Shown: positions 1-64,000 of the stretch, piece after piece | Numbering within the stretch: position 1 is the stretch's first letter | Layout of the letters: each line of letters starts with the position of its first letter | Assembly (NCBI GenBank): GCA_934101425.1 | Contig: CAKOQQ010000008.1 | Span: 3,088 to 67,087, forward strand | Direction: 5' to 3' | Length of the DNA stretch: 64,000 nucleotides | From: an uncultured Bacilli bacterium | GTDB lineage: Bacteria; Bacillota_I; Bacilli_A; RF39; UBA660 | Made by a program: the position numbers and the translations under genes | Notes under the pieces: generated by a model | What the model was told of the DNA's origin: nothing | Database searches by the model: none | The model's input: the letters and a program-made list of their open reading frames with translations, nothing else

Positions 1-30
1 TTTATTTCTTCATTTGTTTCATTTATTATT

Positions 31-645
31 TCAAACATTGTACACCTCTATAATTTTCATTAAATATAATATAAATAATACTATTAGTATAAGTATTATA
101 ATACTATAAAATATTGTATTTCTTAAAATTTTTGGTAATCTATCTTTTATTTTATTAAATAACTTATATATTAAGAATCCTATAATAGATCCTATTACAT
201 TTAATATAATGTCATCTATATCAAATACTCTACCAATATATCCTTGTATTACCTCTATACTAGTTGATACTAACATAGAGAGTAATAATACTACTGATAC
301 TTTATTTATTTTTAAAAAATATCCTGTGAAAAATCCATATGGCATAAACATTACCATATTACCAATTACATTTTTGATAAACAAATTGCTACCTAGAGTA
401 TACCTAAACATCTCTTTAAATGGTGTAAAGTTATTTCCATAAGATTCTACGTCCTGATATGTTACAACTGTAAACAAACACATTATATATATACCAAATA
501 AGAACATAAGTAGTTCTTTATGAATATATATTTTTTTATCACTTTTAACTAGATATACTATCCTCATGCTAACAAAAATAATAGAACATATTACCAATAT
601 TGGCCATGTATCTCTTAGTACATCTATCATCATATTTCTTAGCAT
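31..645 (-). CDS. VanZ-like family membrane protein
   Basis: 204-aa multi-TM ORF; blocks FTPFKE, NVIGNMVMFMPYGFF, SIEVIQ, GRVFDIDDIILNVIGSIIG resemble the VanZ-like family. Confidence 0.7.
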   Translation of the reverse strand: MLRNMMIDVLRDTWPILVICSIIFVSMRIVYLVKSDKKIYIHKELLMFLFGIYIMCLFTVVTYQDVESYGNNFTPFKEMFRYTLGSNLFIKNVIGNMVMFMPYGFFTGYFLKINKVSVVLLLSMLVSTSIEVIQGYIGRVFDIDDIILNVIGSIIGFLIYKLFNKIKDRLPKILRNTIFYSIIILILIVLFILYLMKIIEVYNV

Positions 646-653
646 AAGACCTC

Positions 654-1811
654 CTAGCGAATAGTTAAATAATCCGTTATATCTTCATAAACAGTATAAA
701 ACATTTCTAGTTCTATTTTACTATTTTTTACATTAACTTTCAACTGTATTTCATTTATTATATACTCTTCTTTACTAAGTTTTTCCTCTATTTTTTCTCT
801 ACTTTTTAAAATAGAAGTTTTAATAGCTTCATCAACATTAAACTTTTTTTCTTTTATCTTTATTTCTTTTTCTATAATTTTATTTAAAGATATTGGTACA
901 TATTTATTTTCAAATATTTTAGTTATTTCTTCATTTTTATATTTAAAACCTTTTTTCAATTTTATATTTTTATCTAAAAAAGAAAAACTATAATTAGTAA
1001 TTTTATTACTTGTATATACTTCTTCTTTATAATTAAAAGGCATGGTAATATTTACTTTATACCATACTTCACCATATACTTTAGCGTTAGCTCTTATAAT
1101 ATCTTTAGTATTATCATTTAATTTAATATCACCACTTACGATTATATCTCCTTTTTTTACATAAGTATCTACATTTTTTACTACTTCTCCACTAGTAGCT
1201 ACTATCTTTTTTATAATAGCATCTTTTTTGCTAATAATGTGTCTTGGCGTATTATCATTTTCTATATTGTTTATTTTTCTTTCTTCTACTTTTACTATAT
1301 ATTTTGTACCACTTACAATTATTTCAATCCACTCTATTTTATCTTTATATTTTTCTTTAATATTATTCTTTATTTTTTCTAATTCTTTATCCCTTTTCTT
1401 TAGTTTATTTATATCAACTCCATTATATTTTAATTCTTTTAAAATAATATTTCTAATCTCTTCTTTATCATGTACAACTTCTATATTAAATATAAATAAA
1501 CTTAATGTATAGATAAGTGCTATACCTAGCATTATAGATAGTAATAATATTTTATTATAATTTATAAGTTTCTTTATCTTAATAAGACCACTATAATCTA
1601 TTTCTTCTACATCATAAATACTTTTTAGTTTTAATACTTTTTCATAATCTTTTTCATATAAACAAATATTTATTTCTTTATAATTAATATAGTCCATACT
1701 AATTATATTTATATGGTTCTTTATAAGTCTATTTATGAAATTATCAATATTTCTGCCACTTAATTTTATAACAATTTTACTTTTAAAACTATCTATAATA
1801 CTATTTTTCAT
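654..1811 (-). CDS. yqfD: sporulation protein YqfD
   Basis: 385 aa, one central TM, directly downstream of a yqfC-like ORF; length and layout typical of YqfD. Confidence 0.8.
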   Translation of the reverse strand: MKNSIIDSFKSKIVIKLSGRNIDNFINRLIKNHINIISMDYINYKEINICLYEKDYEKVLKLKSIYDVEEIDYSGLIKIKKLINYNKILLLSIMLGIALIYTLSLFIFNIEVVHDKEEIRNIILKELKYNGVDINKLKKRDKELEKIKNNIKEKYKDKIEWIEIIVSGTKYIVKVEERKINNIENDNTPRHIISKKDAIIKKIVATSGEVVKNVDTYVKKGDIIVSGDIKLNDNTKDIIRANAKVYGEVWYKVNITMPFNYKEEVYTSNKITNYSFSFLDKNIKLKKGFKYKNEEITKIFENKYVPISLNKIIEKEIKIKEKKFNVDEAIKTSILKSREKIEEKLSKEEYIINEIQLKVNVKNSKIELEMFYTVYEDITDYLTIR

Positions 1812-1814
1812 ATT

Positions 1815-2036
1815 TCACCCATATTCTATACTTTTTATTTTGCCATGAATTAAAATCTCATCTTTTAATAGTTTCTTTATAACTAAATCTTCACCAATTA
1901 CTTTTATAATACCATCTTTATGTTTTAACTTAATTTCTTCTCTTGAAAATGATAATACTTCAAGATAATTAGTTATATAAACATTATCATTTATTATATT
2001 TACTTCTAAACTATCATTTCTTAAATACTCAAACAT
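1815..2036 (-). CDS. yqfC: sporulation protein YqfC
   Basis: 73-aa ORF immediately upstream of yqfD, the conserved yqfC-yqfD pair. Confidence 0.75.
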   Translation of the reverse strand: MFEYLRNDSLEVNIINDNVYITNYLEVLSFSREEIKLKHKDGIIKVIGEDLVIKKLLKDEILIHGKIKSIEYG

Positions 2037-2080
2037 ATTTCACCTTATTTAATTTTATTTTTAGTACAAAAGAAAAAGAA

Positions 2081-2917
2081 CTATTTTTTATAGTTCTTTT
2101 TATATGCTATTTCTAATTCTCTTAATACTTTTTCTCTTAAAGACTGATAAAAAGTAATTATACTACTTATTGTTTCTTTAGGGTATTTAGCTAAATCACT
2201 ATCACTTAATACTAAGTCTAAATCTAGTATACGTTCTAAATCAGCTACTATTTCATATTTATTAAATGAACTTAAGAATTGATCATTTAGACTATATGTA
2301 AATTTAGAATCATCTATAAATGGTACAACATCTTTTTTTGGTGCAAATGGTTTAGATACTTTTCTCATTAAATGTAAATAATCTAGTATGTCATAAGCAC
2401 TTAAGCTATTATCTAATGTCATTATAGTTAAATGATTTAATAGTTCTAACCATTCTTTAGGTAGACCATACCCTCCACCATATTTTCTTCTATCTACTCT
2501 TTCAACTAAGTGTGAATTACTAGTTTTACTTTGATTTAAAATAAAATTTTGATTAGCTAAATCTTCAAGAGGTTTTGCATATATTATTTTTATTGAGCTC
2601 ATAGAACTTAATTCACTAGCTTCACTTTGAATTATATTTACCATATCTTTATATGTTTTATCTTGAAGTAAATGATTTCTGCTTAAAACAAATCCTTTAT
2701 CTTTTCCTAATTCACTTACTATTTGTTTTAATCTTTTAGCTACAAAATATTTATGATGATTAATTCCTTTTGAAAAATATACATATCTATCACAATCCTT
2801 AAATGGATTTACACTTCTGATATTGATATGTTCAAAACTTTTTCCACCTTGAAAACGATACCAAGCGCTAATATCATTAGTGTTTAATCCTTTAAGTGTC
2901 TCATCTAGTAATGCCAT
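2081..2917 (-). CDS. hypothetical protein
   Basis: Long ORF. Listed start is GTG at 2929; the ATG at 2917 preceded by GAGGTGG is the more likely start. No family recognised. Confidence 0.6.
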   Translation of the reverse strand: MALLDETLKGLNTNDISAWYRFQGGKSFEHINIRSVNPFKDCDRYVYFSKGINHHKYFVAKRLKQIVSELGKDKGFVLSRNHLLQDKTYKDMVNIIQSEASELSSMSSIKIIYAKPLEDLANQNFILNQSKTSNSHLVERVDRRKYGGGYGLPKEWLELLNHLTIMTLDNSLSAYDILDYLHLMRKVSKPFAPKKDVVPFIDDSKFTYSLNDQFLSSFNKYEIVADLERILDLDLVLSDSDLAKYPKETISSIITFYQSLREKVLRELEIAYKKNYKK

Positions 2918-2989
2918 ATGCCACCTCACGGCTAATTATATTAACATAATCATATATTTTAGTCAAATAAAAGAAGTATATGTATACTT

Positions 2990-5900
2990 CTATTTATTAT
3001 CTAATTCTTTATAATAATTGTATCTTGAAATAGCATTATTCTTATTAGATTCTAATAATTCTTTATAATGATCTTCATTTACTTTTTTTAGCATATTATA
3101 TCTATTTTGCATACTTAAGAATTCATCATATAAGTCAAAATTAACATTTTTAGAATCTAAAGTAAATTTCTTATCTACTGGATTATAATGGAATATTGGG
3201 AAGTATCCACATTCTGTTGCTAATTTTTCCATCAATATACTATTTTCCATACCACCTTTTATACCATGTGATATACATGGACTATAAGCTATTATAATAG
3301 ATGGTCCATTATAATTTTCTGCTTCTTTAAATACTTTTAGTAATTGATTCATATTAGCTCCCATACTTACAGTTGCTACATATACATGTGGATATGATAA
3401 GGCTATACGAGCTAAATCTTTTTTAGCATTTTGTTTACCTTTTGCTGCAAATAATGCAACTGCTCCTTTAGGGCTTGCTTTACTAGCTTGTCCTCCAGTA
3501 TTTGAATATACTTGACTATCAAGTACTAATATATTTACATTATCATTTGTAGATAATACATGATCTATTCCACCATATCCTATATCATATGCCCAGCCAT
3601 CACCACCGATAGCCCATACACTTCTTTTAGCGATATAGTCTTTTAATTCATTTAATTCTTTTGGACAAGTATTATAGTCTAGGCTATCATATACTTGTTT
3701 AGTTATATCATAATTATCTATATTATTTATATATAACTCAAATAATTCACGGTTAGGATTATCCATATTATTTTCCATTATAGTTTTAATTCTATCTCTT
3801 ATTGTTTTATTTCCAATAAGTATACCATAACCATATTCAGCATTATCTTCAAATAAACTATTAGACCAAGGTAAGTTATATGGAGTTGATGGTACTGATC
3901 CACCATAAATAGATGAACATCCTGTAGCATTAGCTATTATCATGTTATCGCCAAATAATTGAGTTAATACTTTTATATATGGAGTTTCTCCACATCCTTG
4001 ACAAGCTCCACTATATTTAAATTTAGATTCTGTAAATTGACTATTAATAACATTATCTTTATTTATATGTTTATCTTTTATATTTTTACTTAAATAGTTA
4101 TATATATCTTGTTCTTCACTATTTAAAGGAGTAAGCGATAACGCCTTATTAGGACAATTATTTATACATACTTTGCATCCAGTACAATCCATCACTGAGA
4201 AACTAAGTAAATAATAATAGTCTTTTAATGCTGGTAATACTGGTTTTTTACATTTATTTTTTATATTATCCGGTAATTTACTATATTCTTCTTCATCTAT
4301 TAAAAATGGTCTTATTACTGCGTGAGGACAAATAAATGAACATTTATTACACATAATACATTTACTTATATCACAAGTTGGAACAGATGATGATATTCCT
4401 CTTTTATCAAATTTACTAGTATTAGGCATAAATGTACCATCTCTAAGAGGTATAAATTTAGATACTGGAATACTATCTCCTTTTCTATCTGACATTTCTT
4501 CATATAAGCTAGTTCCATAAGATACAAATTTACCTTCTAAATTGTCTAAATTTACTTCTTTTAAATAATTAACTGCTTCATCAATTGCTTTATAATTAGC
4601 TAAAACTACATCATCACCTTTTTTAGAAAATTTGTTTTTAGCATATAATTTCATTTCTTCTTTTGTTCTATCATAATCTATTACATTTGATAAATATAGA
4701 ATTACACTTTCCATAATAGTACTTATTTTACCAGGCAAGTTAATTTCTTCTGCTAGTTTATAAGCATTTATTGTATAGAATTTTATATTTTTTTCTAATA
4801 TTATTTTTTTTATATCATTATTTATTTTATTTAATTCATCAATATCTTTTTCGGTATTTAATATAAAAATACCATTTTCTTTTATATGTTCTAACATATT
4901 ATATTTATCTAAATATGTATCTTTAGTACATACTACTAATTTAGGATTTTCTACATAATATGTAGATTTTATTTTATTGTCATCAAATCTTAAATGACCA
5001 ATTGTTACTCCACCTGATTTTTTAGAATCATATTGAAAATATCCTTGTACATATTTATCTGTTAAGTTACCTACTAATTTTATAATTGATTTACAAGCTG
5101 ATACCATTCCATCAGATCCATACCCATATACTAAGAATTCTAAAGAATTACTTATTTTATATGTTTTATCAACTTCTAAACTTAAATTAGTAACATCATC
5201 ATTTATACCTATAGTAAAGTTATTTTTAGGATTATCAAGCATATCAAATACAGCTTTTATCATAGCGGCATTGGTATCTTTACTAGATAATCCATATCTA
5301 CCACCTACAATATTTATATTTTTATCTTTTAAAGCTGCTACTACATCTAAATATAATGGTTCACCAATACTTCCTGCTTCTTTAGTTCTATCTAAAACTG
5401 CAATACTTTCTACTGTAGAAGGTAAGACATTAAGTAAATGTTTTACACTAAATGGTCTATATAGATGTACTTCTATAAGGCCTATATCACCCTTTTCATA
5501 ATCAATAACACTTTTTATAGTTTCTGTTACTGATCCCATTGCTACTATTACTTTTTTAGCTGTTTTACTACCATAATAATTAAATGGCTTATAATCAGTA
5601 TTAGCGATTTTATTTATATCCATCATATATTTTTCTACAATATCTGCTACTTTATTATAATCATTATTTCTAGATTCTGTTATTTGAAAATATACATCAT
5701 CGTTTTCTGCAGTACCTCTTGTAAATGGTTTATTTGGATTTAGGGCTTTAGCTCTAAATTTATTTATACTATCATAAGGAACTAAAGGTTTTATATCCTC
5801 TAATTCTAAAGCATTTATCTTATCTATTTCATGACTAGTTCTAAAACCATCAAAGAAATGTAAAAATGGAATACTAGATTTAATACTAGATAAATGAGCT

Positions 5901-6352
5901 ACAGCAGCTAAATGATTAGCATTTTCAACACTACTTGATGCTAATATACAAAAACCAGTTTGTCTAGTTGCATATATATCTTGGTGATCTCCAAATATAC
6001 TAAGAGCATGAGTAGCTAGACTTCTTGCAGCTACATGAATAACTGCTGGTAACATTTCACCAGCCATTTTATACATATTAGGAATCATTAAAAGTAATCC
6101 TTGACTAGCTGTAAAAGTAGTAGTTAAAAGTCCTGATTGTAGTGATCCATGTACAAGGCCAGCGGCTCCTGCTTCACTTTGCATTTCAACTACTTTAACA
6201 CTATCATTAAAAATATTTTTTCTATCACTCCAATTATCAATACTTTCTGCCATTGGACTTGATGGTGTAATAGGATATATACCTGCTACTTCGGTAAACA
6301 TATATGCTGTGCTAGCACAAGCTTCATTTCCATCTACTGTTATTTTTCTCAT
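2990..6352 (-). CDS. por: pyruvate:ferredoxin (flavodoxin) oxidoreductase
   Basis: 1120 aa; two 4Fe-4S ferredoxin motifs (CIMCNKCSFICP, CTGCKVCINNCP); TPP motif GGDGWAYDIGYGG; full-length PFOR/NifJ architecture. Confidence 0.95.
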   Translation of the reverse strand: MRKITVDGNEACASTAYMFTEVAGIYPITPSSPMAESIDNWSDRKNIFNDSVKVVEMQSEAGAAGLVHGSLQSGLLTTTFTASQGLLLMIPNMYKMAGEMLPAVIHVAARSLATHALSIFGDHQDIYATRQTGFCILASSSVENANHLAAVAHLSSIKSSIPFLHFFDGFRTSHEIDKINALELEDIKPLVPYDSINKFRAKALNPNKPFTRGTAENDDVYFQITESRNNDYNKVADIVEKYMMDINKIANTDYKPFNYYGSKTAKKVIVAMGSVTETIKSVIDYEKGDIGLIEVHLYRPFSVKHLLNVLPSTVESIAVLDRTKEAGSIGEPLYLDVVAALKDKNINIVGGRYGLSSKDTNAAMIKAVFDMLDNPKNNFTIGINDDVTNLSLEVDKTYKISNSLEFLVYGYGSDGMVSACKSIIKLVGNLTDKYVQGYFQYDSKKSGGVTIGHLRFDDNKIKSTYYVENPKLVVCTKDTYLDKYNMLEHIKENGIFILNTEKDIDELNKINNDIKKIILEKNIKFYTINAYKLAEEINLPGKISTIMESVILYLSNVIDYDRTKEEMKLYAKNKFSKKGDDVVLANYKAIDEAVNYLKEVNLDNLEGKFVSYGTSLYEEMSDRKGDSIPVSKFIPLRDGTFMPNTSKFDKRGISSSVPTCDISKCIMCNKCSFICPHAVIRPFLIDEEEYSKLPDNIKNKCKKPVLPALKDYYYLLSFSVMDCTGCKVCINNCPNKALSLTPLNSEEQDIYNYLSKNIKDKHINKDNVINSQFTESKFKYSGACQGCGETPYIKVLTQLFGDNMIIANATGCSSIYGGSVPSTPYNLPWSNSLFEDNAEYGYGILIGNKTIRDRIKTIMENNMDNPNRELFELYINNIDNYDITKQVYDSLDYNTCPKELNELKDYIAKRSVWAIGGDGWAYDIGYGGIDHVLSTNDNVNILVLDSQVYSNTGGQASKASPKGAVALFAAKGKQNAKKDLARIALSYPHVYVATVSMGANMNQLLKVFKEAENYNGPSIIIAYSPCISHGIKGGMENSILMEKLATECGYFPIFHYNPVDKKFTLDSKNVNFDLYDEFLSMQNRYNMLKKVNEDHYKELLESNKNNAISRYNYYKELDNK

Positions 6353-6353
6353 T

Positions 6354-6986
6354 TTATTTTTCTCCCTCTTTTAATGAATTTATTTTACTTTCATATTCTC
6401 CATTAGTTATATAACTACCAACCACTGATATATTAGCTTCTTTTATTTTCTTTATTGTTTCATTATTTATTCCACCATCTACTTCTATTACGTAGTTATA
6501 ACTATGTTGTAATTTATATAATTCTTCTACTTTTTCTTTGCTAGATTCTATAAATGCTTGTCCTCCACGACCAGGTTCTACGCTCATAACTAATACTAAA
6601 TCAATATTTTTTAGATATGGAATTATTTTATCTACACTAGTATTAGGTTTTATTGATAAACCTACTTTTATACCTTTATTTTTTATATAATTTATATCAC
6701 CCAATATATCTTTACTAGCTTCATAATGAAATGTTATATATTCTGGATTTAAATTACTATACATATCTACATACTCTTTAATATCTTCTACCATTAAATG
6801 AATATCCTTTTTATGGGTAGTATCCTTTAAAATAGAAGCTGCTTCTAAATAATCCATTGTTTTATTTGTAACAAAGACACCATCCATTACATCTACATGT
6901 ATATAATCTATATTTAATTTATCTATTTTACTTAATTCTTCTTTTATATTATCTTTTATACTTAAGTATGATACTGCTATTTTCAT
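6354..6986 (-). CDS. rpe: ribulose-phosphate 3-epimerase
   Basis: 210 aa; HVDVMDG, VMSVEPGRGGQ and EVDGGIN motifs. Confidence 0.9.
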   Translation of the reverse strand: MKIAVSYLSIKDNIKEELSKIDKLNIDYIHVDVMDGVFVTNKTMDYLEAASILKDTTHKKDIHLMVEDIKEYVDMYSNLNPEYITFHYEASKDILGDINYIKNKGIKVGLSIKPNTSVDKIIPYLKNIDLVLVMSVEPGRGGQAFIESSKEKVEELYKLQHSYNYVIEVDGGINNETIKKIKEANISVVGSYITNGEYESKINSLKEGEK

Positions 6987-7070
6987 ATTATCACCATTAT
7001 AATTTTATCATATTTTTTTATTTTATTCTATAAAAACACATTATTATAATTTATATGTTATGTTTATTTA

Positions 7071-7108
7071 ACAAGGGGCTTGGTATATTTGTATATCAAG
7101 TCCCTTGT
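7071..7108. repeat. 12-bp-arm inverted repeat (ACAAGGGGCTTG / CAAGTCCCTTGT) with 14-nt spacer
   Basis: Read directly. One G:T position, so it pairs fully only as plus-strand RNA. No U-tract follows. Confidence 0.6.
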
Positions 7109-7114
7109 ATTTAC

Positions 7115-7140
7115 AAAAAAACACACTTAGTGTGTTTTTC
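7115..7140 (-). terminator. rho-independent terminator after rsgA
   Basis: AAAAACACAC-TAA-GTGTGTTTTT followed by a T-run on the minus strand. A/T-flanked, so potentially bidirectional. Confidence 0.75.
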
Positions 7141-7186
7141 TTAGACTACTTACAAAGTAAAATTTGACAATAGTCTGAAATACCTT

Positions 7187-8023
7187 TTAAAAGGTATTTT
7201 TTTTATCTATAAATTTTAAATAATTTAAATATCTAGAATTTAATATATTAGTACCTACTTGTCTTTTAATTTCACAATCATCTTCCTTATTATGCATACA
7301 ATCTTTATATTTGCATAAACCTCTATATTTATTAAATTCTATCATATTATCTCTTATATCACTTTCAGTCATACCACTAAAATCTAATGAACTAAATCCT
7401 GGTGTATCTGCTACTAAACCACCTTCTAAACTAAATAATTCAGTATGTCTTGTAGTATGTTTACCTCTATTTAAGGCTTTACTTATTTCATTTGTTTTTA
7501 AGTTAAAATCACTATTTAATCTATTTAATAAACTAGATTTACCACTACCACTTTGTCCTGTAAATACAGTTACTTTATCCTTAAATATATTTTTTATATT
7601 TAAATCATTATTATAGTAAACATTATATCCAATAGATTCATAATACTTTTTATAATCATCTATTACTTTAAATTCATCTTTACTTAATAAATCTATTTTA
7701 GAAATACATATTATAGGTTTAATATTATTAAATTCTATTGTTACTAATAATTTATCTAATAAGTTAGTATCAAAATCAGGACTTTTACTACTTGCTAATA
7801 TTACTACTTGATCTATATTAGCAACACTAGGTCTTACAAGAGAATTTTTTCTCTTTTTTATTTCTAATATATAATTACTATTTTCATCAAATACTACATT
7901 ATCACCAACTAATGGTATTTCTTTAGTATTTCTAAATTTACCTCTTGGTTTACAAACATATAATTTATCAGATGATTTAATAGTATAATCATTACTAATA
8001 TTTTTTACTATTTTACCTTCCAT
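7187..8023 (-). CDS. rsgA: ribosome small-subunit biogenesis GTPase RsgA
   Basis: Circularly permuted GTPase motifs (ISKIDL, GQSGSGKSSL); C-terminal zinc cluster C..C.H.....C. Confidence 0.9.
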   Translation of the reverse strand: MEGKIVKNISNDYTIKSSDKLYVCKPRGKFRNTKEIPLVGDNVVFDENSNYILEIKKRKNSLVRPSVANIDQVVILASSKSPDFDTNLLDKLLVTIEFNNIKPIICISKIDLLSKDEFKVIDDYKKYYESIGYNVYYNNDLNIKNIFKDKVTVFTGQSGSGKSSLLNRLNSDFNLKTNEISKALNRGKHTTRHTELFSLEGGLVADTPGFSSLDFSGMTESDIRDNMIEFNKYRGLCKYKDCMHNKEDDCEIKRQVGTNILNSRYLNYLKFIDKKNTF

Positions 8024-9723
8024 TATTCACCTTTAGCGACTGCAATTTTAATAACTAATGATGCTTTTGCAGTTACAACAGATCCTTCTGGTCTACTTTG
8101 TGAAATAATAACTCCTGGTGCATATTCATCTGTTTCTACTTCTGTGAAACTACAATTTATATCATTATCAGAGCAGAATGATTCAATAGAAGCTCTACTA
8201 TAACCTTCTAAATTAAAGTTAGGATAAGTTACTACTATATCTGGAATAGTAAGTGTTATAGAATCTCCTTCTTCAAGTAATTTTCCAGGTTCAATGCTTT
8301 GTTTAATAATTTGATTCTTTTTATATTTAGAATCAGATTTATTTACTTCCATTTTTTCAGGGAATACATATAAACCTTTTTCTTCTAACATTTTTTTAAC
8401 TTCATCATAGTCTTTACCAACGTAGTTTTCTATTTTAATGGCGTTACTACCTTTAGAAATAATTAAAGTTATTTTTGTATCTTTAACTCTTTTTGCTCCT
8501 GCTACTGGACTAGTAGATATAACACTACCTTCTGCTACATCATTACTATATTTTTCTTCATATTCATCTGCTACTATAAAACCTTTTTCTTTTAGTTTAT
8601 TTTCAGCTTCTAAAATAGTTAAACCAGCTACATTAGGAACTTCTATTTCTTCTTTTGTTTTACCTGTTGAGAAAAATATAACAAATACTAAACTAGCAGC
8701 TACTAGAAATAAGAAAATTGCTCCACTTATCCATACCGCTAAATCTAAACCTTTTTTCTTCTTTTGTTTTACCACCTTATTTTCTCCTTCTTCTTTTCTT
8801 TCTTCTCTTATAAATTCTTTTACATCTTCTAGATTCTTAGTTTCTTCAATATCTTCATGTTCAGGGTAACTATAAACTAATCTTCTAACATTTCTATTTT
8901 CTTCTTTCATACATTCTAATAAATCATTTCTCATTTCAGTAACATTTTTATATCTATTTTTGGGATTTTTTGCACAACATGCTAAGATAATATTTTCTAC
9001 TGATTGAGGTATTTCAGGATTTATCTTTGTAACACTAGGAATTGGTTCTTTTAACTGTTTAATTGCTACTTCAACAGCGTTATCACCTTTAAATGGTACT
9101 TTACCAGTTAATAATTCAAACATCAATATTCCCATAGAATATATATCACTTCTTATTGTAGAACCACTACCATTTGCCATTTCCGGTGGAAGATAATGAA
9201 CACTTCCCATTACAGAATTTGTTTGTGTAAGTTCTTGAGCATTTATGGCAGTTGCAATACCAAAGTCAGTTACTTTAATAGTACCATCATCAAGCATAAG
9301 AATATTTTGTGGTTTAATATCTCTATGAATTATATATTTATCATGAGCACATTCTATAGCACTAGTAAGTTGTAACATAATATCTATTACTTCTGGTAAT
9401 GTAAGCGCTCCTCTTTTTTTAATTAAATTTTTAAGAGTTTGACCATCAATATATTCCATTACAATAAAATAATTATCATCATCCTTACCAACATCATACA
9501 TTTCTACAACATTAGGATGAATAATAGTAGCGGCCGCATTAGCTTCTCTTTGAAATTTTTTTACAAATTTTTCATCTTGAGCTAAATCACCTCTTAATAT
9601 TTTAACAGCTACATTACGATCTAATATAGTGTCATGAGCTAAATAAACATTAGCCATTCCACCTTCACCAATACTTCTAATTATTTGGTATCTATCATTT
9701 ATTTTTTGACCTTTCATTAGCAT
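8023..9723 (-). CDS. prkC: Ser/Thr protein kinase with PASTA repeats (PrkC type)
   Basis: Hanks kinase motifs (GEGGMANVY, HRDIKPQN, DFGIA), one TM, three PASTA-like repeats. Overlaps the phosphatase gene by 1 nt. Confidence 0.9.
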   Translation of the reverse strand: MLMKGQKINDRYQIIRSIGEGGMANVYLAHDTILDRNVAVKILRGDLAQDEKFVKKFQREANAAATIIHPNVVEMYDVGKDDDNYFIVMEYIDGQTLKNLIKKRGALTLPEVIDIMLQLTSAIECAHDKYIIHRDIKPQNILMLDDGTIKVTDFGIATAINAQELTQTNSVMGSVHYLPPEMANGSGSTIRSDIYSMGILMFELLTGKVPFKGDNAVEVAIKQLKEPIPSVTKINPEIPQSVENIILACCAKNPKNRYKNVTEMRNDLLECMKEENRNVRRLVYSYPEHEDIEETKNLEDVKEFIREERKEEGENKVVKQKKKKGLDLAVWISGAIFLFLVAASLVFVIFFSTGKTKEEIEVPNVAGLTILEAENKLKEKGFIVADEYEEKYSNDVAEGSVISTSPVAGAKRVKDTKITLIISKGSNAIKIENYVGKDYDEVKKMLEEKGLYVFPEKMEVNKSDSKYKKNQIIKQSIEPGKLLEEGDSITLTIPDIVVTYPNFNLEGYSRASIESFCSDNDINCSFTEVETDEYAPGVIISQSRPEGSVVTAKASLVIKIAVAKGE

Positions 9724-10460
9724 TATTTACCACCTCGCATATCTAAGAAAGCGACTGTTATATTATCAGTACCACCTCTATTGTTGCTTTTTGATATAAG
9801 TTTTTGTAGTTTTTCTTCTATTGTTTTATGTTCATCTAATACTTTTTCTATTGCTTCTTCACTAAGCATATTAGTTAAACCATCACTACATAAGAAAATT
9901 CCTTCTACATTATCTTCAACATCAAATATATCCATTTCTACTTTTTTATCTGCACCAAGTGCTCTCATAAGTACATTCTTTCTTGGATGATTCTTAGCTT
10001 CTTCTTCACTTAATTCTCCACTTCTTACTAATAAGTTTACTAATGTATGATCAGTAGTTATTTTATGTAATCTCTTATTTTTAAGTACATATCCAGAACT
10101 ATCTCCTATATTACCAAATAACAAGAAATCTTTAGTATATAAAGCTAGTACTAAAGTTGTACCCATACCTTCACTACCTGGATTTTCACTAGTATATTTA
10201 TATATTGCTGCATTAGCTTCTCCAACTATTTCTTTTATCCAATTTATAGTATCTTCTTTAGAACCAATTTTACTTATTTGTTCAAATCTTTTACCAATTT
10301 TATTAACAACGATATTTGATGCTATTTCTCCTCCAGTATGCCCTCCCATACCATCAGCTACTATAAGTAAATATTCATCAAAATCATTTTTGATAATAAG
10401 GACACTATCTTCATTTCTTTCCCTAACTTTTCCAGGATCAGTTAAATAAAAATATTCCAT
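9723..10460 (-). CDS. prpC: PP2C-family Ser/Thr phosphatase (Stp/PrpC)
   Basis: RERNEDS, ADGMGGH, SDGL and GGTDNIT motifs. Confidence 0.9.
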   Translation of the reverse strand: MEYFYLTDPGKVRERNEDSVLIIKNDFDEYLLIVADGMGGHTGGEIASNIVVNKIGKRFEQISKIGSKEDTINWIKEIVGEANAAIYKYTSENPGSEGMGTTLVLALYTKDFLLFGNIGDSSGYVLKNKRLHKITTDHTLVNLLVRSGELSEEEAKNHPRKNVLMRALGADKKVEMDIFDVEDNVEGIFLCSDGLTNMLSEEAIEKVLDEHKTIEEKLQKLISKSNNRGGTDNITVAFLDMRGGK

Positions 10461-11479
10461 TATTCACCTCTATTTTCTTTCGCTTTTAATTGACCACAAG
10501 CTCCACTAACTTTAGAACCAAATTCGCGTCTTATAGTCACATTAATATTATGTTTTTTTAAAGTATCATAAAACTTCATAATTACGTCTTTATCACTTTT
10601 CTTATATTTACTACTAGTTTCATTATAAGGTATTAAATTTACATAACAATTTAGTCCCTTAAGTAAGTTAGCTAATTCTATGGCAGAGGATACGCTATCA
10701 TTAACATCTTTAAGTAAAATATATTCAAAAGTAACTCTTCTATTTGTTTTATCTATATATTCTTTTATAGCACTTATAAGTTTTTCTATATTATAAGCTC
10801 TATTAATAGGCATAAGTTCATTTCTAATTTTATTATTAGGTGCATGAAGACTTATCGCTAAATTAACTTGTTTATAATTAGAAAATTCTTTTATTTTAGG
10901 AACTATTCCACAAGTAGATATAGTTATATGTCTACTACCTAAACTAATACCTTTACTATCATTTATAATGTCTATAAATTTAATTACATTATCATAATTA
11001 TCAAAAGGTTCACCTATACCCATAAGTACAATATGAGTAATCCTAAGTGATTCCGTGATTTCTACAGTTAATATTTGACTAACCATTTCAGAAGGTAATA
11101 AATCCCTTACTTTTTTAAGTCTTCCACTTTCACAGAAGGCACATCCCATATTACAACCCAATTCAGTTGAAATACATAAACTATTACCATAGTCGTGAAA
11201 CATAAGTACACACTCTATTTTGTTATTATCACTTAAATTAAATAAATACTTTTTAACACCTGTATCTTCTTCTTTTTTTACTAATTCTAAAAGTCCTATA
11301 GTAAAATCTTCTTTAAGTTTAGTTATAAGTTCTTTTTTTAAATTAGTCATTTCATCAAAAGATGATACTCTTTTTTTATATAACCAATCAAATATTTGAT
11401 CTGCAGTAAACTTTTTATACCCCAAATCTAATAAATAATTGAGTAATTCCTCATATGTAAGATTATAAATACTACTCAT
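10460..11479 (-). CDS. rlmN: 23S rRNA/tRNA adenine-C2 methyltransferase RlmN (radical SAM)
   Basis: CNMGCAFC radical-SAM cluster, C-terminal GACGQL, position after prkC-prpC. Confidence 0.9.
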   Translation of the reverse strand: MSSIYNLTYEELLNYLLDLGYKKFTADQIFDWLYKKRVSSFDEMTNLKKELITKLKEDFTIGLLELVKKEEDTGVKKYLFNLSDNNKIECVLMFHDYGNSLCISTELGCNMGCAFCESGRLKKVRDLLPSEMVSQILTVEITESLRITHIVLMGIGEPFDNYDNVIKFIDIINDSKGISLGSRHITISTCGIVPKIKEFSNYKQVNLAISLHAPNNKIRNELMPINRAYNIEKLISAIKEYIDKTNRRVTFEYILLKDVNDSVSSAIELANLLKGLNCYVNLIPYNETSSKYKKSDKDVIMKFYDTLKKHNINVTIRREFGSKVSGACGQLKAKENRGE

Positions 11480-11595
11480 ATTTTCACCTATACCAATTAT
11501 AGCATTTTTAATATAATAAGTAAAACAAAAAACAATACTAAATCGTTATAAAATAACTATTTAATATTGTTTTTTACTTTTATTAGACATAAGTC

Positions 11596-11808
11596 TTATA
11601 TATTCATAATTATAGAAATAACAAAGAAAGCGATTACAAGAGCTAATGTAAGTCTTGTAATAAATAATTCTCCGCCTCTTTCTTTTCTATTAGCAAATAA
11701 ATCACTACTACCGCCACTAATTATATTAGATGTACTTTCTGCTTTACCAGATTGTAATAATACTAATGCAATTAATAAGATTGATACTATCATTAATAAT
11801 ACTGTCAT
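11596..11808 (-). CDS. secG: preprotein translocase subunit SecG
   Basis: 70 aa, two TM segments, LLQSGK motif. Confidence 0.8.
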   Translation of the reverse strand: MTVLLMIVSILLIALVLLQSGKAESTSNIISGGSSDLFANRKERGGELFITRLTLALVIAFFVISIIMNI

Positions 11809-11859
11809 AATTTCACCTCAATACTTAGTAATTTTAACATATTTAATAAATAAATGCAA

Positions 11860-13131
11860 CTATTTAGGTTCTATTATATAAATTAGTTTATTAGATAAGT
11901 CAATATTACTTACTACATAAGAAACATCATCCATAGTTAAATTTTTAACTAATTCAAGTTCATTTGTATATACTTTATTATAATCAGTTATATCATCTAT
12001 TATTCTATCATTAGTTCTAAATATATTTTCAGTAGAACTTATAAGACCACTTATCATTATACGTTTTCTTCTTTCAAATTCAAGTGGAGTTATAGATAAA
12101 TGTGATAGTGTTTCTGTGATTTCTTTTATAAGAACTTTTTCTTTTTTAGTTTCTGCTAATAATAATACTAAATAATGGGTATCAGTAACCATTACAGTAG
12201 TAGATACAGGAGATGTAATAATATCAGATTCTCTTAATTTTTCACTTAATATAGAAGTAGATCCTACCTTTAAATCAAATATATGATTTATTAGTCTAGT
12301 AGCCATTTTAGAATCTATATCTTTAAATAAATTTTTATTTATTTTATAAGCTAAACATACTTTACTAATAGAAGTATTCATTTTAACTTTTTCTTCTTTT
12401 TTAGCTACTTTATCAGGTTCTTTATATTTTTTTCTTACAATTTTCTTTTCTTCTTTTAAATCTCTTTTACTTTCAAAATCTTTTATTATAGTTATTACTT
12501 CAGTTGGGTTAACATTACCAGTTACTACTATAAACATATTAGATGGATGATAAAAAGTATTATAGCATTCATATAATTGTTCTTTTGTTATACTTCTTAT
12601 ACTTTCTAGATCACCTAATATAGAAACATTATAAGGTAATTTAATAAAAGCATTTTCTAAAGCTCCATAAAATATACGACTATATGGATTATCTTCATTC
12701 ATCCTATATTCTTGTTCTATTATGCCTTTTTCCTTTTCTACATTTTCATCTGTAAAATATGGACTTTCCACATAATGAAGTAACATCTCTAAATTTTCTT
12801 TAAAATATTCTGTACCAAAGAATAAATAACTTGTTCTCTCATAACTAGTATTGGCATTAGCGTTTGCACCACGTTCTTGATAAAAACTAAAAACATTAGT
12901 ATTATCTTCTTCTTCAAATAATTTATGTTCTAAGAAGTGAGCGATTCCCTTTGGAAACTTCTTCATTTTAGTTTCATTTAGAGGTATGAATTCATTATCT
13001 TTTCCACCATATTTAGTATTATATGTTACATAGATATTATTACAGTCATTCTTAGGAATTACATATATTTCAAGACCATTATCTAGTTTTTCATAATATA
13101 AATCCATATCAATTATTTTCTTCTTTTTCAT
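11860..13131 (-). CDS. M16-family zinc peptidase (active subunit, YmfH-like)
   Basis: Inverted zinc motif HFLEH present (GIAHFLEHKLF). Overlaps the upstream M16 paralog by 4 nt. Confidence 0.8.
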   Translation of the reverse strand: MKKKKIIDMDLYYEKLDNGLEIYVIPKNDCNNIYVTYNTKYGGKDNEFIPLNETKMKKFPKGIAHFLEHKLFEEEDNTNVFSFYQERGANANANTSYERTSYLFFGTEYFKENLEMLLHYVESPYFTDENVEKEKGIIEQEYRMNEDNPYSRIFYGALENAFIKLPYNVSILGDLESIRSITKEQLYECYNTFYHPSNMFIVVTGNVNPTEVITIIKDFESKRDLKEEKKIVRKKYKEPDKVAKKEEKVKMNTSISKVCLAYKINKNLFKDIDSKMATRLINHIFDLKVGSTSILSEKLRESDIITSPVSTTVMVTDTHYLVLLLAETKKEKVLIKEITETLSHLSITPLEFERRKRIMISGLISSTENIFRTNDRIIDDITDYNKVYTNELELVKNLTMDDVSYVVSNIDLSNKLIYIIEPK

Positions 13132-14384
13132 GCTTCACCCTCTAATAAATAGATTGTATCCATATGTATTTTTTTACTAAACTTAATAATATCTTCTTTT
13201 GTTACCTTTTCTATTTCTTTTTTTCTTTCTTCTAATAAGTCTAAATCTAAATATTCTTTAGACACATATAATGACATCATTGAATAAATAGAATCTTCTA
13301 ATTCCTTAAATGTACTTAAATATGTAATTTTACCTTTTTCTAGTTCTTCATCTTTAATATTACCACTAGATATATCTTTTAATATTTTTTTAATTAGCGT
13401 TACACACTTTTTAAAATCAGATGCATTTATACCAGATGAAATTAACATAGTATTAGTTACACCACTAAAACTAGATGATATAGAATAACATAATGAATTT
13501 TCTTCACGTACTATACTAAATAGTCTAGAATCAGGACTACCACCTAAAATAAAGTTATACATATTAGCGACATACTTTCTTTCTTTTTCAGATAAATTTT
13601 CACATTTAAAACCAATTATTAAACTAGATTGATTAAACTTACTTTTTTCTTTAACAATTTGTTCTTTTTTTCTAAACTTAGTATGTTTTACAATATGAGA
13701 ACCTTTATCTTTTTTCAAGGTATTAATTGCCATATATTTACTTATAATGTCTTTAATATCATTATTAAAATCTCCAATTATAAAAATATCTACAGTATCA
13801 CTATTTAATACTTTTTTATAATATTCATATAAATTCTTTTCATTAATACCTTTTAAATCTTCCAAATACCCTACACCATTTAAAGCTATACTACTATCTT
13901 TATCCATAGCTTCATAACATTTTGCTACTGCATATCTTCTTGGATTATCTTTAAATGTATCTAAATCTTCTAAAAGGATATTTTTAGCTTTATTAAAACT
14001 ATTAGTATCAAACTTACCATTATCTACATTAGGATTAAATATAAATTCTAAAAAATACTTTATAGTTTCTTCTAACATACATTCTTCTGTATATTTACTA
14101 TTTAAAAATGAAGTATCAAAACTGATAATATTATAGTTCCCAGAAATAGATGTATTAGCGGATACATTAACTCCATATAATTCTTCACTTTTAATATCTA
14201 ATAATCTTTTAGAGGGATAATTCTTAGTTGATTCCAATAATACATTAATTAACATATTTCTATATGTTATCTCTTCTTTGTTTATTAGACTTTTAAAGTT
14301 AATTTTAATACAATTTTTCTTAAACTTCTTAGTTTTTATTAAATGAATATTATAGGCAAGATTTTCTTCTTTTGTATATTCCAT
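13128..14384 (-). CDS. M16-family peptidase-like protein (no HxxEH; probable non-catalytic partner, YmfF-like)
   Basis: Insulinase-like length and layout; translationally coupled to the next M16 gene; no HxxEH seen. Confidence 0.7.
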   Translation of the reverse strand: MEYTKEENLAYNIHLIKTKKFKKNCIKINFKSLINKEEITYRNMLINVLLESTKNYPSKRLLDIKSEELYGVNVSANTSISGNYNIISFDTSFLNSKYTEECMLEETIKYFLEFIFNPNVDNGKFDTNSFNKAKNILLEDLDTFKDNPRRYAVAKCYEAMDKDSSIALNGVGYLEDLKGINEKNLYEYYKKVLNSDTVDIFIIGDFNNDIKDIISKYMAINTLKKDKGSHIVKHTKFRKKEQIVKEKSKFNQSSLIIGFKCENLSEKERKYVANMYNFILGGSPDSRLFSIVREENSLCYSISSSFSGVTNTMLISSGINASDFKKCVTLIKKILKDISSGNIKDEELEKGKITYLSTFKELEDSIYSMMSLYVSKEYLDLDLLEERKKEIEKVTKEDIIKFSKKIHMDTIYLLEGEA

Positions 14385-14394
14385 AAGTTCCTTT

Positions 14395-15093
14395 CTAGAT
14401 TGATTTTAAAGCTAATTCAATCATCTTATTTAGAGATTTTTCTCTATCAGTACTAGAAGCTTTTTCTTTTGTTATAAAATGATCAGTAACAGTAAGAAGA
14501 CAAGCAGCTTCTTTATTTAGTACTTTAGCATTACTAAATAAGGCAAATGATTCCATTTCAACCCCTAAACAATTATATTTATCTCTTAAAACTTCATAAT
14601 TATCATTTTCTTTATAGAAAACATCACTAGAATATATAGTTCCTTCAACTAAATCTATATTATTATTCTTACCAGTTTCTTTAATTTTATTATTTAATTC
14701 TTTACTTGCAGAAATAATATTATCATTATATCCATTTTGTACTTTAGCAAATGAAGAGTCACTATATGCATTATCTACTAAAATAACGTCAAATAGTTTT
14801 ACTTTATCAGTGTATACTCCACATGTACCAATTCTAATAATTTTTTCTACATTATAAAATTTATATAATTCATAAGAATATATACCTATACTAGGCATAC
14901 CCATACCAGATGCCATAACAGTTACTAATTTATCATTATAGTATCCAGTATATGCATATATATTTCTTACGGTATTTACTAATTTATAATCTTTTAAATA
15001 ATTTTCTGCTATATATTTAGCTCTTAAAGGATCTCCAGGCATAATCACAACTTTAGCAATTTCACCTTCTAAAGCATTAATGTGTGGTGTCAT
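14395..15093 (-). CDS. deoD: purine nucleoside phosphorylase, DeoD type
   Basis: MTPHINA...VIMPGDPLRAKYIAE...GMGMPS...EMES motifs. Confidence 0.9.
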   Translation of the reverse strand: MTPHINALEGEIAKVVIMPGDPLRAKYIAENYLKDYKLVNTVRNIYAYTGYYNDKLVTVMASGMGMPSIGIYSYELYKFYNVEKIIRIGTCGVYTDKVKLFDVILVDNAYSDSSFAKVQNGYNDNIISASKELNNKIKETGKNNNIDLVEGTIYSSDVFYKENDNYEVLRDKYNCLGVEMESFALFSNAKVLNKEAACLLTVTDHFITKEKASSTDREKSLNKMIELALKSI

Positions 15094-15095
15094 AA

Positions 15096-15260
15096 TTACC
15101 TCCTATATAAATATACAAATAAAAATGCAATTAAAACAATAGGCATTAATAATTGTGAAATGATTGCCCATGTATTATTAATAAACCATATACCTATAAG
15201 TATACCTATTACTACTACAAATAATAAGTATATTATTGTGTTAACTTTATTTTTACTCAT
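15096..15260 (-). CDS. small hydrophobic protein (54 aa, two predicted TM)
   Basis: Not in the ORF track. ATG at 15260 preceded by GGTGA. Peptide MSKNKVNTIIYLLFVVVIGILIGIWFINNTWAIISQLLMPIVLIAFLFVYLYRR; its last codons form the deoD RBS. Confidence 0.4.
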   Translation of the reverse strand: MSKNKVNTIIYLLFVVVIGILIGIWFINNTWAIISQLLMPIVLIAFLFVYLYRR

Positions 15261-15306
15261 ATTATCACCTATTTAATTATAACATAATAACTAAAGAAAA
15301 GACACA

Positions 15307-18129
15307 TTATTGTGTCTTTTTAAGTTCATTTACTAAAAACTTACCTGTATAACTTTCTTTTACTTTTGCTACTTCTTCAGGTGTTCCAATAGCTACTACT
15401 TTACCACCTTCATCTCCACCTTCAGGTCCTAAATCAATAATATTATCAGCTACTTTTATAACATCTAAATTATGTTCAATAACAATTATAGTATCACCAT
15501 TATCTACTATTCTTTCAAGTATTTTAAGTAGTTTTTTAATATCATCTTGGTGAAGACCTGTAGTTGGTTCATCTAGTATAAATAAACTCTTACCAGTAGG
15601 TTTTTTTTGTAATTCTTTAGCTAATTTAATTCTAGCTGCTTCTCCACCTGACAAAGTTGGAGAACCTTGACCTAATTTTATATAAGATAGTCCTACATCT
15701 TTAAGCATTTCAAGTTTATTTTTTACTTTTGGTACATTTTCAAAGAATGTAAGAGCTTCTTCTACTCTCATTTCAAGTACATCATATATATTTTTGCCTT
15801 TATATTTAATTTCTCTTGTTTCACTATTATAACGAGTTCCCTCACATACGCTACAAGGTACATAAACATCTGGTAAGAAATGCATTTCTATTTTCTTTAC
15901 ACCATCACCATAACAAGCTTCACATCTTCCACCTTTTACGTTAAAAGAAAATCTACTTTTATCATAGCCTCTTACTTTAGCTTCTTTAGTATTTGCAAAT
16001 ACTTCTCTTATATCATCAAAAACTCCTACATAAGTAGCTGGATTGCTTCTTGGTGTTCTGCCTATTGGTGCTTGTGATATATTTACTACTTTATCAATAT
16101 TTTCAAGACCTTTTATTTCTTTATATTTACCAGGTACTTCTTTTGATTTATATAAATAATTTGATACCGCTTTTAATAATATTTGATTTATAAGAGTAGA
16201 TTTACCACTACCAGATACTCCAGTTACAGCATTAAATACCCCTAGTGGTATTTTTACATTTATATTCTTTAAATTGTTTTCTTTAGCTCCTTTTATTTCT
16301 AGATATTTACCATTACCTTTTCTCCTTTTTAAAGGAACTTCTATCTTTTCTTTACCAGTTAAATATCTAGCTGTTAAGCTATTTTCATTTTTAAGTACTT
16401 CTTCTACAGTACCAGCAGCTATTACTTCACCACCATGAGTACCAGCTTTAGGTCCTATATCAACTAAATAATCAGCAGCTAACATAGTTTCTGTATCATG
16501 TTCTACTACTATTAGAGTATTACCTAAATCTCTCATGTTCTTTAAAGAGGAAATAAGTCTTTCATTATCTCTTTGATGAAGACCTATACTTGGTTCATCA
16601 AGTACATATAATACTCCTGTAAGTCTAGAACCAATTTGAGTAGCTAGACGAATTCTTTGAGCTTCTCCACCTGATAAAGATCCTGCCATACGAGCTAAAG
16701 TTAAATAGCCTAAACCTACATTTATTAAAAATTCTAATCTTGATTTTATTTCAGCTAGTATTAATCTAGATATCTCTATTTGTTCATTATTCAGTTTTAA
16801 GTTATTTATAAAATCATATAGATCTTTAATACTTAATAAAGTAAATTCATATATATTCTTTCTATTTATTTTTACAGATAATATAGAAGAATCTAATCTA
16901 GAACCTTTACAAGTAGGACATTCACTTTCTACCATAAATCCTTCTAACCATTCTCTTATCCAGTTACTTTTAGTTTCTATATATCTTCTTTGTAAGTTAT
17001 TTACAACACCCTCAAATGGAGCTTTAGTAACTCTAGAACCACCATTTTTACTAGTATATTTAAAATCAATTATTTCATTTGTACCATAAAGTATTATATC
17101 TAATTTTTTCTTATCAATATCTTTTATAGGTATATTCATGTCTATATTGTAAAGTTTACAAACAGTTTGCAATTGAGTAAAATTAATATTATTTTCATCA
17201 CCCCATTGCCAAGCTACTATAGCACCTTCCATTAAAGATTTATCTTTATCTGGAATTATTAAATCAACACTTATATTTTGATTAACTCCAAGACCTTTAC
17301 AATCTGGGCAAGCACCATAAGGAGCATTAAAAGAAAACATTCTAGGCTCTAATTCTGGTAATGAAAAATCACAATCTGGACAAGCATATTTTTCACTCAT
17401 TACTATATCATCACTACCAATTACATTTATAACTACTTTACCATTTGATAGTTTAGATGCAAGTTCAATAGCTTCATAAAGTCTACTTCTTATATTTTCT
17501 TTTATAATTAATCTATCTATAACAACTAAAATATTATGTTTCTTATTTTTAGATAACTCTATTTCTTCATCTAAATCATACTCAGTATCATCTATTATAA
17601 CTTTAGTGTATCCATCTTTTCTAAGTCCATTTAGTAGGTCTTTATGAGTACCTTTTTCACCATATTTAATTGGACTTAATACCTTTATTTTAGTATTTAT
17701 ATCAAGAGTTAATATTTGATTAGTCATTTCTTCTATACTTTGACTTTTGATTGGTTTATTATGTATAGGACAGTAAGGAATACCTATTCTTGCAAATAAA
17801 AGACGCAAATAATCATATATTTCAGTTACTGTTCCTACTGTACTTCTTGGATTCTTATTAGTTGTTTTTTGATCTATACTAATAGCTGGTGAAAGACCTT
17901 CTATAGAATCAACATCTGGTTTTTCAGTTCCACCTAAAAATTGTCTAGCGTAACTAGACAAACTTTCTACATACCTTCTTTGTCCTTCTGCATATATAGT
18001 ATCAAATGCTAAACTAGATTTACCACTTCCTGATACTCCAGTCATTACTATAAGTTTATTTTTAGGTAACGTAAGATTTATATTTTTTAAATTATTTTCT
18101 CTTGCACCTTTAATCACTATTTCGTCCAT
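15307..18129 (-). CDS. uvrA: excinuclease ABC subunit A
   Basis: Two ABC ATPase modules (GVSGSGKSS twice, LSGGE twice) and zinc fingers. Start moved to MDEIVIKGARENNLKNI (ATG 18129, GGAGG upstream). Confidence 0.95.
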   Translation of the reverse strand: MDEIVIKGARENNLKNINLTLPKNKLIVMTGVSGSGKSSLAFDTIYAEGQRRYVESLSSYARQFLGGTEKPDVDSIEGLSPAISIDQKTTNKNPRSTVGTVTEIYDYLRLLFARIGIPYCPIHNKPIKSQSIEEMTNQILTLDINTKIKVLSPIKYGEKGTHKDLLNGLRKDGYTKVIIDDTEYDLDEEIELSKNKKHNILVVIDRLIIKENIRSRLYEAIELASKLSNGKVVINVIGSDDIVMSEKYACPDCDFSLPELEPRMFSFNAPYGACPDCKGLGVNQNISVDLIIPDKDKSLMEGAIVAWQWGDENNINFTQLQTVCKLYNIDMNIPIKDIDKKKLDIILYGTNEIIDFKYTSKNGGSRVTKAPFEGVVNNLQRRYIETKSNWIREWLEGFMVESECPTCKGSRLDSSILSVKINRKNIYEFTLLSIKDLYDFINNLKLNNEQIEISRLILAEIKSRLEFLINVGLGYLTLARMAGSLSGGEAQRIRLATQIGSRLTGVLYVLDEPSIGLHQRDNERLISSLKNMRDLGNTLIVVEHDTETMLAADYLVDIGPKAGTHGGEVIAAGTVEEVLKNENSLTARYLTGKEKIEVPLKRRKGNGKYLEIKGAKENNLKNINVKIPLGVFNAVTGVSGSGKSTLINQILLKAVSNYLYKSKEVPGKYKEIKGLENIDKVVNISQAPIGRTPRSNPATYVGVFDDIREVFANTKEAKVRGYDKSRFSFNVKGGRCEACYGDGVKKIEMHFLPDVYVPCSVCEGTRYNSETREIKYKGKNIYDVLEMRVEEALTFFENVPKVKNKLEMLKDVGLSYIKLGQGSPTLSGGEAARIKLAKELQKKPTGKSLFILDEPTTGLHQDDIKKLLKILERIVDNGDTIIVIEHNLDVIKVADNIIDLGPEGGDEGGKVVAIGTPEEVAKVKESYTGKFLVNELKKTQ

Positions 18130-18607
18130 AAAGCCTCCTATATGCATCTTTCTTCTTCTTTTGATAATAATCTATAGTTGCTTTAACATCACTAGCAGAA
18201 TGAAGAGATAATATCTCTTCTATTTCTTTATCTGTTAATTTTATACCACTTAAAAATCTTTTTAATCTCTCATCATTTAGACTAAGTGCATATTCTATTA
18301 TTTCTCTTCTTGATAAAACATGTAATATTTCTAACTTTTCAGCTGCATACATATCGTAGTAGCCATAATAATCATCAGAATACTCTACAATTACTCCAGA
18401 AGCTCTTACTTTGCATATGTCTACATTTTCATTCATAGCATCAAAATATCTAAATGTATCTTCCATATTTTTACACAAATGAAAACCATTACCACTATTA
18501 CCAAACTTTATACTTCCCTCTGTGATATATATTTTACCTAATCTAAATTTTTTACCATATCTGTTTAACAAATCTTTATTAAAACACTTATAACCTATTA
18601 TCTCCAT
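18110..18607 (-). CDS. hypothetical protein
   Basis: 165-aa ORF. N-terminus (IIGYKCFNKDL...GFHLC) recalls a phage-associated domain of unknown function, from memory only. 3' end overlaps the uvrA start by 20 nt. Confidence 0.5.
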   Translation of the reverse strand: MEIIGYKCFNKDLLNRYGKKFRLGKIYITEGSIKFGNSGNGFHLCKNMEDTFRYFDAMNENVDICKVRASGVIVEYSDDYYGYYDMYAAEKLEILHVLSRREIIEYALSLNDERLKRFLSGIKLTDKEIEEILSLHSASDVKATIDYYQKKKKDAYRRLYGRNSD

Positions 18608-18653
18608 AAGCGTTATTATATCATTTTAATTATAAAAAAACAAACATAGTTTG

Positions 18654-19001
18654 TTAATTTTTAGGTTTAAAAATAAGTGCAAAGATAAATGAAAATACTA
18701 TAGCAGAAGTTATACCAGATGCAGTTAAATTAAACATACCCATACATAGCCCAATAAGACCATATTTGTTCATACTTAAGGCTCCATGAATTAGTAAATG
18801 TCCAAAACTAGTAATAGGTACAAGTGCCCCACCACCTACATATAGTACAATCTTATCATAGATATTAAAGATATCTAAGAAGGATCCTAATACTACAAAA
18901 ATAGTAGTAATATGTCCAGGAGTTAATTTAGTATTATCAAGGATTAATTGCGCTATTAAACAAATAAAACCCGTAAATAAAAAGGAATATACATATGTCA
19001 C
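18654..19001 (-). CDS. spoVAEB: stage V sporulation protein AE (SpoVAEB type)
   Basis: 115-aa polytopic membrane protein, last gene of a spoVAC-AD-AE triplet. Confidence 0.8.
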   Translation of the reverse strand: MTYVYSFLFTGFICLIAQLILDNTKLTPGHITTIFVVLGSFLDIFNIYDKIVLYVGGGALVPITSFGHLLIHGALSMNKYGLIGLCMGMFNLTASGITSAIVFSFIFALIFKPKN

Positions 19002-19987
19002 TCTATTACCTCCAAACTAACAGCATGAGCTACTGCAGGAATTGTAAGATGTTGATTTACTAAATTAGTATTTAGTAGTGCTCCTGTAGCTACTATAAGG
19101 ACTCTTTCATAATCGCCTTTTCTCATTTTATCAAAAACATATGAATAAGTAACTAAAGGAAGACAAGCAATTCCAGAACCGCCAGCATTAACTTTTTGCT
19201 TTTCTAAATCAAAAATTATACTTCCAGCATCTTTTAAATTATATAAATTCATATTATATTCACTTTCCATATAATCTATAAGAATTTCTTTACCATACAC
19301 GCCTAAATCACCAGTTAAAATTAAATCATAATAACCAGGTAATCTTTTAGTATCTTTTAAATGATTATATATTACACTTGCAGCTGCAGGAGCCATTATA
19401 GCACCCATATTATTTACATCATTAACACCTAAATCTATAGGAGTACCTATAGTAGATGATTCTACTCTTATACCTTTTTTATTGGAAGAAATAAGAGCAC
19501 TAGCTGCACCAGTAGTAGTAAAAGTAGAATATATTTTTTTAGGAGCACCATATTCATTCGGATATCTAAATTGCTTTTCAGCAGTTAAATTATGAGATGA
19601 AGAAGATACTATTATATTTTTTAACTTGTTACCCTCTATCATATTAGAAGCAATTATAATACCTTCTGCTGATGTAGCACAAGCATTATATATACCTAAA
19701 TAAGGTAAATTAACATTAACACTAGCATAATTAGAAACCCCTAATTGATTAGATAAATCACCAGATATAAATACATCAACATCATCTTTACTCTTTTTAG
19801 CTTTATTAAGTAAAATATCAACACTCTCTTCTATTAGTTTTATTTCACCTTGTTCAATAGTATCTCTTTTAAAATAAAAATCATTATAACTTTTATCATA
19901 TAATTTACTAAATGGTCCTTCACTTTCATATGGCCCAGTTATAGTAGAAGTTTCATTTATATATACATTATCATATTTAAATGTCAT
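18998..19987 (-). CDS. spoVAD: stage V sporulation protein AD
   Basis: 329 aa, thiolase/KAS-like fold signature, between spoVAC and spoVAE. Confidence 0.85.
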   Translation of the reverse strand: MTFKYDNVYINETSTITGPYESEGPFSKLYDKSYNDFYFKRDTIEQGEIKLIEESVDILLNKAKKSKDDVDVFISGDLSNQLGVSNYASVNVNLPYLGIYNACATSAEGIIIASNMIEGNKLKNIIVSSSSHNLTAEKQFRYPNEYGAPKKIYSTFTTTGAASALISSNKKGIRVESSTIGTPIDLGVNDVNNMGAIMAPAAASVIYNHLKDTKRLPGYYDLILTGDLGVYGKEILIDYMESEYNMNLYNLKDAGSIIFDLEKQKVNAGGSGIACLPLVTYSYVFDKMRKGDYERVLIVATGALLNTNLVNQHLTIPAVAHAVSLEVIE

Positions 19988-20421
19988 AACCCTATCACCA
20001 ACCTTATAAGACCAAATATATAAGCACTTACTACACCATATATAATTACAGTACCAGCTAGTTTAAACATATTAGCACCTATACCAGTTATAAGCCCCTC
20101 TTTCTTATATTCTAATGAAGCACTCATCATAGAATGAGCAAAACCAGTAATAGGTATTATAAGTCCACATTTACAAAATGTTACCCATTTATCAAAAAAA
20201 CCAAGTGCCGTAAATAAACACCCAAAAAATATTAAAGTAATAATCATAAAAACAGATGCATCACTAGTAGGTATACTTAACATACTAGAATAAAAATTAA
20301 CTAAAAAATTACCAATAAGACCCATTACTCCTCCACTAATAAAGGCAACTAATGCATTTAATAGTGTATTTTCTTTAGGAGTATTATAATTAACTATATC
20401 TTTATATTTATACTTTTCCAT
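19984..20421 (-). CDS. spoVAC: stage V sporulation protein AC
   Basis: Polytopic membrane protein. Start moved to MEKYKYKD (ATG 20421, GGTGGAGGA upstream). Confidence 0.8.
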   Translation of the reverse strand: MEKYKYKDIVNYNTPKENTLLNALVAFISGGVMGLIGNFLVNFYSSMLSIPTSDASVFMIITLIFFGCLFTALGFFDKWVTFCKCGLIIPITGFAHSMMSASLEYKKEGLITGIGANMFKLAGTVIIYGVVSAYIFGLIRLVIGL

Positions 20422-20467
20422 ATATCCTCCACCATTAGTATGAATTGATAACACTTTTTTATACTAT

Positions 20468-20501
20468 ACAAAAACCACATTTTATTTTCTAAAATGTGGT
20501 T
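20468..20501 (-). terminator. rho-independent terminator after the 20601-21509 gene
   Basis: AACCACATTTT / AAAATGTGGTT 11-bp stem followed by TTTTGT on the minus strand. Confidence 0.75.
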
Positions 20502-20600
20502 AATATAATATTACTTTTATAAATTTATAGTTTTAATACTTTCTACCATAGGTATAAATTCTATTGTAAAAACTAATGCATTAATTTTTATTTTTAATTT

Positions 20601-21509
20601 TTACATATATTTGCTTGGTTTAAATCCTCCTTTATTATATATAAAATAATCGTCTATTATTGCTTCTTCAAAATTATGCCACCATGGGCCTATCATATAG
20701 GCATCTTTATATCCAAGTATTTCATCAGCAGGTGGAATTATTCCAGGAAAATTTCCTATATATATTAATTTTTTTGGAATACTTCTTTTTGATGACGTAC
20801 AAATAGATGACCTATAAATTGGGATCATTCCGCGTTTATTAGGTTTCACATTGATATCTTTATCTTTAAACATCATATTTTTTGCTTCAAAACGGTGATT
20901 AACTAGTTCTATAAATTCAAGATTATTTATTTCTTCTACTGTTTTTGGTATTTTATCATCATTTGTTATTTTTATCCAAAAAACAGGATCTACATAACCA
21001 TCTGAATATTTTAATATATCTATTTTTATAAATATTAAGTGTCTACCATATATTCCTTTTTCTTTTGCATAATCACTTTCTAATTTATATGAAAACACAT
21101 CATAGTTATTCCAATCACATACATATGGAATTACTTTCCTTACTTTCTTTTCTTTTGGTTGTTCACTTTTTAATTTTGCCTCTAATTCTTCTAATACTTT
21201 TACAGAATATACACAATAACTTTCTTCTTTATTTTTTTTCTTATCTTCTATACATTCAGAAATAATTTTTAATGCTGCTTCTTTTAACTCATTTGTTAGT
21301 CTTCCATAATTCCATAATGTATCTGCAAATGATAAGTAAAATATTATAATATCATCAACATATTCTGATGATATTACATCACTATATGATTCAAACATTT
21401 CCTCATATGCTTCTTCTGTAGATTTTCCATCTTGAAGTAATTTTTTATACGAATCCTTTATATCCATTGCTGTATCATTTTGATATATTTTATTTCCCCA
21501 TGCTCCCAT
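20601..21509 (-). CDS. hypothetical protein with DUF4259-like N-terminus
   Basis: MGAWGNKIYQNDTAMDI resembles the DUF4259 N-terminal signature (recalled). AGGAGG RBS. Confidence 0.55.
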   Translation of the reverse strand: MGAWGNKIYQNDTAMDIKDSYKKLLQDGKSTEEAYEEMFESYSDVISSEYVDDIIIFYLSFADTLWNYGRLTNELKEAALKIISECIEDKKKNKEESYCVYSVKVLEELEAKLKSEQPKEKKVRKVIPYVCDWNNYDVFSYKLESDYAKEKGIYGRHLIFIKIDILKYSDGYVDPVFWIKITNDDKIPKTVEEINNLEFIELVNHRFEAKNMMFKDKDINVKPNKRGMIPIYRSSICTSSKRSIPKKLIYIGNFPGIIPPADEILGYKDAYMIGPWWHNFEEAIIDDYFIYNKGGFKPSKYM

Positions 21510-21958
21510 ATTATCCTCCTATACAATATCCTACATATATTTCATTTTCTGGCAAATATAACATTGCCACGTCCATATATTCTTGGCATTGTGGATTAAA
21601 TCTTGAAATACCATTTATTTTATTAGAATATTTAGCTTTATTTAAAGTTCTATAATACATTATTAACCCCTGTTCTACACCCCTTGATTTTGCAAGAGAT
21701 AAATTTTTATATTTAACTTTAGCTACTAATCCTAGTTTATTATTTCTATATCATTACGTTTGTAATATCATTACATTACTATCTTTTATGCTTGAATAGA
21801 AAAGCAATAACAATTAAATCTTCATTTATATTTTTTATAATAGTAATCAAATCCTATACCACTATGAATGTAATTATATATATAGTATAACATAACACCA
21901 ATTACTTCTCCAAATATTATATTTTATCATTTTAAATATCATTTATTTATTTTGTAAA

Positions 21959-21996
21959 CAAAAAAAGATACATATGGTAGTCTTTCATATGTATCT
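21959..21996 (-). terminator. rho-independent terminator overlapping the yihY-like stop codon
   Basis: AGATACATATG / CATATGTATCT 11-bp stem plus T6 on the minus strand. Confidence 0.75.
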
Positions 21997-22861
21997 ATTT
22001 TTTATTATTATCGGAATTATCTTTTTTATTCATAAAGTAATCATTAGCATTTATACCAATACCAAGTAACATAATATATGATAATAAATATATCCAAAGT
22101 AATAGTACTATAAAACTAGCTAGTGGACCATAAAATATAGTATAGTCTACTATAGATGTTGTATACCAAGTATATAAAGCTGTTGCAATTAAGAACATTA
22201 TAGCTCCAAATAAAGCACCTTTATTCATACTTTTACTTGGTTGTTTATCATCTAAAGCAATAGTATATATAGTTTTTAATGATACAAATAGTAATATAAA
22301 TGCAGCTGGCCATTTAAGTATTGAATACCAAGTATATATACTTATACCAAGACCACTTATAATTTCTATTTTTATAAGAGCCTTAAGTATAATGTTACCA
22401 ATACCCATAATAATGACCATTATAAGTACTATAAATATTATTATTATAGCTAAGAAGAATGATTTAATTCTTCTTTTTATAATATTTTTATCATCTATTT
22501 TATACATTAGATTAGTACCTAATATTATCGAATTAGCTCCATCAGCTACCATAATAAACCCGAATATCATGGATATACCACCTGATATACCTAAGTTAGA
22601 ATGGAAAAATGGGTCTAGTATTTTTATTACACTATCAGGTACTGTACCTTCAAAAAGTTTAAGTAATCCAGAAAGTGAAAGAGAAAATTTAGATGCCACA
22701 AATAATAAAAGCAATATTATAGGTACTATAGAAGTGACCATATAAAAGGCTAAATTACCAGGTAAAATTTTCATTTCTGGTCTATTACCTATTTTTAATA
22801 AAGTAACTATAAAATTTTTAATTCTTTTACTTAGGTCCCTAAAGAATTTCTTCACTTTCAT
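21995..22861 (-). CDS. YihY/BrkB-family membrane protein
   Basis: 288 aa, about 6 TM, N-terminal LPGNLAFYMVTSIVP block typical of the family. Confidence 0.7.
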   Translation of the reverse strand: MKVKKFFRDLSKRIKNFIVTLLKIGNRPEMKILPGNLAFYMVTSIVPIILLLLFVASKFSLSLSGLLKLFEGTVPDSVIKILDPFFHSNLGISGGISMIFGFIMVADGANSIILGTNLMYKIDDKNIIKRRIKSFFLAIIIIFIVLIMVIIMGIGNIILKALIKIEIISGLGISIYTWYSILKWPAAFILLFVSLKTIYTIALDDKQPSKSMNKGALFGAIMFLIATALYTWYTTSIVDYTIFYGPLASFIVLLLWIYLLSYIMLLGIGINANDYFMNKKDNSDNNKK

Positions 22862-22868
22862 AGTTCAC

Positions 22869-24896
22869 CTAGTTATTTAATTCTTCCTTATTATTTTTCA
22901 TATCTAAAGTAGCTTCATTAACAGCATCATCTATAGTTTTAATAGCATCAGTTATCATACTATAACCAATAGCTGCTCCAAAGCCATGAGATAATTCTTT
23001 AAATTCTTTATTTAATTTTTTAATATAAGAAACAATTTGTTTTTCATCATATTCTACTAAATATATTAAGAATTCGTTACCATTAGTTCTTATAATTTCA
23101 CTATTAGGAAGTTGATTAGTAATAAGAATATTAGCAGCTTCCTTAATAACATTATCTCCTTCAGCATGACCATAATTATCATTTACATAAGCAATATTAT
23201 TTAAATCAATAATGATTATTGTTTGTGGATATATTTCACTTTCATCCCAAACTTCTATATTATCATTTAAATAATTTCTATTCTTTAATGATGTAAGCAC
23301 ATCAACGTATTTTAATTTATCTTCTTTTGTTAAAGTTTTACTATTTCCTCTTAATTTTTTAATTACTGCTAGTACTAATATAACTAATACAATAATTGAT
23401 ACTACAATAGCACTTAAAAGAATAATTAAACTATGATCTGTAGCATTTAAAGCTTCATCTACACCTACTACTATAGCATCTTTTTCGTTTGCTAAAGTTA
23501 AATAGAAATTGAAGTATTTAATAAATATTTCATTTTTATCAAAATCTCTTATTATATAATTATAATTTACATCAGCAGATGTAATATAGTCTACTTTATA
23601 ATTACTTAATTCATCCTTACTATAATAGTTATAATTATTACTATCAATAGCTATTATACTATTTTTACTACCTTTAAATAATTTTTTATAAGTATTATAT
23701 TTATTTACTTTTATATTATTATTAGTTAAATAACTATTTAATTTACTATTACTTATTGTATTAACTTCTTTATTAGCAAGTGTTCTAATAGAATTTACTG
23801 ATAATTTTTTACCTACTCTACTAGCAATTACTAATTTTTCTTCAAATGGAGCGATTGTTTCATATACATCCATATCATATTCAGTATCATTATAGATATT
23901 AAAATAGAAATCTATTTTATTGCTACTAAAATCACTTTCAAGTTCTTTTAATGAATCATATTTTACATAATTAACTTCTATTTTAGCTAATTTAGCAAAA
24001 TCTTCAATTATAGTATGATTTATACCATATACGTCATTACCTAATGTTTTATCATAAGGTGCATTTTCTAAATATGCATAAGTATATCTTTTACTTCTAA
24101 ATTTAACTTTTGATTGTTCTGCAATGTTATTTATTTCAAAGAACATATTTGTAAAATGATTATTATATGATTCTTGATAATTTTTACTTTGCCATTTTTT
24201 AAAATATTTAGTAATAATATTATTTAAAGTAGAATACTCTTTATTTTTACTTAATACAATAACATAATCTTCTGTCATTTCAGTAATATTATAATTAATA
24301 TATAATTCATTATCATCTGCATAATATTTAAAATAATCTAATTTTGAAATAACAAAAGCATCAACATCTTCAAATTTTTCTTTTAATTTATCAATTGTTT
24401 CATATGATTTATAACTTACTTTATCAGTTCTTAAATAAGATGTAGCATCTTGAATATGTTTTTCACTAACACCTATAGTCATTTTTGGAATTTCATCTAG
24501 ATTAGTATATTTTACTCTATTTTTACTAACTAAAACAAAATTATCTTGATAAAAAAGTAAATCATCATCATCTTTTTTATCTTTTCTTACAAAAGCATAT
24601 TCTGCTGTTATATTATCTCCAGTATTTAAACTAACTCTATGGAATGTTAAACCAACATCTTTTTCAAATACTGATAAGAAATCAAAGAATATACCAGAAC
24701 CATCTTTATCTAATAAATAAATATTTGGTTCTATTTCCATTCTAAATGATTCATTTTTTCTATTATCAATCCATGTTTTTTCACTTAATGTCAAAGTTGT
24801 ATTTTTGTCTTGTTTAAAAAAGAAAAAGAATACAAACAAACTTACAACAAATAGTACAATTGTAGATATTATTATTATTAACTTCTTTTTGTTCAT
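22869..24896 (-). CDS. membrane sensor with two solute-binding-protein-like extracytoplasmic domains and a degenerate GGDEF domain
   Basis: Start moved to MNKKKLIII (ATG 24896). N-terminal TM, SBP type-3-like repeats, second TM. C-terminal GGDEF fold has NGNEF in place of GGDEF and IDLNN in place of DxD. Confidence 0.75.
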   Translation of the reverse strand: MNKKKLIIIISTIVLFVVSLFVFFFFFKQDKNTTLTLSEKTWIDNRKNESFRMEIEPNIYLLDKDGSGIFFDFLSVFEKDVGLTFHRVSLNTGDNITAEYAFVRKDKKDDDDLLFYQDNFVLVSKNRVKYTNLDEIPKMTIGVSEKHIQDATSYLRTDKVSYKSYETIDKLKEKFEDVDAFVISKLDYFKYYADDNELYINYNITEMTEDYVIVLSKNKEYSTLNNIITKYFKKWQSKNYQESYNNHFTNMFFEINNIAEQSKVKFRSKRYTYAYLENAPYDKTLGNDVYGINHTIIEDFAKLAKIEVNYVKYDSLKELESDFSSNKIDFYFNIYNDTEYDMDVYETIAPFEEKLVIASRVGKKLSVNSIRTLANKEVNTISNSKLNSYLTNNNIKVNKYNTYKKLFKGSKNSIIAIDSNNYNYYSKDELSNYKVDYITSADVNYNYIIRDFDKNEIFIKYFNFYLTLANEKDAIVVGVDEALNATDHSLIILLSAIVVSIIVLVILVLAVIKKLRGNSKTLTKEDKLKYVDVLTSLKNRNYLNDNIEVWDESEIYPQTIIIIDLNNIAYVNDNYGHAEGDNVIKEAANILITNQLPNSEIIRTNGNEFLIYLVEYDEKQIVSYIKKLNKEFKELSHGFGAAIGYSMITDAIKTIDDAVNEATLDMKNNKEELNN

Positions 24897-24900
24897 AACA

Positions 24901-25344
24901 TCACCATACAAAAACCTTTCTAGTTTTATGTTTAGAAGCAATTAAAGGAACAAATTTACTATCTTCTTTACAGTTAACAATAAGTTGAATATCATAATAA
25001 TCTTTAATATCACCACTTAGTGAAGCTAAAATAGTTTCTCCTAATGATTCTATACTTTCTTTATCAGTACCTTTTTTTACATCAATAGTAAATTTCATAA
25101 GTCTACCTTCTAAAGAATATGTTATATCATTAACTTTTTTTGATTCCTTTACTTTAGATTTAACACTTTCTATATCTTCATTTTTGATTGGATGTTCTTC
25201 TATACCATCTAATCTATCACCATATTTATCTTTTCCTGAATCTGGATATAATAAATTTTTAAGACCTATAAATGCAAAAATAAATAATACTATAAATACT
25301 CCTGCAATTATAAATGTATATTTATGCTTTTTAATAAACTTCAT
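24901..25344 (-). CDS. membrane-anchored hypothetical protein
   Basis: 147 aa, single N-terminal TM, 5 nt upstream of the GGDEF-like gene. Confidence 0.55.
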   Translation of the reverse strand: MKFIKKHKYTFIIAGVFIVLFIFAFIGLKNLLYPDSGKDKYGDRLDGIEEHPIKNEDIESVKSKVKESKKVNDITYSLEGRLMKFTIDVKKGTDKESIESLGETILASLSGDIKDYYDIQLIVNCKEDSKFVPLIASKHKTRKVFVW

Positions 25345-25387
25345 AAGCCACCTCGATTAATAATTATACTATATTTTTATTATTTAA

Positions 25388-26380
25388 TCAATCTACCATA
25401 TAGATTGATACTTTACTACTACTTTTTTCTTTAAATATCATTGATTTAATTTTATCATTATTTTTTATATAGATACTTAAATTAGTATCATTAAATTTAT
25501 TTGATATTATTTTATTTATAAGTTCATTTAAATATAAAATACTATTTTTATTATTACTATTATATGTAATATTTATGATAGTTTTTATAGTTTCATCTTC
25601 TTTTAAAAATGTATAACCTGATATATATATGTTTTTTATATCTTTTAAAATAGTATCTTTTAATTCTATGTAGTCATTATAAAATACACTTGATATATTA
25701 TCTAAATCTTCATATTTATAATTAATACTTTTAAATTTAACTTCATTATTATTAGTAATACCATAGTATTTATAACTACCTGGATAAACACTAGAGGAAC
25801 TACTTTGCATAAATAATGAAACTAATATTTTTACATCTTCTAACTCGTATTTATCTCTTATTTTACTTAATATAATAGGTATTTTTTCTTTTACTAAATT
25901 ATATACCTCATCAGATTCTACTATTTTATAAGATATACTTTTATATTCATTTATATAACTTTGATATCTATTTATTGTTATACCTAGTGAAATACCATTT
26001 AACACGCCATCTTCATTTAAATAATTTTGTTCAAAAATAGAAGTTATATAAATGGGTTTTATTTTTTTATCACCTACTTTAATCTCTTCAAAATCATTTA
26101 TTTCCATTAATAATTCTTTTAAAAATTCATTATCTAAATATTGACCGCTTTGATAATATAGTTTATTGGGATCATAATATATTTTAGATATATCCATAAG
26201 TTCAGTTTCTACTTCTTCCATATTTATACTATTTATAGTACTAATCGAATAAACTGATGATCTATCTTTATAAGGAGTATAGATTCTATAATAATTATCT
26301 ATATCTTTATAAGAATTAATGCTTTTACTTTCACATCCAACTATTAAAAGTGTTAAAAGTAATATGTATATTTTTTTCAT
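25388..26380 (-). CDS. lipoprotein, CamS-like
   Basis: Start moved to MKKIYILLLTLLIVGC (lipobox IVGC). Size and YYRIYTPYK / YYQSGQYL blocks recall the CamS family (moderate). Confidence 0.55.
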   Translation of the reverse strand: MKKIYILLLTLLIVGCESKSINSYKDIDNYYRIYTPYKDRSSVYSISTINSINMEEVETELMDISKIYYDPNKLYYQSGQYLDNEFLKELLMEINDFEEIKVGDKKIKPIYITSIFEQNYLNEDGVLNGISLGITINRYQSYINEYKSISYKIVESDEVYNLVKEKIPIILSKIRDKYELEDVKILVSLFMQSSSSSVYPGSYKYYGITNNNEVKFKSINYKYEDLDNISSVFYNDYIELKDTILKDIKNIYISGYTFLKEDETIKTIINITYNSNNKNSILYLNELINKIISNKFNDTNLSIYIKNNDKIKSMIFKEKSSSKVSIYMVD

Positions 26381-26642
26381 ACTACCACCTATTATAATTT
26401 TATCAAAAATCATAAAAAAAATCTACTTTAACTTTAAAGTAAAAGTAGATCTTTTTATATACTTCATATCCTCCAACATATCATTAAATATTAGATCTAT
26501 ATGATGTTTATCCATACCTCACCTCTTCATTAAAATATCAGTTTTATAATTACTTGTCACTTGCTTCGACAAAAGTAGAAAAAACTAGACTATTAATTGG
26601 AAAAATATTTTTAAATATAGTATAATTATAATGGTGAAAAAA

Positions 26643-27164
26643 ATGATTAGTGCAAAAATATTTGATAAACACTCTAATAAAGGTATGGCACTGGAAGAAG
26701 ATATCAATTTAACTAATACATATTATTTAAATAATAATATCGCTTCAATATATAAAAAACCAACACCTATTAAAGTAGTTAAGGTAGACTATAAAATAGT
26801 ACCTGCAAAAATACTAGAAGGATACTTTAATACTCCCTCTACTACTGATTATAATGGCATATATAAAGGTAAATATATAGACTTTGAAGCTAAAGAAACT
26901 AAATTAGATTATTTTCCACTAAAAAATATCCATCCTCACCAAATAAAACATTTACTTACTTGTAAAGAAATGGGTGGTATTAGTTTTGTAATAATTAAGT
27001 TTTTAAAATATGATAAAGTATTTTTAATAGATATATCATCTTTAGTCAAATTTAAGGATAAAATACCATATACATATTTTAAAGATAATGTAAGTGAAAT
27101 AAAATATAAATATAATCCTAGATTAGATTACTTAGATATTATAGATAAAATGGAGGCCTTATGA
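26643..27164 (+). CDS. recU: Holliday junction resolvase RecU
   Basis: TDYNGIYKGKYIDFEAKET and HQIKHL motifs. ATG 26643 has a GGTGA RBS; the listed ATG 26631 abuts a TATAAT. Followed by ponA as in Bacillus. Confidence 0.85.
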   Translation: MISAKIFDKHSNKGMALEEDINLTNTYYLNNNIASIYKKPTPIKVVKVDYKIVPAKILEGYFNTPSTTDYNGIYKGKYIDFEAKETKLDYFPLKNIHPHQIKHLLTCKEMGGISFVIIKFLKYDKVFLIDISSLVKFKDKIPYTYFKDNVSEIKYKYNPRLDYLDIIDKMEAL

Positions 27165-29887
27165 AAAAGAAAAAAAAGATAAATAAAGAAAAACCAAAAA
27201 AGAGCGTTGATAAAAGAAATATATTAAAGATACTATTAACAACTTGTTTTGTTATAGGTATCCTATTATTTATATTACTTGGAATATTTTTATTTATAGT
27301 AGTTAAAGATGCTCCGGAGTTTGATCCTGATGCTCTTTATTCATCTGATTCTACTGTACTATATGATAAAGATAATAAGGTAATAGCTAAAATTGGTATT
27401 GAAAAAAGAAAAAATGTTTCTTTTGAAGCATTACCAGAAGTATTAGTAAATGCTATAGTAGCTACTGAAGACTCTAGATTCTATCAACATAAAGGTGTTG
27501 ACTTTCCTAGATTCTTTAAAGCTTCTGTATATCAATTACTTGGTAAAAATATGGGTGGAGCATCTACATTAACAATGCAACTTTCAAAACAAAATTATAC
27601 ATCTACTGAAGATACTGGTTTTGAAGGTATCAAAAGAAAATTTACAGACTTATATATAGCTTTATTTAAAATAGAAGCTGTTAATACTAAAAAACAAATA
27701 TTTGAATACTATGTTAATTCCAACTTCTTAGGAGCTCGTTCTTGGGGTGTTGAACAAGCATGTCAAACTTATTTTGGTAAATCAGTTACTGATATCAATT
27801 TAGCAGAAGCAAGTATAATAGCTGGACTATTCCAAGCTCCTGGTAAATATAATCCTCTAGCTAATCCAGAAAATGTTGAAGCAAGAAGAAAAACAGTACT
27901 TAGTTTAATGGTTAGACATGGATATATAACAGAAGAAGAAAAAGACGCTGTATTAAAGATTCCCGTAACAAGTATTGTAACTGGTAAACAAGCAAATCAA
28001 GAAGAATTTCAAGATTTCATAGATACTGTTATGAGTGAAGTAGAAAAAATTACTGGTAATGATCCATATAATGTACCTATGGAAATATATACAACAATGG
28101 ATAGATCACTTCAAAATAGTATAAATGAAGTTATGGATGGAAAAGATAAAAAAGGTAATACAGTATTTGCTTGGGAAAATAAATTTGTAGATGCTGGTAT
28201 ATCAGTAGTTGAAACTACTACTGGAGCTATAAGAGCTATTGGAGCTGGTAGAAATCACGTAGCAACAGGTTTTAATACTGCTACTGACACTAATAAACAA
28301 ATTGGTTCTACCGCTAAACCATTATATGATTATGGTCCTGGTATTGAAACAGAAAACTGGTCAACATATACTCCATGGATAGATCAACCACATACCTACT
28401 CTGATGGAAAGACTAGTGTCGTAAACTCAGATGGAACATATTCTGGATTTATTACATCAAGACAAGCGCTTGTTAGATCTAGAAATATTCCAGCATTAAA
28501 AGCTTTCCAATCATTAAATAAAAATAGCGTAACAAATTTTGTTAAAGGACTTGGTCTTCATCCAGAAAATCCACTTCATGAATCTCATGCAATTGGTGGT
28601 TACACAGGTGAAAGTCCATTATCATTAAGTGCCGCATATGCTGCATTTGGTAATAAAGGTGTTTATAATGAACCTTATAGTTTTACTAAAGTTGTATATA
28701 TAAATAGTGGTGAAATATATAAGAGAAAACTTAATAGTAATGAAGTTATGAGTGAAGAAACAGCTTATATGGTTTACAGTATGCTTAACGATACTGCAAA
28801 ATACGTTATGAGTTACTTATATAATACTAATGGTACTACTTACGGAGCTAAGACAGGTACAACAAACTATACAAGTGAACATATAAAGAAATATAAATTA
28901 CCTTATAATGCAATAAATGACTTATGGCTTGTTGGTGTTAACACAGACTATACAGTAGCTGTATGGTATGGATACCAAAGAGGTATAGCTGAATATCAAG
29001 AAAATGGAGCTATTACACGTTTTGGTAATATGCAACATAGAAGCTTATTCTCTACTGTAATTAGAAAAGCATTTAAAAATACTAAAGGTGCAGAAAAACC
29101 TAGTGGTGTCGTATCAGTAACAGTAGAAAATGGATGTTTAAGTGCTTGTTTGCCAAGTAAATACACACCAGCAAATAAGAAAGTAACAGAACTATTTAAA
29201 GCTGGTACAGAACCTACTGAAGTATCAAATAGATATGATAAATTAAGTGATGTAACTAACTTAGAAGGAACTTATAAAAATGGTGTTGTAACACTTACTT
29301 GGGATAAAATAAAAGAACCAGATGCCATAAATGAAGAATATTTAAATAAATATGCAAGAAAATATTTAACTAAAAAAGAAGATATAGAATATTATGTAAA
29401 CACTAGATTAAAAGAAGTATATAGTGAATTTGGTAAAGTATCCTATGATGTATATGTACTACAAGATGGTGAATATATATTATCTGGATCAACTACTGAT
29501 AATACAATAGATATAAATATATACTCTACTAGTGAACCAATGACATTTGTAGTAAAAACAAGTTATGAAAAATTTAAAACAAATGCCTCAGATGGTAAAG
29601 AAGTAACAATATCATTTGGTAGTGGTAGTATTACAATAGCTAGACTAAATGGTAATAATGTTACTACATTAAATAAGGGTGACACTTACACAGATCAAGG
29701 TGTTACAGTACTAGATAATATGATAGATGTAACTGATAGAGCTACAATTACTACAACAATAAAAGATAAAAATAACAATATGGTATCTAGTGTAGATACA
29801 TCTAACACTAATACATACTATATATACTATAAAATAACATATAAGAGTTATAGTAAAACACTTACTAGAACAGTTAAAATAACATAA
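27161..29887 (+). CDS. ponA: class A penicillin-binding protein (glycosyltransferase + transpeptidase), PBP1A type
   Basis: EDSRFYQHKGVD and RKxxE GT51 motifs, STAKP (SxxK), KTGTT, long C-terminal extension. Confidence 0.9.
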   Translation: MKKKKKINKEKPKKSVDKRNILKILLTTCFVIGILLFILLGIFLFIVVKDAPEFDPDALYSSDSTVLYDKDNKVIAKIGIEKRKNVSFEALPEVLVNAIVATEDSRFYQHKGVDFPRFFKASVYQLLGKNMGGASTLTMQLSKQNYTSTEDTGFEGIKRKFTDLYIALFKIEAVNTKKQIFEYYVNSNFLGARSWGVEQACQTYFGKSVTDINLAEASIIAGLFQAPGKYNPLANPENVEARRKTVLSLMVRHGYITEEEKDAVLKIPVTSIVTGKQANQEEFQDFIDTVMSEVEKITGNDPYNVPMEIYTTMDRSLQNSINEVMDGKDKKGNTVFAWENKFVDAGISVVETTTGAIRAIGAGRNHVATGFNTATDTNKQIGSTAKPLYDYGPGIETENWSTYTPWIDQPHTYSDGKTSVVNSDGTYSGFITSRQALVRSRNIPALKAFQSLNKNSVTNFVKGLGLHPENPLHESHAIGGYTGESPLSLSAAYAAFGNKGVYNEPYSFTKVVYINSGEIYKRKLNSNEVMSEETAYMVYSMLNDTAKYVMSYLYNTNGTTYGAKTGTTNYTSEHIKKYKLPYNAINDLWLVGVNTDYTVAVWYGYQRGIAEYQENGAITRFGNMQHRSLFSTVIRKAFKNTKGAEKPSGVVSVTVENGCLSACLPSKYTPANKKVTELFKAGTEPTEVSNRYDKLSDVTNLEGTYKNGVVTLTWDKIKEPDAINEEYLNKYARKYLTKKEDIEYYVNTRLKEVYSEFGKVSYDVYVLQDGEYILSGSTTDNTIDINIYSTSEPMTFVVKTSYEKFKTNASDGKEVTISFGSGSITIARLNGNNVTTLNKGDTYTDQGVTVLDNMIDVTDRATITTTIKDKNNNMVSSVDTSNTNTYYIYYKITYKSYSKTLTRTVKIT

Positions 29888-30015
29888 GATGATAAATAAT
29901 CAGAATGCATAAATAAAAATCTATAATAAAAAAGAGAAAAGTTGATACTAGTACTACTAAATATTAATTTATATTGATATTGTACTAGCGACACGTACCC
30001 TAATTTATTTTGAAT

Positions 30016-30050
30016 ACGTTCATTGTTATACCGATGGACGTATTTTTTTT
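30016..30050 (+). terminator. rho-independent terminator after ponA
   Basis: ACGTTCAT / ATGGACGT stem (one mismatch) followed by T8. Confidence 0.6.
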
Positions 30051-30120
30051 ATTTATAAGATTTATATAATTTTAATACTCTATTTTTAACTTCAAATAAA
30101 TAACACTTTATTTAATATCA

Positions 30121-30148
30121 AAAACACACATCCAAATGGATGCGTGTT
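30121..30148 (-). terminator. rho-independent terminator after the pilin-Hint gene
   Basis: Minus strand ACACGCATCC-ATTT-GGATGTGTGT followed by TTTTT. Confidence 0.7.
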
Positions 30149-30220
30149 ATAAAACTCTTATTGACATATTTTTTATATTTTCTAAAAGCTAGTTTCATTT
30201 TTATTTTTTATAGAAAAGTT

Positions 30221-31750
30221 TTAATATTGACTAGCAATCATAACAGATATTAACGAATATGAAGTCTTAATGGAAATAGTTTTATTTTCTTTATCAATCT
30301 GATAAATGGGGGTTTCTTCCCATTTTTGTGTTTTCAAATTAAAACTTAAAATTCTAATATCATTTTCATCAAATGTTAATGTTGGAACTGATATATCAAT
30401 ATTATGGACATTTTTTTCATCTTTATCATAACAATCAATACCATAATTTGATATATTAAATACACTAGTAATCGCGTTTGACCCCTCAATAAGTTCTTTT
30501 AAAAATTCTGTCTCAGAAGTGGTTTGCTTAGTTCCAGAGGCAGATAATAAATCAACTAATTTAATTTTTCCATCATTAAATTGTTTAATTTTATTGAACA
30601 CTATTTCTGGTAATTCTTCATATTCACTAAAATCATCAGAAATATAGTGTCCATAAGCACTATCATTAATTACATGTAAACTATTATCTGCACTAGCAGC
30701 ATTATGTACTAATATTTCATTTTCAGTAATTAAGTAGTTATGATTATTTGCTATTGTCAAGTTATATACATTCACTGAATTATCCAAATTAAGAACTTCT
30801 ATATTTTTTATACTAGTTTTTCCGCCAATACTAGCTGATAATACATCTCCCACTTTTAATTCATATGCTCTAACCCATCCTTTATCAAGTACATAATATT
30901 GATGCTTTTCTGTAGAAGTTATTACTTTATTATTTTTTAATGTTATTTTATATAATTTATTATTTTTTGAAATCATAGTATCAATAACTCTATTTAATTC
31001 TTTTTCGTTACTTTCAATATTTATTGTATATACATAATCACCAATTTTAATATCTTCAATATTCTTTAAACCATTTCTTGTTAATACTTTTGTTCCTGCT
31101 ACAAAACACGTTGAAATTTGAAACAATCCTTTTATTACTGCAACATTTCCAAAAACATCTTCACTTTCAATTTTATAAATATTTGATGCTTTATTAGAAG
31201 TCCCTAAATAAGTTTTTTCATTCCCTCTATAAACAAGTATACCATTTACAAAATATCTTATTTCTTTTATTCCACTCGTATCTGAAGTATTTACATCTAT
31301 TTTATAATTACTAGTACTAGTATTAGTAATTACAGCTGATAAAAGTGGTGCATCTTTTTCAGCACTTCTAAGTATACATTCACTTTCATTTGTTTTAGTG
31401 CTTACAATACTTCCATCACTTTTAATTTCAATACAGTAATCATTAACATACATTTTTCCATATGCATTACCATTAGTATCATAACTTAAATAACCTTTAC
31501 TTGCTTTATCTCCCTCATATGTAAGTGTACTACCCGATAAATCTATATTTTTTACTGTTTCTCCTTCCATTATTTTTTGCATATAATATGTTTTTGCAGC
31601 ACTTACTATATTTCTTGCACTTGCTTCTGCCGCACTTTTTTTAGAGTCTTCTATAATGTTTAATACGGCTGGTACCGCTATTAGTGCAATAACTGCTAGT
31701 ATTACTATAACGGCTAATAACTCTATTAGGGTAAATCCTTTCTTTTTCAT
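30221..31750 (-). CDS. type IV pilin-like protein fused to a Hint (intein-like) autoprocessing domain and a 159-aa C-terminal domain (paralog E)
   Basis: MKKKGFTLIELLAVIVILAV prepilin signal (G-1, F+1, E+5). Residues 1-125 are shared with four paralogs. Residues 215-350 run CFVAGTKVLT...TEKH...ILVHN (Cys1, TxxH, terminal HN); next residue is Ala. Confidence 0.85.
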   Translation of the reverse strand: MKKKGFTLIELLAVIVILAVIALIAVPAVLNIIEDSKKSAAEASARNIVSAAKTYYMQKIMEGETVKNIDLSGSTLTYEGDKASKGYLSYDTNGNAYGKMYVNDYCIEIKSDGSIVSTKTNESECILRSAEKDAPLLSAVITNTSTSNYKIDVNTSDTSGIKEIRYFVNGILVYRGNEKTYLGTSNKASNIYKIESEDVFGNVAVIKGLFQISTCFVAGTKVLTRNGLKNIEDIKIGDYVYTINIESNEKELNRVIDTMISKNNKLYKITLKNNKVITSTEKHQYYVLDKGWVRAYELKVGDVLSASIGGKTSIKNIEVLNLDNSVNVYNLTIANNHNYLITENEILVHNAASADNSLHVINDSAYGHYISDDFSEYEELPEIVFNKIKQFNDGKIKLVDLLSASGTKQTTSETEFLKELIEGSNAITSVFNISNYGIDCYDKDEKNVHNIDISVPTLTFDENDIRILSFNLKTQKWEETPIYQIDKENKTISIKTSYSLISVMIASQY

Positions 31751-31772
31751 ATATCCTCCTTCTATTTATAAG

Positions 31773-31816
31773 AAAACAAAAAACAAAAATCTAGGTTTTC
31801 CTAGTTTTTATGTTTT
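31773..31816 (-). promoter_or_regulatory. terminator-like hairpin plus U-rich tail in the 5' leader of pilin E
   Basis: AAAACATAAAAACTAGG-AAAA-CCTAGATTTTTGTTTT then TTGTTTTC. Lies between the promoter and the pilin RBS (AGGAGG). Confidence 0.5.
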
Positions 31817-31888
31817 ACATATATGACTAATAATTAAGTTATTTGATATGACTATTTCTCTACAAACATAGACATAATTACTAGACAT
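31808..31888 (-). CDS. candidate leader peptide (26 aa) upstream of pilin E
   Basis: ATG preceded by GTGAGG. Peptide MSSNYVYVCREIVISNNLIISHICKT. Stop TAA (31810-31808) lies in the 5' arm of the hairpin. Confidence 0.3.
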   Translation of the reverse strand: MSSNYVYVCREIVISNNLIISHICKT

Positions 31889-31911
31889 ATACCTCACTTT
31901 CTTACTATACA

Positions 31912-31940
31912 AGTATATATTCTTTTTGTTAAGTTGTAAA
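31912..31940 (-). promoter_or_regulatory. sigma-A-type promoter for pilin E leader
   Basis: TTTACA-17 nt-TATACT on the minus strand. Confidence 0.5.
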
Positions 31941-31952
31941 GAAAAAGATATA

Positions 31953-32567
31953 CTATAGTATATCTTTCTTACATATATCTTTTAATTTACAAGTACTACA
32001 TTCTGGTTTAATAGCTTTACAGTAGTATCTACCAAACAGTACTAATTGATGATGTAATTTATTTATTTTAGATTTAGGTATCTTTTTATATAGTTTTTTC
32101 TCTACTTCTAATACATTGTCATTATAAGATGCTAATCCTAATCTTTTACTTACTCTAAGTACATGAGTATCTACTGCTATATATGGTTCATTATAAAGTT
32201 CACTTAATACAACATTAGTAGTTTTTCTACCTACTCCACTTAAACTTTCTAAAAAGGTTCTATCATTAGGTACATATCCTATATCTTTTAATGATTTACT
32301 AATATTTATTATATTTAAGGCTTTTTTATTAAAAGTACCTAATGGTTTTATAATAGTTTTTATATCTTCTATATTAGCTTCACTTAATTTATCTAAATTG
32401 TCATATTTAGTAAATAAGTTTTTAGTTACTTCATTTACTCTTTTATCAGTAGTTTGTGCACTTAACATAGTAGCGATTAAAAGCTCATAATCTTTAGTAT
32501 AATTAAGTTCACACTTTGCATCACCTAGAATTTCATCTAAATAAGTAAAAATTCTATTCATCTTCAT
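31953..32567 (-). CDS. nth: endonuclease III
   Basis: HhH-GPD fold (LSGVGRKTTNVV) and C-terminal CX6CX2CX5C cluster (CKAIKPECSTCKLKDIC). Confidence 0.9.
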   Translation of the reverse strand: MKMNRIFTYLDEILGDAKCELNYTKDYELLIATMLSAQTTDKRVNEVTKNLFTKYDNLDKLSEANIEDIKTIIKPLGTFNKKALNIINISKSLKDIGYVPNDRTFLESLSGVGRKTTNVVLSELYNEPYIAVDTHVLRVSKRLGLASYNDNVLEVEKKLYKKIPKSKINKLHHQLVLFGRYYCKAIKPECSTCKLKDICKKDIL

Positions 32568-33162
32568 TTAACCAATCATAATCTAATAATTCTTTTTTAT
32601 TATTAGTTTTCTTTACTTCTTTTTTAATATCACTAGGTACTTTATAACCTTTCTTATTCCATTCATATAAAATAGTATCTATGTATCTTAAACTAGTAAC
32701 ATGATTATATATAGCTTCTTTTAAGGCTTCTTTAATTAGTTCTTCATTAAATCCATTATCTATCCATGCTCTTACTATTTCATATTCCATAGGTGATAAA
32801 GTTCTACCAAATTCACTTTCAATTACACTATATATATCTGTTTTTACTTCTTTTTTTTCTATCATTAAGAATCCTAACTTATTATATAATTCTTCTAAGT
32901 TTAAATAGTCTTTTTTATCTTTCACATCAAGTGATAATAAGTTTTTTTCACTTAACGAACTAATAAGTGCCATTACATCTTTTTTAGTATATCCTAAATC
33001 ATCACATATAAGATTGATATTAAATTCATCATTGTTATTCATTATATAGATAATAAATATGAGTTCTTTTTCTGTAATATTTAATTTTAAATAGTTTTTT
33101 ATAAGAGTACTAGGTATCATATATGTTTTTGATTTTAATAGTTCTACAATATTTTTATACAT
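32554..33162 (-). CDS. dnaD: DnaD-domain replication initiation protein
   Basis: C-terminal DnaD/DnaB-type domain (FGRTLSPMEYEIVRAWID...YIDTILYEWNKKG). dnaD-nth adjacency as in Bacillus. Confidence 0.8.
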   Translation of the reverse strand: MYKNIVELLKSKTYMIPSTLIKNYLKLNITEKELIFIIYIMNNNDEFNINLICDDLGYTKKDVMALISSLSEKNLLSLDVKDKKDYLNLEELYNKLGFLMIEKKEVKTDIYSVIESEFGRTLSPMEYEIVRAWIDNGFNEELIKEALKEAIYNHVTSLRYIDTILYEWNKKGYKVPSDIKKEVKKTNNKKELLDYDWLNEDE

Positions 33163-33249
33163 AACATCACCTATATAAATTATACATTTTTTTTATTTCT
33201 TTGACAATAAATAAATAGTGTGTTAGTATATATCACTAAAGGTGATACT

Positions 33250-34071
33250 ATGGCTATTCCAGTTGAAGTTATGACTTCAAAAAAAATAATATATATTGAT
33301 AGAGATGAATATCATCCTGATGATAATCCATTAAGTATTGAGGGTAATCCTTTTTACTTTAAAGATATAGAATCTTTAGATAAATATTTTAATGAATTAT
33401 TGGGTTCTTTACTTGCTAGTAAATTTGATTTAAAAACAGTTAAATATAAACTTGCGTGTATAAGATTAGATGATATATCACTATATGGAATTATTTCTCC
33501 ATCTATGTTTATACCAAATAAAAAATATGTAATGGCAGATAGTATAATAGGCAATAAAAAAATACCTACAGGTCTTGAAAATTTAGATAAAATAGCTGCT
33601 TTCTTTAAGAATGATAAAGAATTAGAACGTTTTATATTAGAATTACTTAAAATGGCTGTACTTGATTTTTATATGAATCAAATAGATAGAGTAAAAGAAA
33701 ATTTCTATATAATTAAAAATCCTCATAGCTTATCACTAGCGCCTTTATATGATTATTCTGAATCATTTAATTCTATATATGATGAATATGGAATTGATTA
33801 TACTTTTAACTACCCTATAAATAGACATTCAAGCACTTATGTATATGGTAATGCTATTATGAAATTAGAATTTCCTAGTGATGATTTATATAGGTTATTT
33901 AATCGATTTCCTCTTTTTAAAGAGTATTTTAAAAGAATATTAGATATAGATATGAATGAACTACTTAATTTAATAAGAAAAAAATATGATTTGAAAGCTC
34001 CTAAATATTTAAGAGAACATTATATGGATTATGATCATGATAAAAAAGAGTTTGTTAAAAATTTAATTTAA
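33250..34071 (+). CDS. HipA-C-terminal-like (kinase-fold) protein, possibly degenerate
   Basis: Start moved to MAIPVEV (ATG 33250, AAAGGTGA RBS; TTGACA-17-TAGTAT upstream). MNQIDRVKENFYII...LAPLYDYSESF resembles the N.DRH..N...aP.yD core with H replaced by V. Confidence 0.45.
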   Translation: MAIPVEVMTSKKIIYIDRDEYHPDDNPLSIEGNPFYFKDIESLDKYFNELLGSLLASKFDLKTVKYKLACIRLDDISLYGIISPSMFIPNKKYVMADSIIGNKKIPTGLENLDKIAAFFKNDKELERFILELLKMAVLDFYMNQIDRVKENFYIIKNPHSLSLAPLYDYSESFNSIYDEYGIDYTFNYPINRHSSTYVYGNAIMKLEFPSDDLYRLFNRFPLFKEYFKRILDIDMNELLNLIRKKYDLKAPKYLREHYMDYDHDKKEFVKNLI

Positions 34072-35137
34072 CAAACTCTTTTATTTTTTCATTATCATTT
34101 TCTAATTCTTTATTTATTATCATTAATTCTAATTTAGAATAAACATCTTTAATAAAACTACCTGGCTTTTTATTTAGCACTTCACATATTTCATTAGCCG
34201 TTATATTTATATCACTTCTTGAATGAATTACTAAATTATTATATCTTTCAATAACACTTTTTTTAGGTATATGTTTAAATTCTGAAACTAAACTTGATAT
34301 ATAAAGCCCATACTTATACATAACATAATCAGTTAGTTCAGTATCCTTTATTTCTTTTATCTTCTTTATGACTTCTTTTTCATTATTAGTAAAACTATAT
34401 ATATCATCTACATTTAATTGAGCCCATATGTTTATAGTAGATGGAGTTAAAATAACATCAGTAAAATCTAATTCTAAGTATTTTGATAAATCTAACTCAT
34501 TTATAAGGTCTATTCCCTTCTTTTTATTTTGTGAAGCAAATATTCTATCTAATTCCTCTTTTTTTCTAAAATATGATAATTTTTTAAGTAAATATCCATA
34601 CTTTTTAATAGCTTTTTTTAAATCTTTATCAAGATCAAAATTAAGTATAGTAGAAAATCTAACTGCTCTTAAAATTCTAAGTGAATCTTCACTTATTTTA
34701 TTTTTAGCATCTCCTACAGTTCTAATTACTTTATTATCAAAATCTTCTTTAATGTTTAAAACATCTAATATTTCACCACGTTCATTCATACATAAAGTAT
34801 TAACTGTAAAGTCTCTTCTTCTTAAATCTTCAAATAAATCATCAGTATATTTTACTTTTGATGGCACTCTATTATTTATGTATTTTAAATCCTTACGATA
34901 TGTAGTTATTTCAAATCGTATTTTCTTATATATTACAGTTACAGAACCATATTCATGAGTTGGTAGTATTACATTATTAAATATATTTTTTATATCTTTT
35001 GGAGTAGCATTTGTACAAATATCAACGTCACTACTCTTTCTTGCTAAATAAATATCTCTAGGATATCCCCCAACTATATATGCTTCAAAACCATTTTCTA
35101 TTATTTTATTTAATACCTTAATCGATGCATTATACAT
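34055..35137 (-). CDS. cca: CCA-adding tRNA nucleotidyltransferase
   Basis: GGYPRDIYLARKSSDVDI, RRDFTVN motifs. Start moved to MYNASIKV (GGAGGG upstream). 3' end overlaps the convergent gene by 17 nt. Confidence 0.85.
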   Translation of the reverse strand: MYNASIKVLNKIIENGFEAYIVGGYPRDIYLARKSSDVDICTNATPKDIKNIFNNVILPTHEYGSVTVIYKKIRFEITTYRKDLKYINNRVPSKVKYTDDLFEDLRRRDFTVNTLCMNERGEILDVLNIKEDFDNKVIRTVGDAKNKISEDSLRILRAVRFSTILNFDLDKDLKKAIKKYGYLLKKLSYFRKKEELDRIFASQNKKKGIDLINELDLSKYLELDFTDVILTPSTINIWAQLNVDDIYSFTNNEKEVIKKIKEIKDTELTDYVMYKYGLYISSLVSEFKHIPKKSVIERYNNLVIHSRSDINITANEICEVLNKKPGSFIKDVYSKLELMIINKELENDNEKIKEFVKLNF

Positions 35138-35174
35138 AGGTCCCTCCAGCATAAAAAAAAGGCAAAACTGCCTT

Positions 35175-35447
35175 TTAGTTTAAAGCTTCTTTTAATTTAG
35201 CGCCAGCTTTAATTGTAACAGCAACTTTAGCAGGAATATTAACTGTTTCACCAGTTCTTGGATTACGTCCTGTAGTTGCTGGTTTCTTTTTAGCAGCAAA
35301 TGTTGCAAATCCTGTAACAGTTACTTTACCTTCCTTTTTTAATCCTGCAGTTACACCAGTAATAACAGCTTCTAATGCTCTAGCAGCATCAGCTTTACTT
35401 AATCCAGTTTCTTCTGCAATATAATTTACTAAATCTGTCTTTGTCAT
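35175..35447 (-). CDS. hup: DNA-binding protein HU
   Basis: 90 aa; MTKTDLVNYIAEETG...GFATF...RNPRTGE canonical HU sequence. Terminator AAAGGCA-GTTT-TGCCTTT+T8 follows. Confidence 0.95.
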   Translation of the reverse strand: MTKTDLVNYIAEETGLSKADAARALEAVITGVTAGLKKEGKVTVTGFATFAAKKKPATTGRNPRTGETVNIPAKVAVTIKAGAKLKEALN

Positions 35448-35595
35448 AATTACCTCCTATTTTGATTAAGCTATCTTGCTTACAATATAAGAATACCATT
35501 TTTTCCTAATAAAATCAACATATTTGCCTTATTTTCTTTATTTTTACTTGATTTTCTTACCTTTTTACAAAAAAAAGAAAGCATTAAACTTTCTT

Positions 35596-36966
35596 TTAAA
35601 ATTCACAATTTTTAGGTGTTCTAGGATAAGGAATAACATCACGAATATTTTCTACTCCAGTTAAGTAAATAAGTAGTCTTTCGAATCCCATACCAAATCC
35701 ACTATGTTTACAACCACCAAATTTTCTTAAGTTAATGTACCAATATAGGTCTTCTTTTGGAACACCCATATCATCCATTCTTTTTACTAAATAGTCATAT
35801 CTTTCTTCTCTTTGACTACCACCCATTAATTCACCTGCACCTGGAACTAATAAGTCTACAGCGGCTACTGTTTTATTATCATCATTCATTCTCATATAGA
35901 ATGCTTTAATATCTTTAGGCCAATCTTTAACAAATACTGGTGCGTTATAAACATCTTTTGTTAAATATTTTTCATGTTCTGTAGCTAAATCTTCTGCATA
36001 ACTTGGAACATTTTCAAATTTTTCTTTTGCTTTTAATAAAATATCTACAGCTTCTTTATGTGTAATTCTAACTGCTTTTGTATTTACTACATGTTTTAAT
36101 TTATCAATAAGTCCATTTTCTACAAATTTATCACAGAATGCGATTTCTTCATAAGCGTGTTCTAAGACATATTTAATAATGTATTTAAGCATATCTTCTT
36201 CGATATCCATAATACCATCTAAATCACAGAAAGCTACTTCTGGTTCAATCATCCAGAATTCACTAGCGTGTGTTTTAGTATTAGAGTTTTCTGCTCTAAA
36301 TGTTGGTCCAAATGTATATGTTTTTTTGAATGCTAGGGCAAATGTTTCTGCTTGTAATTGTCCTGATACAGTAAGGTTTGTAGATTTACCAAAGAAATCA
36401 TCCTTAAAATCTGTTTTATCATCTATTTTATTTAAAGTTGTAACTCTAAACATTTCACCGGCACCTTCACAGTCACTTCCTGTGATAAGTGGTGCATGGA
36501 AATAAACATAGTTATTACTTTGAAAATACATGTGTATTGCTTGTGCTGCAATACTTCTTATTTTAAATACTGCTTGAAATAAGTTTGTTCTAGGTCTTAA
36601 ATATGCTACTTCTCTTAAGAACTCTCTTGTATGTCTTTTTGGTTGAATTGGATAATCTTCAGGACAATCTCCTTCTAGTGTTACTTCTAATACAGATAGT
36701 TCAAATATTTGTTCTTCTTTTGGTGATGAAATAACTTTACCTTTTACAGTAATCGCACTACCAATATGTAATTTGGCTATTTCATCAAATGATTCTAATT
36801 TACTTTCATAAACTAATTGTACACTTTTAAAATAAGTTCCATCGAAGAAATCAATAAATCCCATTTCTTTTTGTTTTCTATGGTTTTTTATCCATCCTTC
36901 TAAAACTACTTCTTTATCTAAATACTCATCTAAATGAGTATATAATTCTCTTAAATCTATTTTCAT
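35596..36966 (-). CDS. asnS: asparaginyl-tRNA synthetase
   Basis: 456 aa class IIb; APLITGSDCEGAGEMF and GFGMGFERL motifs. Start overlaps the gatB stop (ATGA). Terminator at 35571-35597. Confidence 0.9.
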   Translation of the reverse strand: MKIDLRELYTHLDEYLDKEVVLEGWIKNHRKQKEMGFIDFFDGTYFKSVQLVYESKLESFDEIAKLHIGSAITVKGKVISSPKEEQIFELSVLEVTLEGDCPEDYPIQPKRHTREFLREVAYLRPRTNLFQAVFKIRSIAAQAIHMYFQSNNYVYFHAPLITGSDCEGAGEMFRVTTLNKIDDKTDFKDDFFGKSTNLTVSGQLQAETFALAFKKTYTFGPTFRAENSNTKTHASEFWMIEPEVAFCDLDGIMDIEEDMLKYIIKYVLEHAYEEIAFCDKFVENGLIDKLKHVVNTKAVRITHKEAVDILLKAKEKFENVPSYAEDLATEHEKYLTKDVYNAPVFVKDWPKDIKAFYMRMNDDNKTVAAVDLLVPGAGELMGGSQREERYDYLVKRMDDMGVPKEDLYWYINLRKFGGCKHSGFGMGFERLLIYLTGVENIRDVIPYPRTPKNCEF

Positions 36967-38387
36967 TGTTTATCTAGTTCCTCCTTTACAATTTTACCAG
37001 TTAATACTGGATTTGCTTGTCCACTAGTTTTTTTCATTATTTGTCCTACAAAGAAATTATATACATTTCTTCCACTTTTATATTGTTCTACCATTTTTTC
37101 ATTATCTCTGATTACTTCTAGTACCATATTTCTAAGTTCGTCTTCATTCCCCATTTGTTTAATACCTAATTTTTCTACTATTACTTTAGGTTCTTTTTCT
37201 TCTTCCATTACTTTTTTAAATACTTCTTTACCTTGTTTAGATGATATTTTACCAGATTCTACCATATCAATTAAATCAGCTAGCATAGCTGGTGTTAAAT
37301 AAATATCTGTTATTTCTTTTTCTACACTATTTAAATAACCCAAAACAGTATTAGCCACCCAGTTAGATGCTACTTTAGGATTAACTTTTAATTTTATAAC
37401 TTCTTCATAGAAATCAGCTACTTCTATACTTTTAGCAATACTTTTAGCATCTACTAAAGAGACATTATAATTAGTTGTGTAATCTTTAATTCTTTCAAAT
37501 TGTAATCTTGGTAAAGTACTTTTTACTTCATTTATAAGTTCATCTGTAATTTTAAATGGCGGAATATTAGGTTCTGTAAAATACTTATAATCTACTCCAT
37601 CAACTTTTTCTCTCATTCTATATGTCTTCATAGTATTTTCATCATATCTTCTAGTTTCTTGCATTATTTCTTCGCCATTCTTTAAACATTCTTTTTGTCT
37701 TTCTACTTCTACTATGATAGCATCTTTTACATTAGCAAATGATGGAATATTTTTCATTTCTACTCTAGTACCTAATTTATCTGAACCCTTTTCGCTTATA
37801 GATACATTTACATCGCATCTCATTTGACCTAAATCAAGTCTTGCTTCACTAACACTTGTATACAAGAATATTTTTCTTAAGGCATCTAAGAAAGCTAATG
37901 CTTCATCAACACTATGCATACAAGGTTCTGTTACTGTTTCAAGAAGTGGTACACCAGCTCTATTATAATCAATAAGTGAATAATCACTATAATGATCTAA
38001 TGATGCAGTATCTTCTTCTATATGTATATCATGAATATAAATTCTTTTAATCTCATCTTTAACATATATATCAATATATCCATTAGTACCTATTGGTTTC
38101 TTACTTTGAGTAATTTGATATCCTTTAGGTAAATCTGGATAATAATAATTTTTTCTATCAAATACAAGTATATCTGGAATATCACAATTTAGTGCAAGTG
38201 CCATTTTAATTGACTTTTTTAAAGCTTCCATATTTACTGTTGGAAGGATACCAGGGAAAGCTAAATCAACTTGATTAACATTTGTATTAGCTTCACTACT
38301 GTAACCATTTAATCCTTTAGAAAACATTTTTGTTTTACTTTTTACTTCGCAGTGTACTTCAAGTCCTATAGTTACTTCGTATTCCAT
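36963..38387 (-). CDS. gatB: Asp/Glu-tRNA amidotransferase subunit B
   Basis: 474 aa; MEYEVTIGLEVHCEV N-terminus and GatB/YqeY C-terminal domain. Confidence 0.95.
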   Translation of the reverse strand: MEYEVTIGLEVHCEVKSKTKMFSKGLNGYSSEANTNVNQVDLAFPGILPTVNMEALKKSIKMALALNCDIPDILVFDRKNYYYPDLPKGYQITQSKKPIGTNGYIDIYVKDEIKRIYIHDIHIEEDTASLDHYSDYSLIDYNRAGVPLLETVTEPCMHSVDEALAFLDALRKIFLYTSVSEARLDLGQMRCDVNVSISEKGSDKLGTRVEMKNIPSFANVKDAIIVEVERQKECLKNGEEIMQETRRYDENTMKTYRMREKVDGVDYKYFTEPNIPPFKITDELINEVKSTLPRLQFERIKDYTTNYNVSLVDAKSIAKSIEVADFYEEVIKLKVNPKVASNWVANTVLGYLNSVEKEITDIYLTPAMLADLIDMVESGKISSKQGKEVFKKVMEEEKEPKVIVEKLGIKQMGNEDELRNMVLEVIRDNEKMVEQYKSGRNVYNFFVGQIMKKTSGQANPVLTGKIVKEELDKQ

Positions 38388-39781
38388 TATTTTACCTCCT
38401 TAAATTGTCCTTTATAAGACATATTTGATTCTAAGGCATAAGCAATATTAAGAAGCTTTTGATCAAATAAAACACCACTAGTAAGTGATAAACCTATAGG
38501 CATACCCTTAACAAATCCTGATGGAATAGATATACTAGGAAATCCTCCAAAATTACCTATTAACATATGATTTTCAAGTAATAAATATCTATCACTTAAT
38601 TTATCTAAATTTTCACTTTTGAATTTAGGAGCTATACTACTAGATCCCGGTAATATAAGAGCATCATATTCTTTAAATAAACTAGTAAACTTATCAACTA
38701 CTAACCTTCTTATTCTACCAGCATTTAAGAATAATTTTTCTTGATTTTCTTTTTGTAAAATATAACTGCCTAATACAAATCTTCTTTTTATAAGTTCAGA
38801 AAATCCTTTTGTTCTAGCATCAAACATAATATCATTAACATTATTTCCTTCTCCATTTGGCCCAAATATTATACCTGTTAAATTACTATTATTTGAAGTT
38901 GCTTCTGCACATGAAATAGCAAAATAAGTTGGAAATAATGATTCTAATAATCTTTTATCTATACTTACTTCAGATACTGTAGCACCTAAAGATTTACATA
39001 ATTCTATTTTTTCTTTAAAATTATCTAATATCATAGTAAGTTCTTCATCAACATCATCTTTATAATTGTTTATATCTAATAATTCTTTTATATAAAATAA
39101 TTTCATTCCTTTTATATTATTATCTAAGTTATCATGAAAACTAGGTGTTTCGCATCTAAGTGATGTCATATCTTTTTCATCATAACCTTTTATATTATCA
39201 AGTACAAGTGCAGTATCTTCTACACTTCTTGAAAATATACCTACATGATCTAAAGAACAGGCAAATGGAAATAATCCATATCTAGATACTAATCCGTATG
39301 TTGGCTTATATCCTACAATCCCTCCATAAATGGCTGGTTTTCTTACAGAGTCTCCAGTATCACTACCTATAGCAAAAGGAACAATACCTAAAGCTACAGA
39401 AGCAGCTGATCCAGCAGAAGATCCACCTATAAGTCTTTCTTTATCCCATGGATTTCTTACTATACCAGTGTGTCCAGTAGTTCCAGTTCCACCCATTGCA
39501 AGTTCATCTAATACTGTTTTTCCAATACAAACAGCTCCACTTTCTTTTAACTTTGTAACAACTGTTGCATCAAAAAATGGCACATAATCTTTTAATATAT
39601 TAGAAGAAGCAGTTGTAAGTATTCCTTTAGTAGAAAAGTTATCCTTTAAGGCATATGGAATACCTTTTAAAGGGCCATCACATTCATTTTTAGCATCATC
39701 TAATATAGTTACAAATGAATTATATTCATCTTGATACTTATGTGCAAGAGATAATGCAATATCAATATTTTGCTTCATCAT
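38387..39781 (-). CDS. gatA: Asp/Glu-tRNA amidotransferase subunit A
   Basis: Amidase signature GGSSAGSAASVA; K...S-S catalytic layout. Confidence 0.95.
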   Translation of the reverse strand: MMKQNIDIALSLAHKYQDEYNSFVTILDDAKNECDGPLKGIPYALKDNFSTKGILTTASSNILKDYVPFFDATVVTKLKESGAVCIGKTVLDELAMGGTGTTGHTGIVRNPWDKERLIGGSSAGSAASVALGIVPFAIGSDTGDSVRKPAIYGGIVGYKPTYGLVSRYGLFPFACSLDHVGIFSRSVEDTALVLDNIKGYDEKDMTSLRCETPSFHDNLDNNIKGMKLFYIKELLDINNYKDDVDEELTMILDNFKEKIELCKSLGATVSEVSIDKRLLESLFPTYFAISCAEATSNNSNLTGIIFGPNGEGNNVNDIMFDARTKGFSELIKRRFVLGSYILQKENQEKLFLNAGRIRRLVVDKFTSLFKEYDALILPGSSSIAPKFKSENLDKLSDRYLLLENHMLIGNFGGFPSISIPSGFVKGMPIGLSLTSGVLFDQKLLNIAYALESNMSYKGQFKEVK

Positions 39782-39782
39782 A

Positions 39783-40073
39783 TTATTCCACCACCTTTGG
39801 TACTTTTACTCTATTATCTAATTTATTGTGGCAATTACTAAGTAGAATATCTCTATCTATATTTTCTACTTCTTCACCACTTCTTAACTCTATATCATCT
39901 CTTAAGAAAGGAAATGTCATAGGTTCGACTCCTTTAATTTCTTCTATTTCACCTATTTTATCCATTTGTTTTAAGATAACATCAAATTCTTTTAATAATG
40001 TTTCATATTCACTATCTTCCATATCAAACATTAATTTATTTGCATATACTTTTAATTTTTCTTTAGTTATCAT
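39783..40073 (-). CDS. gatC: Asp/Glu-tRNA amidotransferase subunit C
   Basis: Start moved to MITKEKLKVYANK (ATG 40073, AGGAGG upstream). About 96 aa, directly upstream of gatA. Confidence 0.85.
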   Translation of the reverse strand: MITKEKLKVYANKLMFDMEDSEYETLLKEFDVILKQMDKIGEIEEIKGVEPMTFPFLRDDIELRSGEEVENIDRDILLSNCHNKLDNRVKVPKVVE

Positions 40074-40083
40074 AATTCCTCCT

Positions 40084-40124
40084 ATAAAACAAAATAAGTT
40101 TCTACAAAATAGTAGAAACTTATT
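40084..40124 (-). terminator. 13-bp perfect hairpin with U-rich tail between tRNA-Asn and the gatC RBS
   Basis: Minus strand AATAAGTTTCTAC-TATTTT-GTAGAAACTTATT then TTGTTTTAT, ending about 8 nt before AGGAGG of gatC. Confidence 0.6.
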
Positions 40125-40134
40125 AAAAATCATA

Positions 40135-40210
40135 TGGCGCCTGATGTAGGACTCGAACCTACGACCTAACGGTTAACAGCCGTGCGCTCTACCGACTGAG
40201 CTAATCAGGC
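40135..40210 (-). tRNA. tRNA-Asn (GUU), CCA encoded
   Basis: Hand-folded cloverleaf: GCCTGAT acceptor, GCTC/GAGC D-stem, loop CTGTTAA, GTAGG/CCTAC T-stem, G73, CCA; 76 nt. Confidence 0.9.
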
Positions 40211-40213
40211 ATA

Positions 40214-40289
40214 TGGCGCTCAATGTAGGACTCGAACCTACGACCTAACGGTTAACAGCCGTGCGCTCTACCGACTGAGCTAATTGAGC
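40214..40289 (-). tRNA. tRNA-Asn (GUU), CCA encoded, second copy with different acceptor stem
   Basis: Identical to copy 1 from position 8 to 65. Acceptor is GCTCAAT/ATTGAGC instead of GCCTGAT/ATCAGGC. Confidence 0.9.
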
Positions 40290-40290
40290 A

Positions 40291-40541
40291 AATATAAAAC
40301 AGCACTCTCCACTAAAAGGGACGAATTACTGTTGTATCCGCGGTACCACCCAATTTATTATATTAAATATAATCACTTTTATGATATGTAATGTGGTAAC
40401 GGATTACAACCGAACTACTCTACTTAATTCGAATAGCTAGCTCCTTAGTGTTATTCATAATATACTTTATTGTTAGCTTCCACCATGCCTAACTCGCTTT
40501 AATTAGTACTTATTACTACTTCTCTATATCTTCGCCTTATG
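40291..40541 (-). promoter_or_regulatory. T-box leader, Asn specifier (AAC, overlapping AAU)
   Basis: T-box motif AAATTGGGTGGTACCGCGG (40356-40338). Antiterminator GGG[TGGTACC]GCG...CGTCCC. Competing terminator ACAGTAATTCGTCC/GGAGAGTGCTGT plus TTTTATATTT. Stem-I elements AGTA, GGTGGAAG. Specifier region ATGAATAACACT. Confidence 0.8.
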
Positions 40542-40547
40542 TATGTA

Positions 40548-40576
40548 ATTATAGTGTATAAAATTCATTTTGTCAA
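40548..40576 (-). promoter_or_regulatory. consensus sigma-A promoter of the T-box leader
   Basis: TTGACA-17 nt-TATAAT on the minus strand. Confidence 0.75.
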
Positions 40577-40616
40577 TAACTTTTAAAAAAGTTAAAGAAA
40601 AAAACACAAATGTGTT

Positions 40617-41831
40617 TTAACTAAATTTATATAATGGCAACTTTAATATAGTAGTTGTTCCTTCACCAACTTTAGAATCATATATGAGTTCTCCCATATG
40701 AGCACTCACTATTTCATTAGATAAAAGTATACCAATTCCATTACCTTTATTCTTAGAAGTATATCCTCCCTCTTTTATCTTATTGATATTATCTTTAGAC
40801 ATTCCTTTACCATTATCATAAAAATTAATATATGCATAATCTTTATCTACATCTATATTAACTTTAACAAATCCATTTTTTTTATTTACTGCTTCAATAG
40901 AATTTTTTACTATATTTATTATAACTTGTCCTAGTCTATTATAGTCACCATCTATATATACTTCATCTTCAAATAAATTATAACTTAAATCAACATTTTT
41001 AGATTTTGCATAATTTAATAGCACATCTAAGTTTTCTTCTAACAACAAATTTATATCAATTATATCTTTATTTATTTGAATTTTTCTTAAAGATAAGAAA
41101 TCTTGTAATAATATTAAAGTCTTATCTATTTCACCTTTTATATTATTAACATACTTAATAGTTTTTTCTTTATTATTTACATCAATCATGTCTAAATAAC
41201 CCTTACATACCGCTATAGGATTCTTTATTTCATGAGTTATTTTAAATATCATATCTCTTATTTGTTTTTCTTTTTCTATTTCTTTTAAATTCAATGAATA
41301 CTTAATAAGTTTATCACCTATTTTTACTAACATATTAATAAATACCGTAGTTATACAGAATAATATACACTCAAATAAAAATTCATATAATACTACATTT
41401 AATAATAAATAAGTAAATATAATTTTTATTATAAGAGATATTATAAATATAATATAATTTTTAATTTTATAATGTGAGCATACTAAATATATTACATAGT
41501 ACATAATATATTCTATGATGCCATACACTATATTAAAATCAAATTTTATGTAGTAAAAATAAAGAATAAACATAGACAATAATAAACCAATATTCTTCTT
41601 GTTTAAAGAATATGCGATTACGATTGGTATGTTTATCATTAAGTAATAATCATCTTTTATTGTATTTGAATATATAAAAAATAAATATATAGATAAAAAT
41701 AAAGACATATCTATTAAAATATTTTTTATTTTTTCATCATGTTTTACAGTATATGAATTATAAAATAAATAAAATATAAATGGATAAGAAATTAAAATTA
41801 TTTGTAATAATATATTACTAAAAATATTCAT
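40617..41831 (-). CDS. orphan sensor histidine kinase with polytopic N-terminal membrane domain
   Basis: H-box ITHEIKNPIAV, N-box NIVKNSIEA, G-boxes YDNGKGM and GNGIGILL. No response regulator adjacent. Terminator AAAACACA-TT-TGTGTTTT overlaps the stop. Confidence 0.85.
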   Translation of the reverse strand: MNIFSNILLQIILISYPFIFYLFYNSYTVKHDEKIKNILIDMSLFLSIYLFFIYSNTIKDDYYLMINIPIVIAYSLNKKNIGLLLSMFILYFYYIKFDFNIVYGIIEYIMYYVIYLVCSHYKIKNYIIFIISLIIKIIFTYLLLNVVLYEFLFECILFCITTVFINMLVKIGDKLIKYSLNLKEIEKEKQIRDMIFKITHEIKNPIAVCKGYLDMIDVNNKEKTIKYVNNIKGEIDKTLILLQDFLSLRKIQINKDIIDINLLLEENLDVLLNYAKSKNVDLSYNLFEDEVYIDGDYNRLGQVIINIVKNSIEAVNKKNGFVKVNIDVDKDYAYINFYDNGKGMSKDNINKIKEGGYTSKNKGNGIGILLSNEIVSAHMGELIYDSKVGEGTTTILKLPLYKFS

Positions 41832-41915
41832 ATGTCACCTCTAGAAAAATTATACTATATACTAAAGGTCAAATTTTGTCGAAAAATGCCACAAACTGTA
41901 AATTTGTGACATTTT

Positions 41916-42233
41916 TTATTTTAAATCATCAATTTGCTTCTTCAATTTTTTAGCATCATTACCAAGAATAATCTTTAATTGGTTATCAATTTCTACCATA
42001 CCTTGAGCTCCCATTTTTTGAATAGCTTCTTTATTTACTAAAGATATATCATGTAATGTTACCATAAATCTTGATTTGTTAACTTCATAACTAATAATAT
42101 TTTGTTTTCCACCTAAGTTATCTATTAACTTATTAGCTTCTATTTTAAAATCTTTTCTTTTAGATTTAATAATTGCAAATGCTATTATAACTGCTATTGC
42201 AATTATTATTATATATTGCCATAAATTTTCCAT
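41916..42233 (-). CDS. membrane-anchored PTS EIIB-like domain protein lacking the phospho-cysteine
   Basis: One N-terminal TM, then LIDNLGGKQNIISYEVNKSRFMVTL...GAQGMVEIDNQLKIILG. This matches the glucose-type EIIB pattern with Asn at the Cys position. Confidence 0.6.
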   Translation of the reverse strand: MENLWQYIIIIAIAVIIAFAIIKSKRKDFKIEANKLIDNLGGKQNIISYEVNKSRFMVTLHDISLVNKEAIQKMGAQGMVEIDNQLKIILGNDAKKLKKQIDDLK

Positions 42234-42280
42234 TTCATCACCAATTTAATTTTATCACAAAAAAAGAAGTATTTCTACTT

Positions 42281-43450
42281 CTAATTTAATTTTGTTCCAC
42301 AATTTGCACAAAAGTTTCCACCATTACTTAAAGTTCCGCAATTTGTACAATATTTAGGTTTTGGTGAAGATGTGCTAGTTTCTTCCTTTACTTCTTCTTT
42401 TTCTTCAGTTTGTGCACTTTCATTTGAAGTAGAAGCTGTACTAGATAAATCCATTCTAGAATTTTCAGTATTAGCGAATGCATTATTAGTAGTATTACCC
42501 ATCATTCCACCACTAGCCATGTTAACCATACCAACACCTATCATACCAGTAGCTGCTCCATTAGCATTATTTGCAGCAAGTTTAACGGCATCTGCATATC
42601 CAGATACAAGACGACCTTGTTGCATATAAGCATTACTACTTAATTCATAATCATCAATCTTCTTATTTGATTCATCATCTAATGTAACTGATTCAATTAT
42701 AAATCCAGTAATAGCCATACCACGATCTCTTATTTTTTGATCAAATACTTTTTCATCCATTACTTTCTTTATTTCATCAGTTTGACTAGGTAATTCAAGT
42801 ACTGGTGCTTTATGTTCACTATTACCTAATTCATTTAAGACATTTTGGAAAGATGATTGTACTTCACTTCTCATTTGTTCACAAATCATATCTTTTTTAT
42901 ATACATCACTAGTACCAGCTATTTCTCTCATGAATACTGCTGGATCTGCAATTTTAAATGTATATTTACCAAAACATTTAACTTGTACTCTAAGTGGTGT
43001 TAAAGTATTTGTCATTTGATTTGGAATTGGATGACTCCAATCTTGATAAGGAACTGGTGCAGGTGTACCAAATTTATTATCAATTATTTCTTTTGAGTTA
43101 ATGAAGAATACGGCTTGTTCTTTACTAACTGCTCCGTTATATACAAAACGTGCCCACATTTCTTTAAATACTGCACCAAATTGTCCAGCAAAGAAAGATG
43201 GCGATGAAGATTCATCAAATGTATATATTCCTTCTTCTGCAGTGGCATCTAAGATTCTACCACTATCAAATATAACGGCTACTTGTCCTGGTTTTACTTC
43301 TATTGCACTATTTTTAGAAATAACACCATTTTCTGTAGTCTTTTTAACCATTAGTGTATCATTACCTAAGTCTTCACAATTTATGAAATCTTTCCATTGA
43401 TCATGGAAAGTGCTAGAAATTGCACTAGCAGCTGCTTTTATAAGTCCCAT
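42281..43450 (-). CDS. SPFH-domain protein with C-terminal zinc ribbon (COG4260 / YdjI-like)
   Basis: 389 aa. N-terminal SPFH/virion-core-like region, low-complexity linker, CTNCG...CANCG zinc ribbon. Confidence 0.7.
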   Translation of the reverse strand: MGLIKAAASAISSTFHDQWKDFINCEDLGNDTLMVKKTTENGVISKNSAIEVKPGQVAVIFDSGRILDATAEEGIYTFDESSSPSFFAGQFGAVFKEMWARFVYNGAVSKEQAVFFINSKEIIDNKFGTPAPVPYQDWSHPIPNQMTNTLTPLRVQVKCFGKYTFKIADPAVFMREIAGTSDVYKKDMICEQMRSEVQSSFQNVLNELGNSEHKAPVLELPSQTDEIKKVMDEKVFDQKIRDRGMAITGFIIESVTLDDESNKKIDDYELSSNAYMQQGRLVSGYADAVKLAANNANGAATGMIGVGMVNMASGGMMGNTTNNAFANTENSRMDLSSTASTSNESAQTEEKEEVKEETSTSSPKPKYCTNCGTLSNGGNFCANCGTKLN

Positions 43451-43468
43451 AATTTCCTCTTTTCTATT

Positions 43469-43996
43469 TTACATCTCTATAGATGTTAAAACCCAATCAT
43501 AATTTTCTATATTGAATATACTGCCACAATACTCACATTTACCACTTGTGTTAACTGATATGTTAGCTCCACAACCTGGGCATTTTCTTGCAGATGAGTT
43601 ATATCCGCTATTTATAGTTTTTTCTAATGTTAAATAATTTATATTTTCTACTCTTCTAGTATTATCACCAGATACAACATTAAATTTTTCATCTACTTTA
43701 TAGTCCATATATCTAGATATTAATTTAACATTTATACATATTTTATTATCTTTAATTTCTATATTAGTAATATTTGTATCTTTTACATTTAATTCATCAT
43801 ACATTTGTCTTAAGTGTTTTTCTTTTAATTCTTTTAAAATAAGCTCATACTTCTTTTCTAAGTTATCACTTATAAAGTGTCTTACTCTATCTAAATCATC
43901 CATCATTATTGATGTATATAGCATTATAAATATGTTATTTACTTTTGTTATAAACATTGCTTCATTAAAATCTTTATCTATACTTCTAATATCCAT
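43469..43996 (-). CDS. Tim44-like domain protein with C-terminal zinc ribbon
   Basis: 175 aa. Tim44-like layout ending in WVLTSIE. CPGCG...CEYCG. Start overlaps the upstream stop by 1 nt. Confidence 0.6.
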   Translation of the reverse strand: MDIRSIDKDFNEAMFITKVNNIFIMLYTSIMMDDLDRVRHFISDNLEKKYELILKELKEKHLRQMYDELNVKDTNITNIEIKDNKICINVKLISRYMDYKVDEKFNVVSGDNTRRVENINYLTLEKTINSGYNSSARKCPGCGANISVNTSGKCEYCGSIFNIENYDWVLTSIEM

Positions 43997-44865
43997 TATA
44001 CATTCCTTTGATTAACACATGTTTTTTTGCTCATAACATATTCTTTTGCATCTACTACTACTACACTTCCACAGTATTCACATTTAGCCCCTGTTACTAC
44101 ATCTACCTTAGCTCCACAGTTTGGACAAATAGTTTCTTCGCTAGTATTTTCTTTTTTAACAAATGTAATTTCATATTCGATACTTATTTTTTTTGAACTA
44201 GAACCACGTACTACTTTATCATTTTCATCTACTACATAATCATACATTTCAACATTTAAGTATATAGAAACATTTAACATACCATTTACATTTTCAGCTT
44301 TATATACTTTTACACCTTTTAATTCAAAGTCTTTCATTATATTTTTTTGTTTCTTCATTCTTAAAACATCTAATTGCATTTTATATGAATTATATATTTC
44401 ATCAGTAGTTAATTTTCTTAAAGTATCATAATCAAAATTCATCCATGCAATTTGAATATCTTTATATTTTTCAAATACTAATGCTTTAAATTCTTCTAAA
44501 GACATACCAAGAATTTTATCATCTTCTATTTCTTTATATAATGCTTCTCTACTACTTCTTGTAGATGCTTTATATCCCGTATTATCTTTTGTAAAATATA
44601 TAAATAATACTACACATATTATTACAAGTAAAAATGTAAAACTAGAGCCACTATATGATCCAGATGAACTTCTGCTACTACCAGACCAAGAAGATCCTCC
44701 ACTATCCCATGAAGACGAGCCCCCTCCGCTAGACCAAGAGCCTCCTCCTCCATCATAAGAACTATCCCATCCACTATCTGCTTTTACATTTGGTATTACA
44801 AATGTAATTGCAACTAGTGAAAAAATAGATATAATTGTAATAAATATTTTCTTCTTATTATTCAC
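43996..44865 (-). CDS. membrane protein: signal/TM, Gly-Ser-Trp-rich region, TM, Tim44-like domain, zinc ribbon
   Basis: 289 aa. DSGWDSSYDGGGGSWSSGGGSSSWDSGGSSWSGSS low-complexity tract. CPNCG...CEYCG. Confidence 0.6.
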   Translation of the reverse strand: MNNKKKIFITIISIFSLVAITFVIPNVKADSGWDSSYDGGGGSWSSGGGSSSWDSGGSSWSGSSRSSSGSYSGSSFTFLLVIICVVLFIYFTKDNTGYKASTRSSREALYKEIEDDKILGMSLEEFKALVFEKYKDIQIAWMNFDYDTLRKLTTDEIYNSYKMQLDVLRMKKQKNIMKDFELKGVKVYKAENVNGMLNVSIYLNVEMYDYVVDENDKVVRGSSSKKISIEYEITFVKKENTSEETICPNCGAKVDVVTGAKCEYCGSVVVVDAKEYVMSKKTCVNQRNV

Positions 44866-44896
44866 GCTACCACCTATTATAATAATAACACAAACT

Positions 44897-44942
44897 ATTA
44901 CATTTTTCTACAAAAAAAATGCTATAAGCATTTTAATTTGTA
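44897..44942. repeat. 46-bp direct repeat, copy 1 (contains a terminator hairpin)
   Basis: ATTACATTTTTCTACAAAAAAAATGCTATAAGCATTTTAATTTGTA, identical to 48648-48693. Minus strand AAAATGCT-TAT-AGCATTTT plus a T-run. Confidence 0.9.
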
Positions 44943-44981
44943 TAGTATACAATTATGTAAAAAGACTTTAGCATTTTCTTT

Positions 44982-46046
44982 CTATTGTGAAATATTAGAT
45001 TTTAAGACAGTTACAACTGGGCGCACACCGAAGCCTCCTATATGAGACACGCTGAAGTAGTACAATCTGCCACCTTGACTCACGAACCAAGCGCTGGAAG
45101 AAAAGCCGGAATGTGCAGTATTTGTCCAGTATCCATAAGTACTAGAATCTGCTACATTACATCCGAATCTTGTACAATCCTTTATATTATCAAATAGCCA
45201 TGCATATCTATTTGTTCCAGCATCTCCAGTGTATTGTGTTCCTAATGTGTTATTATGGAAGTAATACGCTTGATTATCCCAATTTGGATATCCTGTTATT
45301 GTTGCTATTTCTCTTGCTTCTATTAGTCTAGCATTTATACTTTTGTTCCAACTAGATGTATCACTTTTTAGTTGTTTTAATAATGTAATTGGTCCTTTAC
45401 TGTTATTTCCATGAAGATCATATTCTGCTTCTGTTCCACCTGATTCAATATAATCTTCTTCCGATATCCATGCAACTAATGCCGTTGTATTATGGTCTAG
45501 TAGTAGGTTTACTGTATCATTTCCTTCGTCATTAAAGATATACCATCTCATACATCCTGTTTTAGTCCCTGTAGTGCTTACTGCTTCACTACCACTACAT
45601 TTCTTATTTGTTTCTGGATTATAGTATACTACTGTTCCATTTGCGTATGTAGTTACTTGTGGAATGTCTATAGTGCATTCACTTTCATTTGTTTTAGTGC
45701 TTGTTATGGTTCCATTAGATGATACTTCAATGCAGTATCCTGATATATACATTTTACCACTTACATTACCGTTAGTATCATAACTAAGTAACCCTTTTTT
45801 TGCTTGTTCTCCATCATATTTTAATGTGTTAGTGCTTAAATCAATATTAGAATTTGTTTTATTATCCATTATATTTTTCATGTAATGTGTTTTTGCAGCA
45901 CCTACAATACTTCTTGCACTTGCTTCTGCTGCACTTTTTTTAGAATCTTCTATAATATTTAATACTGCTGGTGTTGCTATTACTGCAATAACTGCTAGTA
46001 TTACTATTACAGCGAGTAACTCTATTAGTGTAAATCCTTTTTTCAT
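44982..46046 (-). CDS. bimodular type IV pilin-like protein (paralog A)
   Basis: Start moved to MKKGFTLIELL (ATG 46046, GGAGG upstream). Pilin module plus a Cys-containing C-terminal module ending GVRPVVTV. Confidence 0.85.
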   Translation of the reverse strand: MKKGFTLIELLAVIVILAVIAVIATPAVLNIIEDSKKSAAEASARSIVGAAKTHYMKNIMDNKTNSNIDLSTNTLKYDGEQAKKGLLSYDTNGNVSGKMYISGYCIEVSSNGTITSTKTNESECTIDIPQVTTYANGTVVYYNPETNKKCSGSEAVSTTGTKTGCMRWYIFNDEGNDTVNLLLDHNTTALVAWISEEDYIESGGTEAEYDLHGNNSKGPITLLKQLKSDTSSWNKSINARLIEAREIATITGYPNWDNQAYYFHNNTLGTQYTGDAGTNRYAWLFDNIKDCTRFGCNVADSSTYGYWTNTAHSGFSSSAWFVSQGGRLYYFSVSHIGGFGVRPVVTVLKSNISQ

Positions 46047-46070
46047 ATATTCCTCCTCATATAAGGTATT

Positions 46071-46115
46071 AAAAAAAATCACAAAACTCTAGGAAATTCC
46101 TAGTTCTTGTGATTT
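46071..46115 (-). promoter_or_regulatory. intrinsic-terminator-like hairpin in the leader of pilin A
   Basis: Minus strand AAATCACAAGAACTAGG-AATTT-CCTAGAGTTTTGTGATTT followed by a T-run (T8 in total), about 25 nt upstream of the pilin ATG. Confidence 0.6.
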
Positions 46116-46195
46116 ATATACATGACTAATAGGTGGTTATTAAATATTAACCCCCCCCCACAAATATAAGAAGTATTATAATTTGTATTAGCCAT
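46100..46195 (-). CDS. candidate leader peptide (31 aa) containing the G9 tract
   Basis: AAGGAAGTGA RBS-like, then ATG. Peptide MANTNYNTSYICGGGLIFNNHLLVMYINHKN. Stop TAG (46102-46100) is inside the hairpin 5' arm. Confidence 0.35.
   Translation of the reverse strand: MANTNYNTSYICGGGLIFNNHLLVMYINHKN
46151..46159. repeat. C9/G9 homopolymer tract
   Basis: Nine consecutive C on the plus strand in a very AT-rich context. Encodes GGG GGG GGG of the leader ORF. Confidence 0.9.
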
Positions 46196-46218
46196 ATATT
46201 CACTTCCTTACTATATTT

Positions 46219-46247
46219 ATTATATCTTCTGATTTCGGTAATGTCAA
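46219..46247 (-). promoter_or_regulatory. consensus sigma-A promoter of pilin A leader
   Basis: TTGACA-17 nt-TATAAT. Confidence 0.7.
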
Positions 46248-46276
46248 TATTTTATAATTTTATTTATGGACATCTA

Positions 46277-47284
46277 TCAAGACATCAATAAAGCTTTATC
46301 TACAGTAATAACTGGGCGAATACCGTAATTGTCTGTATCCAAGTAGTATCTGAAAAAGAAGCCATAGTTGTTCACGATTCCATTGAGGTAAAAATTTCCG
46401 GAATATACATTGCCTGTCCAGTATCCCTCGTTACTAGAATCTGCTACATTACATCCAAATCTTGTACAATCTTTCGTGTTATCAAATAGCCATGCATATT
46501 TATTAGTTCCTGCTGCTCCTTCATAAGGCGTATTTGAATTTGTATGGAAATAATATGCATCGCTTCCTGCTGTATTTCCTGTTATTCTGACGATTTCGCT
46601 TTCTTCTATTAGTCTTGGGTTTATACTTTTATTCCAAGAGCTTGTATCACTTTCTAGTTGTGCTTTTACTTCAACTGAGTCATTAGTATTTGTACCACTT
46701 GATGCCAATGCAACAAATGCTGTCGTATTATGATCTAGTAGTAGATTAACTATATCATTTCCTTTATCATTAAATGCATACCACCTCATACATCCTGTTT
46801 TAGTTCCAGTAGTGCTTACTGCTTCAGCACTTGTACATTTACTGTTTGTTTCTGGATTATAGTATACTACTGTTCCATTTGCGTATGTTGTTACTTGTAG
46901 AACGTCTATATCACATTCACTTTCATTTGTTTTAGTGCTTGTAATAGTTCCATCAGATGATACTTCTACACAATAACCACTTATATACATTTTTCCATAT
47001 GCAGTACCATTAGTATCATAACTAAGTAATCCTTTTTTAGCTTGTTCTCCATCATATTTTAATGTGTTAGTGCTTAAATCAACATTAGAATTTGGTTTAT
47101 TATCCATTAGATTTTCCATGTAATGGCTTTCTGCAGTTCTTACTATATTTCTTGCACTTGCTTCTGCTGCACTTTTTTTAGAGTCTTCAATAACATTTAA
47201 TACTGCAGGGGTTGCTATTAGCGCTATTACTGCTAGTATTACTATTACTGCTAAGAGCTCTATTAATGTAAATCCTTTTTTCAT
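46277..47284 (-). CDS. bimodular type IV pilin-like protein (paralog B)
   Basis: MKKGFTLIELLAVIVILAVIALIA. Same module order; shorter middle region. AAGGAGG RBS. Confidence 0.85.
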   Translation of the reverse strand: MKKGFTLIELLAVIVILAVIALIATPAVLNVIEDSKKSAAEASARNIVRTAESHYMENLMDNKPNSNVDLSTNTLKYDGEQAKKGLLSYDTNGTAYGKMYISGYCVEVSSDGTITSTKTNESECDIDVLQVTTYANGTVVYYNPETNSKCTSAEAVSTTGTKTGCMRWYAFNDKGNDIVNLLLDHNTTAFVALASSGTNTNDSVEVKAQLESDTSSWNKSINPRLIEESEIVRITGNTAGSDAYYFHTNSNTPYEGAAGTNKYAWLFDNTKDCTRFGCNVADSSNEGYWTGNVYSGNFYLNGIVNNYGFFFRYYLDTDNYGIRPVITVDKALLMS

Positions 47285-47304
47285 TTTTCCTCCTTACTAT
47301 ATTT

Positions 47305-47333
47305 AGTATATCTTCCGATTTCGGTAATGCCAA
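47305..47333 (-). promoter_or_regulatory. promoter of pilin B (same promoter family, no leader module)
   Basis: TTGGCA-17 nt-TATACT, then AAATATAGTAAGGAGGAAAAATG. Spacer is near-identical to the A/C promoters. Confidence 0.6.
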
Positions 47334-47348
47334 TATTTTATAATTTTA

Positions 47349-48428
47349 TTATTGGGCTTCTAACTGATCTTTCAATAAAGCTTTATCTACAGTGATAACT
47401 GGGCGAACACCAAAGGTGTCTATTTCGGCTAAAACTCCTGATCCCATACCCCCTCCGGCGCTTACTCCCCATGCTCTATAAGAATTGTTGGAATATACAG
47501 TGCCTGTCCAGTATCCATCGTTACTAGAATCTGCTACATTACATCCAAATGTTGTACAATATTTCGTGTTATCAAATAACCATGCATATTTATTTGTTCC
47601 TGCCGCTCCTTGATAAACTATTTGTGTGTTATCATGGAAATAATAATAATCTATACCTGCTGTCCATGTTGTGTTATTAGTTATTTTAGCTATTTCACTT
47701 GCTTCTATTAATCTAGCATTTATAGTTTTATTCCATGTGCTCGTATCACTTTTTAGTTGTTTTAATAATGTAATTGGCCCTTTACTATTATTTCCATAGT
47801 CTCCCCATTCTGCTTCTGTTCCACCTGCTGCAATATAATCTTCTTTTGATATCCAATCTACAGCTGCTGTTGTATTATGATCTAGTATTAAATTAACTTT
47901 AGATGATCCTTCATCATTAAATATATACCACTTCATACATCCTGTTTTTGTTCCTGTCACGCTTACTGTTTCCATTTTATGGCATGGCATGTTTATTTCA
48001 GGATTATAGATTACTACTCTTCCATTAGCATATCTTTTTTGTGGCTTTTCTATAATGCATTCATTTTCATCTGTTTTATCACTTGTAATAGTACCATTAT
48101 TTAGTATTTCTACACAATAACCACTTATATGCATTTTTCCATATGCTATTCCGTCTTCATTATAGTATAAATATCCTTTACTTGGTTTTTTTCCACTATA
48201 AGATAGTATATCACTAGATAAATCAATACCTGTTATTTCTTCATCTTTGTCTAGATTACTTGTATAATATTTTTCTGCTATGTTTTTTATCATTCTAGCA
48301 TCATTTTCTGCACTTTTCTTTTTTGCATTATTTACTGTTTTCTTTACTGCTGGTACTGCTATTAGTAGTATTACTGCTAGTATTACTATTACTGCGAGTA
48401 ACTCTATTAGGGTAAATCCTTTTTTCAT
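47349..48428 (-). CDS. bimodular type IV pilin-like protein (paralog C)
   Basis: MKKGFTLIELLAVIVILAVILLIA. Pilin module more diverged; C-terminal module conserved (GVRPVITV). Confidence 0.85.
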   Translation of the reverse strand: MKKGFTLIELLAVIVILAVILLIAVPAVKKTVNNAKKKSAENDARMIKNIAEKYYTSNLDKDEEITGIDLSSDILSYSGKKPSKGYLYYNEDGIAYGKMHISGYCVEILNNGTITSDKTDENECIIEKPQKRYANGRVVIYNPEINMPCHKMETVSVTGTKTGCMKWYIFNDEGSSKVNLILDHNTTAAVDWISKEDYIAAGGTEAEWGDYGNNSKGPITLLKQLKSDTSTWNKTINARLIEASEIAKITNNTTWTAGIDYYYFHDNTQIVYQGAAGTNKYAWLFDNTKYCTTFGCNVADSSNDGYWTGTVYSNNSYRAWGVSAGGGMGSGVLAEIDTFGVRPVITVDKALLKDQLEAQ

Positions 48429-48452
48429 ATATTCCTCCTCATATAAGGTATT

Positions 48453-48496
48453 AAAAAAATCACAAAACTCTAGGAAATTCCTAGTTCTTGTGATTT
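48453..48496 (-). promoter_or_regulatory. intrinsic-terminator-like hairpin in the leader of pilin C
   Basis: Same sequence as 46071-46115 except the T-run is 7 rather than 8. Confidence 0.6.
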
Positions 48497-48576
48497 ATAT
48501 ACATGACTAATAGGTGGTTATTAAATATTAACCCCCCCCCACAAATATAAGAAGTATTATATTTTGTATTAGCCAT
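48481..48576 (-). CDS. candidate leader peptide (31 aa) containing the G9 tract
   Basis: Same as 46100-46195 with one substitution (N5K). Stop TAG is inside the hairpin. Confidence 0.35.
   Translation of the reverse strand: MANTKYNTSYICGGGLIFNNHLLVMYINHKN
48532..48540. repeat. C9/G9 homopolymer tract
   Basis: Nine consecutive C on the plus strand. Confidence 0.9.
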
Positions 48577-48599
48577 ATATTCACTTCCTTACTATATTT

Positions 48600-48628
48600 A
48601 TTATATCTTCCGATTTCGGTAATGTCAA
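48600..48628 (-). promoter_or_regulatory. consensus sigma-A promoter of pilin C leader
   Basis: TTGACA-17 nt-TATAAT. Confidence 0.7.
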
Positions 48629-48647
48629 TATTTTGTCCTATTCTAAA

Positions 48648-48693
48648 ATTACATTTTTCTACAAAAAAAATGCTATAAGCATTTTAATTTGTA
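48648..48693. repeat. 46-bp direct repeat, copy 2 (3' end of the GDPD gene plus its terminator)
   Basis: Identical to 44897-44942. Includes the last 7 codons (YKLKCL-stop region) of the 48673-49290 gene. Confidence 0.9.
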
Positions 48694-49290
48694 AGGAATA
48701 TCCGTTATTATATTAATTTCTTTATTTAATAACTTTATATTCTTATATATTTCTATATCATTTATAGTCCATATATAATCTATATATTTATATTTATTTA
48801 GATAAGTATATTTTACTGAATTAAAATCTAAATTATTTCTAAAGCGGAATTTATTTTTATTAGTACCTATAAGTAATCCACATTTATAATTATAATTTTT
48901 ATGTATATATTTTATTAGTCTATAATTAAAACTACATAAAGCGATATTTAAATGACTATATTTTTTTAATATCATATCTAAATATGTAATAAATTCTTTA
49001 TCTTTTTTTTCACTTTTTACTTCTATTAGTATAAGTTTTATAGTATCTAATCTTTTTAATAAATCATCTAATCTATCTAATTTTAATTCATTATAATTAG
49101 TATTATTAACTTCTAAGTTATTATATATATAATCATGATTTAATACTATTTCTTTATCTTTAGTAAACATTATATCTACTTCTACACCATCAACATAATC
49201 TCTATTTAAAGAAAATACTACCGCTTCGATAGTATTTTCTTTATAGTTATGATTATCATTACCTCTATGAGATATAATCATCATATCCAA
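48673..49290 (-). CDS. glycerophosphodiester phosphodiesterase family protein
   Basis: IISHRGN...ENT...VEVDI...HD motifs of GDPD. Overlaps mraY by 10 nt. Confidence 0.75.
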   Translation of the reverse strand: MDMMIISHRGNDNHNYKENTIEAVVFSLNRDYVDGVEVDIMFTKDKEIVLNHDYIYNNLEVNNTNYNELKLDRLDDLLKRLDTIKLILIEVKSEKKDKEFITYLDMILKKYSHLNIALCSFNYRLIKYIHKNYNYKCGLLIGTNKNKFRFRNNLDFNSVKYTYLNKYKYIDYIWTINDIEIYKNIKLLNKEINIITDIPYKLKCL

Positions 49291-50273
49291 ACCCCAAAGG
49301 CAATTGCGGCCATACTAAGTATTAAACCAACTACCCAGAAACCCTTTACAATATCAGATTCTTCATAGCCTTTCTTTTCAAAATGATGATGTAGTGGTGC
49401 CATTAAAAATACTTTTTTATGGAAACACATTATACCAAGCATTTGAATTATACAAGATAGTGTTTCTATTATAAATACTCCTGCTACTATTACTAATGTT
49501 AATTCATGATTAGTTATAATAGCTATTGAAGCAAGTGTTGCACCAAGAGAAAGTGAACCAGTGTCTCCCATAAATACACGAGCTGGATGACTATTAAATA
49601 ATAAGAAACCAAGTAATGATCCTATAAGGATAAAACAGAATATTGCTATATCAGAGTATCCTACTACCCATGTTGCATTCCAAGTAATAAGTCCAAATGC
49701 TAAGAAACTAATTACTGATAACCCTCCTGCAAGTCCATCTAACCCATCTGTTATATTTACAGCATTTGAAGATGCAACTAATATAAATAATAAGAATATA
49801 CCATAGAACCATTTCATATTAATATTTATACCTAATGTATAAATATTAAGTACTGGCTCATTACCACTTCTCATAAATATATAGAAGAATATTAAAGCTA
49901 TAAATAATTGTGCAAATAACTTTTGCAATTCTGTTAATCCTATATTATTTTTTCTTTTTATTATTAAATAATCATCAAGAAAACCGATTAAAGCGTATCC
50001 TACAAAGACAAATAACACTATAAATAAGTTTTCTGAAAATGATATTTTCTTAAGTAAAAGCAACCATATAACAGTTATAAGTGTAGGTATTATAAATATA
50101 AGTCCTCCCATAGTAGGAGTTCCTTCTTTACTACTATGAGTGCCTCTTAAAAAGATACTTTCACTTTGTTTTATATTTATCTTTTTTAAAAAAGGTACAA
50201 ATACTAAACCAAATATAACACTAGTAATGAACCCTATCATCATTGCTAACATGGCCTTAGCTAATATTAACAT
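49281..50273 (-). CDS. mraY: phospho-N-acetylmuramoyl-pentapeptide transferase
   Basis: 330 aa, about 10 TM; KEGTPTMGG, NAVNITDGLDGLA, MGDTGSL, APLHHHFE motifs. Confidence 0.95.
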   Translation of the reverse strand: MLILAKAMLAMMIGFITSVIFGLVFVPFLKKINIKQSESIFLRGTHSSKEGTPTMGGLIFIIPTLITVIWLLLLKKISFSENLFIVLFVFVGYALIGFLDDYLIIKRKNNIGLTELQKLFAQLFIALIFFYIFMRSGNEPVLNIYTLGININMKWFYGIFLLFILVASSNAVNITDGLDGLAGGLSVISFLAFGLITWNATWVVGYSDIAIFCFILIGSLLGFLLFNSHPARVFMGDTGSLSLGATLASIAIITNHELTLVIVAGVFIIETLSCIIQMLGIMCFHKKVFLMAPLHHHFEKKGYEESDIVKGFWVVGLILSMAAIAFGVWI

Positions 50274-51638
50274 TTATCTTACCTCTACTTTCTTTAATAT
50301 CTCTTCTACTACTTTATGATCATTAAAAGGTATTTTTTTATCTTTTACTATAATAGCTTCTTCATGGCCTTTACCTAGTATAAGTAAAAAGTCATTTTCT
50401 TTAAGTAAGTCTATACCTTTTTTAATAGCTTCTTTTCTATCTAAACAAACTATATAATTATCTCTTTTATTATCTTTTAACATATCAGATACTATATCTT
50501 CAGCCGCTTCATCATGTAAGTCATCTATAGTTATAATACCTAATGTTGTATTTTTAAGTACTATTTCAGTCATTATTGGTCTTTTTACTCTATCTCTAGA
50601 ACCAGTACAACCAAATACTACATATATTTTTCCTTTAGCCACTTCTTTTACTGTTTCAATTATCTTAGAAATAGCATCTGGAGTATGAGCATAGTCTATA
50701 ATTATATTATTTGTTTTATATTTTATTATATCCATTCTACCTGGTGGACATGATATAGTTTCTGATACTTTAATAATATCTTTTATATCAATATTCATTT
50801 GTTCTAACACTACTATAGCAAGTAATAAATTATATATATTGTACTTTCCTATAAGTGGTGATGTAACTTTATATTCTTTATTATCGTGAATATACGTAAA
50901 TACTGATTTATTAGTCATTTTATAATCTATAACATGATAGTCTCCACCATTAAATCCATAATAAATAGTATTATCTGTTATAAAATATTTATTATATGCA
51001 TCATCATAATTTAATATCGATTTACCATTTTTCTTTAATTTTTTAAATAATAATTGTTTTGCTTTTGCATAATTTTCCATTGTTTTATGATAATCCAAAT
51101 GATCTTGTGTTAAATTAGTAAAACATGCATATGAAAATGGTATATTATTAAGTCTACCAAAATCAAGTCCCTGACTAGAAGCTTCAATAACTACTACTTT
51201 ATAATCATTATCATAAGCATTTATAAGCATATCATACATTTCACATATATCTGGATTAGTATTAGGTAAACCAGATACTTTACCATTTAAATAATATCCT
51301 ACAGTACCTATATAACCACATTTAATACCTAATTTATTTAACATATCATATATTAAATATGCTGTAGTAGTTTTTCCATTAGTACCTGTTATACCTATTA
51401 TAGTCATTTCTTCTAAATATTTATTATAGTTTTCTTTTAAATAATTTTCTAAATATAATCTAGAATTATCAACAATAGTATAAGGAATATTATACTTGCC
51501 ATGTTCACATATTATTTTAGATGCACCATTTTTTATAGCAGCATCTATATATTTATGACCATCATTTACTTCACACTTAATAGCGGCAAATATATCACCT
51601 TTTTTAACTTTTCTAGAATCTGTTTTTATATTTATCAT
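50274..51638 (-). CDS. murE: UDP-N-acetylmuramoyl-L-alanyl-D-glutamate ligase (MurE type), residue-3 specificity unclear
   Basis: TDSRKVKKGDIF, GITGTNGKTTT, GSRDRVKRP, GKGHE. The position of the DNPR motif reads DDLH. Confidence 0.85.
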   Translation of the reverse strand: MINIKTDSRKVKKGDIFAAIKCEVNDGHKYIDAAIKNGASKIICEHGKYNIPYTIVDNSRLYLENYLKENYNKYLEEMTIIGITGTNGKTTTAYLIYDMLNKLGIKCGYIGTVGYYLNGKVSGLPNTNPDICEMYDMLINAYDNDYKVVVIEASSQGLDFGRLNNIPFSYACFTNLTQDHLDYHKTMENYAKAKQLLFKKLKKNGKSILNYDDAYNKYFITDNTIYYGFNGGDYHVIDYKMTNKSVFTYIHDNKEYKVTSPLIGKYNIYNLLLAIVVLEQMNIDIKDIIKVSETISCPPGRMDIIKYKTNNIIIDYAHTPDAISKIIETVKEVAKGKIYVVFGCTGSRDRVKRPIMTEIVLKNTTLGIITIDDLHDEAAEDIVSDMLKDNKRDNYIVCLDRKEAIKKGIDLLKENDFLLILGKGHEEAIIVKDKKIPFNDHKVVEEILKKVEVR

Positions 51639-51703
51639 ATAATCACCATATATTATTTTACTATAAATTGCTTATTTTAACAATAAAAAAAGCCCTAAGG
51701 CTT

Positions 51704-53782
51704 TTAATTTATAGTAAATTCATCATTTTTTACATCGATAACTAATTTACTGTTTGGTTTAATAGTACCATTTACAATACTATTTGCGAGTAATGTTTCA
51801 ATATTATGTGATACATATCTTTTAATAGGTCTAGCTCCGTATTCTTTGTCATAAGAGTTTTCAACTACATAGTCTTTGCATTTATCTGTTAAAGTAATAC
51901 TAATACCTTGATCTACTAATCTATAATTTATTTCATCTATTATTTTATCTAATATTTCATAAACAACTTTTTTAGTTAATGAATTAAATACTATTATTTC
52001 ATCAATACGATTTATAAATTCTGGTCTAAAAGTCATTTTTAAATCTTTTATAACTTTTTCTTTATTACCAGCTAGTATATCTTCACTACCTAAGTTAGAT
52101 GTCATAATTATTATAGTATTTTTAAAGTCTACTGTTCTACCTTGACTATCAGTAATTCTACCATCATCTAGTATTTGAAGTAGAATATTAAATACATCTT
52201 TATGAGCTTTTTCTATTTCATCAAATAATACTATACTATATGGATTTCTTCTTACTTTTTCAGTTAATTCTCCACCTTCATCATATCCAACGTATCCTGG
52301 AGGCGCTCCTATAAGTCTAGAGACTGAGAAACTTTCCATATATTCACTCATATCAATTCTTACCATATGTTTTTCATCATCAAACAATTCATAGGCAAGT
52401 GCTTTGGCTACTTCTGTTTTACCTACTCCAGTAGGCCCTAAAAAGATAAATGAACCAATTGGTCTATTTGGATCTTTTATACCTGCTCTAGCTCTTATGA
52501 TTGAATCTACAACAAGAGTTAAAGCTTCATCTTGACCTTTTACTCTTTTTCTTAAATTATCATATAAATGCATTAATTTTTCTTTTTCACTATCTACTAA
52601 CTTACTAATAGGTATATTAGTCCATCTAGAAATAACTTCTGCTATTTCATTTTCACCTATAGTATCACTTAATATTTCATTTTTATCATTTTTCTTTATT
52701 TCTTCTAGTTCATGTTCTAGTTTTGGTATAACACCATGTCTTAATCTTGCTGCTTCTTCTAAATTGTATTCATTTTCTGCTTTTTCTAGTTTAAATCTAG
52801 CTTTATCCAATTCGTCTTTTTTACTACTCTTTAAATCATTAATTTTCTTTTCGTCTTCCCAAGCACTTCTTAATTTAGATTCTTTTTCTTTTAATGATAC
52901 AAGTTTATTATCTATATCACTAAGTCTTTTCTTAGAAATATCATCTTTTTCTTTCTTTAATGCTTGTTTTTCAATTTCTAAACTCATTATTTTTCTATTT
53001 AATTTATCTAATGATTCAGGCATTGAATCTATTTGAACTTTTATAGTAGCACAAGCTTCATCAACTAAATCTATAGCTTTATCTGGTAAAAATCTATCTG
53101 TTATATATCTATTAGATAAAGTTGCAGCAGCAACTAATGCAGCATCTTTAATATTAACTCCATGGTATATTTCAAATTTTTCTTTTAAACCTCTTAATAT
53201 AGTAATAGTATCCATTACTGTAGGTTCTTTAACCAATACTTTTTGGAATCTTCTTTCCAAAGCTCCATCTTTTTCTATATATTTACGATATTCATTTAAT
53301 GTAGTAGCACCTATACAATGTATTTCGCCTCTAGCTAACATTGGTTTTAGCATATTACCAGCATCCATAGCACCTTCTCCAGTACCAACAATTAAATGAA
53401 TTTCATCTATAAACATTATAATTTCGCCATCTGAATCTTTTATTTCTTTTAATACTGCTTTTAGTCTTTCTTCAAATTCACCACGATACTTAGCTCCGGC
53501 AACTAAAGCAGTCATATCAAGTTCCCATACTCTTTTATTCTTTAAACTATTTGGGATATCACCTTTATTAATTCTTATGGCAAGTCCTTCTACAATCGCT
53601 GTTTTACCTACACCAGGTTCTCCAATTAAAACTGGATTATTTTTTGTTTTTCTAGATAAAATCCTAGTTAATGATCTAATTTCTTCATCTCTACCAATAA
53701 CTGGATCTATTTTACCTGATTTAACAAGTTCAGTAATGTCACGACCATATTTTTCTAAAACATTTACTTCTTCCATATTCAT
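51704..53782 (-). CDS. clpB: ClpB-type AAA+ disaggregase lacking the N-terminal domain
   Basis: Start moved to [19 protein letters not shown] (ATG 53782, GGGGTGA upstream). Two Walker A motifs ([16 protein letters not shown]) and a long coiled-coil middle domain. Confidence 0.9.
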
Positions 53783-53841
53783 TATATCACCCCATTTAAA
53801 AAGTGGACCTTTCCTAGTCCACTTATAATTATACCACTTTT

Positions 53842-53868
53842 TTAGCACTTGTCAATAGTGAGTGCTAA
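53842..53868. promoter_or_regulatory. CIRCE operator (HrcA site) overlapping the clpB promoter
   Basis: TTAGCACTT-GTCAATAGT-GAGTGCTAA versus consensus TTAGCACTC-N9-GAGTGCTAA. On the minus strand TTGACA-16 nt-TATAAT overlaps it. Confidence 0.85.
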
Positions 53869-55392
53869 TTATTTTAATTTTTCTATTGTTTCAACTAAAA
53901 TATCTTTAGCTGCACTATCTACTAAAAATAAACCTTCATCTAACACTTCAAATCTAGTATTAGCTCTAGACATTTCATAAGTTACTACATCAGATACCGT
54001 AACATGATCTTTATTAAGTTCAAGTTCATAATATACTTCTAGTCCAGAGCCTATAATAGCACTTACTTCTTTAGTAATTCTGCTTAATTCTATAGGCATT
54101 GTTCTTCTTATATTTTCTCTTTCAGTACCATGAGCAACTCTAAATGATTTTAATACATTTTTATATTCTTCTAGTAATCTAGTAATTGCTACTCTATCTA
54201 AAAATATACCTTTTTCTTCTAACATTCTTTCGTATTTTTTAATACTACTTTCATAGATTTCAATTGTCATAGAGTTATGTATATAAATTAGATCTTTTAA
54301 ACTCTTAGTTTGATATTCTTCTGGTACAACTACACCAATAATTTTTGATGCAGGTATTCTTTTATATACATATCTTTCATCTTCATAGTCTCCTTTATCA
54401 TAAGGATAACCCTGTTCAATAGCTTTTCCTCTTTCTTTATTAGAATATCCTTTGATCATTTCATCTGCATTACATAAAAATCCTATACCATTTTTAGTAA
54501 ATGTAGAAAATGCTCCTGCACTTTTTTTAATAGCATTTATATCTACTACAGATATCCATCTATCACTGTTACCACCTTCAAAATTAGAAGGTACATTTAA
54601 ATTCATTCTTACTCTTTCACTTAATGATAAAACACCATTATTTAGTATAGGTGCTACCTTAGTAAAATCAAACCCTATACTATGGAAACATAATCCACCT
54701 TTATTTAAGTCCTTTATGTGTTCCTTATATCCCTTTATCATTTCTTTTTTATAAACATCATTAATTGCATATGCAAAATCTATTAACCCCTTTGATTCTT
54801 CAATTCTTAAAAAGTCAGGATCAACAGTTGCATATGATTTTCTTCCAAATCTAGTTCTATCAAGAGCATCTGCATCTTTTAATATATTATATAAAGTACT
54901 ATATTTTTGATATAATTCTTCCTCATACTCTCTATCATATTCGTAACATTGATTATCAAATTCACATTTTTTTCTATCGTCTGGTAGTGAATGACCACTA
55001 ATTATTCCATATAATAATATTTTATTTTCTACATTATCATAAAAAGGATCATCTAATATTTGTTTTTCTTCTAACCAATGTGCACTTGTATATCCATGAA
55101 CAGTATCTTCTGAATCTACTGTTCTACCTATATCATGATATAAAGCGGCATCTAAAACTATTTTCATATCATCTTCACTTAGATTTTTTATTCTACCTAA
55201 TATATAAGAAAATAAATATACTTTATCACTATGATTTCTACCATGAATGAAACTATCATATAAATATTTATCTTTTACATTTCTTAAATCTCTTAATATT
55301 CTTTCCTTATCTAAAGAATCTAATATTACATTTGCATCAAAACTGCTACTAGAGAGTTTTTTTTCTAATAAGAGCATTAGAATCGTCTCCAT
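53869..55392 (-). CDS. HD-domain phosphohydrolase fused to a ~270-aa C-terminal domain of unknown function
   Basis: H...HD...H...D pattern (HGRNHSDKV, ALYHDIGR, SGHS, LKDADALDRTRFG). No recognisable motif in the C-terminal half. Confidence 0.65.
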   Translation of the reverse strand: METILMLLLEKKLSSSSFDANVILDSLDKERILRDLRNVKDKYLYDSFIHGRNHSDKVYLFSYILGRIKNLSEDDMKIVLDAALYHDIGRTVDSEDTVHGYTSAHWLEEKQILDDPFYDNVENKILLYGIISGHSLPDDRKKCEFDNQCYEYDREYEEELYQKYSTLYNILKDADALDRTRFGRKSYATVDPDFLRIEESKGLIDFAYAINDVYKKEMIKGYKEHIKDLNKGGLCFHSIGFDFTKVAPILNNGVLSLSERVRMNLNVPSNFEGGNSDRWISVVDINAIKKSAGAFSTFTKNGIGFLCNADEMIKGYSNKERGKAIEQGYPYDKGDYEDERYVYKRIPASKIIGVVVPEEYQTKSLKDLIYIHNSMTIEIYESSIKKYERMLEEKGIFLDRVAITRLLEEYKNVLKSFRVAHGTERENIRRTMPIELSRITKEVSAIIGSGLEVYYELELNKDHVTVSDVVTYEMSRANTRFEVLDEGLFLVDSAAKDILVETIEKLK

Positions 55393-56587
55393 AATTTTCC
55401 CCCTTACTAATTAGTGACTCATATATATTAAAGTCGTAATATTTTTCTAAATCTTCGATACTACCCATAAAAATTTCTTTGGGATCTTCAGGAGTATATT
55501 TTGGATTACAATAATACCACTTGTTATCACATTCTACTCTTAAAATTGAATGATTAGATGCTAAAAATTTACTTCTTTTATCATGACAATGTACATTAAA
55601 CGATTTAACACCTAACATAGATAACATAAATCTCATTAAGTTAACATATCCATCACAATTTGCTTTTTTAAAATGATATGCCACATAACTATTATGAAAA
55701 GAGGCAAATTTCTTTCTTCTAAACGTTGGTAATTCTTTTTGTTCTTTCATATAGTTAGTATATTCTTTTTCTCTTTCTTCAAGGCCTTCTTTGTCAAATG
55801 AAAGTCTACTCTTTACATATCTATATACATATTTTATTTTATCTAAATCACTTTTTTCATATAATGAATTTTTCATAAATAATCTAAGAAAGTTATAATA
55901 CATTTCTTGTAAGTTTTGTGGATATAAAAGTGCAAAATCCAAAAAACCAATTCTTTCTGCAAACTTAATATTAGTATCTCCTACTATAGATGCCATAGTA
56001 AGAAAATTAGCGATGTTAATATCTTTATTTACCATACTAATATATAAGCTAACATCTAAAACATTTTTTCTACTACCCATAGTATTTTTTATATAAGTTT
56101 CTATATCAAAATCAAAATCTAAGGCATTACCACATAACATAACACTTTGTAAATTTCTCTTTTCTTCAAGACCTTTTATAACTTTTAAATTAGGATTATT
56201 TACAATAGTTAAATTTCTTAATTCTTCTAATTTAGTTATATCTAAACTACTTAAATTAATATCATTAATTATTTGTAGTTCTTCTAACTTAGTTAATCTA
56301 CTAATTACAGAAAAGTCTTTAATACTATTCATATTAGAATCATTTATATCAACATCACTAGATACATTTGAAAAATCAGGACTTTTTATAATTAATTTTC
56401 TTAAATTAGGTAATAATTCTAGTCCCTCTAGGCTAGATACACGACTAAGTTCTAGGGAAGTAATTTTATCAAGTTCATCATATGTGAACACACAAAAACC
56501 AGGGTCAAAGCTTCTTATTTTTCTATCAATGCCCTTTTTTCTTAGTTCCTCATCAATAATTAAAGATAACTCAATACTAAAATGCAT
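55349..56587 (-). CDS. leucine-rich-repeat protein with C-terminal transglutaminase-like cysteine-protease core
   Basis: Repeats of the L..L..L.I..N.I..L type between residues ~40-150. C-terminal ANCDGYVNLMRFML...NHSILRVE...WYYCNP gives a C/H/(D,N) triad layout. No signal peptide. Confidence 0.6.
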   Translation of the reverse strand: MHFSIELSLIIDEELRKKGIDRKIRSFDPGFCVFTYDELDKITSLELSRVSSLEGLELLPNLRKLIIKSPDFSNVSSDVDINDSNMNSIKDFSVISRLTKLEELQIINDINLSSLDITKLEELRNLTIVNNPNLKVIKGLEEKRNLQSVMLCGNALDFDFDIETYIKNTMGSRKNVLDVSLYISMVNKDINIANFLTMASIVGDTNIKFAERIGFLDFALLYPQNLQEMYYNFLRLFMKNSLYEKSDLDKIKYVYRYVKSRLSFDKEGLEEREKEYTNYMKEQKELPTFRRKKFASFHNSYVAYHFKKANCDGYVNLMRFMLSMLGVKSFNVHCHDKRSKFLASNHSILRVECDNKWYYCNPKYTPEDPKEIFMGSIEDLEKYYDFNIYESLISKGENYGDDSNALIRKKTL

Positions 56588-56596
56588 ATTGCCTCC

Positions 56597-57091
56597 TTAA
56601 AACATATTTATAACTTCATCTAATTTATCTATTACTAAATATCCTTTACTACTTAATTTAGGTGAAAATCTTATACTAATTCCACCTTCTTTTTGCCATT
56701 CATATAAATTTCCAGTAAAATCATCAATTAAAATTGAATCTAATGTATGTACCATTTTTGTTTTAGATATTTCTTTAGGTACAGGAATAATAGTTATATC
56801 TTTAAAGTATTTTCTAATAAATTTAATTTTTTCTACAGCTTCACCCATAGAGTGAACATGTGTAAGTATTGCTACATTAAATTTATTAGAGTCAATAATC
56901 TTTTGTACACAATTAAGTCCATCATTTATATCTGGAGTAGTTGCTAAAAGTTTTTTCCAATCTAACTTAGAATAAAACTTAGATTTTGCTACTTCATCAT
57001 TCATATCTATTCCTTCATCACTAAGCATTTTATATGTAACATTAATAGTATCCATTATTACTCCATCAAAATCAATATAAAGATTAATCAT
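56597..57091 (-). CDS. HAD-superfamily 5'(3')-deoxyribonucleotidase-like protein
   Basis: N-terminal DFDGV(I) motif I (IDFDGVIMDT); 164 aa. Confidence 0.6.
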   Translation of the reverse strand: MINLYIDFDGVIMDTINVTYKMLSDEGIDMNDEVAKSKFYSKLDWKKLLATTPDINDGLNCVQKIIDSNKFNVAILTHVHSMGEAVEKIKFIRKYFKDITIIPVPKEISKTKMVHTLDSILIDDFTGNLYEWQKEGGISIRFSPKLSSKGYLVIDKLDEVINMF

Positions 57092-57157
57092 ACTACCACT
57101 CCTTACACCTATATTCTACCATATTTTCTTTTGTTGGTAAACTTAAAAAAAAGAAGA

Positions 57158-57682
57158 CTATTTGTCTTCTTTTGTAGTTTTTTTAGCAGTTGTTTTTTTT
57201 GCTGCTGGTTTTTTAGCTGTAGTTTCTTTTTTAGTAGTTTCTTTCTTTGTAGTAGTCTTCTTTGCTGGAGACACTTTAGCTTCTGCTTTAGAACTTTCTA
57301 CTTTAGCTACTCTCTTAGTTACTTTACCATTTAAAGCATCTTTAGCGATTACTACTAAATCAGCGAATGCTTTAGGATTATCAATAGCGATTTCAGAAAG
57401 CATTTTTCTATTAATAGTAACTTCTGCTTTATTTAATCCACTAATGAATTTAGAATAACTGATTTCATTTTCACGACATGCAGCATTAATTCTTGTAATC
57501 CATAATTTTCTGAATTCTCTTTTATTTTGTCTTCTATCTCTGAATGCATATTTACCAGAATGCATAACTTGTTCATTAGCAGTTCTGTATAATCTATGTT
57601 TACTTCCAAAGTAACCTTTAGCTTGTTTTAAAACTTTTTTATGACGTGCTTTACTAATTGTTCCACCTTTAACTCTTGTCAT
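57158..57682 (-). CDS. rplT: 50S ribosomal protein L20 with ~55-aa Lys/Thr/Ala-rich C-terminal extension
   Basis: [26 protein letters not shown] canonical L20. Tail [35 protein letters not shown]. Terminator GAAGAC-AAATA-GTCTTC plus a T-run overlaps the stop. Confidence 0.95.
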
Positions 57683-57696
57683 TTAATTCACCTCTT

Positions 57697-57885
57697 CTAT
57701 AATATTGTTTTAATTCTCTTGTAGTCACTAGCACTTAATGTAGATCCTGATCTACCTTTTCTACTAGCAGCTGTAGTTTTTTTACCTGTATTGTGTCTTG
57801 TACCTGGTTTACCAATTTTGATAGTTCCACCTGGACGAACATTACATACTTTTTTTGTACCTTTATGTGTTTTTAATTTTGGCAT
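57697..57885 (-). CDS. rpmI: 50S ribosomal protein L35
   Basis: MPKLKTHKGTKK canonical N-terminus, 62 aa. Confidence 0.95.
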   Translation of the reverse strand: MPKLKTHKGTKKVCNVRPGGTIKIGKPGTRHNTGKKTTAASRKGRSGSTLSASDYKRIKTIL

Positions 57886-57895
57886 AATTTTCCTC

Positions 57896-58437
57896 CTATT
57901 TTTCTTTTAATGGCGCAAGTATCATAGTCATAAATCTTCCTTCTAATTTAGGATTTTGTTCTATGACAGCGATATTTTCTAGAGTTTTTGCAAATCTAAG
58001 TAATACTTCTTTTCCTAATTCTGGGTGAGCCATTTCTCTTCCCTTAAATCTTATACTAACTTTAATCTTATGTCCTTTTTCTAAATATTTAGTAGAGTTT
58101 TTAACTCTAGTATTAAAGTCATGAATATCAATTGAAACTGATAATCTATATTCTTTAACTTCTAAAGTATTTTCTCTTTGTCTTTTTTGATTTTCTTTTT
58201 GTCTTTTCTTAGTTTCATATTTGTATTTATTGTAATCCATAATTTTACATACTTGTGGATTAGCATTTGGACTAATTAAAACTAAATCAAAACCTGCATA
58301 AGTTGCTAAAGTTCTAGCATCTTCAATTCTTTTGATACCTAATTGTTCTCCATTAGGACCTATAACCATTACTTCTTTTGCTCTTATTTGTTCATTTATA
58401 AACAAATCTCTGTCTTTACTAGCGATATCCCACACCT
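57896..58437 (-). CDS. infC: translation initiation factor IF-3 (probable non-AUG start)
   Basis: INEQIRAKEVMVIGPNGEQLG onwards is canonical IF-3. The listed upstream Met extension covers GGAGGTG; an in-frame ATC at 58437 lies 8 nt after it. Unusual AUU-class starts are the rule for infC. Confidence 0.85.
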
Positions 58438-58440
58438 CCA

Positions 58441-58564
58441 AATAAAAAAGTAGATACAAAGTATCCACTTAAAACCATATCAAAAATATTATAATGGCAT
58501 TTTACCCAAAGACTTAATCAATCGGGTGAGAAGTGGATACTTCTTCTTTCCTTTTTCAATCACT
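58441..58564 (-). promoter_or_regulatory. L20-leader-like attenuator upstream of infC
   Basis: Terminator AGTGGATAC-TTT-GTATCTACT+T6 (58455-58481). An upstream segment GAAGTATCCACTTC can pair alternatively with AAGTGGATACT. Position matches the Firmicute infC-rpmI-rplT leader. Confidence 0.5.
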
Positions 58565-58570
58565 TGTAAT

Positions 58571-58598
58571 ATTATACTATAAATCTATTATTTGTCAA
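58571..58598 (-). promoter_or_regulatory. sigma-A promoter of the infC operon
   Basis: TTGACA-16 nt-TATAAT. Confidence 0.65.
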
Positions 58599-58687
58599 CT
58601 AAAATATTACTACTTATTAAGTTTATCATATATATTATTTTAAATCAAGCGTTTTCTAAATTTAAAATTATAATATATATAAAATAT

Positions 58688-59758
58688 TTAAGAGATGATA
58701 GATTTTGAGATAGTGATAACTGGGCGAACACCGTAGCTGTCTGCATCATCCACGTTGCCGCGGTTCAATTGGCCATTGCGGACCACGTGCCAAGCGTCGT
58801 GAGAATCGCCGGAATATGCAGTGTTTGTCCAGTATCCCAACAAAGTACTAGAATCTGCTACATTACATCCATATGTTGTACACTTATATGTATTATCAAA
58901 TAACCATGCATATTTGTTTGTTCCTGCTGCTCCACTATAAGGTGAATTTGAATTTATATGGAAAAAATAATAACTTCCTCCTGCTGTCCATCCATTATTT
59001 CCTGTTATAGTAGCTATTTCTCTTGCTTCTATTAGTCTAGCATTTATACTTTTATTCCAACTAGACGTATCACTTTTTAGTTGTTTTAATAATGTAATTG
59101 GTCCTTTACTGTTATTTCCATAACTTCCATATTCCGCTTCTGTTCCTCCAGCAGCAATATAATCTGCTTTTGATACCCATGCAAATGTTGATGTTGTATT
59201 ATGATCTAGTAGTAAATTAACTGTTGATGCTCCTTCATCATTAAAGGTATACCACTTCATACATCCTGTTTTAGTTCCTGTAGTGCTCACTGCTTCAGAG
59301 CTTGTGCATTTAGTATTTGTTACTGGATTATAATATACTACTGTACCATTTGCGTATGTAATTACTTGTGGAGTATCTATAGTGCATTCACTTTCATCTG
59401 TTTTAGTGCTTGTTATAGTTCCATTAGATGATACTTCTACGCAGTAACCACTTATATACATTTTACCACTTACATTACCATTATTATCGTAAGTAAGATT
59501 TCCTTTTTTAGCTTGTTCTCCATCATACTTTAATGTGTTAGTGCTTAAATCAATATTAGAGTTTGGCTTATTATCCATTATATTTTTTATATAATGTGTT
59601 TTTGCTGCACCTACAATACTTCTTGCACTTGCTTCTGCTGCACTTTTTTTAGAGTCTTCTATAATATTTAATACTGCAGGGGTTGCAATTAAAGCAATAA
59701 CTGCTAATATTACTATTACTGCTAATAACTCTATTAATGTAAACCCTTTCTTTTTCAT
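58688..59758 (-). CDS. bimodular type IV pilin-like protein (paralog D)
   Basis: MKKKGFTLIELLAVIVILAVIALIA. Very similar to paralog A over the first ~170 aa. C-terminal module ends YGVRPVITI. Confidence 0.85.
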   Translation of the reverse strand: MKKKGFTLIELLAVIVILAVIALIATPAVLNIIEDSKKSAAEASARSIVGAAKTHYIKNIMDNKPNSNIDLSTNTLKYDGEQAKKGNLTYDNNGNVSGKMYISGYCVEVSSNGTITSTKTDESECTIDTPQVITYANGTVVYYNPVTNTKCTSSEAVSTTGTKTGCMKWYTFNDEGASTVNLLLDHNTTSTFAWVSKADYIAAGGTEAEYGSYGNNSKGPITLLKQLKSDTSSWNKSINARLIEAREIATITGNNGWTAGGSYYFFHINSNSPYSGAAGTNKYAWLFDNTYKCTTYGCNVADSSTLLGYWTNTAYSGDSHDAWHVVRNGQLNRGNVDDADSYGVRPVITISKSIIS

Positions 59759-59892
59759 ATTCCCTCCTTATCATAATTTAATTATAACATGTTTTTACAA
59801 AGAAATCACAGTTTTATAGATTTACTCCCTTTAAGTTTCTTACTAAGGAGTATCTCATCTGTGATATAGTATTTCTTAAGTATAACTTAAGA

Positions 59893-61098
59893 TTAGTTTT
59901 CTAAATTATTTATAGCTTCCATAACACCTAAATAGCCATATTCATATGTCATAGCTCCTTGTAAATAAGCGACATAAGGACTTCTAAGTGGGGCATCACA
60001 AGAAAGTTCTATAGAACTACCTTGATTAAAACTACCTGATGCCATTATTATTTCATCATCATATCCAGGCATATCACTTGGTATAGGAGTACTACTTGCA
60101 TCTATTAGTGAACCTTTTTGTATTCCTTGTACAAATGAGATAAGCTTTTCTCTATCATTAAATGTTATAGTTTGTACTATATCTACTCTTTCACTATTAT
60201 ATTTTGGTTCTACTACATATCCTTTTTGTTCTAATAAATAACTTGCTAATATAGCTGTTTTAAGAGCACTACCTACAACACTAGGCGAAATAGCAAGACC
60301 TTGTAACAAACTTTTATTTATTCCTAGACTAGGTCCTACTTCTTTTCCTTCTCCTGGTAATGTTAACCTTTCACCAGCTAACTTAACTAAGTCTCTTTTA
60401 CCAACGATATAAGCTCCATTAGGTGCTATAGTACCACCTAAGTTTTTTATAAGTGAACCAACTACAATATCAGCACCTACTTCAGTTGGTTCTTTTTCAT
60501 TTACAAATTCACAATAACAATTATCTACCATAATTATAATATCTTTATTTATATCTTTTATTAGTTTAATTACTTTTTCTAATTTACTAATTGATAAACT
60601 TTTTCTAGTAGAATAACCTTTACTTCTTTGTATATGTACTACTTTTACATTATCTAAACTAGTTTTAATTTTATCATAGTCAAAGTTATCATCTACTAAA
60701 TCTATTTGTTTATATATAACACCATATGATTTAAGTGATGAAGGATTATCTTTTATACCTATTACTTCATGTAATGTATCATAAGGTGTACCTGATATAC
60801 TTAAAAGTACATCATTTGGCCTTAATAATGCAAAGAAAGCGACTGTAAGAGCATGTGAGCCTGATATAAATTGGTTTCTTACAAGTGCATCTTCACATTT
60901 AAATATATCACTATATACTTTTTCTATGGTATCTCTACCTAAATCATTATATCCATAACCGCTAGTTGAATTAAAATGTATTTCAGATACATTATTTTTA
61001 TGAAAAGCGTCTAATACCTTTTTACTATTATATAAAGTAAGAGCATCTACCTTATCAAATTCTATTTTTAAATTACTATCTATCATATATTCCACCAT
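59893..61098 (-). CDS. PLP-dependent aluminium-resistance/YnbB-like (Met gamma-lyase family) protein
   Basis: About 400 aa; N-terminal VLDAFHKNNVSE..HFNSTSGYGYNDLGRD block typical of the YnbB family. Confidence 0.7.
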   Translation of the reverse strand: MVEYMIDSNLKIEFDKVDALTLYNSKKVLDAFHKNNVSEIHFNSTSGYGYNDLGRDTIEKVYSDIFKCEDALVRNQFISGSHALTVAFFALLRPNDVLLSISGTPYDTLHEVIGIKDNPSSLKSYGVIYKQIDLVDDNFDYDKIKTSLDNVKVVHIQRSKGYSTRKSLSISKLEKVIKLIKDINKDIIIMVDNCYCEFVNEKEPTEVGADIVVGSLIKNLGGTIAPNGAYIVGKRDLVKLAGERLTLPGEGKEVGPSLGINKSLLQGLAISPSVVGSALKTAILASYLLEQKGYVVEPKYNSERVDIVQTITFNDREKLISFVQGIQKGSLIDASSTPIPSDMPGYDDEIIMASGSFNQGSSIELSCDAPLRSPYVAYLQGAMTYEYGYLGVMEAINNLEN

Positions 61099-61810
61099 CT
61101 ACTCTTATTATTGAACTATTTATATAAGTTCCATCATTACATACAAAATATGCTACTTTAGCTATTTCAAAAGGATTTGCAAATCTATGTAAACATATTT
61201 TATTTAATTCTTTTTCTTTAAAAGATATATCCATATCTTTATTCATATCGGTATCTACCCAACCTAAAGCTAAGGCATTTACCCTTATATAAGGTGAAAA
61301 TTCTTTAGCTAAATTATGAGTTAAAGAAATAACACCAGCTTTTGATGCATCGTAATCTATACTTTCAGGATAACAAGTATCTATTCCATTAGTTGAAGAA
61401 ATATTTAAGATTACACCTTCTTTTTTATCATACATATATGTACCAAAGTATTTGCTAACTAAAAAAGTTCCTATTAAGTTTGTATCTAATATTTTTTTAA
61501 AGTTATCTATACTTTTATCTATAAACATAGTATCAATTGCTATACCAGCATTATTTATAACAACATCAATTCTACCCATTTCTTTTATTACTTTATCAAA
61601 CATTTCTTTAACTTCAGATTCTACACCTACATCACATTTTATAAGTAAAACTTTTACATTATATGTTTTTATTTCTTCTTCTAACGTCTTAGCTTCTAAA
61701 TAACTAGTATTATAGTTTATTACGACATCATAACCATTTTTACTAAATTCTTTTATAATAGCTCTACCAATACCTTTTGATGAGCCTGTTACTAGTACTA
61801 CTTTATTCAT
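61076..61810 (-). CDS. SDR-family oxidoreductase (FabG-like)
   Basis: Start moved to MNKVVLVTGSSKGIG (ATG 61810, AGGAGG upstream). TGxxxGIG, NNAG, YxxxK (YDASK) motifs. Confidence 0.85.
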   Translation of the reverse strand: MNKVVLVTGSSKGIGRAIIKEFSKNGYDVVINYNTSYLEAKTLEEEIKTYNVKVLLIKCDVGVESEVKEMFDKVIKEMGRIDVVINNAGIAIDTMFIDKSIDNFKKILDTNLIGTFLVSKYFGTYMYDKKEGVILNISSTNGIDTCYPESIDYDASKAGVISLTHNLAKEFSPYIRVNALALGWVDTDMNKDMDISFKEKELNKICLHRFANPFEIAKVAYFVCNDGTYINSSIIRVDGGIYDR

Positions 61811-61843
61811 AATACCTCCTAAATAAAAATAGCACATAAAGTG

Positions 61844-62401
61844 CTATAATCTTGAATCATATTTACCATCTTTAGTTGAAACGATAATAACTTCTCCATC
61901 TTCAATAAAAAGTGGTACTCTAACTACTAAACCATTTTCAAGTTCTGCATCTTTAGTAGCATTTGTTGTAGTGTTACCTTTAACAGCTGGTTCAGTATGA
62001 ACTACTGTATATTCTATTTTTTCTGGTAAAATCATTCCTAATAATTCTCCATTATAGAAACTTAAATCAACATTGATGTTTTCTTTTAAATATTTAATAT
62101 CGTCACCAATTTGATCTTTAGTTAATTCAACTTGTTCATAAGTTTCCATATTCATAAAATAATAAGTATCACCAGTATTATATAAATAAGACATTGTTTG
62201 TTTTTGAATCATTGCTTTTTCTAATTTAATACTTGTATTAAATGTTTTTTCAACTGTAGAACCTGTTCTTAAGTTTCTTAATTTAGCTTTTACAAATGCT
62301 GCACCCTTACCTGGTTTTACATGTTGGAATTCTAATACTACATAAATATTATCTTCAAATATAAATGTTATTCCATTTTTTATATCATTTACGTTAAACA
62401 T
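61844..62401 (-). CDS. efp: elongation factor P
   Basis: 185 aa; HVKPGKGAAFVKAKLRNL loop with the modified Lys. Confidence 0.95.
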   Translation of the reverse strand: MFNVNDIKNGITFIFEDNIYVVLEFQHVKPGKGAAFVKAKLRNLRTGSTVEKTFNTSIKLEKAMIQKQTMSYLYNTGDTYYFMNMETYEQVELTKDQIGDDIKYLKENINVDLSFYNGELLGMILPEKIEYTVVHTEPAVKGNTTTNATKDAELENGLVVRVPLFIEDGEVIIVSTKDGKYDSRL

Positions 62402-62432
62402 AATTTCCTCCTTTCGAGTAATTTAGTTATTT

Positions 62433-62600
62433 TTATTTTTTTTCTTTATGAGTTGTAGTTTTTTGACAATTTGAACAATATTTGTTTAATTCTAAACGTT
62501 CAGTTGTATTTTTTCTATTTTTTTCTGTACGATAGTTTTCTCTTTTACATTCAGTACATTCTAGAGTTACTCTTTCTCTATTTTCACCTTTTTTAGCCAT
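62433..62600 (-). CDS. rpmG: 50S ribosomal protein L33 (zinc-binding type)
   Basis: Not in the ORF track. GGAGGG RBS. Peptide [55 protein letters not shown] with CxxC...CxxC. Confidence 0.9.
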
Positions 62601-62643
62601 AGTAAACTTCCCTCCTTTAAAACACTAATAGCATTATAACAAA

Positions 62644-64000
62644 TTATTTGTAAAAATAAAAGTATTTTTTTATAACTTGTTGTGCAATTCTCTTATTTAC
62701 ACTACTTCTATAGTAAGAAGAACCCTTATTATGAGATATATCTGGCGAAATAATTGCAAATGCCACTTTAGGATTATTATACGGTGCAAATGATACAAAT
62801 GAATTACTAATAGTCTCTGTATCAACAATACTATCATTATTTGTATCAATAAAACTTTGACTAGTTCCTGTTTTACTAGCTGGATAATAACTATTATCTA
62901 CAAATCCATATGATGTTCCATAAGCACTTGATGCAATAAATCCTTTTTTTACTCTATCTATATATTCATCTTTAGTATTTACTTTATTAAGTTTAATTGG
63001 TTTATATTCATATATTAAATCGCCATCACTACTATATGCTTTATTTACTAAATTTAATTTCATTCTATTACCATTATTTGCAAGGGTACTTATATATTGT
63101 GCTATTTGAATTGGTGTATAAGTATCGTATTGTCCTATAGAAAAATCTAATAAATGACCTGGTAATGTACTAGTTCCTTTATAACCTAAAGTTTCATTAG
63201 GTAAATCAATACCCGTTTTTATTCCTAGTCCAAATTCTGCAAAAGTATTTCTATATATTTCAAAAGCACTTTTATCTATAACAAGTGGTTTATTGTATTC
63301 ATATACTCCTTTACCAACTTTAATAGCAGTATTAAACTGATAAGTATTAGATGATTTAGCGAGAGCATCTATATCATTTATATTACCCATATAGTAAACA
63401 GAACATTTTTCTTTAGTAGCTGCTATTTTAATACAACTATCATTTCTTACTTCACCAATTTTTAAAACACTTTCATTATATCCAACTAATTGAGATGCAC
63501 CTTTTACAACAGAACCTGCGACAACTGTAGAGGTTATAACTCCAGGTGTATAATCGTATACTTTACCATCTATTATTTGCCTGCCTGCCATAGATAATAT
63601 TTCACCAGTATTAGGATCTGTTATTATAACAAATGATTTATTATAATACTCGGTGTTAGGTTCTTTTTTAGCGTTTATTAGTTCTTTTTCTATAATACTT
63701 TCTACTTCTTTTTGTAAATTTATATCAATTGAAAGCACTATATCACTACCACGATGACCTTCTTCTATTAGTTTATAAGTACCATTTTCTACTTCATATT
63801 TATTTTTAGTACCTCTTAGATAACTATCATATTCATACTCTAAATAACTAGTTCCTACATTATCATTTAAACTATAACCTTTATTTAAATAATACTCTTT
63901 TAAATTTAATGGTAATGATGAAGTTGAAACACTACCTAATATACTTTTAAAAGTATTACCATATAAATATACTCTTTCCCAATCTAATCTAGTATTTACA
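62644..64000 (-). CDS. class B penicillin-binding protein (transpeptidase), 5'-truncated by the window edge
   Basis: SVVKGAS (SxxK-like) and KTGTSQ motifs. I checked that the minus-strand frame has no stop from 63739 to 64000, so the gene continues beyond the window. Confidence 0.8.
   Translation of the reverse strand, partial: VNTRLDWERVYLYGNTFKSILGSVSTSSLPLNLKEYYLNKGYSLNDNVGTSYLEYEYDSYLRGTKNKYEVENGTYKLIEEGHRGSDIVLSIDINLQKEVESIIEKELINAKKEPNTEYYNKSFVIITDPNTGEILSMAGRQIIDGKVYDYTPGVITSTVVAGSVVKGASQLVGYNESVLKIGEVRNDSCIKIAATKEKCSVYYMGNINDIDALAKSSNTYQFNTAIKVGKGVYEYNKPLVIDKSAFEIYRNTFAEFGLGIKTGIDLPNETLGYKGTSTLPGHLLDFSIGQYDTYTPIQIAQYISTLANNGNRMKLNLVNKAYSSDGDLIYEYKPIKLNKVNTKDEYIDRVKKGFIASSAYGTSYGFVDNSYYPASKTGTSQSFIDTNNDSIVDTETISNSFVSFAPYNNPKVAFAIISPDISHNKGSSYYRSSVNKRIAQQVIKKYFYFYK

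Follow-up and report, generated by a model that had tools for sequence, protein, structure and literature searches.

The window analyzed here, a 64-kb stretch of DNA from a gut Firmicute, contains on its reverse strand a complete open reading frame (30221..31750, -; 509 codons plus a stop codon, ATG start), which ORF calling and translation showed to encode a modular prepilin-Hint protein. Direct reading of the sequence placed a Shine-Dalgarno element (AGGAGG; 31755..31760, -) 4 nt 5' of the ATG, and an intrinsic terminator consisting of an 11-bp stem and a T-run (30123..30148, -) lies 73 nt 3' of the stop codon. Two overlapping sigma-70-like promoter candidates (31904..31940, -), assigned by consensus match only at 10/12 positions each, are located in the 202-bp gap after nth, and we treat them only as candidates because promoter-like sites in the region do not exceed the expectation from shuffled sequence. 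The gene is monocistronic, and the 333-bp gap that separates it from the convergent ponA gene holds only ORFs of 26-48 aa. The same 509-aa ORF was intact in a second sample (P0001/L085), with 99% identity and the same synteny, and the 3' part of the gene was present in a third sample (L086), where the copy ends at the contig end. The Shine-Dalgarno element, the terminator, the full ORF in the second sample and the 3' part in the third rule out an artefact or a pseudogene, and we conclude that the gene is real and maintained. The window and the second sample differ at 12 nucleotides (5 synonymous, 7 non-synonymous), which is too few to judge selection on the C-terminal 159 aa from this comparison.

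The protein is composed of four parts, which are a pilin module (aa 1-125), an Ig-like spacer (approximately aa 136-211), a Hint domain (aa 215-350) and a tail (aa 351-509). The first 25 residues (31676..31750, -) form a class III (prepilin) signal peptide with an N-methylation motif, MKKKG/FTLIELL, that features Gly-1, Phe+1 and Glu+5 and a predicted cleavage site between Gly5 and Phe6; this motif scored above the cutoffs of both PF07963 (30.5 bits; cutoff, 21.2) and TIGR02532 (32.5 bits; cutoff, 16.3). The pilin carrier module as a whole (31376..31750, -) is predicted by AF2, at pLDDT 70-89, to comprise an alpha1 helix (residues 8-61) and a four-strand head (strands at residues 85-119), contains a Cys106/Cys125 pair that would make the head a small disulfide-bonded one, and matches in sequence the N-termini of PilE1, geopilin and MshA in the PDB. 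Consistent with the initial annotation, which was made from the sequence alone, four paralogs contain the same carrier, with 56-74% identity over aa 1-128 and no similarity beyond. Three of these paralogs are tandem modular pilins of 354, 335 and 359 aa (44982-46046, 46277-47284 and 47349-48428, -), in which the carrier is joined to a different C-terminal module that is weakly DUF6273-like, and the fourth is a modular pilin of 356 aa (58688..59758, -). An IPR012902 motif at the N-terminus together with at least one domain that is not specific to type IV pilus biology defines a modular pilin in the sense of Raynaud et al. (2021), and the 509-aa protein has both; its sequence identifies it as a type IV pilin-like surface protein. 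A search of the 64-kb window, and of the sequence within 10 kb of each homologue examined, found no gene for a prepilin peptidase, an assembly ATPase or a platform protein, and the pilin module may simply serve as a membrane anchor. We infer that the protein may be exported by way of its prepilin leader and may be incorporated into a filament.

Between the carrier and the Hint domain lies a region (aa 126-214) that had been described as Ser/Thr/Asn-rich and of beta type, and this description can now be refined. AF2 predicted seven strands at aa 136-211 (31118..31345, -) with pLDDT of 74-88, which suggests an Ig-like beta-sandwich spacer. The Big_7 profile (PF17957) scored 22.8 bits on this spacer, just under its cutoff of 24.1, and homologues carry precomputed PF17957 matches.

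Residues 215-350 (30701..31108, -) had been read from their motifs as an intact Hint domain, and both profile and fold searches placed them in the Hint superfamily. PT-HINT (PF07591) was matched across the full profile (E=9e-19 with the whole protein; E=2.8e-20 and 73 bits with the domain alone; cutoff, 27.7), and the Intein_splicing, intein_Nterm and intein_Cterm profiles matched the same residues. Within the PDB, the domain matched 2LWY, annotated as a 'bacterial intein-like domain', with 39% identity end to end (E=9e-21), and a Foldseek comparison of the predicted Hint structure with 2LWY yielded a target TM of 0.89 and an rmsd of 2.1 A. The Tetrahymena BUBL BIL2 domain was ranked next by Foldseek, followed by mini-inteins. 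The coordinates of the ORF and the domain were confirmed, as were the catalytic residues, which are Cys215 at position 1, the TxxH motif Thr280-Glu-Lys-His283, and the terminal His349-Asn350 followed by Ala351 at +1. Cleavage is predicted at the Thr214-Cys215 and Asn350-Ala351 bonds. We conclude that none of these features arose by chance.

The Hint domain belongs by its features to the A-type bacterial intein-like (BIL) and PT-HINT kind. Because the domain is only 136 aa long, it has no room for a homing endonuclease, as the annotation had pointed out. It combines the Hint fold and size, free of an endonuclease insert, with a Cys nucleophile, a TxxH motif, a His-Asn that lacks a +1 nucleophile, and a variable surface-protein context, all of which characterize A-type BILs; the rule that the C-terminal His-Asn is not followed by Cys, Ser or Thr was taken from PMC7765530 and PMC7664689. 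A canonical mobile intein was rejected on the grounds that there is no endonuclease, that the host protein is hypervariable and not conserved, and that +1 is Ala. A phage origin was also rejected, because viral contigs contained only Hints of at most 40% identity over the full domain. The closest relatives of the Hint outside of pilins lie near the C-terminus of giant proteins, where they are followed by 85-160-aa tails and orphan cassettes. The clearest example is a 2910-aa ORF with downstream orphan cassettes (L006), and a 2572-aa protein (L007) and other loci feature a Hint-plus-tail layout.

The C-terminal 159-aa domain (aa 351-509; 30224..30700, -) is predicted by AF2 to begin with a short helical part and to continue as a six-strand beta-sandwich (pLDDT, 78.5; pTM, 0.74). 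It had been characterized as acidic and without a recognized motif, and this was accurate insofar as the net charge is -12 and the tail was without a match in Pfam, NCBIfam or PHROG profiles. A Foldseek search of the PDB with the tail fold returned only a generic beta-sandwich likeness (best E = 0.034; TM at most 0.33), which leaves the weak matches to ZU5 and GAIN uninterpretable. However, the characterization missed that the tail is homologous to sortase-anchored proteins of capsule loci. A word-indexed search with the tail alone returned nothing and thus missed even the 97%-identical P0001, and the relatives were instead recovered through an exhaustive phmmer search, in which P0121 and P0122 were the only matches apart from the self-like P0001, and through a profile search, which returned 21 proteins. 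All of the tail relatives with an intact C-terminus (18/18) end in an SPKTG motif, a TM helix and a basic tail, and the 159-aa domain shares 26-31% identity, with 10 invariant positions, with the single globular domain of these SPKTG proteins. In CpsB-Wzz-CpsD-LCP-sortase-X-transferase loci of two lineages, the gene for the stand-alone relative immediately follows that of a dedicated sortase, and these relatives were found without a Hint and without an immunity partner. On the strength of this homology, we assign the tail as a surface-type module of an unnamed family that otherwise occurs in SPKTG sortase-anchored proteins of capsule loci. The long tail was seen in one species only (three samples), and it may be the product of a recent fusion that is neutral for function.

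The initial annotation had treated the protein as a one-off in which the tail was integral, and this view was overturned by the homologue survey. The prepilin, middle and Hint layout was found in 16 protein clusters, and at least 25 distinct complete prepilin-Hint genes were recovered with their DNA in uncultured gut Bacilli, where they often occur as 2-4 copies in tandem. Hint is the last domain in 24 of the 25 genes, with 3-19 aa after the His-Asn, and the 159-aa tail is an exception within a family whose Hint is normally terminal. The catalytic motifs were conserved without exception, in line with what the annotation would predict: none of the 25 genes deviates at Cys1, the block-B His or the terminal His-Asn, which are among 31 invariant columns in total, and the position that corresponds to residue 280 is Thr or Ser in 25/25. 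The length of the Hint varies only from 134 to 136 aa. At +1, 21 of the 25 genes encode Ala, Val, Met or Leu and the other 4 encode Ser, and P0010 features Thr at this position. The median dN/dS was 0.26 for the Hint and 0.27 for the alpha1 helix, compared with approximately 0.97 for the head and middle, a value inflated by poor alignment (30% identity) and near-saturated synonymous sites. Identity within the family was 63% for the Hint vs 30% for the N-extein. The substitution pattern indicates that the Hint is under purifying selection, and the N-terminal stalk is hypervariable while the Hint is conserved. Taken together, the frequency of the family in uncultured gut Bacilli, its tandem arrays and its hypervariable stalk point to a cell-surface role under diversifying pressure.

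We also surveyed genomes, neighborhoods and literature for related architectures. A scan of species-representative genomes detected the pilin motif FTL[IV]ELLAV in MAGs of uncultured gut Bacilli/'Tenericutes', with matches to the generic motif dominating, and none of the 80 loci listed was a pilin-Hint locus. Immunity-like genes or orphan cassettes were absent from the surroundings of five family members (P0002, P0054, P0001, P0014 and P0040), and one of the hosts, that of P0014, has genes for a sortase as well as a Cna_B adhesin. The annotation had stated that no Hint-bearing type IV pilin was described, which is essentially right: we found no paper describing one, and Dataset S1 of Raynaud et al. 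(2021) contains one line, 'IPR012902 - PF07591, 1 protein', for an architecture that is absent from their discussion. The prepilin-Hint family is therefore essentially undescribed, its architecture having appeared previously only as that undiscussed table line.

We consider it probable that the 509-aa protein is a modular pilin with an A-type BIL that cleaves itself at the Hint junctions after export, with cleavage prevailing over ligation. The protein would be inserted into the membrane and cut by prepilin peptidase at Gly5/Phe6, its N-terminal helix would retain it in either the membrane or a type IV filament, and the remainder would fold outside the cell. Attack of Cys215 on the Thr214 carbonyl (an N-to-S acyl shift) would then generate a thioester, Asn350 would cyclize, and the protein would cut itself at one or both Hint junctions, mainly by cleavage and less by ligation as in characterized BILs. 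Among BILs that lack a +1 nucleophile, N- and C-cleaved products dominate, and these domains are located in hypervariable regions of non-conserved bacterial proteins (PMC7664689, PMC7765530). For the protein in the window, the tail and Hint would be detached from the pilin-Ig stalk, which would make it a self-releasing, pilin-tethered surface module; within this explanation, it is an uncommon offshoot of the family whose C-junction has acquired a cargo domain. Across the family, removal of the Hint would provide the hypervariable stalk with a new C-terminus that is transiently activated as a thioester, and because the Hint is usually last, the conserved task appears to be that of a self-removing C-terminal domain. 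Both the cleavage itself, for which the grounds are homology and conservation, and the junction that matters are points that we infer. The terminal Asn is invariant even though it would be dispensable if the N-junction alone mattered, which suggests that C-junction chemistry on a 3-19-aa peptide is also under selection. Self-cleavage leaves this selection in tail-less members unexplained, and that counts against it.

An alternative is a transfer of the kind performed by Hedgehog, BUBL or sortases, in which the thioester would react with an amine or hydroxyl of a target instead of with water, the stalk would become covalently attached and the Hint would be discarded. In its favor are the terminal Hint of 24 of the 25 genes, an arrangement shared with Hedgehog, and the pairing of a conserved Hint with a hypervariable stalk. 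We regard this covalent transfer as unlikely. Candidate targets would be a peptidoglycan stem peptide, a lysine of a neighboring subunit, or a host or foreign cell surface, and any such acceptor is hypothetical. BUBL BIL2, the second-best structural match, reportedly forms isopeptide conjugates of its N-extein with Lys epsilon-amines of other proteins without ATP (PMC8616854), and the relatives of the tail domain are themselves attached via thioester chemistry through sortase. However, characterized bacterial BILs mainly hydrolyze (PMC7664689, PMC7765530), no region resembling a sterol-recognition adaptor follows the Hint, and the invariant terminal Asn would be dispensable for such chemistry. 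The sortase and Cna_B adhesin in the P0014 host weaken the idea that the Hint substitutes for a missing sortase. If transfer did take place, which we give a small chance, the terminal Hint would be a built-in, single-use ligase that converts the C-terminus of the stalk to a thioester for covalent capture, and thus a self-contained anchor or adhesin on type IV filaments.

The Ala at +1 had been taken to exclude splicing, which is correct to the extent that BIL domains without a +1 nucleophile mostly cleave but too strong in that ligation is possible for them (Dassa 2004 and Aranko 2013, as cited in PMC7664689 and PMC7765530). Genuine, slow splicing would excise the Hint and join the C-terminal segment, which is the 159-aa domain here and 3-19 aa elsewhere, to the pilin-Ig stalk, and the tail domain would then be displayed directly on the stalk. 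We assign this outcome a slim probability. Ligation by BILs does not require a nucleophilic side chain, and a single mutation turns them into efficient splicers (PMC7664689, PMC7765530); no gene has lost the terminal His-Asn, however short its C-extein, and Ser (4/25 genes) or Thr (P0010) does occur at +1. On the other hand, +1 is Ala in this protein and non-nucleophilic in 21/25 genes, the same reviews name cleavage as dominant, the host protein is not conserved, a homing endonuclease is absent, and there is little reason to maintain a conserved 135-aa domain for the mere addition of a few residues. It is similarly improbable that the Hint is catalytically idle and serves as a structural or binding module at the stalk tip, or that it arose from a recent fusion of no consequence. 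The family is young enough, given Hints that are 47-70% identical, for shared ancestry to explain some of the conservation; yet all four catalytic positions are invariant in 25 genes with a dN/dS of 0.26, the domain length is fixed, and all intein blocks are kept in a domain that shares 39% identity with an experimentally active BIL. Finally, although the best Pfam family is PT-HINT, HINT domains lie just before the toxin domain in polymorphic toxins (PMC3482391), and the closest non-pilin relatives are giant proteins with tails and orphan cassettes, we find it very improbable that the protein is a pilin-delivered effector from which PT-HINT releases a 159-aa toxin on contact with a target cell, a reading largely refuted by the lack of a toxin domain after the Hint (the tail is acidic, has no toxin profile or fold match, and has relatives only among stand-alone SPKTG-anchored capsule-locus proteins without Hint or immunity partner), by the lack of an immunity-sized ORF 3' of the gene, where the terminator is followed by convergent ponA, by the lack of cargo in 24/25 family members, and by the five family neighborhoods without immunity-like or orphan cassettes.

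Type IV pilin-Hint proteins thus probably cut themselves after export and possibly attach themselves covalently. Type IV pilins are thought to gain functions via attached binding or enzymatic modules, and a self-processing module would add post-export chemistry in the form of cleavage, release or ligation. The family also represents a compact and abundant natural set of BILs that close an extracellular protein as its final domain and yet retain the C-terminal Asn, which sharpens the question of what bacterial BILs are for. Were covalent transfer to hold true, bacteria would possess an extracellular equivalent of Hedgehog cholesteroylation and BUBL isopeptide conjugation that has converged in function with sortases and thioester-domain adhesins. 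The Hint might also serve as an extracellular, thiol-independent cleavage or ligation tag.

Among the known systems that come close to the protein are the A-type BILs (Amitai et al., 2003; Dassa et al., 2004), with the Clostridium thermocellum BIL of 2LWY as their structural prototype (Aranko et al., 2013). The pilin Hint shares with them the Hint fold, Cys1, TxxH and C-terminal His-Asn, the lack of a +1 nucleophile and of an endonuclease, a length of approximately 135 aa, and a hypervariable secreted or surface host protein. It differs in that its host is a type IV pilin-like module, which is undescribed for BILs, and in that the BIL of the prepilin-Hint family is mostly the very last domain, with 3-19 residues after it. 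The PT-HINT pre-toxin domains of PF07591 (Zhang et al., 2012), for example those of Neisseria MafB and Pseudomonas CdiA, belong to the same Pfam family, in which the pilin Hint scores well above threshold, are placed likewise close to the C-terminal end of exported multidomain proteins, and have the same predicted autopeptidase role. In contrast to those toxins, the pilin-Hint proteins feature no toxin domain, immunity gene or orphan cassettes, their variable part is the N-terminal stalk rather than the C-terminus, and their trafficking module is a prepilin leader; the word 'pilin' occurs 0 times in the text of Zhang et al. (PMC3482391).

In Hedgehog HhC and Tetrahymena BUBL BIL2, a terminal or inter-domain Hint likewise converts the C-terminus of the domain before it into a thioester, which is described as being resolved by cholesterol in HhC (PMC7664689, PMC7765530) and by a lysine amine in BUBL (PMC8616854). 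The pilin-Hint proteins lack the sterol-recognition region of HhC, and their acceptor is hypothetical; with an invariant Asn and only 3-19 residues after the Hint in 24/25 genes, they are similar to the Hedgehog type in layout and fall outside it as a class. The SPKTG capsule-locus proteins (P0121-P0140) share with the protein in the window a single globular domain homologous to its tail. Those proteins, whose genes lie beside that of their own sortase, have a C-terminal sorting signal in addition to a Sec signal peptide, whereas the tail in the window has neither signal and hangs from a Hint on a pilin. The modular type IV pilins, such as the S. sanguinis PilB and PilC that feature a vWA and a lectin module, respectively (Raynaud et al., 2021; PMC8179133), share the architecture of an N-terminal carrier with a grafted non-pilin module and the reuse of one carrier with different modules in paralogs. 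The grafts on those pilins are binding or peptidase domains that stay attached, whereas the graft on the pilin-Hint proteins would perform a single turnover of autoprocessing.

The prepilin-Hint gene at 30221-31750 (-) of the window translates into 509 residues identical to the protein transcribed in the initial annotation, every observed particular of which was confirmed. A strong Shine-Dalgarno sequence (AGGAGG) lies 4 nt before the ATG, and a terminator, comprising an 11-bp hairpin and a T-run, is located 73 nt past the stop codon. The gene is the only one between nth and ponA within the conserved Firmicute block gatCAB-asnS-hup-cca-dnaD-nth ... ponA-recU, and the 333-bp gap that separates it from the convergent ponA contains only ORFs of 26-48 aa. 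A second metagenome sample (cluster P0001, locus L085) encodes a 509-aa ORF with 99% identity in the same location, and a third copy (L086), truncated by its contig, retains the 3' part of the ORF. The G+C content of the window is 26%, and the host is a spore-forming, peptidoglycan-bearing Firmicute encoding SpoVA, YqfD, a Mur ligase, MraY and PBPs.

The first 25 residues contain the prepilin N-terminal methylation motif MKKKG|FTLIELL, which matches PF07963 and TIGR02532 above both thresholds. An AF2 model features a long alpha1 helix and a small beta-sheet head (residues 8-61 and 85-119), with the Cys pair Cys106/Cys125 in the head, and a seven-strand beta-sandwich (residues 136-211) that matches Big_7 near threshold. 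The four paralogs named in the initial annotation are indeed present and show 56-74% identity over residues 1-128 and none beyond, which indicates that the pilin module is a reusable carrier. Encoded at 44982-48428 and 58688-59758 (-), these four modular pilins end in a C-terminal domain of ~230 aa that weakly matches DUF6273 and closes with G(V/I)RPV(I/V)TV. Immediately 3' of the three tandem pilin genes, two neighbouring genes at 43469-44865 (-) code for proteins that combine a Tim44-like domain with a C-terminal zinc ribbon. A search for pilins gave 3961 matches at E <= 0.001, the majority of them in uncultured gut Bacilli, which suggests that pilin-borne surface modules have expanded very greatly in this lineage, with filament machinery absent nearby. 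Neither the window nor the surroundings of any examined homologue contained type IV filament machinery; the pilin module may enter a filament or may act only as a membrane anchor.

Residues 215-350 form a Hint domain, as had been proposed, an identity borne out by both profile search and structure comparison. The PT-HINT profile PF07591 is covered in full by a match to the whole protein (E=9e-19) and scores 73 bits against the domain alone (cutoff 27.7), and profiles for the N-terminal and C-terminal intein blocks match the same residues. The top PDB sequence match is 2LWY, a bacterial intein-like (BIL) domain of Clostridium thermocellum (E=9e-21, 39% identity end to end), onto which the predicted structure superimposes with a target TM of 0.89 and an rmsd of 2.1 A. 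The next structural matches are the BIL2 domain of Tetrahymena BUBL and then mini-inteins.

The protein belongs to a family. A full-length search yielded 16 clusters laid out as prepilin, variable middle (Big_7-like or Flg_new repeats) and Hint, and when metagenome contigs were scanned using an alignment of Hint alone, a pilin-linked clade stood clearly apart from the rest (E <= 1e-59). After de-duplication, at least 25 distinct complete genes with DNA remained, a lower bound because the set was restricted to the best 80 of 413 confirmed loci. Tandem arrays of 2-4 copies are common, such as four genes in a row (999, 360, 355 and 366 aa) at L001 and three at L097. Among the 25 genes from these best 80 of 413 loci, 24 encode proteins that end 3-19 residues past the Hint His-Asn, and only the window protein carries a long tail (159 aa); the 999-aa L001 protein likewise ends four or five residues past His-Asn. 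Because nearly all members end shortly after Hint, the general layout is Hedgehog-like, with Hint as the last domain, and the window protein is a derivative that gained one domain. An ORF in L087, which matches L001 in chromosomal location, encodes two Ig-Hint modules in succession and indicates that fusions behind Hint do arise in these arrays. This ORF (3-1661 (+), cut at the contig end) reads Flg_new-Ig-Hint-[~110 aa, two Cys]-Ig-Hint-ATSKTTS and has the appearance of two adjacent pilin-Hint genes fused with loss of the second alpha1 helix; if so, it would be a Hint-punctuated polyprotein.

In this family, median Nei-Gojobori dN/dS is 0.27 for the alpha1 assembly helix (mean amino acid identity 64%) and 0.26 for Hint (63%), as opposed to about 0.97 for head and middle (30%), a value that poor alignment and near-saturation of synonymous sites push upwards, although the contrast is still large. 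Across the 25 genes, Hint has a constant length of 134-136 aa and 31 invariant columns, and the survey of homologues found Cys1, the block-B His and the terminal His-Asn conserved in all 25, with Thr or Ser throughout at the block-B Thr position. The short tails past His-Asn (clusters P0005 and P0040; loci L088-L099; 3-19 aa) are patterned rather than random: xPSK(T/V)S or SP(S/T) occurs in many (ALPSKTS, VMPSKVS, AAPSKTS, AQSTPSKTSN), and several have a C-terminal Cys (MPSTIC, AGSLTC, AGSPSAC).

Other Hint proteins were also encountered. In a second gut surface family (L115, L118, L120, L121, L123 and L126; ~435-442 aa), a signal-anchor N terminus, rather than a prepilin one, and Ig-like repeats precede a terminal Hint followed only by A/V-K-x-C, so that a cargo-less terminal Hint is not limited to pilins. 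ORFs at L112:5463-6770 and L127:4024-6515 combine another prepilin-like leader (KG|ITLIALV..., no Glu +5) with Flg_new-type repeats and Hint; the former continues for 118 aa past Hint into what looks like the start of a beta-helix, and the latter comprises two copies in tandem, each with a Ser/Pro-rich tail of 33 aa. A Thermoplasmata archaeon MAG encodes three tandem Hint domains in one ORF (L081:1754-3745), separated by only 5-6 residues (HN-SGEPDPS-CF..., HN-SGTVPA-CF...).

The tail of the window protein (residues 351-509) has no match in Pfam, NCBIfam or PHROGs, and exhaustive phmmer against 1.84 billion representatives recovered nothing beyond P0001, which is nearly identical, and two remote relatives (E = 6e-8 and 1e-5). 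The profile derived from these matches detected 21 proteins, mostly of 220-260 aa and lacking Pfam annotation. In all 18 relatives whose C terminus is intact, a signal peptide and the domain are followed by SPKTG, then a hydrophobic helix and lastly a basic tail, the hallmark of a sortase substrate. In two lineages, the gene directly follows a dedicated sortase in a capsule-type locus ordered CpsB-Wzz-CpsD-like kinase-LCP-sortase-X-initiating transferase. Relatives of ~240 aa with SPKTG at L246:3714-5253, L247:1448-2987 and L248:5162-6732 are always immediately 3' of that sortase and fall into a family covered by no Pfam entry. An AF2 model from the relatives' alignment, rated confident (pLDDT 78.5, pTM 0.74), shows a short helical part and then a six-strand sandwich, with no significant neighbour in the PDB. 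Because its relatives are sortase-type surface proteins in capsule-type loci, the tail is a rare cell-envelope surface module and not a toxin.

On the best-supported account, we infer, this modular pilin-like protein would undergo extracellular self-cleavage. Cys215 would form a thioester at Thr214-Cys215 and Asn350 would cyclise at Asn350-Ala351, and the tail domain and Hint would be shed from the pilin-Ig stalk; across the family, the conserved function must lie within Hint itself together with the stalk C terminus. This account leaves unexplained why the terminal Asn is invariant though almost nothing follows it and why several short tails share xPSK(T/V)S or end in Cys, and these two features keep two alternatives alive. 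In the more interesting one, a nucleophile other than water would capture the thioester; the second-best structural match, the BIL2 domain of Tetrahymena BUBL, is reported to do so, linking its N-extein to lysines on other proteins in an ATP-independent reaction (PMC8616854). The other is slow splicing. The first residue after His-Asn (+1) is Ala in 11 genes, Val in 7, Ser in 4, Met in 2 and Leu in 1, and the initial annotation had called splicing excluded; 'disfavoured' is the better term because BIL ligation without a nucleophilic side chain is on record (Dassa 2004 and Aranko 2013, as cited in PMC7765530 and PMC7664689). A polymorphic toxin, the reading prompted by the Pfam name, was rejected in the absence of a toxin domain, an immunity gene and C-terminal polymorphism, most members being cargo-less.

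The components of this putatively self-cutting protein, BIL/PT-HINT domains and modular pilins, are already known, and the family is not categorically new. Consistent with the earlier statement that no described Hint-bearing type IV pilin was known, we found no paper that links BIL/PT-HINT domains and pilins. Pilins are never mentioned in the text of Zhang et al. 2012 (PMC3482391), and the modular-pilin census of Raynaud et al. 2021 (PMC8179133) contains 'IPR012902 - PF07591' once among 264 architectures, uncommented in a supplementary table. The new elements are the recognition that prepilin-Hint proteins make up a sizeable family under selection in gut Bacilli, the finding that its Hint is terminal, and the identification of the window protein's extra domain; the central claim is the proposed autoprocessing, and the family should be of interest to both the pilus and intein communities.

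By sequence, Hint falls within the PT-HINT family, yet the window protein is no polymorphic toxin. The nearest non-pilin Hint relatives occupy near-terminal positions in giant proteins, with tails of 85-160 aa behind them and, in some loci, orphan cassettes, a layout that agrees with the polymorphic toxins of Zhang et al. 2012, whereas that of the pilin family does not. A useful contrast to the pilin clade is the Salinithrix halophila locus L006 (3-12180), a textbook polymorphic-toxin locus in which a 2910-aa protein ending in Hint and a ~109-aa tip precedes two orphan cassettes of Hint fragment and tip, with Cys as the +2 residue after HN in 3/3. Rather, the prepilin-Hint family shares with A-type BIL domains, as defined in the literature, a conserved, catalytically complete Hint, a non-nucleophilic +1 residue and a hypervariable exported protein, and for A-type BIL domains mostly N- and C-terminal cleavage products have been reported (PMC7765530, PMC7664689).

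Follow-up and report, generated by a model that had tools for sequence, protein, structure and literature searches.

An asparagine T-box ahead of tRNA-Asn genes and gatCAB-asnS: a probable riboswitch unit encoding its own ligand in an uncultured Bacilli bacterium

T-box riboswitches have been described as regulators of aminoacyl-tRNA synthetase, amino-acid biosynthesis and transport genes. In the stretch of DNA analyzed here (64,000 nucleotides from an uncultured Bacilli bacterium, hereafter the window), the minus strand carries, in this order, a sigma-70 promoter, an asparagine (Asn) T-box, two tRNA-Asn(GUU) genes, a hairpin, the genes gatC-gatA-gatB-asnS and a terminator (Table 1). The locus raises the question of whether a T-box may gate the genes for its own tRNA ligand, and whether these genes share a transcript with the protein genes downstream. 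The sequence features named in the original prediction were all recovered on this strand, each in its predicted position, and our analysis suggests that the locus is probably one T-box-gated transcription unit that includes the tRNA-Asn genes as well as gatCAB-asnS.

Table 1. Features of the T-box/tRNA-Asn/gatCAB-asnS locus and its upstream boundary (window coordinates).
Feature	Position	Strand	Evidence
Terminator-like hairpin and U-tract of the upstream histidine-kinase gene	40594..40618	-	Read from sequence
Sigma-70 promoter	40548..40576	-	12/12 match
T-box leader (Stem I, Stem II, IIA/B, Stem III, antiterminator/terminator)	40290..40541	-	Rfam RF00230
Specifier codon AAC (Asn)	40450..40452	-	Covariance-model alignment
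T-box sequence and antiterminator	40318..40356	-	Fold, -7.1 kcal/mol
T-box terminator hairpin and U-tract	40290..40333	-	Fold
tRNA-Asn(GUU), copy 1	40214..40289	-	ARAGORN; Rfam tRNA 72.4 bits
tRNA-Asn(GUU), copy 2	40135..40210	-	ARAGORN; Rfam tRNA 71.8 bits
Terminator-shaped hairpin and U-rich tail, up to the gatC RBS	40084..40124	-	Fold, shuffles
RBS AGGAGG (40083-40078) and gatC (40073-39783)	39783..40083	-	TIGR00135, 50 bits vs cutoff 47.1
gatA	38387..39781	-	TIGR00132, 447.5 bits, under the 481.1 cutoff
gatB	36963..38387	-	NF004012, 575.7 bits
asnS (asparagine-tRNA ligase)	35596..36966	-	NF003037, 618.1 bits vs cutoff 414; TIGR00457, 566.5 bits
Operon-end intrinsic terminator (10-bp A/U-rich hairpin and U-tract)	35567..35597	-	Sequence and fold

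Upstream of the locus, a histidine-kinase ORF (41831-40617) is followed by a hairpin with arms AAAACACA/TGTGTTTT and the tail UUUCUUU, which is predicted to insulate the T-box unit from upstream transcription. The promoter consists of -35 TTGACA (40576-40571), a 17-nt spacer and -10 TATAAT (40553-40548), exactly as originally proposed; perfect matches of this kind occur three times in the window, against 0.09 expected. Of 49 related loci, 41 have a promoter scoring 11-12/12 at the homologous position. Scanning for sigma-70-type promoters, we found that both intervals in the window, from the T-box core to the tRNAs and from there to gatC, were free of sites scoring 9/12 or more; the second interval had been described as promoter-free in the original prediction. 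In the related loci, nothing scoring 10/12 or more lay between T-box and tRNAs (50 loci) or between tRNAs and gatC (46 loci).

The Rfam check proposed earlier identified the leader as a T-box: the RF00230 match (40541-40314) reached 128.1 bits (gathering score 93; E = 4.4e-28) and covered model positions 1-219 of 219. Covariance-model alignment placed the sequence GAA-U-AAC-A (40456-40449) in the specifier loop, with the 3' purine A at 40449, bearing out the assignment of an Asn specifier; the codon AAC matches the anticodon of tRNA-Asn GUU, encoded 160 nt downstream. The distal motifs of Stem I, AAAGCGAG and GGUGGAA, align at high posterior probability to AGAGA and GGUGaaA, which are conserved in the model; in T-boxes these motifs (the AG bulge and the distal loop) dock the tRNA elbow. 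The T-box motif, the antiterminator and the competing terminator could likewise all be located and folded. The T-box sequence AAATTGGGTGGTACCGCGG (40356-40338) contains a UGGU bulge (40348-40345), which can pair with the G73-CCA end of a tRNA via a G-U pair; in relatives the bulge reads UGGU or UGGC only. The antiterminator, GGG[UGGUACC]GCG...CGUCCC (that is, GGG, the 7-nt bulge and GCGGAU...AUUCGUCCC), shares its CGUCCC strand with the terminator (stem 40333-40298, -10.6 to -11.2 kcal/mol, z = -2.46; U-tract UUAUAUUU, 40297-40290), so that the two folds are mutually exclusive, the terminator being the more stable (-11.2 vs -7.1 kcal/mol).

The two tRNA-Asn genes lie 3 nt apart, and CCA is encoded in both. 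ARAGORN agrees with the earlier reading of this spacing and of the 5' end of copy 1 (40289), which abuts the U-tract of the T-box terminator (ending at 40290). Copy 1 has G1-C72 and G73, and copy 2 differs from it in compensated acceptor-stem changes only. G73 occurs in all 55 unique operon tRNA-Asn sequences, and the D-loop of every tRNA-Asn copy is 8 nt long, AGU(C/U)GGUA, short and without nucleotide 20A. The protein genes follow in the predicted order, with the ATGA overlap between gatB and asnS and the final terminator (hairpin 35597-35573) also in place. GatA is divergent, since it scores below the TIGR00132 cutoff, and its identity to relatives is 57-70%. The asnS product is a true AsnRS; AspRS models score far below NF003037 on it. 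Homologs of aspS, glnS, asnA and asnB were not found among ten large ORFs of the window. Asparagine makes up 7.3% of residues in the window ORFs, which points to a high demand for Asn-tRNA.

The order Asn T-box, one to five tRNA-Asn genes and gatCAB was found in 5 of the 22 related loci from genomes and in about 47 from metagenomes, which with the window amount to 50 distinct loci; the hosts are uncultured, mostly gut, Firmicutes from gut and other metagenomes. The metagenome loci were retrieved by a pattern scan requiring the D-arm TAGCTCAGNNGGTAGAG. About 17 pattern matches were set aside as tandem tRNA-Phe genes (3' end GGTGGCACCAC) and about ten as GC-rich chance matches beside Lys, His, Ala, Gly, Thr or Val tRNAs. 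An Asn T-box HMM matched every locus holding the leader sequence (one contig starts too close), and the specifier GAA-N-AAC-A stands at the equivalent position across related loci. The original prediction had placed the tRNA-Asn genes inside the T-box-regulated transcript. Comparison strongly supports this probable arrangement, because the same order recurs in 50 loci with consensus promoters upstream of the T-box only, and because the free-standing tRNA-Asn genes of loci L012 and L020, which serve as positive controls, carry clear promoters and terminators of their own.

An Asn T-box stands ahead of gatCAB in 16 related genome loci. Ten related loci are without tRNAs, and as the gatC RBS there directly follows the T-box terminator, gatCAB is itself a T-box target in the clade. 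The gene content of the relatives adds a point that the original prediction had missed: aspS, not asnS, is present in most of them, occupying the asnS position in 13 relatives with intact loci, while asnS is common to the window, L001, L003 and L007. The window operon may therefore be regarded as a variant of an aspS/gatCAB pathway operon. In L006 and L024, aspS, tRNA-Asn and gatCAB all belong to one T-box-gated unit. L127 and L049 have a T-box, a tRNA array, a second Asn T-box and then gatCAB; since the tRNAs lie between two T-boxes with no room for a promoter, the first T-box appears to gate the tRNA array directly.

The hairpin with a U-rich tail after the tRNAs was present as predicted, with 13 perfect pairs (3 of them G-C) and a loop of 6 (40124-40093); its tail UUGUUUUAU has seven U in 9 nt, z = -4.85, and none of 200 shuffles folded as well. 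Of 46 related loci, 34 have such an element in the same place, a terminator-shaped stem-loop and its U-tract, where shuffled sequences gave 1.0 +/- 1.0. It is kept in shape, not in sequence, with many different stems across loci, and in nearly all of them it ends 3-15 nt ahead of the gatC RBS. The proposal that this element sets the tRNA-to-mRNA stoichiometry fits these data. As the hairpin looks stronger than the operon-end terminator (about -16 vs -8.8 kcal/mol), read-through into gatCAB-asnS could be small. Derivation of the hairpin from a decayed second T-box terminator was rejected, as the TTCGTCCC strand is missing and the stem sequences are unrelated.

A conserved hairpin that resembles a genuine terminator in both shape and strength could also mean that the T-box controls the tRNA-Asn genes only, with efficient termination behind them and gatCAB-asnS expressed by another route, either an unrecognized non-sigma-70 promoter or processing-dependent stabilization of rare read-through. 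We consider this unlikely. The position of the hairpin so close to the gatC RBS leaves no room for a promoter, the scan revealed none before gatC, and gatCAB is a T-box target in the relatives that lack the tRNAs, although the free-standing tRNA-Asn genes of L012 and L020 do end in similar hairpins and the second T-box of L127 and L049 follows the tRNAs as if the downstream genes needed a gate of their own.

A parallel to the Asn layout was found for phenylalanine. Locus L035 contains a Phe-type T-box leader (sub-threshold), tRNA-Phe and pheS-pheT, and in L103 an Rfam T-box at 115 bits is followed by two tRNA-Phe genes; judging from these loci, the Phe T-box/tRNA-Phe/pheST arrangement is a predicted independent counterpart. 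The short Phe leaders escaped an nhmmer profile made from Asn T-boxes. One of them scored 63.9 bits on Rfam, below gathering, and this subclass is therefore called T-box-like only.

The parallel bears on whether the layout has been selected at all. Genes for tRNA-Asn adjoin gatCAB in three ways, upstream of the T-box promoter (L020), after gatB (L012) and inside the leader (window), a sign of local reshuffling, and from ten related loci they are absent altogether. The tRNAs might thus be co-transcribed merely as a neutral by-product of this neighborhood, with no selected regulatory role; we find this quite unlikely, however, because the layout persists at GatA identities down to 57% and with 1-5 tRNA copies, occurs in both aspS-type and asnS-type operons, seems to have arisen independently for Phe and, in L127 and L049, includes a first T-box that directly gates tRNAs only. 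It is highly improbable that the tRNA-Asn genes are constitutive, with a promoter of their own overlapping the T-box terminator and the T-box regulating only what an insertion accident placed behind it: the region is AT-rich and has weak -10-like strings, but TATATT (40296-40291) ends 1 nt before the tRNA 5' end without a -35 partner, across loci just 1-19 nt separate the terminator stem from the tRNA, and the promoter scan of this interval was negative in the window and in all 50 loci.

For the single T-box-gated unit we infer co-transcription, processing of the tRNAs, an internal terminator that is read through in part, and feedback behavior, as follows. The consensus promoter (40576-40548) would drive the whole unit, with a canonical class-I transcriptional T-box reading tRNA-Asn. 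As long as most tRNA-Asn is charged, the terminator (40333-40290) would form and nothing would be made downstream. When uncharged tRNA-Asn accumulates, its anticodon would pair with AAC and its free G73-CCA end with the UGGU bulge, stabilizing the antiterminator and letting RNA polymerase read on. The first products would be two tRNA-Asn precursors, presumably freed by RNase P and 3' processing, and their release would also sever the leader from the message. A leaky terminator after the tRNAs would stop part of the polymerases and leave the remainder to transcribe gatC-gatA-gatB-asnS, so that tRNA-Asn, the amidotransferase and AsnRS would be raised together, with tRNA in excess over mRNA. As the product tRNA is the inducer, the loop would be positive; it should nevertheless be bounded, since T-boxes respond to the ratio of uncharged to charged tRNA. 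If the operon copies were the only tRNA-Asn genes of the genome, a tight T-box shut-off would be hazardous.

The acceptor stem of the operon tRNAs, another feature missed by the original prediction, has G1-C72, not U1-A72, in both window copies and in 55/55 unique operon tRNA-Asn sequences; acceptor pairs 3-70 to 7-66 covary while G1-C72 is invariant. U1-A72 is the reported tRNA-Asn identity pair for bacterial GatCAB and G1-C72 an anti-determinant, the change to which lowered amidation by Neisseria meningitidis GatCAB 102-fold (PMC1635274), so that it is doubtful whether the operon tRNA-Asn are good GatCAB substrates. Pair U1-A72 is read by the 3_10 turn of GatB (Staphylococcus aureus K183-M184-E185-E186), a turn shortened by 1-3 residues in archaeal GatB (PMC2811023). 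The window GatB and S. aureus GatB (2df4_B) align over their full lengths (E = 4.9e-125), and the corresponding motif in the window is R-L-D-L. An archaeal-type deletion in this turn was rejected, as its length is identical to that in S. aureus. The signature M-E-(E/K/Q)-G is found in no GatB of the clade and is present in proteobacterial GatB (L021-L026). By this comparison, the GatB motif reading pair 1-72 appears to have diverged in the clade. The invariant G1-C72 in gatCAB-linked tRNAs calls into question how generally the U1-A72 rule holds for bacterial amidotransferases, and it points to a specific GatB segment.

Several known systems share parts of this layout. First, tandem T-box leaders are known, for instance in Bacillus subtilis thrZ, and in L127 and L049 two Asn T-boxes appear to follow one another on the same transcript; unlike in thrZ, the two are split by a tRNA array, and the first gate has products of its own. 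Second, tRNAs precede the message and are cut out of the transcript in the mixed tRNA-mRNA operon thrU-tyrU-glyT-thrT-tufB of Escherichia coli, and rpsU-dnaG-rpoD has an internal attenuating terminator; the window locus seems to combine such traits, with unequal expression as the likely outcome. To our knowledge, neither type of operon is gated by a riboswitch sensing a tRNA that it encodes. Third, the C. acetobutylicum (Clostridium acetobutylicum) element reportedly has a two-codon specifier, in which the overlapping codon is GAA (Glu), whereas in the U-AAC context of the window the overlapping second codon would be UAA. As cited in two later papers (PMC4574755, PMC11404447), this Asn-responsive T-box controls the aspS/gatCAB transamidation operon (Saad et al., 2012, J Biol Chem 287:20382; 2013, PNAS 110:12756). 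The window locus resembles that operon in its canonical transcriptional T-box with an AAC specifier upstream of gatCAB, and most of its relatives also have aspS in the operon. The differences are the one to five ligand tRNA genes that separate the riboswitch terminator from the first protein gene, the second, constitutive terminator-like hairpin after the tRNAs and, in the window, asnS in place of aspS. Finally, the Asn-transamidosome is described as a ribonucleoprotein of ND-AspRS, tRNA-Asn and GatCAB (PMC2811023, PMC3367201). All three components are encoded in the L006 and L024 units; however, the operon tRNA-Asn has G1-C72 instead of U1-A72, and the window operon is without aspS.

The T-box surveys consulted (PMC2494555, PMC7778990) list protein targets only. 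Full-text literature searches returned nothing relevant on T-box-controlled tRNA genes, and no published description of the Asn T-box/tRNA-Asn/gatCAB layout was found within their reach, which did not extend to Saad et al. (2012, 2013) and Vitreschak et al. (2008). The autoregulatory T-box/tRNA loop is not known to have been analyzed before.

About half of the Asn examples, L007 among them, have an expression-platform hairpin without any U-tract, abutting the tRNA 5' end; such hairpins may act on something other than termination, e.g., tRNA 5' processing. It is an evenly balanced question whether these loci represent an undescribed and widespread class in uncultured low-GC Firmicutes, in which T-boxes directly gate the genes for the tRNAs that they bind (Asn and Phe at the least), including T-box/tRNA array/T-box series, U-tract-less hairpins and co-evolved tRNA and GatB. 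If so, the Asn circuit would belong to a self-contained module of tRNA, AspRS or AsnRS and GatCAB, whose tRNA (G1-C72) and GatB 3_10-turn motif would have departed from the U1-A72 rule through co-evolution. A riboswitch over the supply of its own RNA ligand would mean that a bacterial tRNA gene is controlled by direct sensing. The layout would offer a natural system for studying how tRNA abundance, and not charging alone, is tuned to amino-acid supply, and it suggests that in these bacteria tRNA-Asn may be treated as a stoichiometric component of the pathway that makes asparagine on tRNA.

All elements of the original prediction, an Asn T-box followed by two tRNA-Asn genes and gatCAB-asnS, were recovered on the minus strand by promoter, T-box, tRNA, gene and terminator scans (see table). 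The window leader is a bona fide T-box: in the Rfam alignment the specifier loop reads GAA-U-AAC-A, which identifies AAC (Asn) as the specifier, and the antiterminator, in which UGGUACC forms a 7-nt bulge, has a folding energy of -7.1 kcal/mol. The first tRNA gene begins at the base right after the U-tract of the T-box terminator. Downstream of gatC the order is gatA, gatB, asnS, the last being a genuine asnS (NCBIfam NF003037, 618 bits). Perfect TTGACA-17-TATAAT matches number three in 64 kb, against 0.09 expected; the spacers of the two others (46219-46247 and 48600-48628, minus strand) are almost the same, TTACCGAAATC[A/G]GAAGA, and these promoters precede two similarly sized ORFs, whose counterparts in L031 each have a weak match to Pfam N_methyl (prepilin-type).

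Features of the Asn T-box operon in the window and of the double T-box metagenome locus L127
Feature	Position	Strand	Evidence or remark
Promoter TTGACA-17-TATAAT	40576-40548	minus	Perfect; promoter scan
T-box leader, full-length	40541-40314	minus	Rfam, 128.1 bits (gathering score 93), E = 4.4e-28
Specifier AAC (Asn), then the usual purine	40452-40450	minus	Rfam alignment
T-box sequence AAATTGGGTGGTACCGCGG	40356-40338	minus	
Competing terminator, then UUAUAUUU	40333-40298	minus	Folds at -11.2 kcal/mol
tRNA-Asn(GUU) copy 1, CCA encoded	40289-40214	minus	ARAGORN and Rfam
tRNA-Asn(GUU) copy 2, CCA encoded	40210-40135	minus	ARAGORN and Rfam
Perfect 13-bp hairpin, U-rich tail	40124-40093	minus	z = -4.85
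gatC, preceded by AGGAGG	40073-39783	minus	
End-of-unit terminator	35597-35567	minus	Hairpin and U-tract
L127: promoter, Asn T-box, five tRNA-Asn, second complete Asn T-box, gatCAB	11029-10100	minus	

The G+C content of the window (26%) and its genes for SpoVAD, MurE, MraY, PFOR, UvrA, ClpB, a PASTA kinase and homologs of RecU, DnaD and CamS indicate that the host is a low-GC, probably spore-forming Firmicute. An identical AsnRS protein is encoded on contigs of ENA metagenome assemblies, one of them from a Hadza sample, and the nearest GatA relatives in the one-genome-per-species GTDB set belong to uncultured gut "Bacilli/Mollicutes" MAGs (57-70% identity). A gene for a CCA-adding enzyme (34055-35152, minus strand) is located two genes 3' of asnS, beyond an HU-like gene, although both tRNA-Asn genes of the window encode CCA. 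Elsewhere in the window there are a ribosomal protein L20 leader (RF00558; 58436-58554, minus strand; 58.8 bits at a threshold of 58.7) and a 509-aa protein with a HINT/intein-type domain (30221-31750), also present in L031 and L033; the otherwise collinear Hadza contig L032 has a 101-aa ORF in its place, so this spot is variable between strains.

Among 22 related genome loci, 16 have an Rfam T-box upstream of the operon. In five of them (L001, L003, L006, L007 and L024) one to three tRNA-Asn genes are located between the T-box and gatC, and in ten the T-box terminator directly precedes the gatC ribosome-binding site (RBS). In L020 a T-box/aspS/gatCAB unit is closely preceded by a free-standing tRNA-Asn gene that has a TTGACA-17-TATTAT promoter and a terminator of its own; L012 lacks a T-box and has a free-standing tRNA-Asn gene with its own promoter after gatB. 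Since a bacterial-type aspS follows gatB in most loci and asnS only in the window, L001, L003 and L007, the window operon is a variant of the Asn T-box/gatCAB/aspS operon, related to that of Clostridium acetobutylicum. What distinguishes the window from the C. acetobutylicum system is the product that appears to be regulated: the tRNA that serves as the riboswitch's ligand, with an apparent internal terminator after it. In two surveys of T-box targets, only protein-coding genes are mentioned (PMC2494555, PMC7778990). No description of T-box-controlled tRNA genes was found in full-text literature searches, prior mention in the older literature being possible. In L024 (4880-5300) and L057 the Asn T-box begins about 22 nt after a tRNA-Ile/tRNA-Glu pair, no recognizable promoter of its own was found, and the T-box seems to be part of a tRNA operon in which it controls only the distal tRNA-Asn genes and gatCAB-aspS. 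L015, a gut MAG labelled Muribaculaceae, contains an OLE (ornate large extremophilic) RNA (10424-10972, 367 bits); its gatCAB resembles that of low-GC Firmicutes, which makes the bin label doubtful.

A metagenome search with a pattern joining the T-box core to the tRNA D-arm, using one D-arm sequence only, matched 110 stretches. Sorting yielded 56 Asn T-boxes, followed by one to five tRNA-Asn genes wherever the contig reaches far enough, and about 25 Phe-type leaders followed by tRNA-Phe; the remaining matches were false positives. The Asn set, once the five genome loci and the window are included and duplicates removed, comprises 50 distinct sequences, with specifier GAA-N-AAC-A and a UGGU or UGGC bulge.

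The main argument for transcription of the tRNAs and gatCAB from the T-box promoter is comparative. By the rule of the promoter tool, which covers the sigma-70 consensus only, an 11-12/12 promoter lies upstream of the T-box in 41 of 49 loci (28 of them perfect), and no site of at least 10/12 was found among the loci scanned either from the T-box core to the first tRNA or from the last tRNA to gatC. The terminator stem ends 1-19 nt before the tRNA 5' end. As the free-standing genes of L012 and L020 demonstrate, promoters in these genomes are easily recognized when present.

The two T-boxes of L127 score 135 and 119 bits, and about 10 nt separate the second from the CCA of the last tRNA; L049 is organized alike, but with two tRNA-Asn genes. 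Both specifier loops of L127 have the sequence GAAGAACA, within which there is also an overlapping codon for Glu (GAA). Judging from this layout, only tRNA genes are directly gated by the first riboswitch of L127 and L049; this speaks for T-box control of tRNA-Asn synthesis having been selected for, rather than being a by-product. In about half of the loci that combine an Asn T-box with tRNA-Asn genes, those of the UGGC group (L001 5345-5413, L003, L007, L041, L045, L054, L056, L067 and about 15 more metagenome loci), the competing hairpin has no U-tract, its tail being, for example, AAACAAAAA or CUAUAUUAA, and ends 1-19 nt before the tRNA 5' end; one possibility is that these T-boxes act on tRNA 5' processing.

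Under strict criteria that required at least 6 bp of perfect stem, 3-8 nt in the loop and at least five U in eight, 34 of 46 loci had a terminator-shaped hairpin in the interval from the last tRNA to the gatC RBS, compared to 1.0 +/- 1.0 (maximum 5) in shuffled controls, and several more loci have bulged versions. Stem sequences differ widely (e.g., AACAAGTC.., AATCAGTCC.., ATAAGTCCTA.., GGGCGTAGG.., TTCTGAA..); the shape, the U-tract, the start about 10 nt after CCA and the end 3-15 nt before the RBS are kept. The hairpin resembles the terminators of the free-standing tRNA-Asn genes, and we read it as a leaky intrinsic terminator that would yield tRNA in excess of mRNA. Once the tRNA 3' end has been processed, the hairpin would lie near the 5' end of the gatC message and might protect it. 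The main reservation about co-regulation of gatCAB-asnS is how strong this hairpin appears to be.

The operon tRNAs depart from a textbook rule. U1-A72, present in all 49 bacterial tRNA-Asn aligned by Bailly et al., was shown by them to be the identity element for bacterial GatCAB, G1-C72 costing 102-fold (PMC1635274). However, this published anti-determinant, G1-C72, occurs in each of the 102 tRNA-Asn copies of the operons (55 unique sequences), together with C2-G71 and G73, while acceptor pairs 3-70 to 7-66 covary freely; both free-standing copies (L012, L020) also have G1-C72. In GatB, U1-A72 is read by a 3_10 turn (K183-M184-E185-E186 in Staphylococcus aureus), which is shorter in archaea (Nakamura et al., PMC2811023). 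The window GatB aligns here without a gap, and so has no archaeal-type deletion, but reads R-L-D-L instead of K-M-E-E. No GatB of the window's clade has the M-E-(E/K/Q)-G signature, which proteobacterial GatB sequences from the same search retain. The invariant G1-C72 and the changed motif suggest, without proving it, that GatB and tRNA-Asn have co-evolved away from the U1-A72 rule.

A similar arrangement exists for phenylalanine. In L103 (911-1340) two tRNA-Phe genes, with unrelated ORFs beyond them, follow an Rfam T-box that scores 115 bits and has the specifier GAA-G-UUC-A. In L035, L094, L104 and L122 a shorter leader with specifier GAA-N-UUC-A, a close relative of which scores 63.9 bits in Rfam, below gathering, precedes tRNA-Phe(GAA) and the start of a PheS-like ORF; pheS-pheT was confirmed by Pfam in L035 (1100-4862) and judged from the ORF start in the other three. 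Together, the Asn and Phe cases indicate that the placement of a cognate tRNA gene behind a T-box arose more than once. In a subgroup (L042 3690-6067, L053, L102, L114, L125, L143, L110 and L133) a Phe-type leader and a tRNA-Phe-like gene are followed by a conserved element with GTGATT repeats, then by a 373-aa PheRS-like protein of the single-chain kind, whose class II core plus FDX-ACB match mitochondrial PheRS in domain plan, and by a methyltransferase. The anticodon loop of the tRNA is aberrant in several of these loci (ARAGORN "AAA" or "ACT"), and L102 has lost U33. On the minus strand of L037 an Rfam-grade Phe T-box (320-556) is followed by a tRNA-Phe 5' half and divergent sequence, with no tRNA call after the T-box; the gene may have decayed, or the tRNA may be interrupted or contain an intron.

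In the proposed mechanism, transcription would halt at 40290 when tRNA-Asn is charged; uncharged tRNA-Asn would pair with AAC and UGGU and stabilize the antiterminator. Polymerase would then make two tRNA-Asn precursors, and a fraction would pass the second terminator into gatCAB-asnS. Being downstream of the first terminator, the tRNAs cannot affect whether the transcript that carries them is terminated there; once processed, they would enter the pool sampled by the riboswitch, closing a positive loop. As charged tRNA competes for Stem I in the T-box mechanism, we expect this loop to be bounded. Asn makes up 7.3% of residues in the window ORFs, with AAU as 89% of Asn codons, which implies a high demand on a single tRNA-Asn species. 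In tRNA-dependent Asn synthesis the tRNA is both co-substrate and transamidosome scaffold (PMC2811023, PMC3367201); given this and the Asn-rich proteome, a joint raising of tRNA, amidotransferase and synthetase would be sensible and offers a plausible rationale for the operon.

Follow-up and report, generated by a model that had tools for sequence, protein, structure and literature searches.

The analysed stretch (hereafter the window) comprises 64,000 nucleotides from an uncultured gut bacterium with a very AT-rich genome (GC about 25-26%). The initial annotation had described in it five genes with a common leader and a ~125-aa pilin module; all five ORFs were recovered, all on the minus strand, and every one of them matches the Pfam profile N_methyl with 27.5-31.9 bits (against a cut-off of 21.2) and TIGR02532 with 31.6-33.3 bits (against 16.3), in agreement with that description. 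Four of these, viz., pilins A (44982..46046, 354 aa from its ATG), B (46277..47284, 335 aa), C (47349..48428, 359 aa) and D (58688..59758, 356 aa), are bimodular type IV pilin-like proteins, in which the pilin module (aa 1 to ~130 in A) continues into a Cys-containing, DUF6273-like C-terminal module of ~225 aa (the C-module; aa ~134-354 in A) that carries the conserved sequence blocks reported earlier. The program-listed ORF of A runs on to a GTG at 46082, upstream of the ATG. B retains the architecture of A and, as noted previously, lacks an insert after LDHNTT (16 residues), the pilin module of C has diverged, being ~56% identical in amino acids to that of D, and D is flanked by a Met-gamma-lyase-like gene and by the L20 leader/infC operon. 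Compared with A over the full length, B is 72%, C 61%, D 79% and the fifth protein, E, 37% identical. Six cysteines are kept, of which the pilin module contributes 105/124 and the C-module 150/165 and 291/296. The N-terminal likeness of A and D seen at the outset amounts to 93% identity in the pilin module, falling to 76% in the C-module outside a short variable region (VR) and to 37% within the VR; the divergence among the paralogs, placed earlier in the last ~60 residues, is greatest over the last ~45.

The top PDB sequence match of the pilin module is PilE1 of Streptococcus sanguinis (entry 8pfb, residues 6-120, E 1.3e-7), and a comparison of 83 diverse pilin fusions of relatives shows no variation at G(-1) and E(+5) and hardly any at F(+1). 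Pilin E (30221..31750, 509 aa), which had been grouped with the others, is a different protein that has solely the pilin module in common with A. In E this module is followed by an Ig-like domain (a weak Big_7 match), a self-cleaving HINT domain of the PT-HINT/bacterial intein-like type (CFVAGTK...LVHN; aa 215-350; 30701..31108, minus strand) and a unique 159-aa C-terminal domain, for which family searches returned no match.

The C-module of A-D belongs to the DUF6273-type domains and has a C-type-lectin-like fold. The earlier guess of a DUF1566/Lcl_C-type domain came close, in that the module is lectin-like, and DUF6273 is the better family match: the window copies score just under its cut-off of 23.5 bits (e.g., 20.7 bits for C, next to a weak Lcl_C match with E 0.11), matches in relatives are as strong as E 2e-19, and a precomputed PF19789 match exists for about 15 of 120 close homologs. 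This mobile domain family comprises 1337 cluster representatives at 50% identity; among the 150 top-ranking ones, 71 have a GFTLIE-type N-terminus. An AlphaFold2 model from a diverse alignment (pLDDT 97.4) has as its top PDB fold match the IgA protease of T. ramosa, the N-terminal domain of which is DUF6273 (E 1.5e-3, probability 0.90, TM 0.38), followed by formylglycine-generating enzyme and C-type lectins. This fold search, which the initial annotation had suggested, thus points to a lectin-like module, with the best match of the model to solved structures being marginal. DUF6273 has been reported to be a C-type-lectin-like target of diversity-generating retroelements (DGRs), in which the VR occupies the domain end (PMC10743442; bioRxiv 10.1101/2024.10.15.618418).

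In A-D, a VR of 30-31 residues lies between the GYWT and GVRPV motifs (minus strand throughout): 45030..45122 in A (aa 309-339), with NNC/NNT codons on an adenine-poor scaffold; 46325..46414 in B (aa 291-320), one codon shorter and rich in AAY, TAY and TTC codons; 47412..47504 in C (aa 309-339), with the same protein scaffold, third bases not kept and a GC3 of 0.36; and 58733..58825 in D (aa 312-342), with a GC of 0.55 as against 0.31 for the remainder of the gene and ~0.26 across the window. The VR consensus reads TCCGGCnnTTCTnnCnnCGCTTnGnnCGTG...nnCnnCnnCnnCGTG...GGTGTnCGCCCAGTT. Directly downstream, a GC-rich element encoding GVRPV (GGTGTTCGCCCAGTT; 58718..58732 in D, 45015-45029 in A, 46310-46324 in B and 47397-47411 in C, minus strand) is kept at the DNA level in all VR copies and resembles an IMH element, i.e., a putative DGR homing signal.

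The variability of this region had been read as paralog divergence; it instead shows the nucleotide signature characteristic of adenine mutagenesis by a DGR. Among 124 close homologs there are 87 distinct VRs, with 20 columns of entropy above 2 bits interleaved with invariant positions, and the residues K/E/Q/M/W make up 5.3% at these high-entropy columns versus 18.6% at other variable columns (p 6e-49). Differences between A and D number 15/15/4 at the three codon positions within the VR, compared with 37/38/75 outside it, and among the codons that differ, 16 of 20 in the VR retain their third base versus 31 of 106 elsewhere (p 3e-5). The invariant VR core has adenine at 2 of 55 positions against a background of 42% (p 1e-10). 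The VR scaffold is found again in other strains and at other loci. The nearly identical proteins P0055 and P0084 disagree at 23 of 32 positions inside the VR, compared with 8 of 311 outside it, while the VRs of other near-identical pairs are identical, giving an all-or-none pattern. A search of the window, of 101 loci totalling 1.58 Mb, of IMG/VR and of four metagenome-scan matches found neither a template repeat (TR) nor a DGR reverse transcriptase (RT), so we infer DGR involvement from the nucleotide signature; the sole RT seen in the searched DNA is that of a group II intron. The contigs of the OJAW01 metagenome assembly hold at least four VR copies (three of the scan matches and a second copy in L085), with no TR among them.

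These observations bear on how the VRs arose. That a DGR wrote them in an ancestor, or that a transient one carried by a phage or other element did so, with the retroelement now gone and homologous recombination among paralogs and strains reshuffling them, is a rather unlikely but serious contender. It would fit the missing TR and RT, the identity of VRs across many samples and the lack of a third-base and GC signature in the VR of C, which looks decayed or written from another template; the GC3 of 0.1-0.2 in many relatives' VRs is likewise expected of decay in an AT-rich genome, and phages have been reported that kept DUF6273 targets after DGR loss (bioRxiv 10.1101/2024.10.15.618418). The VRs do not change constantly, since exact copies of C and D recur on 14-15 contigs, which come from different samples. 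However, the GC3 of 0.50-0.59 of the VRs of A, B and D in a genome of ~26% GC, together with their nearly adenine-free scaffold, argues for recent writing, and the number of distinct VRs among the close homologs also weighs against a relic; moreover, remote targets of cellular DGRs have been documented at over 100 kb from the RT (PMC5758913), so little follows from not finding an RT within 64 kb. Ordinary mutation under strong diversifying selection, combined with cassette-like gene conversion among many paralogs and with no retroelement involved, would also accommodate the empty TR and RT searches and the clear mosaicism described below, but we regard it as very improbable, because protein-level selection cannot explain the keeping of third bases where first and second are scrambled, the avoidance of adenine in the invariant scaffold, or the near-exclusion of residues needing a third-position purine.

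The genes also vary by recombination, bearing out the earlier proposal of a variable repertoire with gene conversion among copies. A comparison of the paralogs yields a mosaic signal, with quartet-informative sites split 21/20/41 and clustered along the gene, and two copies at different loci are identical for roughly 400 nt (nt 488 to the VR) with different VRs. At the D locus, flanks from three strains are 99-100% identical and the gene itself is 48-96% identical, encoding 356, 342 or 339 aa; this locus is a strain-variable hot spot at which whole-gene alleles have been replaced in a fixed position.

Genes A and C additionally share an upstream organization (minus strand). Each has a sigma-70-type promoter of perfect consensus (TTGACA-17-TATAAT; 46219..46247 for A, and an identical one at 48600-48628 for C), a leader ORF (46100..46195 in A, 31 codons, MANTNYNTSYICGGGLIFNNHLLVMYINHKN*; 48481..48576 in C) with a G9 tract (46151-46159 and 48532-48540, respectively) and a terminator hairpin followed by a U-run (46071..46113, U8, in A; 48453..48494 in C). 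In A the 5' arm of the hairpin is formed by the last five codons and the stop codon of the leader ORF. The tract of C is G6, G9 or G10 in other samples with an identical C protein, and this length polymorphism suggests that A and C are probably phase-variable via a poly-G leader-peptide attenuator. Many relatives have a homopolymeric tract in the promoter spacer.

The observations that the pilin genes sit among housekeeping operons and that assembly genes are missing from the window both stand: the neighbours are MraY, MurF, ClpC-like, infC-rpmI-rplT, PBP1A, Nth, GatCAB and sporulation genes, annotating all called genes with Pfam detected no T2SSE, T2SSF or Peptidase_A24, and tblastn with the pilus-assembly proteins of a relative gave no match, such that neither search of the window tied a pilus-assembly gene to this species. 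A position of the assembly locus just beyond the right end of the window, guessed from synteny, was refuted. Pilin genes at 77 loci of related genomes nearly always lie scattered among housekeeping genes, and a PilB-type ATPase lies within 4-7 kb of a modular pilin in two relatives; at locus L054, T2SSF, A24 peptidase, T2SSE and two minor pilins are ~4.5 kb from one, and at L089, T2SSE is 6.3 kb from an N_methyl + DUF6273 pilin. In gut Bacilli the T2SSE ATPase is highly conserved, with 76-93% identity among more than 120 clusters. Given these dispersed pilins and the conserved ATPase, the missing assembly genes are not anomalous for this lineage. A doubtful alternative is that the class-III signal peptide and pilin module form a secretion, anchoring or short-pseudopilus device displaying many different surface modules near the cell wall, and not at the ends of long filaments. 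Type II secretion pseudopilins and the archaeal 'bindosome' sugar-binding proteins are analogues of such a device. In its favor, relatives join the same N-terminal module to a range of unrelated domains, namely DUF285, BspA-type LRR, Ig-like, F5/8C, Gly-rich and HINT domains, dozens of such genes are scattered per genome outside pilus operons, and some C-module relatives have KGFAIS-type N-termini without E5. Yet E5 is invariant in the GFTLIE class, conservation extends beyond the leader to the whole ~125-aa globular pilin module with its disulfide, relatives have a complete pilus gene set including minor pilins, and the modular pilins of S. sanguinis enter real pili (PMC8179133).

The closest counterparts of A-D are those S. 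sanguinis pilins, PilB (vWA module) and PilC (lectin module) (PMC8179133, PMC9934059), which likewise combine a small class-III-leader pilin module, a short linker and a bulky ligand-binding module in a monoderm host, where PilE1 is also the best solved relative of the pilin module. The head here is instead DUF6273-like with a C-type-lectin-like fold, rather than vWA or concanavalin-like, and bears a hypervariable region, and the family is multi-copy, dispersed and outside any pil locus; incorporation into pili is putative here. With C-type-lectin-fold DGR proteins, viz., Mtd of Bordetella phage, TvpA and the remote targets of Treponema denticola, LdtA of Legionella (DUF1566 class) and the phage DUF6273 targets or 'tentaclins' (PMC5758913, PMC10743442), A-D share a VR at the C-terminal end of the domain, NNY codons, an adenine-poor scaffold and a GC-rich conserved 3' boundary, and Treponema has documented multiple dispersed targets per genome; unlike them, A-D have no TR, RT or Avd found and use a type IV pilin module as carrier. 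A 'GspG-type pilin' domain is mentioned in passing among rare DGR targets (PMC11661182), the sole such mention found. Gut Bacteroides diversify type V pilus adhesins by DGR (bioRxiv 10.1101/2024.11.15.621889), which parallels the apparent diversification of an adhesive pilus component in a gut commensal here, although the pilus type and phylum differ and the cassettes are demonstrated there. Multi-copy surface repertoires with homopolymeric tracts upstream and mosaic alleles also recall the phase-variable Vlp/Vsa surface proteins of Mycoplasma, which have such tracts in promoters, and gene conversion at Neisseria pilE/pilS. In contrast to Vlp/Vsa, the tract here lies in a terminator-coupled leader peptide rather than a promoter spacer, and the products are pilins rather than lipoproteins.

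The initial annotation accordingly captured the modular pilins, the lectin-like module, the variable repertoire and the recombination, and overlooked the DGR signature, the probable phase variation and the nature of E. We consider it fairly probable, as the best explanation of the whole, that A-D are modular type IV pilins with DGR-type VR heads, subject to segment and allele exchange and, in A and C, to poly-G switching. The conserved class-III signal peptide and pilin module would serve as carrier, processed by prepilin peptidase and assembled by type IV pilus machinery whose genes lie elsewhere, and would display the ~225-aa disulfide-stabilised DUF6273-type domain as a ligand-binding head, possibly at the tip and with an adhesin role, the binding surface of which would be the VR. 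We propose that an RT copies the TR with adenine-specific errors and that the cDNA replaces the VR, so that ~20 template AAY codons become NNY while the adenine-free scaffold stays fixed; the TR and enzyme would lie outside the window, acting in trans on several dispersed targets, or were recently lost. Exchange of gene segments or whole alleles among paralogs would add a second layer of variation. On/off switching of A and C would provide a third, in which the poly-G tract length sets the reading frame of the 31-codon leader peptide and a ribosome must be in frame to arrive at the stop codon within the terminator stem and so allow read-through into the pilin gene. By their sequences, these proteins thus appear to combine two known kinds, modular pilins and DGR targets.

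The five minus-strand pilin genes of the initial annotation, namely A (44982-46046), B (46277-47284), C (47349-48428), D (58688-59758), and E (30221-31750), are all real, and what had been observed of them is fully confirmed. Their N-termini take the form MKK(K)G followed by FTLIELLAVIVILAVIALIA, i.e., they start MKK(K)GFTLIELLAVIVILAVI..., and pass the curated cut-offs of both the Pfam N_methyl profile (PF07963, 27.5-31.9 bits in all five against a cut-off of 21.2) and TIGR02532 (31.6-33.3 bits in all five against 16.3). They present a class-III signal peptide with a basic leader, Gly(-1), Phe/Met(+1), Glu(+5), and a hydrophobic helix of about 20 residues. The multiple alignment of A-E recovers the common pilin module of about 125 aa, in which the Cys105/124 pair is kept in all five genes, and the second module of about 225 aa in A-D (the C-module), with the conserved blocks previously read from the sequence and two further Cys pairs (150/165 and 291/296); B is without a 16-residue insert, and E has the pilin module alone in common with A-D. 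Among solved structures, the closest sequence match of the pilin module, over residues 6-120 (E 1.3e-7), is 8pfb, PilE1 from the type IV pilus of Streptococcus sanguinis. The window has a GC content of about 26%, and the relatives come from uncultured gut 'Bacilli/Tenericutes' MAGs. In 83 pilin-type proteins taken out of 77 related loci, G(-1) and E(+5) never vary and F(+1) hardly does; this speaks for selection on cleavage by prepilin peptidase and on assembly, and against use as a mere membrane anchor. Many proteins with the same C-module (P0123, P0128, P0129, P0132, P0136, and others) begin with KGFAISS- or KGFVST-type sequences that resemble class-III signal peptides without Glu+5. With an N_methyl segment and an independent module of about 225 aa, A-D fit the definition of modular pilins, which are known to be widespread and diverse (PMC8179133).

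The C-module constitutes an autonomous domain family, with 1337 representatives of 50%-identity clusters at E ≤ 1e-3, and occurs singly after the pilin module, in tandems of up to four or five, or after other, non-pilin N-termini. The earlier comparison with DUF1566/Lcl-C-type domains came close, but PF07603 stays below its cut-off and DUF6273 is the better fit: C alone matches Lcl_C (E 0.11, 13.3 bits against a cut-off of 34.9), and this weak match overlaps its DUF6273 match. The profile of DUF6273 (PF19789) scores 20.7 bits in C and 20.5 in D against a cut-off of 23.5, with only the C-terminal part of the profile aligned, and finds no match in A and B; relatives match it at E 2.1e-19, and PF19789 hits are precomputed for some close homologs. 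Neither a single-sequence nor a profile search of the PDB returned anything for the C-module; both aligned to the pilin helix alone. An AlphaFold2 model of the C-module built from a diverse alignment attains a pLDDT of 97.4 and a pTM of 0.92. It replaced one built from a shallow alignment (sequences 64-84% identical to the query; pLDDT 77.8), which gave only noise in Foldseek, e.g., Hsp90, and which matched a phage DUF6273 protein in BFVD (probability 0.95, TM 0.42-0.49). The better model has no Foldseek match in the PDB below E 0.001; its top fold match is 9qa6, the IgA protease of Thomasclavelia ramosa (E 1.5e-3, probability 0.90, TM 0.38), whose N-terminal domain is annotated as DUF6273, followed at low probability by the formylglycine-generating enzyme and several C-type lectins. 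Thus modeled, the C-module is probably DUF6273-like with a C-type-lectin-like fold. DUF6273 is reported to be a C-type-lectin-like target of diversity-generating retroelements (DGRs), with the variable region (VR) at the end of the domain (PMC10743442; bioRxiv 10.1101/2024.10.15.618418).

A stretch of 30-31 residues that resembles such a VR, and is so called here, lies between GYWT and GVRPV in A-D. In an alignment of 124 sequences, comprising 120 close homologs (65-88% identical to D) and the four window copies, residues 315-342 of D include 20 columns with an entropy above 2 bits, mostly above 3, which interleave with invariant or near-invariant residues and are bounded on either side by the invariant GYWT and GVRPV; 87 distinct VR strings occur among the 124 sequences. 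The variable columns mainly hold Y, N, S, G, D, A, F, R, and T, with Cys frequent at one column, a repertoire that matches what AAY yields by changes in its first two bases. They hold few K/E/Q/M/W: 5.3% of residues, compared with 18.6% in the remaining variable columns (p 6e-49). At the nucleotide level, A and D differ at codon positions 1/2/3 by 15/15/4 in the VR and by 37/38/75 elsewhere, a reversal of normal divergence, and the third base is retained in 16/20 changed codons in the VR against 31/106 elsewhere (p 3e-5); the pairs A-B and B-D behave like A-D, whereas pairs with C differ from this pattern. Four VRs of equal length yield the consensus TCCGGCnnTTCTnnCnnCGCTTnGnnCGTGnnnnnnnnTGGCnnnTTGnnCnnCnnCnnCGTGnnTnnTnnAGnnnnCnnCGGTGTnCGCCCAGTT, in which adenine occupies 2/55 invariant core positions as against 42% of the remaining gene (p 1e-10), and the GC fraction of the VR is 0.55 against 0.31 in the remaining gene. 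The VR scaffold recurs in other strains, loci, and metagenomes, and across relatives its GC3 ranges from 0.08 to 0.64, which fits a mixture of recently written and decayed VRs. The near-identical proteins P0055 and P0084 differ at 8/311 positions outside the VR and at 23/32 inside it, and other near-identical pairs have identical VRs; such all-or-none replacement would be expected of retrohoming. At the 3' end of the VR, the GC-rich GGTGTKCGCCCAGTT, which resembles the DGR homing signal (IMH), shows DNA-level conservation in every copy and strain and doubles as the coding sequence for the conserved GVRPV strand. The case for DGR authorship of the VRs is indirect yet well supported, and the DGR template would be a template repeat (TR) matching TCCGGC-AAT-TCT-AAC-AAC-GCTTGG-AAC-GTG...GGTGTGCGCCCAGTT. 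To our knowledge, DGRs are the only natural system of targeted protein hypermutation in prokaryotes. A possible second DGR-type C-terminus (WF.RGG...AG...SRLVL / GFRLAL) is present in the related loci L028, L045, L061, and L072.

Neither a TR nor a DGR reverse transcriptase (RT) was found in the window and all fetched related loci (1.58 Mb in total). Adenine-tolerant TR scans returned self-matches only, both for the four window VRs against the whole window and all loci and for the VR of each relative against its own locus. The scaffold pattern is unmatched in IMG/VR, and its four matches in metagenome contigs are each a VR inside a pilin gene; the single phage locus with a similar VR (L102) has neither RT nor TR within 14 kb. 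The sole RT among the window and fetched loci, an RT-like match beside a pilin gene (L064:8558-9868), is a group II intron reverse transcriptase/maturase and was rejected as a DGR enzyme; about 130 nt downstream of it follows a pilin fusion of 873 aa that carries two ALK/LTK-like Gly-rich repeats. This missing TR and RT make recent loss of the DGR a serious rival to one that still acts from elsewhere in the genome, and exact copies of C and D in 14-15 contigs of different cohorts imply that the VRs are stable in the short term. However, cellular DGRs with remote targets are documented, some more than 100 kb from their RT (PMC5758913), so that the lack of an RT in a 64-kb window is no evidence of its absence and a trans-acting DGR stays compatible with these searches. 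An origin of the pilin genes in a prophage or mobile element was rejected in view of the conserved housekeeping flanks, which are 99-100% identical between strains.

Gene conversion among the copies, as proposed earlier, is supported as a process on top of the one acting on the VR, by mosaicism and by allele replacement. C combines a divergent pilin module, 55-60% identical in nucleotides to the other copies, with a C-module that is 80-94% identical in places, and quartet-informative sites back all three topologies (21/20/41) and cluster along the gene; by these sequence comparisons, the paralogs A-D are mosaics. Over about 400 nt, two copies from different loci are identical, free of differences from nt 488 to the VR, but their VRs differ. 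At the orthologous D locus of three strains, flanks of 99-100% identity enclose a pilin gene whose identity per 100-nt window is 48-96% and whose product has 356, 342, or 339 aa.

Expression of A and C is probably subject to a further kind of variation. Perfect TTGACA-17-TATAAT promoters upstream of A and of C are followed by a leader of about 170 nt encoding a 31-codon ORF with a G9 tract, the promoter, leader, and terminator spanning 46071-46247 for A and 48453-48628 for C, both on the minus strand; B and D are without a leader, and that of E is without the G tract. A long terminator hairpin with a trailing U8 has as its 5' arm the last five codons of the leader ORF and its UAG. Folding of the whole leader gives -43.6 kcal/mol (z-score -3.9), and Rfam holds no family for this leader. 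With a G8 or G10 tract the leader ORF stops right after the tract; in our model, only an in-frame ribosome would reach the terminator and melt it. In other samples with an identical C protein, the tract ahead of C reads G6, G9, or G10, and such length differences between samples are what defines a contingency locus; we infer that G-tract length affects the expression of A and C. The related loci contain 36 tracts of G≥7 in 1.53 Mb, in which about 0.03 G9 tracts would be expected by chance; 35/36 lie on the pilin-gene strand and 21/36 at most 300 nt upstream of a pilin start. Many of the relatives' tracts sit in the -35/-10 spacer, as in classical phase-variable promoters. The promoter/poly-G leader arrangement also occurs in L094-L099, and upstream poly-G lengths in L001-L071 are 9-12, with one of 21 (e.g., L002:936, L015:19254, L030:9764, L045:9950, and L065:9951). 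The phase-variation mechanism that we propose from these sequences would come in addition to the DGR.

Modular type IV pilins are thought to account for the many functions of simple filaments. In relatives, the pilin module is also fused to DUF285, BspA-type LRR, Ig-like, F5/8C, and Gly-rich domains, and this variety of partners suggests that it acts as a general display carrier in the lineage. Such fusions of 300-1077 aa (L006, L022, L038, L058-L061, L064, L067-L070, and others) also include fn3 and ALK/LTK-like glycine-rich domains. E (30221-31750) combines the pilin module with an Ig-like domain, a PT-HINT domain (aa 215-350, E 9e-19), and a unique C-terminal domain of 159 aa that matches no family and whose only other bearer is a 98%-identical homolog; the pilin, Ig-like, and HINT architecture is recurrent (E; P0391-P0510). 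Among the 120 best homologs of E, 54 have a pilin N-terminus and 110 end 3-15 residues after the 'HN' motif of the HINT domain. We rejected E as a polymorphic toxin with HINT: its tail matches no family, most homologs are HINT-terminal, and downstream of the gene there is no ORF of at least 50 aa, hence no immunity-like gene. The arrangement looks like a self-cleaving one of the bacterial intein-like or Hedgehog type, and the C-terminal position of HINT in most homologs suggests a Hedgehog-like self-cleavage of the pilin.

As initially noted, there are no assembly genes nearby, T2SSE, T2SSF, and A24 peptidase all being absent from the Pfam-annotated gene calls of the contigs covering the window; tblastn with the pilus-assembly proteins of a relative likewise found nothing in the window. 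The pilin genes do sit amid housekeeping genes, the neighbors in the window being housekeeping and sporulation genes only. From the order GPR-S20-transglutaminase-Lon-Gate-pilins-T2SSE in L089 and L054, a pilus locus might have been expected just past the right end of the window, but this guess was refuted: a Zn-ribbon protein and SpoIVA were found there, and about 10 kb past that end are without a prepilin peptidase and a PilB/PilC-type machine. In L054, a related MAG, T2SSF, an A24 prepilin peptidase, a Ppx/GppA-like protein, T2SSE, and two minor pilins are encoded about 4.5 kb from a modular pilin, and in L089 (24.7% GC) a distance of 6.3 kb separates T2SSE and two minor-pilin-like genes from a pilin with N_methyl and DUF6273 domains, which shares 43-45% identity with A-D. 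The T2SSE is highly conserved, at 76-93% identity over more than 120 clusters, many with names of Bacilli MAGs, and its ATPase motif in this lineage is GATGTGKST, not G.TGSGK. The assembly machinery is likely encoded in the source genome. Contigs often end in or beside pilin genes (L078, L096, L098, L100, L101, and others), one of 26.6 kb ending inside A, as expected of a repeat family, and such breaks may be why the retroelement and the assembly genes are hard to link. Some pilin genes stand beside highly expressed translation operons: D (58688-59758) just upstream of the L20 leader/infC-rpmI-rplT operon (leader at 58436-58554), and a copy in L088:9541-11020 directly after rplQ, at the end of the ribosomal protein/rpoA operon. 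Other features of the window are, on the minus strand at 40138-40541, a T-box leader (128 bits) with two tRNA genes after it and, immediately downstream of A, two Tim44-like-domain proteins (43469-44865), one of which combines a signal/TM segment with a long Gly/Ser/Trp/Asp-rich region and a zinc ribbon at the C-terminus.

The initial annotation took these genes for a variable repertoire of adhesive pilins open to gene conversion; this is supported in part and is here amended by the VR signature and the probable leader phase variation. We tentatively propose, giving it somewhat less than an even chance, a three-layer variation system of type IV pilins, in which an unlinked, trans-acting DGR would rewrite the lectin-like tips across the dispersed family, homologous recombination would swap modules and alleles between copies, and a poly-G leader-peptide attenuator (in relatives, promoter spacers) would switch single copies on and off. 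That it serves antigenic and ligand variation in these uncultured, AT-rich gut Bacilli is a role we put forward with equal reserve. DGR targets with the C-type-lectin fold are known, including the DUF6273 and DUF1566 classes with remote targets (PMC10743442, PMC5758913), and DGR-diversified pilus adhesins have been reported from the type V pili of Bacteroides (bioRxiv 10.1101/2024.11.15.621889); for DGR targets with a type IV pilin-type domain, we found only a passing mention among 'scarcely represented' cases (PMC11661182). We rate A-D as a probable combination of known kinds, modular pilins and C-type-lectin-fold DGR targets, the combination being the new part. If the proposal is true, this would be the first described DGR-diversified repertoire of type IV pilus adhesins and an example of many unlinked DGR targets within a small genome. 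As an attenuator, the leader switch would be of a new, phase-variable type and, if verified, its poly-G leader peptide and terminator a simple new design for stochastic gene switching. The GYWT...GVRPV scaffold, together with NNY codons and high GC3 in an AT-rich genome, flags such genes in metagenomes, and would do so even with the retroelement on another contig. Gram-positive gut commensals would then diversify their pilus adhesins much as is reported for the type V pili of Bacteroides, and uncultured gut Bacilli would offer a testable model of surface variation in which hypermutation, recombination, and phase variation act on one scaffold.

Follow-up and report, generated by a model that had tools for sequence, protein, structure and literature searches.

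The window, by which we mean the whole 64-kb stretch of DNA that was analysed, contains five pilin-like paralogs (A to E), all with a type IV pilin N-terminus, of which C, B and A are arranged as a tandem. An earlier note had described a leader module upstream of three such paralogs and had reported that two copies of it on the minus strand, leader A (46047-46247) and leader C (48429-48628), are near-identical. The comparison stands, with two substitutions and a T8 versus a T7 run over ~200 nt, but the count of paralogs does not: pilin B, which is preceded by a short leader, and pilin D, whose promoter is unrelated to the leader promoters, complete the set of five.

46219-46247, minus strand: promoter of leader A, with TTGACA (46247-46242), a 17-nt spacer and TATAAT (46224-46219), matching the consensus at 12/12 positions.
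46100-46209, minus strand: upstream ORF (uORF) of leader A, with SD AAGGAAGTGA (46209-46200), ATG (46195-46193), 31 codons and TAG (46102-46100).
46151-46159, minus strand: G9 homopolymer of leader A, forming uORF codons GGG GGG GGG; the proposed slipped-strand switch.
46071-46115, minus strand: intrinsic terminator of leader A, with a stem-loop at 46115-46076 (predicted dG -16.8 kcal/mol) and a T8 run (46078-46071).
44982-46058, minus strand: pilin A, with SD GAGGAGG (46058-46052) and ATG at 46046; 354 aa, type IV pilin N-terminus.
48453-48628, minus strand: leader C, near-identical to leader A, with promoter (48628-48600), uORF ATG (48576-48574), G9 (48540-48532), TAG (48483-48481), terminator (48496-48457) and a T7 run to 48453; the ATG of pilin C is at 48428.
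47285-47333, minus strand: short leader of pilin B, with TTGGCA, a 17-nt spacer, TATACT and the leader SD joined straight to the pilin B ATG (47284).
31768-31940, minus strand: leader E, a diverged homolog without a G-run, with TTTACA (31940-31935), a 17-nt spacer, TATACT (31917-31912), uORF ATG (31888-31886), 26 codons, TAA (31810-31808) within the terminator 5' arm, terminator (about 31816-31780) and the 3' arm of helix P0 (31776-31768); the ATG of pilin E is at 31750.

Every part that had been proposed for leaders A and C is in place, from the TTGACA-17-TATAAT promoter through the SD and the 31-codon ORF to a stop codon in the 5' arm of the hairpin and a T-run. The promoter matches the consensus fully in both copies, and the leader promoter pattern occurs three times within the window and never in shuffles. 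Transcription of leader A is predicted to start near 46212. The SD lies 4 nt from the ATG (9 nt when counted from its GGA core) and agrees with AAGGAGGTGA at 9/10 positions. The uORF, which is 93 nt long in leader A and is left uncalled by gene callers, ends in both copies with a TAG inside the 5' arm of the terminator hairpin. Terminator stems have predicted energies of -16.8 to -19.1 kcal/mol and carry a T7-T9 tail, from the end of which 24 nt (earlier put at about 25) lead to the pilin ATG; there is no space for a second promoter between the two. A promoter-proximal intrinsic terminator stands between the start site and the pilin gene, and a translatable leader ORF ends in or at that terminator, as in attenuators of the ribosome-occlusion type.

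The leader of pilin E had been described as having the same layout with different sequence. The layout is indeed the same (TTTACA-17-TATACT, 26 codons, stop codon in the 5' arm), but the two sequences are not unrelated: leader E aligns with A/C at about 65% identity and is hence a diverged homolog rather than a convergent look-alike. The sequence upstream of pilin B (47285-47333) lacks the uORF and the terminator and is apparently the product of an SD-to-SD deletion that removed both; the same short type is found in L081 and L223. Leaders of paralogs taken from several genomes share 94-100% identity, as against 72-86% for the coding DNA, in keeping with the earlier claim that the leader is the better conserved of the two, and the DNA upstream of the -35 is unrelated.

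On contigs from other samples, chosen because they encode the same or closely related pilins, the window-type leader recurs at several chromosomal sites: beside GDPD, polC, a HlyIII gene and aspS. As regards layout, it recurs in other species too (see below). Several paralogs at the ParB-L9 locus (L209 and L211-L220, found by protein look-up) have plain promoters and no leader. A 32-nt leader pattern had no match in viral contigs. In metagenome contigs a 16-nt pattern, which is too short, gave 120 matches, essentially all of them chance, with L202 the only true leader among them. Pilin homologs number roughly 4,400. The matches listed from a pilin-alignment search of genome contigs were all distant (at most 41% identity), and none of them had a window-type leader by pattern.

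What the earlier note overlooked is the run of nine Gs inside the uORF. Apart from the two copies of this run (46151-46159 and 48532-48540), the window, with a GC content of 26%, has no G/C run of 7 or more. The run begins 60 nt downstream of the -10, about 47 nt past the predicted start and about 105 nt before the pilin ATG. An internal promoter that uses the run as its spacer is ruled out, as inspection shows no plausible -35 and no credible -35/-10 pair flanking it.

The length of the run varies. Among orthologous and paralogous copies from near-identical contigs it is 6, 8, 9 or 10, where lengths were read from assembled contigs, some at about 7x coverage, covering about a dozen loci that are not all independent. 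Locus L204, for example, is identical to the window across 9,065 nt, and over the same distance L204 and L205 differ by 13 changes, of which only two are indels: G9 to G6 in leader C and, in leader A, T8 to T7 in the tail of the terminator. L207 and L208, which carry the same pilin, differ at two positions in 8,297 aligned nt, and both differences fall within the leader, one being G9 to G6 and the other a G to T change that converts an A.G mismatch in the terminator stem to an A-U pair. In two further copies the run is interrupted (GGGAGG in L224, GAGGGG in L202). Note that copies of unlike length can occur in one assembly (G10 and G6 in ERZ27287367, G9 and G8 in ERZ28614809), which argues against a systematic artefact. 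Contigs also end within the repeated leader, L083 at the G-run and L222 elsewhere; since the leader itself is a repeat, the break at the run is ambiguous. A long homopolymer thus lies beside genes for surface proteins of type IV pilin-like kind, and its length is polymorphic among close strains beyond the other changes that separate them, as at SSR contingency loci. Judged from these assemblies, the variation is the signature of a hypermutable contingency tract.

Length determines where the uORF ends. With G6, G9 or G12 the uORF has 30-32 codons and ends at the TAG 13 nt into the hairpin 5' arm; with G7, G8, G10 or G11 a UAA closes it 27-34 nt short of that arm. One G gained or lost is predicted to shift the stop by about 47 nt (47 nt with G8, with a 9-nt difference for G10). 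Among copies with a slippery run, the long frame is found in window A and C and in L207 (all G9) as well as in L205-C and L208 (G6), and the short frame in L081 and L221 (G8) and in L082 (G10). The copies without a slippery run (L224, L202 and window E) are 3/3 in the long frame. In E and L202 the 3' half of the uORF is read in another frame than in A/C and is nonetheless long. Relative to the start of the 5' arm, the uORF stop falls at +13 (A/C), +6 (E), +24 (L202), +31 (L016/L007) and -1 (L035).

The peptide fares differently. It is cut to 15-19 residues in 5/13 full-length loci examined, and L224 carries the non-synonymous changes T4I and T8A; together with the change of frame, this means that the uORF peptide itself is not conserved. 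The shared ATTAGTCAT block is read in different frames in A/C and E, just as had been claimed, and is therefore kept as RNA or DNA and not as peptide. The view that architecture is conserved rather than peptide accordingly holds.

Two helices besides the terminator are predicted in the leader RNA.

46118-46199, minus strand: helix P1, in which AUAUAUGGCUAAU (46199-46187, containing the uORF AUG) pairs with AUUAGUCAUGUAU (46130-46118).
46061-46211, minus strand: helix P0, in which GUAAGG (46211-46206, the transcript 5' end and uORF SD) pairs with CCUUAU (46066-46061).

The 3' arm of P1, which ends 2 nt ahead of the terminator, is the ATTAGTCAT block, so that the conserved block of the earlier note can be explained as a helix arm. 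The 3' arm of P0 lies just past the terminator and P0 can consequently form solely in read-through RNA. Because MAFFT misaligned the 5' halves of window-type and L016-type leaders, helices were compared across lineages via independent folds. Folded independently by MFE, the leaders of window A, L202, window E, L016 and L007 are predicted to form P0, P1 and the terminator in 5/5 cases, with differing helix sequences. P0 appears as GUAAGG/CCUUAU, GUAAGAAAG/UUUUCUUAU and AGUAAAGGUA/UACCUUUACU, with longer perfect versions in L016/L007, and is found with differing sequence in every lineage folded except L035; P1 appears as AUAUAUGGCUAAU/AUUAGUCAUGUAU and AUAGUAUGGUUAAA/UUUAAUCAUACUAU, and in L016/L007 it again differs in sequence yet is fully complementary. 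Between window and L016 type about five P1 pairs differ on both sides, counted by eye and not column-based, and P0 contains one formal compensatory pair (G-C to A-U). Fold z-scores are -3.4 to -6.9 against shuffled controls, and within the window's group 97.6% of cells pair, compared to 37-63% in slid-partner controls.

When the run is varied from 5 to 12 Gs, P1 and the terminator are predicted to remain unchanged (dG -39.3 to -41.8), which rules out that run length acts via RNA folding; what the G-run pairs with varies (CCACC, CCGCC, CCATC) and is not kept. An antiterminator is ruled out as well: with the 3' arm of the terminator blocked in the fold, the 5' arm makes a 4-bp contact only and no alternative helix emerges. 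The check suggested in the earlier note gives no match of the leaders to a known riboswitch or leader family either. At gathering thresholds, an Rfam 15 scan of the window finds a T-box, tRNA and an L20 leader elsewhere and nothing on the leaders, and permissive scans of both leaders return chance matches only (E above 0.7). As to covariation, the other suggested check, helices recur with differing sequence and one P0 pair is compensatory. A covariance model (R1) built on window-type leaders has no match in other species with default filters; with filters off, its two best matches in 23.5 kb are the leader of L007 (18.7 bits) and that of L016 (15.0 bits), both weak (E 0.05-0.35).

Does the layout extend beyond the window's own kind? 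We scanned the regions upstream of 95 pilin-like starts at distant loci (L001-L080, among the matches listed, with pilins at most 41% identical) and found that G-runs and terminators precede several of them. Four of these loci, L016, L007, L012 and L035, belong to other uncultured gut Bacilli and encode pilins that are 29-42% identical over most of the match, that of L035 being confined to residues 2-47. Each has a G6-G9 run followed by a terminator and T-run, and an SD-ATG uORF is seen in L016, L007 and L035, the L012 contig beginning inside the uORF. In L016/L007 the leader consists of TTGACA/TGTATAAT, the SD AAAGGTAGTGA, an ATG uORF with TGG GGG GGG, and the terminator AAACACAAAGTTTCTAGAC...GTCTAGATTTCTTTGTGTTTTTTT; L035 has an equivalent set of elements with different sequence. 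In all four, one frame only reaches the hairpin or, in L035, a stop 1 nt short of its 5' arm, and the remaining two end 19-39 nt earlier. The long frame is the one found in L007 (G6); L016 and L035, both G9, have a short one. For any single lineage this pattern is unremarkable (p of 0.2-0.3): by shuffling, its chance is 0.19-0.31 per lineage and about 0.004 jointly if the four lineages are independent. The one-frame pattern is supportive and not decisive. Of the runs of 8 or more Gs found across 550 kb of low-GC loci of other species, 13/13 lie just upstream of pilin-family genes.

How might run length be read out? We propose that the leader is a phase-variable, ribosome-gated transcription terminator of pilin-like surface-protein genes, a reading that we consider probable rather than assured. 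A strong sigma-70-type promoter would begin a leader of roughly 165 nt, and a ribosome would load at the strong SD/AUG of the short uORF with its nine Gs, the number of which would be altered by slipped-strand mispairing during replication. With 6 or 9 Gs, a multiple of three, the uORF would be open and its stop codon would lie within the hairpin. The first ribosome behind RNA polymerase would then cover the 5' arm, no hairpin would form, and transcription would read through into the pilin gene (ON). With 8 or 10 Gs the ribosome would depart at the UAA 27-34 nt before the hairpin, allowing P1 and the terminator to fold and transcription to end at the T-run (OFF). P1 may be a hairpin at which polymerase pauses until the ribosome has caught up and releases it, as in the trp leader, and P0 in the read-through mRNA probably closes the uORF and shields the 5' end. 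The anatomy of the leader, the variable G-run, the geometry of the frames and the return of the layout in other species are observed; that translation suppresses termination, that the long frame is the ON state, and that P0 and P1 have these roles we infer. Given that the fold is unaffected by run length and that there is no antiterminator, the ribosome is the only obvious reader of run length. Note that P0 and P1 go beyond what a minimal version of this model needs, so that some of the function may reside in the RNA.

In Bacillus subtilis, RNA polymerase often runs ahead of the ribosomes, and for this reason the model requires a pause. Work in E. coli points to the same requirement and also provides a precedent for frame gating. 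[quoted passage not shown] According to the same paper, terminators that lie in a coding region's first 100 bp are efficient in E. coli, the ribosome being still behind (PMC4824070). With a uORF of only 93 nt, a polymerase pause must therefore be assumed. Attenuation at pyrBI likewise requires tight ribosome coupling across the leader peptide (PMC5021804). The earlier idea of a translation-sensitive attenuator is supported in outline: it fits the comparative data, in which one frame runs from SD-ATG to hairpin in four lineages, but it missed the likely input, the poly-G run.

A rival account does without translation. The leader might be a structured 5' UTR, comprising P0, P1 and the terminator, that acts purely as RNA, with the uORF incidental and the G-run tuning the fold; it could then be a protein- or ligand-controlled attenuator or a 5' stabiliser or processing module. 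P0 and P1 recur across lineages with differing sequence and fold well below shuffled controls, the ATTAGTCAT block is read in two frames, and the SD-like box at the extreme 5' end, placed within a terminal helix, resembles known 5' stabilisers such as the cry3A STAB-SD of Bacillus thuringiensis. A role of the run in tuning the fold is, however, at odds with folds that leave P1 and the terminator unchanged across all run lengths and with a pairing partner that is not maintained. Blocking the 3' arm leaves the 5' arm without a partner and hence no antiterminator or expression platform, and the leaders are without Rfam match. Nor does an RNA-level account explain the long frame of every non-slippery copy or the jumps in length from 9 to 6. 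Taken jointly, we regard the RNA-level explanations as unlikely, and more so the suggestion that the hairpin is no more than a leaky terminator or an insulator of the ordinary kind, serving the upstream gene or pilins C-B, with G-run variation reduced to neutral noise or assembly artefact. Homopolymers are error-prone, it is true, and contigs do break within the repeated leader (L083, L222). In addition, no terminator is present between pilin B and leader A, so that the leader A hairpin also ends C-B transcripts. Yet leaders C and E each have a consensus promoter to themselves, and the gene upstream is closed by a terminator of its own directly before the leader. A neutral G9 tract would be expected to decay in a genome of 26% GC, and the placement of every long G-run of the other species just upstream of a pilin-family gene is likewise hard to reconcile with noise. 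These observations make the insulator account improbable.

Finally, the uORF could encode a functional peptide of ~30 residues with a promoter and terminator of its own, the pilin being reached via read-through only. SD, ATG and terminator are all good, and G-[LV]-(I)-F-N-(N)-H is common to long-frame peptides of different lineages. This stretch coincides with the 3' arm of P1, however, and is accounted for by nucleotide constraint. We would further not expect a functional peptide to differ in frame between the A/C and the E/L202 type, to gather non-synonymous changes as in L224, to be truncated in more than a third of the full-length loci, or to be passed over by gene callers, and we consider this explanation highly improbable.

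Repeat-slippage phase variation and ribosome-dependent attenuation are both textbook mechanisms. The proposed terminator would join the two; the evidence is good for its architecture and hypervariability, and the mechanism we infer. On the attenuation side, the nearest relatives are the ribosome-occlusion attenuators of E. coli, i.e. the pyrBI leader (pyrL), rph-pyrE and the tR2 experiment (PMC4824070, PMC5021804 and, for the pyrE attenuator downstream of rph, PMC3203608). As in pyrBI and pyrE, the structural gene is preceded by an intrinsic terminator, in or beside which an upstream ORF ends, there is no antiterminator helix and a close-following ribosome is (in the pilin leader, by proposal) what prevents the hairpin; as with tR2, a one-base frameshift that shifts the stop about 25-30 nt upstream is predicted to restore termination. 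In those systems, in contrast, the signal is physiological (UTP-dependent pausing) or, for tR2, the frameshift is a laboratory mutation, whereas in the pilin leader the frameshift would come from a hypermutable poly-G tract, the host is low-GC and Bacillota-like, and there are the extra helices P0 and P1.

On the side of phase variation, the leader shares with SSR systems (Neisseria pilC and siaD, Campylobacter poly-G genes, Moraxella uspA1) an AT-rich genome with a long homopolymer of G or C, located beside surface-protein paralogs and varying in length among near-identical strains. The tracts known from these systems, the uspA1 poly-G tract (Lafontaine 2001, cited in PMC2791445) among them, are found in the promoter spacer or in the structural gene. 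The leader tract lies in a separate uORF and, as it is not between a -35 and a -10, is not of the promoter-spacer type. As summarised in PMC3025981 (citing Lavitola 1999), a frameshift in siaD leads to premature transcription termination that is Rho-dependent and intracistronic. The leader, by contrast, would act via an intrinsic terminator and never disrupt the pilin ORF. In Clostridioides difficile cwpV, recombinase-mediated inversion of 195 bp is responsible, and the OFF leader is proposed to form an intrinsic terminator (PMC2784873). As is proposed for the pilin leader, phase variation of this Gram-positive surface protein takes place between promoter and ORF, via a terminator, but the pilin leader varies by homopolymer with the ribosome as its proposed reader. 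An invertible element is ruled out: all of about 12 leaders are in one orientation, with no inverted variant among them, even though the P1 arms constitute 13-nt inverted repeats.

Attenuators of the trp/his/pheL type also place a short leader ORF before a terminator, and P1, a hairpin that contains the start of the leader ORF, resembles their 1:2 pause hairpin; the pilin leader differs in having neither regulatory codon runs nor an alternative antiterminator. Control of a type IV pilin gene by a terminator leader is known from the Gram-positive gut bacterium C. difficile, where a c-di-GMP-II riboswitch lies upstream of pilA1. The present leader, unlike that one, has no Rfam riboswitch match, aptamer-like conserved core or competing helix. 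The pilin leader has the sequence features both of an attenuator of pyrBI/pyrE type and of an SSR contingency locus. Literature searches turned up no description of the two combined, with an SSR placed in a dedicated leader peptide or uORF and linked to a terminator.

Whether this amounts to something new is, in our estimate, evenly poised: the leader would represent a new class of contingency switch and a new family of cis-regulatory RNA in uncultured gut Bacilli, in which the frame of a poly-G uORF sets masking of a terminator by the pioneer ribosome and so switches pilins stochastically without damage to the pilin gene, with P0 and P1 used for pausing, coupling and 5'-end protection. If confirmed, it would constitute a mechanistic class of contingency loci that leaves the structural gene intact, and would imply that transcription-translation coupling is exploited by a gut lineage of low-GC Gram-positive type. 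It would also supply a leader RNA family, so far unannotated, by which phase-variable surface genes could be recognised in metagenomes, and point to extensive stochastic pilin variation in Bacilli that are abundant and uncultured in the human gut.

G-runs of the promoter-spacer type are found upstream of related genes in other species (L006, L079), and among the pilin loci, of which a genome has at least ten, there is a mixture of types: regulated, constitutive and promoter-spacer.

Among loci of other species that carry distant homologs of the pilins, G-runs recur in front of related genes, and they are placed there as follows.

L006, positions 3749, 5074 and 6920; L079, position 119; L033, position 1: G9-G10 runs in the promoter spacer, in other low-GC gut Bacilli.
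L002, positions 414 and 3967; L014, position 3940; L020, position 3936; L025, position 3940: a third type of leader, with a hairpin, a G-run and a terminator-like stem.

The genes behind the spacer-type promoters, of which TTGACT-N9-G10-TATGAT is an example, have a C-terminal domain in common with the window's pilins, and a run of nine or ten G residues in this position is, as judged from the promoter sequences, classic spacer-type phase variation. Leaders of the third type have a small hairpin (GTTTGC..GCAAAC) and, after it, a run of G9 or G10 that itself forms the 5' arm of the terminator-like stem with CCCTCTT/ACCTCTTCTT; the stem and the T-run that follows it lie 28-55 nt 5' of the gene start, and paralogs differ in the length of their G-run. 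Among the matches listed, all G-runs of at least 8 in low-GC loci (13/13) are found upstream of this gene family.

The terminator of the window's own leaders contains a second homopolymer.

Window, 46071-46078 versus 48453-48459; L221 (a contig from another sample), 2967-2975: length-variable T-run of the leader terminator.

Lengths of T7, T8 and T9 are observed, and a change in this run is one of only two indels that separate L204, which is identical to the window over 9,065 nt, from its near-identical counterpart L205, so that terminator strength may be drifting or tuned as well.

Contigs from other samples also hold altered loci. At L206 785-2208 an IS element (an rve-family transposase and an HTH ORF) lies immediately 5' of an identical pilin A gene and occupies the place that pilin C, pilin B and the leader have in the window. 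At L202 511-760 (minus strand) the pilin gene has degenerated, leaving a fragment that soon runs into a stop codon (MKKKLY*); the leader variant upstream of it is intact, with its G-run interrupted to GAGGGG. In the leader of a pilin paralog at a DNA pol III/RRF locus (L210 3880-4000) the promoter is retained, as are the boxes TATAGTAAGGA and ATACCTTATA, but ~60 nt of unrelated sequence separate the two boxes and the hairpin is missing; this, too, is apparently a leader that has decayed or recombined.

The entire C-B-A array is bracketed by a repeat that contains the terminator of the GDPD gene.

Window, 44897-44949 and 48648-48700: 53-nt direct repeat, two copies, 94% identical.

In L224, where the locus has a single pilin gene, it is bracketed by the same duplication (4745-4795 and 6105-6150), which suggests cassette insertion or duplication at this site.

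Two further features of the window concern pilin E and asparagine.

Window, 30221-31750, minus strand: pilin E gene.
Window, 40135-40541, minus strand: T-box leader (128 bits) and two tRNA-Asn(GTT) genes.

Pilin E combines a type IV pilin N-terminus, a Big_7 Ig domain, a PT-HINT/intein-like Hint domain (E = 9e-19) and a C-terminal extension, an architecture that, by domain prediction, is polymorphic-toxin-like on a pilin scaffold. Directly after the T-box leader come the two tRNA genes, then gatC-gatA-gatB and an AsnS-like synthetase, the series extending downstream to about 35596; this putative operon of T-box, tRNA genes and Asn-tRNA pathway is an unusual arrangement.
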